A DNA stretch of 64,000 nucleotides from Eledone cirrhosa (lineage: Eukaryota): NCBI GenBank assembly GCA_964016885.1, contig OZ024742.1, forward strand, positions 5,518,001-5,582,000. The letters are read 5' to 3'. A model generated the notes under the pieces. That model was given only the letters and a program-made list of their open reading frames with translations, searched no databases and was not told where the DNA came from. Below, in pieces: positions 1 through 64,000 of the stretch. How positions within the stretch are numbered: position 1 is the stretch's first letter; every line of letters begins with the position of its first letter. The position numbers were made by a program, and so were the translations under genes.

Positions 1-490
1 AAGCAAAGAATCGCTGCTTTCACCCTTAACGGGATCTTCTGAAACAAAAAAAATCAATCTGTGAACGCAGAAGTAAATATTTGGAAAAACGTTGCAACCG
101 AAGGAAAACAGGTTGACGATACTTTTGTTCATGAAGACGTTCCCTGGCAATGAACGGAAAATAGCGAAGATAATACGTCAGATATGAGAACAATGTTTTC
201 ATAATGTCGTAATGCAGACAGCCAGACATACATTATAAGGGCGCGACGTTATAGCTATGTAACTATTTAAAAAGACAGACTAAGAAAGAGAGAGAGAGAG
301 ATCGCTAACTGGCGCCTAACACCCCTTTAACAACAGAAAATTGAAAAATAAAAGCTGCAGTTAATATCTTTAGACCGCAAGGAATATATAAATGCAAGTT
401 TGAAGTAAATCGGAGTAGAAATGTGGATTTGTATAGACTTTGCAAAACTTAGGACTCACACACAGACAATTTCAGTTTTATATATATGTA
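1..490. mobile_element. Dispersed non-autonomous repeat, possibly Helitron-like; 1-125 recurs inverted at about 9945-10065
   Basis: 1-125 (aagcaaagaatcgctgctttcacccttaacgggatcttctgaaac...) is the reverse complement of about 9945-10065; the element ends in ...cagacaatttcagtttta(TA)n. Class assignment is by resemblance only. Confidence 0.4.
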
Positions 491-579
491 TATATATACA
501 ATACATATAAAATGTATATCGATATTGTCTCTGAGTATGAAGGTCAATGAACTTCAGTGATCTATAGTACTTATATACT

Positions 580-660
580 TAAGGGGTCGATAAAATAAAG
601 TACCAGTAATACACTGGGTTAATTGCTCGCCTTGTACCAAAAGTAGAAACAATTATTGTT
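580..660 (+). mobile_element. tRNA-derived SINE, 3' fragment
   Basis: ggggtcgataaaataaagtaccagtaatacactggg...gtagaaacaattatt matches the 3' half of the SINE copies at 3471, 30716 and 62338. Confidence 0.75.
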
Positions 661-709
661 ATTCTGAACTGAAGTTTCTTGAGCGTTGTACTGAGAAACG
701 TTATCAATC

Positions 710-1380
710 TACGAGGGTAAGTAAAAAATGATCCGCAATTTTGCCATATTTAGGTTTATCACACTACCTTTGCTCATGTGTGCTTATATTTGGTACTAAT
801 GTGGACACGTGATCGAAGTTTGAGCTTGATCACACCAGTTTCCTTGTTGCTGTTAGTGTAAACATGGCCGCTCCACTGGCAGTGTGTACCGAAGAGTAAC
901 AGAGAGCAGTGATCCGATTTCTCTGGTCAGAAGGTGTGTCGGCCTGAAATTGATCAGAGTCTTTTAACACAATACAGCGACAGTGAACTACCGCGTAGAA
1001 GTGTGTATGAATAGATAGAAAAGTTTAAAAGTGGCCAGACAAACGTGACGTCCGAAGAAGGAGCAGGGCACCCGTCAACCTCGATCATTGACCAGAAGAT
1101 TCGGCAAGCTGGAGAGATGGTGAACCGACGAGTTATCATCGATGAAGTAGTATGTTCACTACAGATTAGGCATGGTTCTGCCTATCAAATCACCCACGAC
1201 AAGTGGTGCATAAATAGTTGCGCGACCAACCAAAAACTTTCTTCTTGGAGAGAATACGCAAGAAGACACCTGAACTAAGTCGGAAAGGTGGGAGGCTATG
1301 TAGAAAATAATGTACTTCTTTAAACCCCGTTTTTACCTCCTTTCTTTTAATTACTGTATGCTGAAGCTGGCGCATTACTG
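710..1380 (+). mobile_element. Degenerate, internally deleted mariner (Tc1/mariner) transposon
   Basis: Starts with TA-CGAGGG terminus at 710. ATG at 864 reads MAAPLAVCTEE*QRAVIRFLWSEGV; later pieces ...IEKFKSGQTNVTSEEGAGHPSTS...NRRVIIDEV...HGSAYQITHD match the mariner HTH region. It jumps to the C-terminus (QPKTFF...GGYVE). Stops and frameshifts present; catalytic core missing. Confidence 0.85.
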
Positions 1381-1404
1381 CATTAGCTTTTGCAATTCTT
1401 GCAC

Positions 1405-2065
1405 TTAATTAAGCCTCCTGCCTTCCATCACTCGTGAACACGGCCCAAGATACTTGAACTTCTCTACCTGCTTCCTTGAGAAGAATGATTTTCATTCCAG
1501 CCATGCAGTACTCGGCATCAAACCTATCAAGTGCAAGCCGAAGATCATCTTCTGTCGAGTTAAATAACACCATGTCGTCTGCAAATTCCAGCCGACTGAT
1601 TTTACACCCGCCAGTCATGCTACCACTTCCAGCCCGGCTGTTCTTGTCAATCCTGTTCATGTAAATAATGAACAGGAGAGGTGACAGTACGCACCCTTGG
1701 CGGAGTCCGACACTCCCATAGAATGGTTTCGATTTAGCACCATTTATCCGAACACAAATATTCAGCCATTCATATAGAGACATCAGGGCGGCAAGAAGCT
1801 GACCATCAATCCCCTACTCCTGCACAGCTTTCCACAACAGGTCTCGAGGAACGCAGTCATATGCCTTCTCAAGGTCGACAAAACAAGAATATACTTCTTG
1901 GCAATAATCTCACGATTCATCGAAGACCGGCTGTGCTGCGTCCAGGGCGAAAGCCACACTGTTCATCAGCTAGCTTGGACTCCACGATATCCCTGCAACT
2001 CTTTGCCAGACACTTAGCATAGATTTTACTGGCGAGGGTTAACAAGGAGGTCTTTCAGTAGCCAT
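1405..2065 (-). pseudogene. RTE-type LINE reverse transcriptase fragment
   Basis: ORF 1409-1783 has GLRQGCVLSPLLF and LEFADDMVL; upstream on the same strand FVDLEKAYDCVPR is readable (about 1845-1885). Confidence 0.9.
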
Positions 2066-2379
2066 GAAATAAGTTGTATTCGACCATGAAATAAGTTGTA
2101 TTAAATGGTATAAGCAGCAGGAAGAAACATGATCGTACCTGCCCGATTTCACTGACGAAAGCTCTCAATATAGATGAAACCTCTTATTAATATCGATCGT
2201 CGATTGTGAAAAAACATAGATACAAACGGAACATTAGAACATTCAATAATCAATAATATACTATCAAATATACTAAGGTTAGAAATAATTGAAATAAAGT
2301 ATAAAGACGAGAATAATTGTGTGAACTGGGTTAGGGTGTGGTTACGAGTTCCGGATTTAGTTATCTTCAAACTTGTTAT

Positions 2380-2865
2380 CTTTGTGTGTGTGTGTTGGGG
2401 GGAGGCATGTGTGTGGTGTATGTAGATTATGTGTGTGGACAGTGTGTGTGTGGGTTATATGTAAACTATGTGTGTGGAGTATCCAGCATATATGTTTCTT
2501 TTTAGGTGTGTGTAGTAGTGTGTGTGTAGCAGTGTGTGTGTAGTAATGTGTGTGTAGTAATGTGTAGCAATGTGTAGCAATGCGTAGCAATGTGTAGCAG
2601 TGTGTAGCAATGTGTAGCAGTGTGTAGCAGTGTGTAGCAATGTGTAGCAGTGTGTAGCAATGTGTAACAGTGTGTAGCAGTGTGTAACAGTGTGTAGCAG
2701 TGTGTAGCAGTGTGTAGCAATGTGTAGCAATGTGTCGCAGTGTATACCAATGTGTAGCAGTGTGTAGCAATGTGTGTGTAGTAGTGTGTGTATGTCTGTC
2801 TGTGTCTGTGTATGTGTATGTGTATGTGTGTGTGTGTGTGTGTGCGTGTGTGTGTGTGTGTAAGT
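2380..2865. repeat. (GT)n-rich array with 10-bp unit tgtgtagcar
   Basis: About 20 tandem tgtgtagcaa/tgtgtagcag units at 2560-2770, embedded in (GT)n. Confidence 0.9.
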
Positions 2866-2934
2866 ATGTATGAATAAACACAACTATTTCAGTCTACCCA
2901 ATATCACCGACAAGTCATTGGTTACCTTGAGATT

Positions 2935-3275
2935 ATGGTGTTACACTGTGACAGAACACAGATCCTCGTGTTTGTTTATGGTGTTACACTGTGACAGAAC
3001 ACAAATCCTCGTGTTTGTTTATGGTGTTACACTGTGACAGAACAGGGATCCTTGTGTTTGTGTATGGTGTTACACTGTGACAGAACACATATCCTCGTGT
3101 TTGTTTATGGTGTTACACTGTGACTCAACACAGATCCTCGTGTTTGCTTATGGTGTTACATTGTGACAGAACACAAATCCTCGTGTTTGTTTATGGTGTT
3201 ACACTGTGACAGAACACAAATCCTCGTGTTTTTTATGGTGTTACACTGTGACAGAACACACTTCCTCGTGTTTGT
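2935..3275. repeat. 43-bp minisatellite, about 8 copies, inside the left arm of an inverted duplication
   Basis: Unit tatggtgttacactgtgacagaacacagatcctcgtgtttgtt; period 2941 to 2984. Confidence 0.92.
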
Positions 3276-3470
3276 GATGCGATCTCGCCTGCGTCTATTG
3301 AAAGAGAAGGAAAAAATTACTAAATAAAAATTATCCGAAACAAAAAAAAAAAAGCTATCGTAAAATTGATAAAAAACATAGTTTACAACACAGGTGTTGG
3401 GCTGACGACTATTAATGATTATGACAAAAACTGTAAAAAAATATTGTACATATAAAATATTGTACATATA

Positions 3471-3660
3471 TAATTGTTTCTACTTTAAGCACAAGGCCAG
3501 CAATAACCCAGTGCATTACTGGTACTTTATTTTATCGACCCCGTAAGGATGAAAGGCAACGTTAACCTTGACGGGATTTGAACTCAGATCGTAAAGGGAC
3601 GTAACTATGCTGGAAAGCATGGCGTCCGACCCTCTACCGATACTGCCAATCCACCACCCT
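3471..3660 (-). mobile_element. tRNA-derived SINE
   Basis: Minus strand reads TGGCAGTATCGG (A-box-like) ... GAGTTCAAATCC (B-box), then GCCTTTCATCCTTACGGGGTCGATAAAATAAAGTACCAG; several copies in the window. Confidence 0.88.
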
Positions 3661-4508
3661 AGCATGGAGTCCGACCCTCTACCGATACTGCCAATCCACC
3701 ACCCTAGCATGGCGTCCGACCCTCTACCGATACAGCCAATCCACTGCCCTAGCATGGCGTCCGACCCTCTACCGATACTGCCAATCCACCACCCTAGCAT
3801 GGCGTCCGACCCTCTACCGATACTGCCAATCCACCACCCTAGCATGGCGTCCGGCCCTCTACTGATACTACCAATCCACCGCCCTAACATGGCGTCCGAC
3901 CCTCTACCGATACTGCCAATCCACCACCCTAGCATGGCGTCCGACCCTCTACCGATACTGCCAATCCACCGCCCTAACATGGCGTCCGACCCTCTACCGA
4001 TACTGCCAATCCACCGCCCTAACATGGCGTCCGACCCTCTACCGATACTGCCAATCCACCACCCTAGCATGGCGTCCAACCCTCTACCGATACTGCCAAT
4101 CCACCGCCCTAACATGGCGTCCGACCCTCTACCGATACTGCCAATCCACCGCCCTAACATGGCGTCCGACCCTCTACCGATACTGCCAATCCACCACCCT
4201 AGCATGGCGTCCGACCCTCTACCGATACTGCCAATCCACCGCCCTAACATGGCGTCCGACCCTCTACCGATACTGCCAATCCACCGCCCTAACATGGCGT
4301 CCGACCCTCTACCGATACTGCCAATCCACCACCCTAGCATGGCGTCCGACCCTCTACCGATACTGCCAATCCACCGCCCTAACATGGCGTCCGACCCTCT
4401 ACCGATACTGCCAATCCACCGCCCTAACATGGCGTCCGACCCTCTACCGATACTGCCAATCCACTGCCCTAACATGGCGTCCGACCCTCTACCGATACTG
4501 CCAATCCA
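3616..4508 (-). repeat. 45-bp tandem array (about 20 copies) derived from the SINE 5' head
   Basis: Unit agcatggcgtccgaccctctaccgatactgccaatccaccaccct is essentially identical to the SINE head at 62701-62745. Confidence 0.95.
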
Positions 4509-4800
4509 AGGCCCAACACCTGCGTTGTAAACTATGTTTTTCTTTTCAGCTTTACGATAGCTTTTTTAATTATTTTTTGTTTCGGATAATTTTTTTTAGT
4601 AATTTTTTCCTTCTCTTTCAATAGACGCAGGCGAGATCGCATCACAAACACGAGGATTTGTGTTCGGTCACAGTGTAACACCATAAAAAAAAACACGAGG
4701 ATCTGTGTTCTGTCACAGTGTAACACAATAATTTCAAGGTAACCAATGACTTATCGGTGATATTGGGTAGACTGAAATAGTTGTGTTTATTCATACATAC

Positions 4801-4914
<114 letters not shown>

Positions 4915-5777
4915 ATATATATATATGAGAGTAAGTTGAACATTTTTCACATTTGTTATTGTGTTTTATTTTAACACATGCTCTAATTCCTGTTATAAAT
5001 TTCTCTCTCACTCACCTATTAAATCGTACAAGTTGTGAAATAGACTGGTTTACGTGCGTGGTTGGTGGAAATATTTAGAATTCAGACTCTAACCAACACG
5101 CCACTCTATATCGCTGTCTAATCGCTGTTGGCATTTCCTGTCCAGAAAAGGTTGTAGGCACTACCATTATTACTATCGCACCATTTCTCGCCATGGGACT
5201 TGGAGACTAGAGCCGAATGCTACCATTCTATTGTACAGCGATTGGGGACTGAATTTTTCTAATAACCAATTTTTCACTAACTTATTAATTTGTGTTTGAG
5301 ACACGTTGGCTGAGGGCTTATGGCGGGAGTGGAACTATTTGTTTTCTAATCTCCTGCCACCACGTAAATTTATAAATTGGTAGCCAATCAGAGGACAGCA
5401 TTGTGATGCGTAGAGATTCCAGTTACCAACATTTTACTGTGTTGGCCGTCACAAACGGTCATAGCCGGCACGGACTGGAGTCGAATTCTGTCGATCGATT
5501 GGTTATTGATTAGGCGAAACCCGCTGATAAAGCCACATGCGCCGATTATGCATCGTTGCATATTATATGCGGACAGAAGGTGCAGTGCACTCTATGGCCG
5601 CATTAAGTGTGGCCGAAACTCGAATTCGGGAACTACTGTAGGTACCCGTTTACGTGTGTTGTATTGAAGCGAATAACTATGTGTATAATCTGGGAGTTTA
5701 TTTAATATTACCTATTGTGTACACTGAGATGCAACCGGTCCTAGCAGTGAAACCCATGCTAGTTCCGTCAACTTATT

Positions 5778-5830
<53 letters not shown>

Positions 5831-6769
5831 AGTGGAAGTTTAGTACAATCGAAGCTTTGGCTGTGGCCAAGCTAACGACCTACAATTAGGAATGAGCAGC
5901 AGAGCACTCAATAAGGTCTGGCCTTAGAGAAATAACATACGTTTAGGCAGCTTGACAAATTGAAAATTGCGGCAGGCAGACCTAGCCACATAATACCAAA
6001 AACAACGAAGAAACTAATCAGGTTAAACAACTGACCTGCACAAATCGAACGATATTATGCAATACGTCCGATAGGTTTCTATGAACTGAAATCATCAATC
6101 CAACTTACGTAAAATGCAAGTTTGTGGTATTCAATGATCGAACAGTGGATTCACGCCATCAACAGGGTTTTCGTTCTATGCCTCAAGCCGGTGTGGAGTT
6201 TAACGCTGAACTGCTACAGTTGGCAGCATTCAGTGTTCTACTGTCACGTGTTATTTCCAACAAGGGAAGTAACCCTCGGTTTTTGGCGGGCAAATTCAAA
6301 GTGTGAAGCGTGAACCTAATACTAACACTATGTACTGCACTCTTCGTTATTGTTTTTGTTTTTTGTTTTAACTTATATATATATGTGTGTGAGTGTGTCT
6401 GTGGGTATATATATATATATATGCTTTAATTCCTTTAAATCTTTATCAACACTCCTTCACTCCGACACTCATTAATCCTTCCCCCAGACGCATCCAAATC
6501 TTTCTTATTTATAGAGTCACAATCACAACACAACCTGATCTCAGTTTGACAATCGCCACCGATGAATGCGAGAAAGTTCTCCAGGAAAGTTAACCAGGAA
6601 TCTTAAAAAATCTTCCCATCGAAGTTAACAAAGAACTTACTAGATGTACTAAATCATAATATAATATTATAAAATTATTTAAAACTACAAGTGAAGTCAT
6701 TCTTTTCCTTTTTTCAAATATATATATATATGTATACATATATATTCTCCAAATTCTCCACTCACACTA

Positions 6770-7975
6770 TGCTAAACCCATGGCCTCCAAATACTTGATA
6801 TTCAAAAACTCCAATAGTGCTAAGTTTAATATTCTGATCGCAGACTTGATAAGAGTGATGAAGAACGTGTCCCGCATGTGCGACCCAACTGAAATGGAAA
6901 GACACATCCAACACTTCATCAATGGCATGCAGTTCTCTGGCTACAACCAAAGAGACAGAATCAGAGTATACAAATGAGCCAGGGAGAAATATATGACCCT
7001 CATAGAACTAGACATGAAAGGAACTTGCCCATTATACAGGACCAAATCATGGAATAGTTTAGATAGGACTAAACATAAGAGAGGGAAAGCTCCTTCATGG
7101 TATGACAACCAGAGATACCAGAGTGTCATGTTCGTGGATGCTACCCCTGGAGGGAAATTAGCTAAGCAATGTAAAAAGGCCCTAAGAAAGACCCATCTAA
7201 AGATTAAAGTGGTAGAAAAGCCAGGAACTACCATAAAATCCCTCATCAGCAAGACATACCCCTTTAAGAAAACCGACTGTACGAATAAGAAATGTGTTAT
7301 ATGTAGAATGAACCCACAGATAAATTGTAAAACTAGAAATGTAGTCTATAGCATAAGATGTACAGAGGGTACTTGCAGAAACATGACAACGACATACATA
7401 GGCGAGACAGCTCAAAGCATAGGAGAAAGAATAGACCAACACTGTGGGGAACTAAAAGAACAAAAAAACGGTTCAGTACTATATGAACACGCCAGGCAAA
7501 GACAGGACGGTAATATAGACAAGATAGAAATTAAAATAATATCTAAGTATAGAAATGACTCAACAGGTAGGCAAATCAGAGAAGAAACTGAGATAGAACT
7601 AAGAAAACTAAAGTTAAACAGAAAGAACGAATGGAATAACAACAACAACAACCATACCCAAACAAACAATACTGACCCAAGGGAAATATAAATAAATAAA
7701 TAAATATATATATACACAAGTACAATAACGACAAACACATATAAACACAAACTAGTGAACAAAGATAGAATACAAAAACAAAAACACATGCACTCAAACA
7801 CCAACACACAAACCAAACATGAAACACACACGCAAACGCATGTACAAACAGAGACAAAGACAAGAATAAATAAATAAATAAAATAAAAATGGCGTAGGCA
7901 TTACAATACAACGGGAGGAAACATAATAGTACCACTGATGATGTCACAGATGTGTGACGAAAGAACTTTGCTAGA
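6770..7975 (+). mobile_element. Penelope-like element 3' fragment: RT thumb/linker plus GIY-YIG endonuclease, followed by an HHR-like motif
   Basis: ORF 6993-7691 has CxxxxCxxC...CKTRNVVYSIRC...YIGETAQSIGERIDQH...RQIREETEI...LNRKNEW, which is a GIY-YIG domain; an in-frame stop at about 6975 separates the upstream part. Confidence 0.88.
7929..7974 (+). ncRNA. Degenerate type I hammerhead ribozyme motif (PLE pLTR)
   Basis: CTGATGA 7935-7941, stem II GTCACA/TGTGAC, GAAA 7959-7962; stem I tacca/tgcta has one mismatch. A related degenerate copy lies on the minus strand at about 9327-9372. Confidence 0.6.
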
Positions 7976-9125
7976 CATCCAGACCACGTGTCCACACCAC
8001 CTCAACCGGTGCCGAAAGATCAGTCTCTCTATAGTCACGCACCTGCTCCGTTCGAGAACTTCCAAATCACTGACAAACATTTTCCATCGCACCCCAAGTA
8101 ACTTACAAAGAGATCGTTGGTGAAACCTCTCCAATTCCTTGAGGTGCTTTCTGTATGTGACCCACGTTTCATAAGCATAAAGCAAAGAGGAGACGACACA
8201 AGTCAGATACACTTTCACCTTGGTTTCAATAGTGATACCTCGTCGGGACCATAAACGTTCAGGCAGACGTCCAAAAGCATCAGTGGCTTTCTAGATTCTT
8301 AAGGATATTTCATCATCAAGTGTGCATGAGTTGTTCAACGTACTACCAAAGTACACAAACTTGTCAGCAACCTTTAGCCTCTTTCCATACACGTACACAC
8401 TTGGTGTAGTGTATTCTTTTCCAGGTGCTGGCTGGTACATCACAACAGTCTTCTCCAAGCTTATTGTGAGGTCCAAAGCGCTGCAAACTTCAGAAAAAGA
8501 GTTCATAATATACTGCGTGCCACTTTGTGAGTGTGCAAAAAGATCGCAGTCAACTGCATACAAAAACTCTCGGATTATAGATTAATACCTTTGTGCTTGC
8601 ACCAAAGCGACTGGTGTTGAACAACCTTCCTGAAGTGCGATACCTGATGTGAACCACATCCGAACAATTCTTCCTTGAATGCCATGAGAAACACTATCGT
8701 AAAATATAAGGAAAACAGACTTGGAGCCGGAATATCCCTCTGCTTCATTCCATTTTCAACTAATATTGGTTCAGAGATCCTACCACCAACACTGACTAAA
8801 GCCATGAAAAAGACGCAGAATCTTCATAAACTTTGGAGGGCAGCCAAGCTTTTCCAAAATTTTCTACAATGCATTTCAATTGGCGGTGTCAAAGACCTTT
8901 GTCAAGTCAACAAAGACCTGGTCCATACATTGTCCATACATTGTTCGATACACTTTTCTTGCAGCTGCCGAGCAGAAAAGATCATATCCACTGTTCCTCT
9001 TTCGTTTCTGAACCCACACTACGATTCAGGCAACACATTCAGAGCAACCCCTGAGATCTATCTATCCATAAAAATTCGACACATGACTTTATCAACTACT
9101 GAAATAAGTGATATGCCACGACAAT
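7975..9125 (-). pseudogene. RTE-type LINE RT/C-terminal fragment
   Basis: Minus-strand pieces: GFRNERGTVDMIFS, VFVDLTKVFD, ENGMKQRDIPAPSLF, YAVDCDL (degenerate YADD), KFVYFGSTL, SLLYAYETW...LERFHQRSL...RLRWCGHV. Confidence 0.9.
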
Positions 9126-9216
9126 TGCCACACATACATACCTACCTACCTACCTACCTACCTACCTACCTACCTACCTACCTACCTACCTACCTACCTA
9201 CATACATACATACATT

Positions 9217-9275
<59 letters not shown>

Positions 9276-9539
9276 ACACACACACAGATATATATATATT
9301 GTTAAATTTCGGAATGGTTATTTATTTGTCAAAGTTCTTTCGTCACACATTTTGTGACTTCCTCTGTGGTTATCTGTTTTGTGTCTCCTACAGAATGTGT
9401 GACGAATGAACTTTGACAAACAAATGAATAACGAACATTAAAGATAAATTGAAAGTTATATGGTGTGTGTTCTTTCTACTAGAATTATTGGCAATATAAC
9501 CATTCCTAAATATAACAACATAGATTGTAACACACGATT

Positions 9540-9895
9540 TCACATCAAGAATCTTGAAGATCATATACACAAACGTATATAGAGGGTTCGGACTTAGTCA
9601 ACTTGGTCAAAGGAACTAAGTCCAAGAACAACTCCGCAATAACAAGCACCGACGATTTCCTCGTGCACTCCGATAAAACTATAAATGAAAGGACCTGTAA
9701 TGTTTCTCTAAAAACATTTTTCCGATTCCACCCCACCTGTCCCTTCAATCATGCTAATTTCTCACTCTTTCTTCTGATGAAGGACTAGCGTCCGAAACGT
9801 TAAGACCGTCTTCCTGCTATTTTAAGTGTTAACCTAATATATTCCTTCCATATACTGTACCGATTATGTTGTTATTTCTATTTATCTTTTACATA
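9540..9895 (+). mobile_element. PLE 3' end/pLTR fragment with minimal HHR; related copy at about 22130-22360
   Basis: 9765-9880 is closely similar to 22240-22355 (ttcttctgatgaaggactagcgtccgaaa...aagtgttaacctaatat...catatactgtaccga); both end at (TA)n. Confidence 0.65.
9770..9805 (+). ncRNA. Minimal type I hammerhead ribozyme motif
   Basis: TCTT-CTGATGA-A-GGAC-TAGC-GTCC-GAAA-CG-TT-AAGA: stem I TCTT/AAGA, stem II GGAC/GTCC, palindromic vestigial stem III. Confidence 0.75.
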
Positions 9896-9897
9896 CA

Positions 9898-9946
<49 letters not shown>

Positions 9947-10177
9947 CCGTCTTCCTGTCTTCCTCCGGTTGCAACGTTTTTTGAAATATCCACTTCTGCG
10001 TTTACAGATTGACTTTGTTAGTTTCAGAAGATCCCGTTAAGGATGAAAGCAGCAATTCTTTGCTTAAACTTTAATCTGCTATTTTAATAAATATTTGCTC
10101 TACGGTTCTTATATATTTGATATATATTTATCCTTATCGAGCCCCCTTTGGATTTTAGTCTTCAAATTTATTATTAT

Positions 10178-10244
<67 letters not shown>

Positions 10245-10251
<7 letters not shown>

Positions 10252-11197
10252 GATATTAATAAATGGAAACTATATTTATAAAACCATATTTATTTCATTA
10301 TACATATTTCAGGGATACCAAATTAAATTATGGTATGCCTTCATCAGACAAAATACAATATATAACAGTTTTACAAATAAGCTTTGACGTACCCTATTAA
10401 AATGCAACCATTGTTTTGGGAAGTCATCCGGATAGTGAATTGTTTATATAACTTTAATAAGTCATAGTGTTAAGGACAATTAGAAAAAGACGGAGAGAAA
10501 GAAAAAAGACGGAGAGAAAGAAAAAACGTGGAGAAATATCGGAGAGAGAGAGAGATGTATGGAGAAAAAAAGAAAGAGATAGGTAAAGACAGGAGGAAAG
10601 GAAGAAAGAAGAAAAAAGGAAGAAATAAGAAAAACAGAGGAAAGCAACAGAGAGATATTAGGTCAACAGACAGATAGAAAAACTCAAGAGAGAGAAATGT
10701 TATATATAGAGAGAGGGAGATTATGAAAACTTTACGTCATGTCATGTTAAGTTGAGTTAACAATTCATATGAAATGAATAATAAAAATATAAATATTAAT
10801 ATTCATGAATGGGACATAGATATATAATATGAGAAATTAAACATTGTTTAATAATGACTATATGTTTAGTTTAAAACTTGAGAGCGATGCCTGATGACGC
10901 ACGCAGATATTTATTTATACATATATAGGTGTATATGTATATATGTGTGTGTATGTATATGTGTGGGTAAAAGTTATGTTGCATAACCACGCAGTTTGGA
11001 TTGCAGAAATGTTAAATGCATGAATGGTAATCATATATACGAAGTCATGCATGTTAATCGTATATATTTATGTGTATATATACTGTGAACTTTTTATAAT
11101 ACAACGAATGTATAGCAATGATTAAGAGAAATCGTCTGCGCTTTATATGTCTATATTGTTGACTTGAGTAAATATAATTTCTATTTTCAGGACGTGC

Positions 11198-11251
<54 letters not shown>

Positions 11252-11995
11252 GTATCTTTGCCTGAGATACTTTTCTAGCAATGTGTACATTTTGGAGATT
11301 AAACCCAAATTTTGGTATATTGATCTCAAGGTTTAAACTAAACATATAGTCATTATTAAACAATGTTTAATTTCTCATATTATATATCTATGTCCCATTC
11401 ATGAATATTAATATTTATATTTTTATTATTCATCTCATATGAATTGTTAACTCAACTTAACATGACATGACGTAAAGTTTTCATAATCTCCCTCTCTCTC
11501 TATATAACATTTCTCTCTCTTGAGTTTTTCTATCTGTCTGTTGACCTAATATCTCTCTGTTGCTTTCCTCTGTTTTTCTTATTTCTTCCTTTTTTCTTCT
11601 TTCTTCCTTTCCTCCTGTCTTTACTTATCTCTTTCTTTTTTTTCTCCATGCATCTCTCTCTCCGATATTTCTCCACGTTTTTTCTTTCTCTCCGTCTTTT
11701 TTCTTTCTCTCCGTCTTTTTTCTTTCTCTCCGTCTTTTTTCTTTCTCTCCGTCTTTTTCTAATTGTCCTTAACACTATGACTTATTAAAGTTATATAAAC
11801 AATTCACTATCCGGATGACTTCCAAAAACAATGGTTGCATTTTAATAGGGTACGTCAAAGCTTATTTGTAAAACTGTTATATATTGTATTTTGTCTGATG
11901 AAGGCATACCGTAATTTAATTTGGTATCCCTGAAATATGTATAATGAAATAAATATGGTTTTATAAATATAGTTTCCATTTATTAATATCGTATA
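10245..11995. mobile_element. Inverted duplication (arms about 10245-10880 and 11330-11995) of a PLE pLTR-like repeat with HHR-like core
   Basis: Arms are near-perfect reverse complements of about 640 bp; CTGATGA-AGGCATACC...GGTATCCCT-GAAA at 11895; same family as 58805-61680. Confidence 0.85.
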
Positions 11996-12079
11996 TCTAC
12001 TCCAAATACTTGTCGAGTGCTTCATATCAGTTATAAAAATATTTACTTGTTGTATCCCAACAATTTTAAATAGAACTTT

Positions 12080-12141
<62 letters not shown>

Positions 12142-12338
12142 GGGATTCTATTTATGGTTATGTATATATTAAAACTTTTTATAGTTATGTATATTTTAAA
12201 CCCTAAACAGTGAAGGTCAGTAATTTATTACTACCTTATTACCAGTAGGATAAATAGCTCAATGTAATAACATCAGTTGTTCTACAGAGCAGTTATATAG
12301 AATTCACAAGAATCAAAGCTATGTTCAAAGCATTTATT

Positions 12339-12385
12339 CACTTACAATTGTTTCATCAAAACCTAGGCTTGGAATCTTCGGAGCA
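12339..12385 (-). ncRNA. Degenerate HHR-like motif downstream of the PLE at 13682-14973
   Basis: Minus strand: TGCT-CCGAAGA-ttccaagcc ta ggttttgat-GAAA-CAATTG-TA-AGTG; the core has C instead of U4; palindromic stem III. Confidence 0.5.
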
Positions 12386-51800: not shown

Positions 51801-51997
51801 TGTAGCTACAGTAATGTGTGTGTGTGAGACTGTAGCTACAGTATTGTGTGTGTGTGTGTGTGACTGTACCTACAGTATTGTGTGTGTGTGTGTGACTGTA
51901 GTTACAGTATTGTGTGTGTGTGTGAGACTGTAGCTACAGTATTGTGTGTGTGTGTGTGACTGTAGCTACAGTATTGTGTGTGTGTGTGACTGTAGCT
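34913..51997. repeat. 17 kb compound satellite: palindromic core ACTGTAGCTACAGT + ATT + variable (TG)n; roughly 500-550 units (estimate)
   Basis: Direct reading; unit about 25-50 bp depending on (TG)n length; variant cores (ACTGTAACT, ATTGTAGC, ACTGAAGC) recur in blocks. Confidence 0.98.
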
Positions 51998-52121
51998 TAC
52001 TCATCTTTTTGTGCGTGAATTCGATGATTTGGACAGAAATTTATTGAGCCTTTTACTGATAAACATAATCTATATATATTAAATGTATTGATTGAACCTA
52101 AAATTGACTCATGTATATATA

Positions 52122-52565
52122 TATTAGAACTGGTGCTCTGAAATAGCTATATATATATGAATGTATATACAGTGTATTTTGCAATACACTGTATGCTTTA
52201 TTAATAGCATTTTGAAGACATTACGCTATTGTTTTAAAATAGTAACTTTGTCACTATTTCAGAGCACCAATTCTAATTTTCAATTTTTGCTGGACGGTCA
52301 ACCGGTCTGTATAATCAGTTCCTGATTATTACTGCAATTCTATAAGAATCCAACATTCAAAATTTCCAGCAGGCAAAGCGGGTACTAAGCTCTGAGGAGT
52401 ACCAACAGTACGAAACAGAGATCTGTCAGCTTATCTCCCTTTGTTTGCTGAAAAAAGAAGTAAGTGACATAGTCACTACTTTAAAACAATAGCGTAAGGT
52501 CTTCAAAATGCTATTAATTAAGCATACAGTGTATTGCAAAATACACTGTATACACATTCATATAT
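52122..52565 (+). mobile_element. Diverged retrozyme-like monomer (about 52255-52565) preceded by an inverted partial copy (52122-52255)
   Basis: 52155-52255 is the reverse complement of about 52462-52565; HHR at 52392; shares tttcagagca, cagttcctg, ttctataag and ggtcttcaaaatg with the 311-bp unit. Confidence 0.85.
52386..52433 (+). ncRNA. Type I hammerhead ribozyme
   Basis: TAAGCT-CTGAGGA-GTAC-caaca-GTAC-GAAA-CAGA-ga-TCTG-TC-AGCTTA: three perfect stems and a GUC cleavage site at 52427. Confidence 0.92.
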
Positions 52566-52579
52566 ATATATATATATAT

Positions 52580-52941
52580 ATATGTGAATATAGACATAGA
52601 ATATTCGAAAATATTCTGTATGTTTATAATAAACATTTTGAAGACCTAATCGCTATAGAATAGAATACGTCACGTATTACAACTAGATTCTCGATAAAAG
52701 CAAGGGAAGTAAGTCTACGCGTTTCATTCTTGTTAGAATTCATCAGGACTACATATCCAGTGCTTTCATCGAGAATGACACAGCTAGAGACTTATAGAAT
52801 ACTTAGCTGTGTACAGGAACTGGTTTGAAAGAGCGGTTGCCGGTCCGGCAGAAATTAGAAATTGGAATAAATGCTCTGAAATAGCGATATATATGTGAAT
52901 ATAGACATAGAATATTCGAAAATATTCTGTATGTTTATAAT
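52580..52941 (-). mobile_element. Inverted copy (about 1.15 units) of the 311-bp HHR monomer
   Basis: Reverse complement of the array unit; HHR on the minus strand at about 52709-52752 (gtaagtctacgcgtttcattcttgttagaattcatcaggactac). Confidence 0.93.
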
Positions 52942-52949
52942 CAAAATTA

Positions 52950-55900
52950 TCTTCAAAATGTTTATTATAAACATACAGAATATTGTCGAATATTCTATGT
53001 CTATATTCACATATATATCGCTATTTCAGAGCATTTATTCCAATTTCTAATTTCTGCCGGACCGGCAACCGCTCTTTCAAACCAGTTCCTGTACACAGCT
53101 AAGTATTCTATAAGTCTCTAGCTGTGTCATTCTCGATGAAAGCACTGGATATGTAGTCCTGATGAATTCTAACAAGAATGAAACGCGTAGACTTACTTCC
53201 CTTGCTTTTATCGAGAATCTAGTTGTAATACGTGACGTATTCTATTCTATAGCGATTAGGTCTTCAAAATGTTTATTATAAACATACAGAATATTTTCGA
53301 ATATTCTATGTCTATATTCACATATATATCGCTATTTCAGAGCATTTATTCCAATTTCTAATTTCTGCCGGACCGGCAACCGCTCTTTCAAACCAGTTCC
53401 TGTACACAGCTAAGTATTCTATAAGTCTCTAGCTGTGTCATTCTCGATGAAAGCACTGGATATGTAGTCCTGATGAATTCTAACAAGAATGAAACGCGTA
53501 GACTTACTTCCCTTGCTTTTATCGAGAATCTAGTTGTAATACGTGACGTATTCTATTCTATAGCGATTAGGTCTTCAAAATGTTTATTATAAACATACAG
53601 AATATTTTCGAATATTCTATGTCTATATTCACATATATATCGCTATTTCAGAGCATTTATTCCAATTTCTAATTTCTGCCGGACCGGCAACCGCTCTTTC
53701 AAACCAGTTCCTGTACACAGCTAAGTATTCTATAAGTCTCTAGCTGTGTCATTCTCGATGAAAGCACTGGATATGTAGTCCTGATGAATTCTAACAAGAA
53801 TGAAACGCGTAGACTTACTTCCCTTGCTTTTATCGAGAATCTAGTTGTAATACGTGACGTATTCTATTCTATAGCGATTAGGTCTTCAAAATGTTTATTA
53901 TAAACATACAGAATATTTTCGAATATTCTATGTCTATATTCACATATATATCGCTATTTCAGAGCATTTATTCCAATTTCTAATTTCTGCCGGACCGGCA
54001 ACCGCTCTTTCAAACCAGTTCCTGTACACAGCTAAGTATTCTATAAGTCTCTAGCTGTGTCATTCTCGATGAAAGCACTGGATATGTAGTCCTGATGAAT
54101 TCTAACAAGAATGAAACGCGTAGACTTACTTCCCTTGCTTTTATCGAGAATCTAGTTGTAATACGTGACGTATTCTATTCTATAGCGATTAGGTCTTCAA
54201 AATGTTTATTATAAACATACAGAATATTTTCGAATATTCTATGTCTATATTCACATATATATCGCTATTTCAGAGCATTTATTCCAATTTCTAATTTCTG
54301 CCGGACCGGCAACCGCTCTTTCAAACCAGTTCCTGTACACAGCTAAGTATTCTATAAGTCTCTAGCTGTGTCATTCTCGATGAAAGCACTGGATATGTAG
54401 TCCTGATGAATTCTAACAAGAATGAAACGCGTAGACTTACTTCCCTTGCTTTTATCGAGAATCTAGTTGTAATACGTGACGTATTCTATTCTATAGCGAT
54501 TAGGTCTTCAAAATGTTTATTATAAACATACAGAATATTTTCGAATATTCTATGTCTATATTCACATATATATCGCTATTTCAGAGCATTTATTCCAATT
54601 TCTAATTTCTGCCGGACCGGCAACCGCTCTTTCAAACCAGTTCCTGTACACAGCTAAGTATTCTATAAGTCTCTAGCTGTGTCATTCTCGATGAAAGCAC
54701 TGGATATGTAGTCCTGATGAATTCTAACAAGAATGAAACGCGTAGACTTACTTCCCTTGCTTTTATCGAGAATCTAGTTGTAATACGTGACGTATTCTAT
54801 TCTATAGCGATTAGGTCTTCAAAATGTTTATTATAAACATACAGAATATTTTCGAATATTCTATGTCTATATTCACATATATATCGCTATTTCAGAGCAT
54901 TTATTCCAATTTCTAATTTCTGCCGGACCGGCAACCGCTCTTTCAAACCAGTTCCTGTACACAGCTAAGTATTCTATAAGTCTCTAGCTGTGTCATTCTC
55001 GATGAAAGCACTGGATATGTAGTCCTGATGAATTCTAACAAGAATGAAACGCGTAGACTTACTTCCCTTGCTTTTATCGAGAATCTAGTTGTAATACGTG
55101 ACGTATTCTATTCTATAGCGATTAGGTCTTCAAAATGTTTATTATAAACATACAGAATATTTTCGAATATTCTATGTCTATATTCACATATATATCGCTA
55201 TTTCAGAGCATTTATTCCAATTTCTAATTTCTGCCGGACCGGCAACCGCTCTTTCAAACCAGTTCCTGTACACAGCTAAGTATTCTATAAGTCTCTAGCT
55301 GTGTCATTCTCGATGAAAGCACTGGATATGTAGTCCTGATGAATTCTAACAAGAATGAAACGCGTAGACTTACTTCCCTTGCTTTTATCGAGAATCTAGT
55401 TGTAATACGTGACGTATTCTATTCTATAGCGATTAGGTCTTCAAAATGTTTATTATAAACATACAGAATATTTTCGAATATTCTATGTCTATATTCACAT
55501 ATATATCGCTATTTCAGAGCATTTATTCCAATTTCTAATTTCTGCCGGACCGGCAACCGCTCTTTCAAACCAGTTCCTGTACACAGCTAAGTATTCTATA
55601 AGTCTCTAGCTGTGTCATTCTCGATGAAAGCACTGGATATGTAGTCCTGATGAATTCTAACAAGAATGAAACGCGTAGACTTACTTCCCTTGCTTTTATC
55701 GAGAATCTAGTTGTAATACGTGACGTATTCTATTCTATAGCGATTAGGTCTTCAAAATGTTTATTATAAACATACAGAATATTTTCGAATATTCTATGTC
55801 TATATTCACATATATATCGCTATTTCAGAGCATTTATTCCAATTTCTAATTTCTGCCGGACCGGCAACCGCTCTTTCAAACCAGTTCCTGTACACAGCTA

Positions 55901-56161
55901 AGTATTCTATAAGTCTCTAGCTGTGTCATTCTCGATGAAAGCACTGGATATGTAGTCCTGATGAATTCTAACAAGAATGAAACGCGTAGACTTACTTCCC
56001 TTGCTTTTATCGAGAATCTAGTTGTAATACGTGACGTATTCTATTCTATAGCGATTAGGTCTTCAAAATGTTTATTATAAACATACAGAATATTTTCGAA
56101 TATTCTATGTCTATATTCACATATATATCGCTATTTCAGAGCATTTATTCCAATTTCTAAT
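52950..56161 (+). mobile_element. Tandem array of 311-bp HHR-containing units (10 full + about 0.3), retrozyme-like
   Basis: tcttcaaaatg recurs at 52950, 53261, 53572, 53883 ... 56060 (period 311); each unit has one HHR; no ORF of 60 aa or more. Confidence 0.95.
53153..53196 (+). ncRNA. Type I hammerhead ribozyme (first of ten, repeated every 311 bp)
   Basis: GTAGTC-CTGATGA-ATTC-taacaa-GAAT-GAAA-CGCG-TA-GAC(t)TAC; predicted cleavage after GUA at 53189. Confidence 0.9.
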
Positions 56162-56175
56162 ATATATATATATTT

Positions 56176-56822
56176 TTGCTCGCACCAACCTGAGGTATAT
56201 GATTTTTAATGCGATGGTTGGAAAATCACTGACGAAGGACCATTTTTATCATATGTAACCCATGTGCAACCACGCAGTATTCTTCTTTCTTATCATGTTT
56301 TTTATATATATTTACCTCGGCTGCGTTTGTCTGTTTCTCTCTTACTGCTTCCCCGTTCTCTGTTTCTCTCACCTTCTTTCGCCCCCTCTGTCACTTACAT
56401 TTTCTCTCAACTGACCGCTTCCTCACACTTCCACTCATTCACTCTCTGTTTCTCCCCTTCTCACTTCCTCCCGTTTGGCTTACAGTGGGTCTCTTGTTGC
56501 TTACATCTCACTCACGTCGGACGTCTGTACCTTTCGCTCATGAAATCCACCCAGCTTATGCTGACCAGGACAACCATGTTGCTTGTTTTTTTCCTTTCTT
56601 TGGTTTGCTTTTATCTTTCTATGTTGTTCACTTGTCCCCCTCGCTTTACGCGATTTACTGGTCCCAGTAACTTTTTTTAGTTATTGCTCGCACCAACCTG
56701 AGGTATATGATTTTTAATGCGATGAAATACCATTGATGGTTGGAAAATCACTGACGAAGGACTATTTTTATCATATGTAACCCATGTGCAACCACGCAGT
56801 ATTCTTCTTTTTTCTCATGTTT

Positions 56823-56828
<6 letters not shown>
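56176..56828 (+). mobile_element. Element with about 135-bp terminal direct repeats (pLTR-like), period about 509 bp
   Basis: ttgctcgcaccaacctgagg...aatcactgacgaaggac...caaccacgcagtattcttc at about 56176 and 56684; CTGACGA-AGGAC half-core lacks the GAAA half; flanked by (TA)n. Confidence 0.7.
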
Positions 56829-56881
<53 letters not shown>

Positions 56882-57039
56882 GTTATATAGTAAGGTGTAT
56901 TATTGGTTGTGTCATACGGTCCATTAAACATTTGTTAGCAATATTAAGTTCTCCACGCTATTGTATATCTCCAATTCCATTTATGGGAACAGCTAGATGA
57001 TGTAAAACGGAGTATTTGTATCAAAATAAAGATCCGAAG

Positions 57040-58432
57040 GCATGGTATAAATTTCCAATCATTTTAATCACGACACATGTTTCAATAAGAGATAGATCGA
57101 TCGTGTGGTCATGATCGATTATCACTGATCTCATCAGGTGAATAATGAAATGTCTTCAAATCTTTGATATGAGGGAGGAAAAACTAACGATGTTTACTCA
57201 CTAAAGTGTTGTTCCCCATATGAAGATTCAGCATACCTAGTTAGTAAATAGTTAGAACAATTAAGACTGATTACGCGCATTCACCATTACTTTAGAATAC
57301 CCTAACCATTGAGTCCTCTCGGTTAGTAAATAGTTAGATGTATTACACACTCAGTTAAGAACAATTACGCTCTTTATACATAATTCTACACGCAGTACCC
57401 GGTTTCTTTAGACACGGAGTTCTCACAGTTATGACTGGTCACGATCTTATCAATTAAATACTACACTAGGTTTGTGGAGTGCTCACAGTTGCTGAATGGA
57501 CAATACTACTTACACGCCATCAATGGGCCCATGACACTTACACACATCTCCGGAGTTTTGTTATTTTATTTTATTTTGTGTTGGGTAACACACCTCCACC
57601 ACTCAAACACTTATCTTAAAAGCCCGAGGGCTCATATGACGGGAAAACGCACACACTGACACCTTAACTCAAATACCCAACCCTACATGGAGCCCCTTGG
57701 TGGCCTACATGGCGAGTGCTTGCACGCACAGACTCGGGGACTCAGATTCTAACGGGACAACGGCACATACAGAGTTCGATACGAGCTGACTACTTGCTCT
57801 ACACATGGATGTGTATATACCAAAACATACACTATTTAGACGATACGGATGTTACAATTCAATCGATACACGTATAGCAGAACGTTGAACAGAATTTACT
57901 TGCGTGTGTATAGGGTTGTGGTTGATCCAATTTTTCTAATTTACATCGTTAAAATCGAGATTTGACCAATATAACATTGTTGACCAATATAACATTGTTG
58001 TTTTGTAACTTAACTTTCGGTGCATACTGTGTTGGTATATATATTTTTCTCTGACCTCGCGTCGGTGTGTGTGAGTGTGTGTGTACTCACTCACACTAAT
58101 TGTGACCGACCGAAATTCTACAGATCTGATGCTGAGATTAGACCTGTCCAGCGTCTTTTACAGCTATTGAGAGATAAAGACTTGATAGATTTATGACCCT
58201 GACTGAAGACGATGGCAGTCGGCGTGTTTTGGCTGCTGAATCTTCATATGGGGACAGAACTCTAGTGAGTGAACATCGTTAAATTTTCCTCCCTCATATC
58301 AAAGATTTGAAGACATTTCATTATTCACCTGATGAGATCAGTGATAATCGATCATGACCACACGATCGATCTATCTCTTATTGAAACATGTGTCGTAATT
58401 AAAATGATTGGAAATTTATACCATGCATTCGG
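57040..58432. repeat. Inverted repeat (arms about 57040-57232 and 58234-58432), each arm carrying an HHR-like motif
   Basis: gcatggtataaatttccaatcattttaat...gaagattcagca is mirrored at 58234-58428. Confidence 0.88.
57068..57141 (-). ncRNA. Type I hammerhead motif with long stem II (second copy 58325-58398, +)
   Basis: Minus strand: TCAC-CTGATGA-[gatcagtgata ATCGATC atgaccacac GATCGAT ctatctcttatt]-GAAA-CATGTG-TC-GTGA. Confidence 0.7.
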
Positions 58433-58484
58433 ATGTTTATTTTGATATATATATATACATATATATATATATACATATATATAC

Positions 58485-58614
<130 letters not shown>

Positions 58615-58690
58615 CGAAGGAAATGTGGTAAGGAACCAGGTGGACCATAACGCACCAAAGTACTCAATACTTAGGGTAGTAGAGTGGGTA

Positions 58691-58801
58691 ATAGGAACGA
58701 GTAGGATCCCGACGGCTGAACTCAAGCCGTTTCGACGGCTAATTATGAATTAGCCGTCGAAACGGCTTGAGCTCAGCCGTCGGGGTCCTACTCGTTCCTA
58801 T
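58691..58801. repeat. Near-perfect hairpin with about 53-bp arms and a 5-nt loop
   Basis: ataggaacgagtaggatcccgacggctgaactcaagccgtttcgacggctaat-tatga-attagccgtcgaaacggcttgagctcagccgtcggggtcctactcgttcctat. Confidence 0.92.
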
Positions 58802-58804
58802 ATA

Positions 58805-61680
58805 TATATACAATATTAAATAAATGGAAAACTATATTTATAAAACCATATTTATTTCATTATATATATTTCGGGGATATTATATTAACATTATGCTATG
58901 CCTTCATCAGACAAAATACAATATAAACAGTTTTATAGATAAATAGATTCGACATACCGTAATAAACACCGACTTCATTTGAAGAGGTTTACGCTAGCAG
59001 TGAAAATTTTATACAGAGAGAAAGAAAGAGAGAAAAAAGAAAGAAAGACAAAACGAAGAAAAGGAAGAAAAAGAAGAAAAAGAAGAAAAAGAAAAAGAAG
59101 AAATGCATGGAACAAAATAGAGAGATGGAAAGATAGATAAAGCGAAGAGCTTCATGTAAAGAAACAGAAAGAGATATAAATATATAGAGAGAGAGGAAAT
59201 AGAGATAGATACATATATATATAGAAAATTAGGTAGTGGGAGGTCATTTTGAGTAAATGTATCAATGATACATTTATTTATTTATTTATTTATTTAGCTC
59301 AAGTATTAATGTAAGGGAGATATATATATAGAGAAAAAAAAAATATAGAGAGAGGAAAAAAAATAGCGAGAGAAAAAATTTAAAAATAGCCAGACATATT
59401 CGAGGCGTAAAAAACCCTATGTTTTAATGTATTAGTATTTATAAAACTTACACTATATTGTAAATATCAGTATTCCTGAATGAAACAAGTATCCATAATG
59501 TGTGAAAATTAATTATCTTATGTTTAGTTTTAAAAAATTCATATGTTTATGTGACAGCTACAAACATCCATGCGAATCCAACTGATTCACTCTGCAAACT
59601 CTAAATTACCGGAAAACATTCTCAATGTGGTATAAAAATTTGAGCGTATTATTATTCCTGTCATTACTCTACAAGATTATCTATCAAGCAGAAATAGAGA
59701 GCAGATTTCAATATACTAATAAAAATATATATTATATTATAAACAAAACTAAAAATAAAAAGATAACAATAATAATAATAAGTAAAAATATAGAATAGAA
59801 AAAAAAAAAAAAAAAAAAAAAATATTACGAAAGAATATTACATAATAAAAATATTACATATTAAAAATACTACGTATTAAAAAATATTACGTATTAAAAA
59901 TTTACATATTAAAGATATTAAAAATAATTAAAAATAAAAATAAAAAATAAAAAAATATTATAGAATACTACAATACTAAAAAATAAAAATAAAAATAAAA
60001 ATAAAAATAAAAATAAAAATAAACCACAGAGAACAACCCTTCAAAGTTAATTGACAATATATTGCCAAGTTCATTACAAGACAAAGCCAAAAATTATCTA
60101 TCAAATCACATCTAGCAAAGAACATTTCAAAAAGATTATGATGTCCAATTAGGTCTACATATGTTCTTATATTTAATATAGAAGTTTATCTAGTGTAAGG
60201 TTAATTCAAAAAATTTGGAGCATCAGCTTTTAGGGTAGCTTAATTTTTCATGAGGAATGTTTAGATAAAAATAAAATAAAAATAAAAAGAGGGAATCAAA
60301 GATTTAGGAATCAAAAAATTTATCGGCTAGTTCTCATATAAATATAAATCAAACTAAATATACTACATTTTAAATTTAAATTTATATTTAAACGTTGAGT
60401 TTAATCTATGTTTGCAGCAACTGAATAAATTTGTCCGTAGGTTAAGGGAATTTTTAGATTTTAGTATAAAGAATATCTCCTCTGCGCAGAGGTCACATGT
60501 CTCAGAGGATGAATTATTTTTTAGTATTGTAGTATTCTATAATATTTTTTTATTTTTTATTTTTATTTTTAATATCTTTAATATGTAAATTTTTAATACG
60601 TAATATTTTTTAATACGTAGTATTTTTAATATGTAATATTTTTATTATGTAATATTCTTTCGTAATATTTTTTTTTTTTTTTTTTTTTTTCTATTCTATA
60701 TTTTTACTTATTATTATTATTGTTATCTTTTTATTTTTAGTTTTGTTTATAATATAATATATATTTTTATTAGTATATTGAAATCTGCTCTCTATTTCTG
60801 CTTGATAGATAATCTTGTAGAGTAATGACAGGAATAATAATACGCTCAAATTTTTATACCACATTGAGAATGTTTTCCGGTAATCTAGAGTTTGCAGAGT
60901 GAATCAGTTGGATTCGCATGGATGTTTGTAGCTGTCACATAAACATATGAATTTTTTAAAACTAAACATAAGATAATTAATTTTCACACATTATGGATAC
61001 TTGTTTCATTCAGGAATACTGATATTTACAATATAGTGTAAGTTTTATAAATACTAATACATTAAAACATAGGGTTTTTTACGCCTCGAATATGTCTGGC
61101 TATTTTTAAATTTTTTCTCTCGCTATTTTTTTTCCTCTCTCTATATTTTTTTTTTTCTCTCTCTATATATCTCCCTTACATTAATACTTGAGCTAAATAA
61201 ATAAATAAATAAATAAATGTATCATTGATACACTTACTCAAAATGACCTTCCACTACCTAATTTTCTATATATATATGTATCTATCTCTATTTCCTCTCT
61301 CTCTCTCTATATATATATATCTCTTTCTGTTTCTTTACATGAAGCTCTTCGCTTTATCTATCTTTCCATCTCTCTATTTTGTTCCATGCATTTCTTCTTT
61401 TTCTTTTTCTTCTTTTTCTTCCTTTTCTTCGTTTTGTCTTTCTTTCTTTTTTCTCTCTTTCTTTCTCTCTGTATAAAATTTTCACTGCTAGCGTAAACCT
61501 CTTCAAATGAAGTCGGTGTTTATTACGGTATGTCGAATCTATTTATCTATAAAACTGTTTATATTGTATTTTGTCTGATGAAGGCATAGCATATTGTTAA
61601 TATGATATCCCCGAAATATATATAATGAAATAAATATGGTTTAATAAATATAGTTTTCCATTTATTTAATATTGTAAATA
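58805..61680 (-). mobile_element. 5'-truncated Penelope-like element with inverted pLTR: arms about 58805-59985 and 60514-61680
   Basis: Reverse-complementary arms of about 1.17 kb. The spacer holds a minus-strand GIY-YIG C-terminus. HHR-like cores lie near the outer ends (about 58860-58912 minus; 61571-61626 plus). Confidence 0.88.
60363..60514 (-). pseudogene. C-terminal end of a PLE GIY-YIG ORF
   Basis: Manual translation NSSSETCDLCAEEIFFILKSKNSLNLRTNLFSCCKHRLNSTFKYKFKFKM* parallels ...FCNLCLLETHTIIFSNHNLLNKKSKVFASCQHR of the 13682 element. Confidence 0.8.
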
Positions 61681-61760
61681 TACTCCAAATATTTGTCGAG
61701 TGCTTTTATATCAGTTATAAATATTTACTAGTTGTAACCCAACAATTTTAAATATAACTT

Positions 61761-61794
<34 letters not shown>

Positions 61795-61801
<7 letters not shown>

Positions 61802-62055
61802 AATGGCTTCTACAGGACTAGAACTGTTTCATTCGAAGGAAATCATCAGGAAAGACGACTTTTCTCTAAATATAGTTTTTTCAAAGAGTCCCCATTCTTT
61901 AAATCCATCAGCCAATAACCCCAACCCATCCCAATTACCACCTTCCCCACCACCAGAAAATGTATAAATCAACCATATCACATTGACAGACGCCTTTCCT
62001 GATGATTTCCTTCGAAAGAAACAGTTCTAGTCCCATAGAAGCCATTTCTATATTA
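61795..62055. repeat. Inverted repeat (arms about 61795-61857 and 61993-62055) with HHR-like core; third copy at about 32588-32640
   Basis: tttcctgatgatttccttcgaaagaaacagttctagtcc...agaagccatttctatatta and its reverse complement. Confidence 0.75.
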
Positions 62056-62122
62056 AATATTTATACTCTGCTATGTATTGAGTATCTTACTTACTGTGGT
62101 TGCCCCCGATTGAACCCGGGAT

Positions 62123-62178
<56 letters not shown>

Positions 62179-62337
62179 TATATATATATATATATAAATA
62201 TATATATATATAATCGAAAATGCAACTGGAGTTATTTTAAGAATATCTATTTGTTTCCTTTACCGGTTTCACAATTCCTATGATTTTCAAAAGTACAATT
62301 GAGATGGAGGGTTTGTGCTTTTTCTCGCAGTATATAT

Positions 62338-62745
62338 AATAATTGTTTCTACTTTAGGCACAAGGCCAGCAATTACCCAGTGCATTACTGGTACTTTATT
62401 TTATCGACCCCGTAAGGATGAAAGGCAAAGTCAACCTCGGCGGGATTTGAACTCAGATCGTAAAGGGAGGTAACTATGCTGGAAAACATGGCGTCCGACC
62501 CTCTACCGATACTGCCAAATAATGATAATAATAATAATGGTTTCTTATATAGGCACAAGGCCAGCAATTTTGGGGGAGAGGAAAAATCGATTAAATCGTT
62601 ACTGGTGCTTTATTTTATCGATCCCGTAAGGATGAAATGCAAAGTTAACCTTGGCGAGATTTGAACTCAGATCATAAAGGGCCGTAACTCCATGCTGCAA
62701 AGCATGGCGTCCGACCCTCTACCGATACTGCCAATCCACCACCCT
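62338..62745 (-). mobile_element. Two tandem tRNA-derived SINE copies (about 62338-62518 and 62535-62745)
   Basis: Both carry A-box-like TGGCAGTATCGG and B-box GAGTTCAAATC. Confidence 0.88.
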
Positions 62746-62901
62746 CAATGATAATAATAATAAAAGGACGATTTGTTGTCTTCATTACGTTTATTGAGTA
62801 GTAACGCACGTTTCGCCATTGATCAGCTCAAGGTTCGATCTGTATCGATCTGGCCCGACTCTGGAATCAAAAGTTCGTCGGACCTCTGTAACGGTAATTA
62901 G

Positions 62902-62986
<85 letters not shown>

Positions 62987-63231
62987 TTCAGAACCCCGAC
63001 GGCTGAGTTGCGGTTGATGGTCCTTCCCCTCCTCCGGCTGATGGTCTTTGCCTTTCCCCTCCTTTTCCTCTCATGTATACTTCTTTCTCTATTTTCTCTC
63101 TCTCTATGTTTGACCAATTTATAGGTATATCAACAATAAATAAATTATGTCTCTCAAAAGTATAGTATAATTAGACTTTATATTTATTATATCTCTTTAA
63201 CGACACAGTCCAGTTAGCTGAATTGTTACAG

Positions 63232-63892
63232 TGTCGCTCAAAATAAACTCTTCGGTCAATGATCGCGCAAGTCTTAAAACAATGTGCACTTTTCGTCGCT
63301 CAAAATACCCCCAGGGCATCATTGCTCAAGTCTTAAAACAATGTGCACTTTTCGTCGCTCAAAATACCCCCCAGGGCATCATTGCTCAAGTCTTAATACA
63401 ATGTGTACTTTTCGTAGCCCAAAATACGCCCAGGGCATCATTGCTCAAGTCTTAAAACAATGTGTACTAGTTCGTCGCTCAAAATACCCCCAGGGCATCA
63501 TTGCTCAAGTCTTAATTCAATGTGTACTTTTCGACGCTCAAAATACGCCCAGGGCATCATTGCTCAAGTCTTAATACAATGTGTACTTTTCGTCGCTTAA
63601 AATACCCTCAGGGCATCATTGCTCAAGTCTTAATACAATGTGTACTTTTTGTCGCTCAAAATACATTCTTTCCCAGGTTATCATTACTCAAGTCTTAATA
63701 CAATGTGTAATTTTCGTCGCTCAAAATACCCCCAGGCCATCATTGCTCAAGTCTTAAAACATTGTGTACTAGTTCGTCGCTCAAAATACCCCCAGGGCAT
63801 CATTGCTCAAGTCTTAATACAATGTGTACTTTTCGTCGCTCAAAATACACTCTTTCCTAGGTTATCATTGCTCAAGTCTTGATACAATGTGT
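63232..63892. repeat. About 59-64-bp minisatellite, about 11 copies
   Basis: Unit cagggcatcattgctcaagtcttaatacaatgtgtacttttcgtcgctcaaaatacccc. Confidence 0.93.
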
Positions 63893-64000
63893 CAACTTTT
63901 ACTATCCGAGTAAATACCTGGTTATCTCTGATATGTAAATAGACGGGATAATAAATAATATTAGTTTGAGGATAATGCTAAAGATGCAGCTGCTGATAAT

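Follow-up and report, generated by a model that had tools for sequence, protein, structure and literature searches.

The insert analysed here lies in a window of 64,000 nucleotides (the whole stretch of DNA under study, G000:C3:5518001-5582000 of a 3.0-Gb assembly) and is a non-coding type I hammerhead repeat, that is, a non-LTR retrozyme with a unit of 311 bp; the retrozyme family to which it belongs is real and young, and consists of dispersed mobile copies. Per insertion, we observed two outward-pointing arrays, a tail on one of the two arms, variable breakpoints and a haplotype shared by the arms. As the original prediction had proposed, the retrozyme is very probably mobilised in trans by the RT/GIY-YIG machinery of Penelope-like elements (PLEs). 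That a PLE RT/GIY-YIG protein copies it into (TA)n from one circular RNA monomer is, in our estimation, quite probable.

The coordinates of the window array and of its neighbours are collected in Table 1. The inverted copy abuts the tandem array across a few bases and the whole insert is bounded by (TA)n, both as predicted. With monomer position 1 set at 53261, the inverted arm reads outward from monomer position 15 to 69, where it stops at a short, tail-less terminus whose final 8 nt, ATATATAT, fuse with the (TA)n target; the forward arm, the units of which vary among themselves at one base only (52985), stops at position 102, the tailed terminus. Since one arm ends at 69 and the other at 102, a short tail is present at one outer end of the array and absent from the other. 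This difference of ~35 nt had been missed in the first reading of the window. At the junction, the 7 nt at 52941-52947 copy those at 52953-52959 of the forward arm, and from its sequence the linker looks like a templated insertion of the kind made during repair. A palindrome had been predicted there and is present, with arms of 373 nt rather than the 330 bp first given (99% complementary, 8-nt loop). Double-stranded RNA from this palindrome is structurally possible; the Rfam microRNA matches at the junction fell far below thresholds and reflect the palindrome only.

Table 1 Features of the retrozyme array and neighbouring elements, in window positions
Feature	Position	Strand	Description
Older related retrozyme, family B	52122..52570		hammerhead at 52386-52433
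Left (TA)n target	52559..52583		common to the short end of neighbour B
Inverted arm	52576..52941	-	366 bp, 1.18 units, 0 mismatches to the monomer
Junction linker, 8 nt	52942..52949		from sequence
Forward arm	52950..56161	+	10.33 head-to-tail 311-bp units
Type I hammerhead motif, first unit	53153..53196	+	CUGAUGA core, GAAA, helices
UUCG-capped hairpin	56081..56110	+	just upstream of the short terminus, in every unit
One-sided tail, 42 nt in the window array	56120..56161	+	at one outer end only
Right (TA)n target	56162..56173		from sequence
5'-truncated inverted Hydra-clade PLE (by motifs)	58803..61763		arms of 1.19 kb

Neither the 311-bp unit (35% GC) nor the array contains an open reading frame or an RT + GIY-YIG frame, the longest stop-to-stop frames being 59 aa inside the array and 78 aa across the junction. 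The hammerhead occupies monomer positions 204-247, with its core and helices, among them a 5-bp helix II and a palindromic ACGCGU helix III, in every unit; it recurs each 311 bp up to 55995 and has one minus-strand copy at 52709-52752. Its cut site is predicted after GUA at monomer position 240. No Rfam family matched the unit at threshold, HH9 appearing only below it (17.8 bits, E 0.35), and the G10.1-C11.1 pair, which is described as highly conserved in hammerheads (PMC4209133), is missing, so that cleavage stays a prediction; in a 2026 preprint by Li, Clavereau and Pollet, only one of the nine assayed retrozyme dimers was cleaved (bioRxiv 10.64898/2026.07.22.740005). The minimum-energy fold of a 401-nt stretch carrying two motifs is a double hammerhead (z -5.85, 100 shuffles), in which the helix III palindromes of the two copies are predicted to pair with each other, and a dimer-dependent form is typical of animal type I hammerheads (PMC4209133). 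Only one of the variants that fill whole insertions falls inside CUGANGA, at the free position N7. As a circle, the unit has a predicted folding energy of -67.3 kcal/mol, compared with -46.7 +/- 4.8 kcal/mol for 60 shuffles. In the two related families, B and C, a hairpin lies at the same place as the one in Table 1, with different stem bases and loop.

Near-identical arrays occur on many contigs, and the genome holds 13,134 exact ribozyme cores. Exact patterns retrieved no fewer than 1,006 tailed ends lying in (TA)n, along with 510 short ends and up to 1,207 more, the latter figure including some internal units; control patterns read backwards gave 0 genome matches. From these sequence counts we estimate the family at ~1,500 insertions, or ~4 Mb. 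We mapped 158 regions, comprising the window and 17 loci chosen by identity, 78 tailed-end matches taken in list order along contig C1 (a few being skipped or already covered), 20 short-end matches picked for want of an exact tailed partner, 2 regions picked for rare variants, and 40 further short-end matches in list order. Duplicated or partial second copies were removed from five loci before counting (L136, L150, L177, L222 and L256), and two loci (L151 and L165) proved to be the two ends of a single 15-kb insertion.

The original prediction, had it been wrong, should have met other copies free of inversions and TA targets; tabulated across the genome, inversion and (TA)n instead proved to be family-wide. 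Besides the window array, 13/17 of the identity-chosen loci were inverted, as were 71 of the 74 tail-anchored loci that could be resolved (the other 3 had a single arm, and 4 further loci stayed unresolved), both of the variant-chosen loci (2/2) and 36/40 of the short-end loci taken consecutively (of the rest, 3 had a single arm and 1 a 12-nt remnant); the set of 20, which is biased against inversion, yielded 9 inverted insertions, 10 single-armed ones and 1 left open. In all 132 inverted insertions with both ends resolved, one end was short and the other tailed (132/132); the query had fixed one end in 116 of these, and the other end was always of the opposite type. Both sides were flanked by (TA)n in 128/132, TA being imposed at the anchored end by the design of the query and the opposite end being free of that constraint. 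The short end lay at monomer position ~60-69 and the tailed end at position 95 in 107/132 (range 89-102), the commonest tail thus being one of 35 nt that ends at position 95. Four extra regions were likewise short + tailed; one of these, at C1:22.024 Mb (L258), had been suspected of being a short-short exception. Recurrence of the layout in 132 of the 158 regions, together with the 0 control matches, indicates that it is not due to chance. The strict tail, the (TA)n flanks and the variable inner breakpoints all support mobilisation in trans by a PLE.

Which template was copied may be read from the haplotypes of the arms. Of the 84 insertions that were informative, 81 had the same haplotype in both arms, whereas arms paired across loci agreed in 576 of 6,972 cases (8.3%); and 22 of the 24 variants that were fixed in just one insertion of the sample were present in both of its arms. 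The variant of the window array has 22 matches in the genome: it is present in 11/11 ribozyme-bearing units here and, on a different background, in 7/7 units across the two arms of one further insertion, the 4 other matches being lone units. The genome matches of a second rare variant were split 18, 10 and 1. Rare variants thus occurred either in one unit or throughout a whole insertion, as would be expected if copying were repeated after a bottleneck of one monomer. The shared arm haplotype points to one monomer template, likely a circular RNA. That a single circular monomer is copied from two start points at each landing is in our judgement fairly probable.

Mixed arms were found in the remaining 3/84 insertions. 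One (L138) switches from A to G part-way along one arm, and the arms of another (L192) differ at one site; in the third (L186), both arms change to a different haplotype in their two outermost units, a pattern that a linear mixed multimer or recombination at a later stage would explain no less well than a template swap. Scattered repeated variants in five long arrays (L128, L129, L151, L234 and L254) suggest block duplication after insertion. Among the first 114 loci, A-to-G accounted for 10/28 variant sites that fill whole insertions, compared with 10/110 changes in lone units (p 0.0012). This excess was not replicated in 40 held-out loci (1/8 new sites); the pooled counts are 11/36 and 14/152, with common sites that may be mis-polarised. 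RNA editing of the template (A-to-I), recorded as an A-to-G excess on the ribozyme strand, is therefore a doubtful reading.

The same haplotypes bear on the best-surviving alternative, by which PLEs mobilise the retrozyme from a linear multimer that is read at both start sites by an RT that does not circle, the multimer arising by read-through of a homogeneous array or as an RNA-to-RNA rolling-circle product. Switching of both L186 arms after the same two outer units speaks for it, as does the rare variant shared on the same background by two loci that look like parent and daughter (L145 and L179); uncleaved RNA was the main substrate in vitro (PMC11167929), and RNA-to-RNA replication of a plant retrozyme has been reported (PMC9695139). 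Against this, a linear source demands a one-monomer bottleneck right before amplification, 24 variants in the sample are each fixed across a whole single insertion, and the window haplotype is found in no other multi-unit array of the assembly. An unsystematic look at lone-unit variants likewise did not find them in register in other insertions. On this evidence we regard the linear multimer as unlikely.

The neighbouring elements show the same architecture. The older family B insertion next to the array consists, as predicted, of an inverted partial copy followed by a monomer, namely a tailed inverted 0.43 unit (52122-52258, minus strand) and 1.0 unit (52250-52570, plus strand). Families B and C together contribute no fewer than 1,187 tailed ends. 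Inversion was seen, with shorter arms, in 23 of the 27 distinct insertions examined. The element at 58803-61763 had been described as an ORF-bearing PLE of the same layout: the layout held, whereas functionally the element is not ORF-bearing, as all that is left of the ORF is its final 50 codons (60363-60515, minus strand). Nor does it end at 61680, as had been supposed; it runs ~82 nt beyond, as a one-sided tail (61682-61763; tail ~82-90 nt). These codons are a perfect match to the C-terminal end of a 745-aa ORF (L098), which is open at L098-L100 and carries the motifs RWR, DKT, CNC-X5-C, CDLC and CKH. Since the Hydra clade is described as having a C-terminal EN, a CxC-X5-C linker, terminal CxxC and CxH, DKT and an RWK-like motif (PMC8557442), the element fits a Hydra-clade PLE, an assignment made by motifs only; no Pfam family matched the 745-aa protein, and Pfam found nothing relevant in six-frame translations of two Hydra-type copies in the window.

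This PLE was considered as the partner of the retrozyme and rejected, because the copy is truncated, its tail measures ~85 nt and it is not significantly similar to the repeat. For these reasons the family as a whole is an improbable partner, and the copy itself cannot provide the mobilising protein. An autonomous PLE with a pLTR homologous to the monomer, which the original prediction had called for, was not found among nine termini and 1.07 Mb of loci: the lowest p against shuffled alignments for the termini of nine PLE sequences (the genome holding more families) was 0.066, profile and BLAST searches over the 1.07 Mb returned no partner, and the GIY-YIG and Hydra loci and the tail catalogue contained no match to the terminus of the repeat. 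The genome does contain PLE families with long open RT + EN frames, among them Neptune-type and other RT + GIY-YIG families, of which several have tails of ~35-45 nt. Thirteen relatives with 31-38% identity came out of a remote protein search, none of them informatively named.

A chimeric locus (L274), in which a family B arm is fused to the 3' terminus of a different PLE family, was noted in passing. As an isolated case in which both ends are tailed, it is treated as a lead only; the likeness between the B/C tails and that PLE family was not significant (p 0.46-0.84), and no further chimera of the kind was present in 29 other loci of the family, one of which (L307) has a separate family C copy nearby.

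Want of a PLE partner is one of two points in favour of a (TA)n-targeting LINE, on whose account the PLE-like look would be convergent and due to L1-style twin priming. The other is the outcome of twin priming itself, which leaves an inverted segment with junction microhomology. We consider this very unlikely: the arms of the retrozyme begin at two fixed sites within the unit, separated by 35 nt, where twin priming would give a variable second site; neither poly(A) nor a simple repeat ends the RNA at its 3' side; and ORF-bearing PLEs of the same genome show the same layout, with family-specific tails.

The inner ends of the arms, in turn, allow the joining step to be examined. Arms spanned 0.13-27 units, and both exceeded one unit in 106/131 simple cases. 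Inner breakpoints were spread across the unit with mild non-uniformity (KS p 0.03) and were not enriched at the cleavage site (7/262, 9.3 expected), for which reason run-off of the RT at the ribozyme cut was discarded as their origin. Arms overlapped by at least 2 nt in 66/131 junctions compared with 18% under an exact random-pair null, an excess that may be overstated because BLAST overlaps tolerate mismatches and the null is exact; extra bases were inserted at 30/131 junctions. Early samples had hinted at a longer tailed arm (p 0.02-0.03), an effect lost in the full set, where the medians were 3.3 and 3.8 units (p 0.35) and either arm might be the longer. No mirrored flanks were seen among the mapped insertions. 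Being variable, non-mirror and not concentrated at the cleavage site, the breakpoints do not look like those of an assembly chimera, as far as the assembly data show from one insertion to another, and they also disfavour fold-back.

By fold-back is meant that the inverted arm arises through self-priming of one cDNA instead of a second priming event on the RNA, along the lines of the model in PMC3846280, which describes palindromes at PLE inverted junctions. A single cDNA source would account for the shared haplotype, and the junction of the window array departs little from mirror symmetry (positions 15 and 1). Junctions of mirror type are what the model predicts. Across the family, however, 16/131 junctions lay within 15 nt of mirror symmetry, with 13.1 expected (p 0.23), and the arm lengths favour neither side; fold-back is accordingly most improbable. 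An origin at the DNA level (a satellite made homogeneous on the spot, a DNA transposon of foldback/MITE type, truncated ends of an autonomous PLE with this unit as its terminal repeat, or an assembly chimera) is the least credible of all, for although some long arrays bear signs of local block duplication, two loci hold duplicated insertions (L136, beside an N gap, and L222) and 158 regions sample ~1,500 insertions, arm lengths and breakpoint are individual to each insertion, unlike those of a cut-and-paste element, flanks are not mirrored, pairing of short with tailed ends is strict, no arm ran into a PLE ORF in 158 regions (0/158), and both arms are longer than one unit in most insertions.

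Copying of a circular monomer by a PLE protein would proceed as follows. Tandem transcripts are predicted to fold as a double hammerhead and to release 311-nt monomers, which would then circularise. The PLE protein would cut both strands of the (TA)n target, and both 3' ends would prime synthesis, at two fixed start sites ~35 nt apart that lie just downstream of the conserved hairpin. Each RT would next circle the same RNA for 0.1 to 27 turns, and the cDNA ends would finally be joined via microhomology or by templated-insertion repair. We lean slightly towards the most specific form of this scheme, in which a PLE dimer cuts (TA)n and primes both ends on one circle, and the RTs circle before joining. 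A PLE protein has been reported to cut AT-rich DNA on both strands and extend both, beginning at two neighbouring internal positions of the RNA that bound the tail, and a dimer was predicted (PMC11167929); the insertions described here agree with this.

PLEs are known for an inverted 5'-truncated copy and a one-sided 30-40-bp tail (PMC8557442, PMC3846280), the origin of which has been called unresolved (PMC8557442, PMC11167929). In the literature consulted, co-occurrence and phylogeny are the grounds for proposing that animal retrozymes travel with PLEs by way of circular RNA. With ~1,500 young insertions from one 311-nt unit, both questions become countable, and the value of the family resides in this large and simple data set on how PLE insertions form. 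If our reading is true, the insertions document on a genome scale how PLEs integrate, inversion and tail of PLEs are obligatory partners, and there is insertion-level evidence of retrotransposition from circular RNA in animals; the reading also names a minimal substrate, a hairpin and two start sites on a small circle. Some 4 Mb of long palindromes could, in addition, feed double-stranded RNA.

Metazoan non-LTR retrozymes and their circular RNAs were described by Cervera and de la Pena in 2020, who proposed mobilisation by PLEs through reverse transcription of circular RNA (PMC7229834); in the 2026 preprint, PLE mobilisation is based on co-occurrence in vertebrates and pLTR phylogeny (bioRxiv 10.64898/2026.07.22.740005). 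The retrozymes themselves and the proposal that PLEs move them, like PLE inversion, tail and (TA)n bias, are thus already known from these sources. Within the literature searched, the insertion-level footprints of PLEs on a retrozyme and the arm haplotypes appear to be new: the open literature, supplements aside, yielded no report of inverted or tailed retrozyme insertions or of arm haplotypes, and the word 'inverted' has 0 occurrences in the available text of PMC7229834. The present family resembles the published metazoan retrozymes in its tandem non-coding units (150-450 bp in that group) with a type I hammerhead each, low GC, a stable predicted circular fold and co-existing PLEs; it differs from them, as far as their published descriptions go, by the inverted double arrays, the one-sided tail and the arm haplotypes shown here, and from the retrozymes of the preprint, with their pLTR phylogeny, in that no homologous pLTR was found. 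With EN-positive PLEs (Penelope/Poseidon, Neptune, Hydra, Naiad) it shares the inverted 5'-truncated copy, the 30-40-bp tail and (TA)n targeting (PMC8557442), as well as a type I hammerhead with palindromic helix III (PMC4209133). In contrast to these PLEs, whose partial tandems bear an ORF, the retrozyme has none and both its arms are concatemers of one short unit. Non-autonomous Chlamys PLEs (MRC1; PMC8557442) resemble it too, in that they do not code for protein, are multicopy and inserted head-to-tail, and are moved by a PLE.

The third relative of the 311-bp hammerhead retrozyme unit identified in the window, family C, shares 67% identity with that unit, carries its own hammerhead and is bounded on both sides by (TA)n runs. 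Two further small inverted elements in the window, both set in (TA)n, harbor CUGANGA...GAAA motifs and display one-sided extensions. Among the loci examined, many families of this kind were found, each with a tail length specific to the family.

Features in the window and at one locus elsewhere in the genome
Feature	Position	Unit or copy number
Tandem array, 45-bp unit	window 3618-4508	20 copies
Second inverted insertion (a relative of the Hydra-type terminus)	window 10243-12100	
Family C	window 27311-27692	1.2 units
Satellite, ~34-bp unit, 17 kb	window 34913-51988	about 500 copies
Small inverted element in (TA)n	window 56880-58453	
Small inverted element in (TA)n	window 61800-62120	
Tandem array, 59-60-bp unit	window 63268-63892	10 copies
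Chimeric inverted insertion	L274:1-1523 (G000:C1:22609366 onward)	

The chimeric insertion at L274 runs from an arm of family B, another relative of the retrozyme, through a 58-nt inverted piece of B into sequence from a PLE family, namely its GIY-YIG end and 3′ region; identity among the copies of that family is ~97.5%. Tails are present on both outer ends of the insertion. At L138:508-4526, position 206 of the unit (UAG context) is A in the outer four units of the tailed arm and G in the inner two, and G throughout the other arm, a switch that fits either a change of template while the unit was being copied or a subsequent crossover. The junction of both arms at L240:5436-5695 contains a 259-bp (TA)n-like tract, and the insertions at L160 and L250, single-armed in appearance, retain a 9-12-nt inverted tail remnant at the opposite end.

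With respect to the tandem repeats, the satellite unit consists of (TG)n and a short palindrome, ACTGTAGCTACAGT, and a dispersed repeat at window ~62490-62740 contains a segment that matches the 45-bp unit. Finally, no ORF remnant was found in the second inverted insertion, the one-sided tail of which (~90 nt) is the same as that of the Hydra-type terminus.

Follow-up and report, generated by a model that had tools for sequence, protein, structure and literature searches.

Structure of the locus

The window, a stretch of 64,000 nucleotides of the Eledone cirrhosa genome, carries at 52950-56161 a tandem array that TRF describes with a period of 311, 10.3 copies and 99% matches. Nine of the ten full units are identical, and unit 1 differs by one substitution, at 52985. 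The 311-bp unit is non-coding, with a GC content of 0.33-0.35, and no ORF of at least 120 aa was found in a search of 52950-56161. An earlier, sequence-only reading of this DNA had noted an exact 311-bp period, ten units and no ORF, and TRF, unit comparison and ORF search bore this out. Its hammerhead motif likewise recurs as written in 10/10 units, with the predicted cut after 53189+311n. That reading was correct about the array at 52950-56161, but it missed an inverted arm at 52576-52948, the two fixed ends, the (AT)n target and the size of the family. The complete insertion spans 52576-56161, and both of its outer ends lie inside (AT)n. Its landing place was the right-hand (AT)n of an older insertion of a related family, which we call family B. 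The features are as follows, with short and long ends defined below.

52120-52551, no strand: older family B insertion, consisting of a short inverted arm with a long end and a direct arm with a short end; hammerhead at 52392-52427
52552-52575, no strand: left (AT)n target remnant
52576-52948, minus strand: inverted arm, ~1.2 units; its outer end, of the short type, lies at phase 131-140 after the cut and passes into (AT)n
52709-52752, minus strand: hammerhead of the inverted arm, the eleventh; core from 52746, predicted cut after 52716
52942-52949, no strand: head-to-head arm junction, 8 bases without an exact match to either arm
52950-56161, plus strand: direct arm with 10.33 copies of the 311-bp unit; long-type outer end at phase 173
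53130-53144 with 53203-53217 (span 53130-53217), plus strand: 15-bp stem in the predicted fold, extending helix I across the cut; 8/15 pairs with two-sided changes
53153-53196, plus strand: type I hammerhead in unit 1, recurring at 311-nt intervals; predicted cut after 53189
53153-53158 with 53190-53196, plus strand: hammerhead helix I; core at 53159-53165, helix II at 53166-53179
53190-53500, plus strand: predicted 311-nt monomer or circle, cut to cut
53283-53311, plus strand: AU-rich hairpin in the predicted fold, just 5' of the short end; formed in families B and C too
53321-53355, plus strand: 35-nt tail bounded by putative RT start sites at phases 131 and 166; its conservation among related families is strong
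56162-56172, no strand: right (AT)n target remnant
27310-27690, plus strand: relative from family C, 1.2 units (unit length 310 bp) flanked by (AT)n tracts; hammerhead at 27518-27551

The hammerhead motif and its conservation

Tandem type I hammerhead repeats such as newt satellite 2, schistosome Sm-alpha and Dolichopoda pDo500 are transcribed, self-cleave and can circularise. The motif in the Eledone unit has an A-U pair at the base of helix II, GAAA, a two-pair palindromic helix III and GUA, and our descriptor matched only 1/3000 dinucleotide-shuffled units. A search against Rfam, which had been proposed as a check on the hammerhead, lent it no support: the array gave 0 matches at the gathering score, and the best sub-threshold match, Hammerhead_HH9, scored 17.8 bits (E 0.37), the cut-off being 52. 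Matches to miRNA families at 52834-53071 in the same search were below threshold and arose from the palindromic junction, and we discarded them. The low Rfam score counts against the ribozyme reading, as does the base of helix II, which is A-U or U-U and not G-C. A similar helix II base occurs in axolotl HHR_Amex2, the monomer of which cleaves weakly (PMC7229834). For hammerheads with a two-pair helix III and a palindromic loop, cleavage as dimers has been reported and a sparing of monomeric circles proposed (PMC4209133). A 2026 preprint, however, found no cleavage in 8/9 retrozyme dimers (Li, Clavereau, Pollet 2026, bioRxiv 10.64898/2026.07.22.740005), and the activity of the present hammerhead therefore cannot be assumed.

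We then compared 19 sequences from family A, to which the array belongs, and its relatives B and C. The hammerhead core is invariant save at N7. Helix I, helix II and the 15-bp stem together are 94.7% paired, compared to 42-47% for slid control pairings, and two-sided changes occur in 16/26 pairs. Because the 19 sequences form only three lineages, and the structure was drawn from those same sequences, these changes amount to few independent covariation events. Twenty propagated variants of family A include none at the 12 invariant core positions, though several lie within the hammerhead, an observation that is weak when taken alone. The comparison supports the view that the ribozyme fold has been kept by compensatory change in families A, B and C. 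The monomer folds with a z score of -4.0 when linear, circular folds gave z scores of -4.1 and -5.8, and constraining the fold to contain the hammerhead costs 0.4-1.5 kcal/mol. In these folds the stem 53130-53144/53203-53217 would keep both ends of a monomer together.

Size and age of the family

The hammerhead of the window's 311-bp unit has 1,144 exact matches in the 3.0-Gb genome. For a commoner 310-bp subfamily, a 29-mer that spans the cut has 14,634 exact matches and 17,068 with one mismatch, the latter count being dominated by haplotypes and providing no per-site control. Family A totals ~18,000 units, equal to ~5.6 Mb or 0.19% of the genome. From the junction counts (1,208 short-end matches, some of them internal, and 790 forward long-end matches) and a mean of 10 units per insertion, we estimate ~1,600-1,800 insertions. 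The units stand head to tail at many dispersed loci, with no internal segment and no LTR/PBS/PPT layout. A genome-wide count had been suggested for the array, and it places the array in a dispersed family of this size. The insertions are young: 377 full units show 44 deviations from the majority of their locus, seven of which are haplotype differences, and insertions differ from their own majority unit at ~3 in 10,000 sites. Families B and C are older, with more than 2,300 candidate places each and best copies that are 91-95% identical. The identification of the array as a candidate retrozyme is thus supported by dispersed, young, non-coding tandem units and by a covarying type I hammerhead.

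Ends and junctions of the insertions

We examined 66 insertions, numbering positions in the unit (phases) from the predicted ribozyme cut. Fifty were two-armed with both outer ends visible, nine were single-armed, and seven with one end masked or outside the fetched stretch were set aside. Of the fifty two-armed loci, 24 had been selected regardless of their ends, 17 by the short end and 9 by the long end. The 116 outer ends fall into two clusters, with 57 at phase 126-140 (short, mode 131) and 58 at phase 157-173 (long, mode 166); one end lies at 118. Every complete two-armed locus has one short and one long end (50/50, comprising 37 hand-tallied loci and 13 added later), and for the first 37 the probability of this outcome under independent 50:50 choice is 7e-12. 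The nine single-armed insertions among the 66 count against a two-ended reading. Families B and C follow the end rule in ~8/11 two-armed loci, the other three being blurred by loose alignments.

An (AT)3 motif lies within 20 nt beyond the outer end in 113/116 cases, and target-site duplications are unreadable inside such (AT)n tracts. Because the short site coincides in part with an AT run of the unit, the position of the short end is blurred by up to 9 nt; pairing with the target at this run may help priming there. The hairpin at 53283-53311 is a candidate RT-binding stem-loop in the fold model.

At 54 inner junctions, the arms overlap by at least 2 nt in 25 and by 0-1 nt in 8, and are separated by filler in 21. 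Unrelated sequence was captured between the arms in locus L056 (1599-1870, 272 nt) and locus L064 (3030-3083, 54 nt). Copying of one arm from the other by fold-back is disfavoured, both because the longer arm may carry either type of end (17 versus 20) and because changes confined to a single unit have no mirror image in the other arm.

Arm lengths, haplotypes and the template

The lengths of 74 arms from 37 loci fit an exponential distribution with a mean of 5.0 and a maximum of 17.9 units. Arms with a short end are neither longer nor shorter than those with a long end, and the lengths of the two are uncorrelated (rho 0.13). Inner ends are distributed uniformly round the unit (KS p 0.73), and only 1/74 lies within 5 nt of the cut, where 2.4 are expected, indicating that the RT passes the cut site without pausing. 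At the seams, the first base after the cut differs in 6/14,640 cases, near the background rate, and this rules out the idea of a ligation scar, in which errors would gather at that base.

Both arms carry the same haplotype in 47/48 loci, compared to 9% across loci, with 22 haplotypes in all, and locus-private variants are present in all units of the two arms (e.g. L053, L059, L065, L156). Since haplotypes and private variants are shared throughout an array, a new variant must go through one unit and then re-expand. In mechanistic terms, a circle gives this passage and re-expansion in one step, though the concordance of the arms could also come from one source dominating a cell. Exceptions exist. 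One arm of L061 switches part-way to the haplotype of the other arm, and in L055, L056 and L155 a single-unit variant is repeated in two units; multimeric templates or later local duplication do occur. Among loci L021-L045, variants at phases 119 and 260 appear in all four combinations, implying recombination or recurrent change among templates.

Contigs from 4/6 listed sequencing runs of unspecified kind were compared with the unit and set aside as evidence. Runs X4 and X5 each gave one 340-nt contig (310+30), which a tandem repeat would give as readily as a circle. In run X1, possibly the source sample, depth is very high and the arms meet head to head at many different phases. Judged from the genomic copies, the template was probably a circular monomer. 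The rolling-circle origin first suggested for the multimer thus gains indirect support from seams, inner ends, arm lengths and haplotypes, with a transcript, its self-cleavage and a circle as putative steps.

Relation to Penelope-like elements

Penelope-like elements (PLEs) insert into (TA)n targets and leave a 5'-truncated copy in inverted orientation, with one end bearing a tail of 30-40 bp (PMC8557442, PMC3846280). A PLE protein cuts AT-rich DNA and extends both strands from two internal start sites that bound the tail (PMC11167929). The anatomy of the Eledone insertions matches, and we are highly confident that the unit is mobilised in trans by PLE enzymes. This assignment rests on anatomy because none of five PLE families shares pLTR sequence with the unit. 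The genome contains at least four young two-ORF PLE families with open RT/GIY-YIG frames of 775-796 aa, together with one older, distant family. We searched for a parent in five families (777, 775, 796, 768 and a second 775 aa), taken from the top-scoring protein matches, so that more families are possible; in none does the pLTR show homology to the unit. The sequence-only reading had allowed that the unit might be simply the pLTR of an autonomous PLE, which these five families do not bear out. A PLE protein match was present in 10 of 67 fetched stretches, the nearest 163 bp from an element.

In three families, the 3' ends of autonomous PLEs fall at two alternative sites each (434-437/476, 540/601 and 668/704), in microsatellites. 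Insertions of the 777-aa family have one end of each kind wherever both were seen. The tail of the 775-aa family, at 61 nt, is longer than the described 30-40 nt, and its long end is preceded, at a distance of ~180 nt, by a minimal hammerhead. In the 796-aa family the tail measures 36 nt and closes with a similar short motif, a resemblance too weak for us to base a claim of parentage on it. In the young families (L083, L100, L108, L166) an upstream ORF of ~410-480 aa overlaps the RT/GIY-YIG ORF; the one such ORF that we tested had no Pfam match. The window itself contains pieces of two PLE families, 5'-truncated and including GIY-YIG domains, at 25748-26449 and 13682-14620, both on the minus strand.

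An antisense template has been discussed to account for PLE structure (PMC3846280). In the Eledone insertions both RNA-sense 3' ends face outward, so priming twice on sense RNA is enough to account for the head-to-head arrangement, and no antisense template is needed.

A model for insertion and its alternatives

We consider it likely that the unit is a non-autonomous non-LTR retrozyme that employs a PLE RT/GIY-YIG protein in trans, with reverse transcription from both target ends and most likely round a circular monomer. The arrays would be transcribed, and their hammerheads, probably paired as dimers via the palindromic helix III, would release monomers of 310-311 nt. Held by the 15-bp stem, the monomer ends would be ligated to form circles. 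A PLE nuclease would open the (AT)n tract, which is the target observed, and both target ends would prime reverse transcription on sense RNA at phases ~131 and ~166, where the ends are seen. Each RT would then lap the circle with a constant drop-off rate, for ~5 laps on average, as the observed length law suggests. The inner ends of the two cDNAs are joined via microhomology or short filler, leaving two divergent arms. We advance only tentatively, as something quite possible, the more specific proposal that a single PLE complex carries out each insertion, with two RT subunits making several laps each of a ribozyme-made circle from two non-interchangeable sites 35 nt apart.

The same two-ended insertion by a PLE could instead have copied an uncleaved linear multimeric transcript, with the ribozyme rare or otherwise employed. 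Hammerhead mutations did not reduce insertion by a PLE, and uncleaved RNA was the main substrate in vitro (PMC11167929). The block-mixed arm of L061 and the repeated variants in L055, L056 and L155 also favour such a template, and uniform inner ends and clean seams are equally compatible with it. However, a daughter arm could never outgrow its source, so lengths would shrink with each generation, yet 22 haplotypes in 48 loci keep arms of up to 17.9 units. Private variants fixed in every unit of both arms, and a core and end-joining stem conserved with compensatory changes, argue in the same direction, and we regard a linear multimer as unlikely. Less probable still is a cleaved linear monomer, its ends clamped by the 15-bp stem, across whose gap the RT jumps repeatedly without ligation. 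The stem would indeed bring the ends together, and the one-unit bottleneck would be explained, but the cut shows no surplus of stops or of substitutions, and there is no indel at the seams of 377 units.

We give very little credence to the idea that one inserted pLTR-like monomer expanded on the spot into a satellite through unequal crossover. Local growth has been proposed (bioRxiv 10.64898/2026.07.22.740005), and the three arms with a variant in two units indicate that some local duplication happens. Against this, both arms are usually multimeric (89% of the 74 arms exceed one unit) while only ~3 in 10,000 sites depart from the majority, and in the older families B and C the copies that match best are short ones and not long ones. 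Most improbable of all are two readings, that the unit is nothing more than an autonomous PLE's pLTR and that the palindromes are assembly artefacts. The layout, with a hammerhead 130-180 nt before the end, does resemble that of the 775-aa PLE family, and further PLE families may exist, but the lack of homology in five families and the distance to the nearest PLE match speak against these readings, as do flanks without mirroring and ends that differ by a fixed offset.

Comparison with known systems

The unit has every testable feature of a non-LTR retrozyme and, judged by its insertions, behaves like a non-autonomous PLE. Metazoan non-LTR retrozymes from coral, mussel and axolotl (Cervera and de la Pena 2020, PMC7229834; review, PMC7761336) share its tandem organisation (units of 150-450 bp) and a GC content below 50%. 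One type I hammerhead per unit, a weak palindromic helix III, a self-paired monomer and co-resident PLEs are also common to both (PMC7229834). Circles have been shown in those systems, where mobilisation by PLEs is a proposal. A term search of the main text of PMC7229834 found no mention of divergent arms, of two fixed ends or of an (AT)n target. Retrozyme repeats are described as showing no motif that points to their partner (PMC7761336). The retrozymes of vertebrates (Li, Clavereau, Pollet 2026) are similarly non-autonomous and PLE-dependent, with units of ~300 bp, and that case was built on co-occurrence and pLTR homology, with local amplification invoked. For the Eledone unit we found no pLTR homology, and it is the insertion anatomy that points to PLE enzymes and to arrays that were multimeric at birth.

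EN+ PLEs (PMC8557442, PMC3846280; Poseidon PAc, PMC11167929) resemble the family in their inverted 5'-truncated arm, their 30-40-bp tail at one end, their (TA)n or AT-rich target and their two RT start sites downstream of a hammerhead. The Eledone element differs in being a 310-bp unit without an ORF and in its strict rule of one short and one long end, whereas no strand difference in start site was reported in vitro. Non-autonomous Chlamys elements such as MRC1 are likewise PLE dependants with multicopy head-to-tail insertions (PMC8557442), but the MRC1 kind resembles its autonomous partner at the 3' end, and the clade is said there to have no canonical hammerheads. Plant LTR retrozymes have a type III hammerhead in LTRs, a PBS, a PPT and a 4-bp TSD, in contrast to the type I hammerhead and the absence of an LTR layout in the Eledone unit.

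The retrozyme class, its link to PLEs and the rolling-circle model are thus already in print as proposals. In the literature searched, which mostly left subscription papers outside, we found no two-armed insertions, tail or two-end rule for retrozymes. Published proposals for the movement of animal retrozymes invoke PLEs and circular templates, and we did not find insertion-level evidence in them. A family this young and numerous allows ends, arm lengths and haplotypes to be counted, and the counts favour PLE priming at both target ends and multimeric birth. It also makes rolling-circle target-primed reverse transcription directly testable, offering a substrate of 310 nt, two start sites already mapped and four candidate enzymes that are intact. 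The strict end rule is a constraint on PLE mechanism in general, and ~5.6 Mb of near-perfect inverted arrays may carry weight for genome stability and double-stranded RNA. If the proposal of one complex, two sites and a circle is correct, these insertions would prove, from the genome itself, that circular RNAs made by hammerheads serve as templates for chromosomal insertion in an animal, and the inverted-repeat-plus-tail structure of PLEs would be explained without an antisense template. In that case, a viroid-sized RNA would recently have written ~1,700 long palindromes into one genome.

Other features of the window

No tRNA was found in the 64-kb window, and a bacterial promoter scan, irrelevant here, gave hits at chance level. 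A 17-kb satellite at 34913-51988 consists of ~503 copies of a ~34-bp unit, with (TG)n round a short palindromic core and strong strand skew. An open LINE-type ORF of 1152 aa at 16378-19839 (minus strand) encodes endonuclease, RT and zinc-binding domains. Minisatellites lie at 2933-4731, 15106-15348, 23507-23813 and 63268-63892, with periods of 43-45, 84, 61 and 59. In the flanks of loci L090, L103, L104, L112, L113, L119 and L048 we came by chance upon further hammerhead families, some of them short and paired, which suggests that the hammerhead load of the genome is very large. An unrelated two-armed element at 10250-11995 has arms of ~700 bp and divergent hammerheads (10347 on the minus strand, 11895 on the plus strand), and hammerheads like these recur in L081, L096, L097, L169 and L171.
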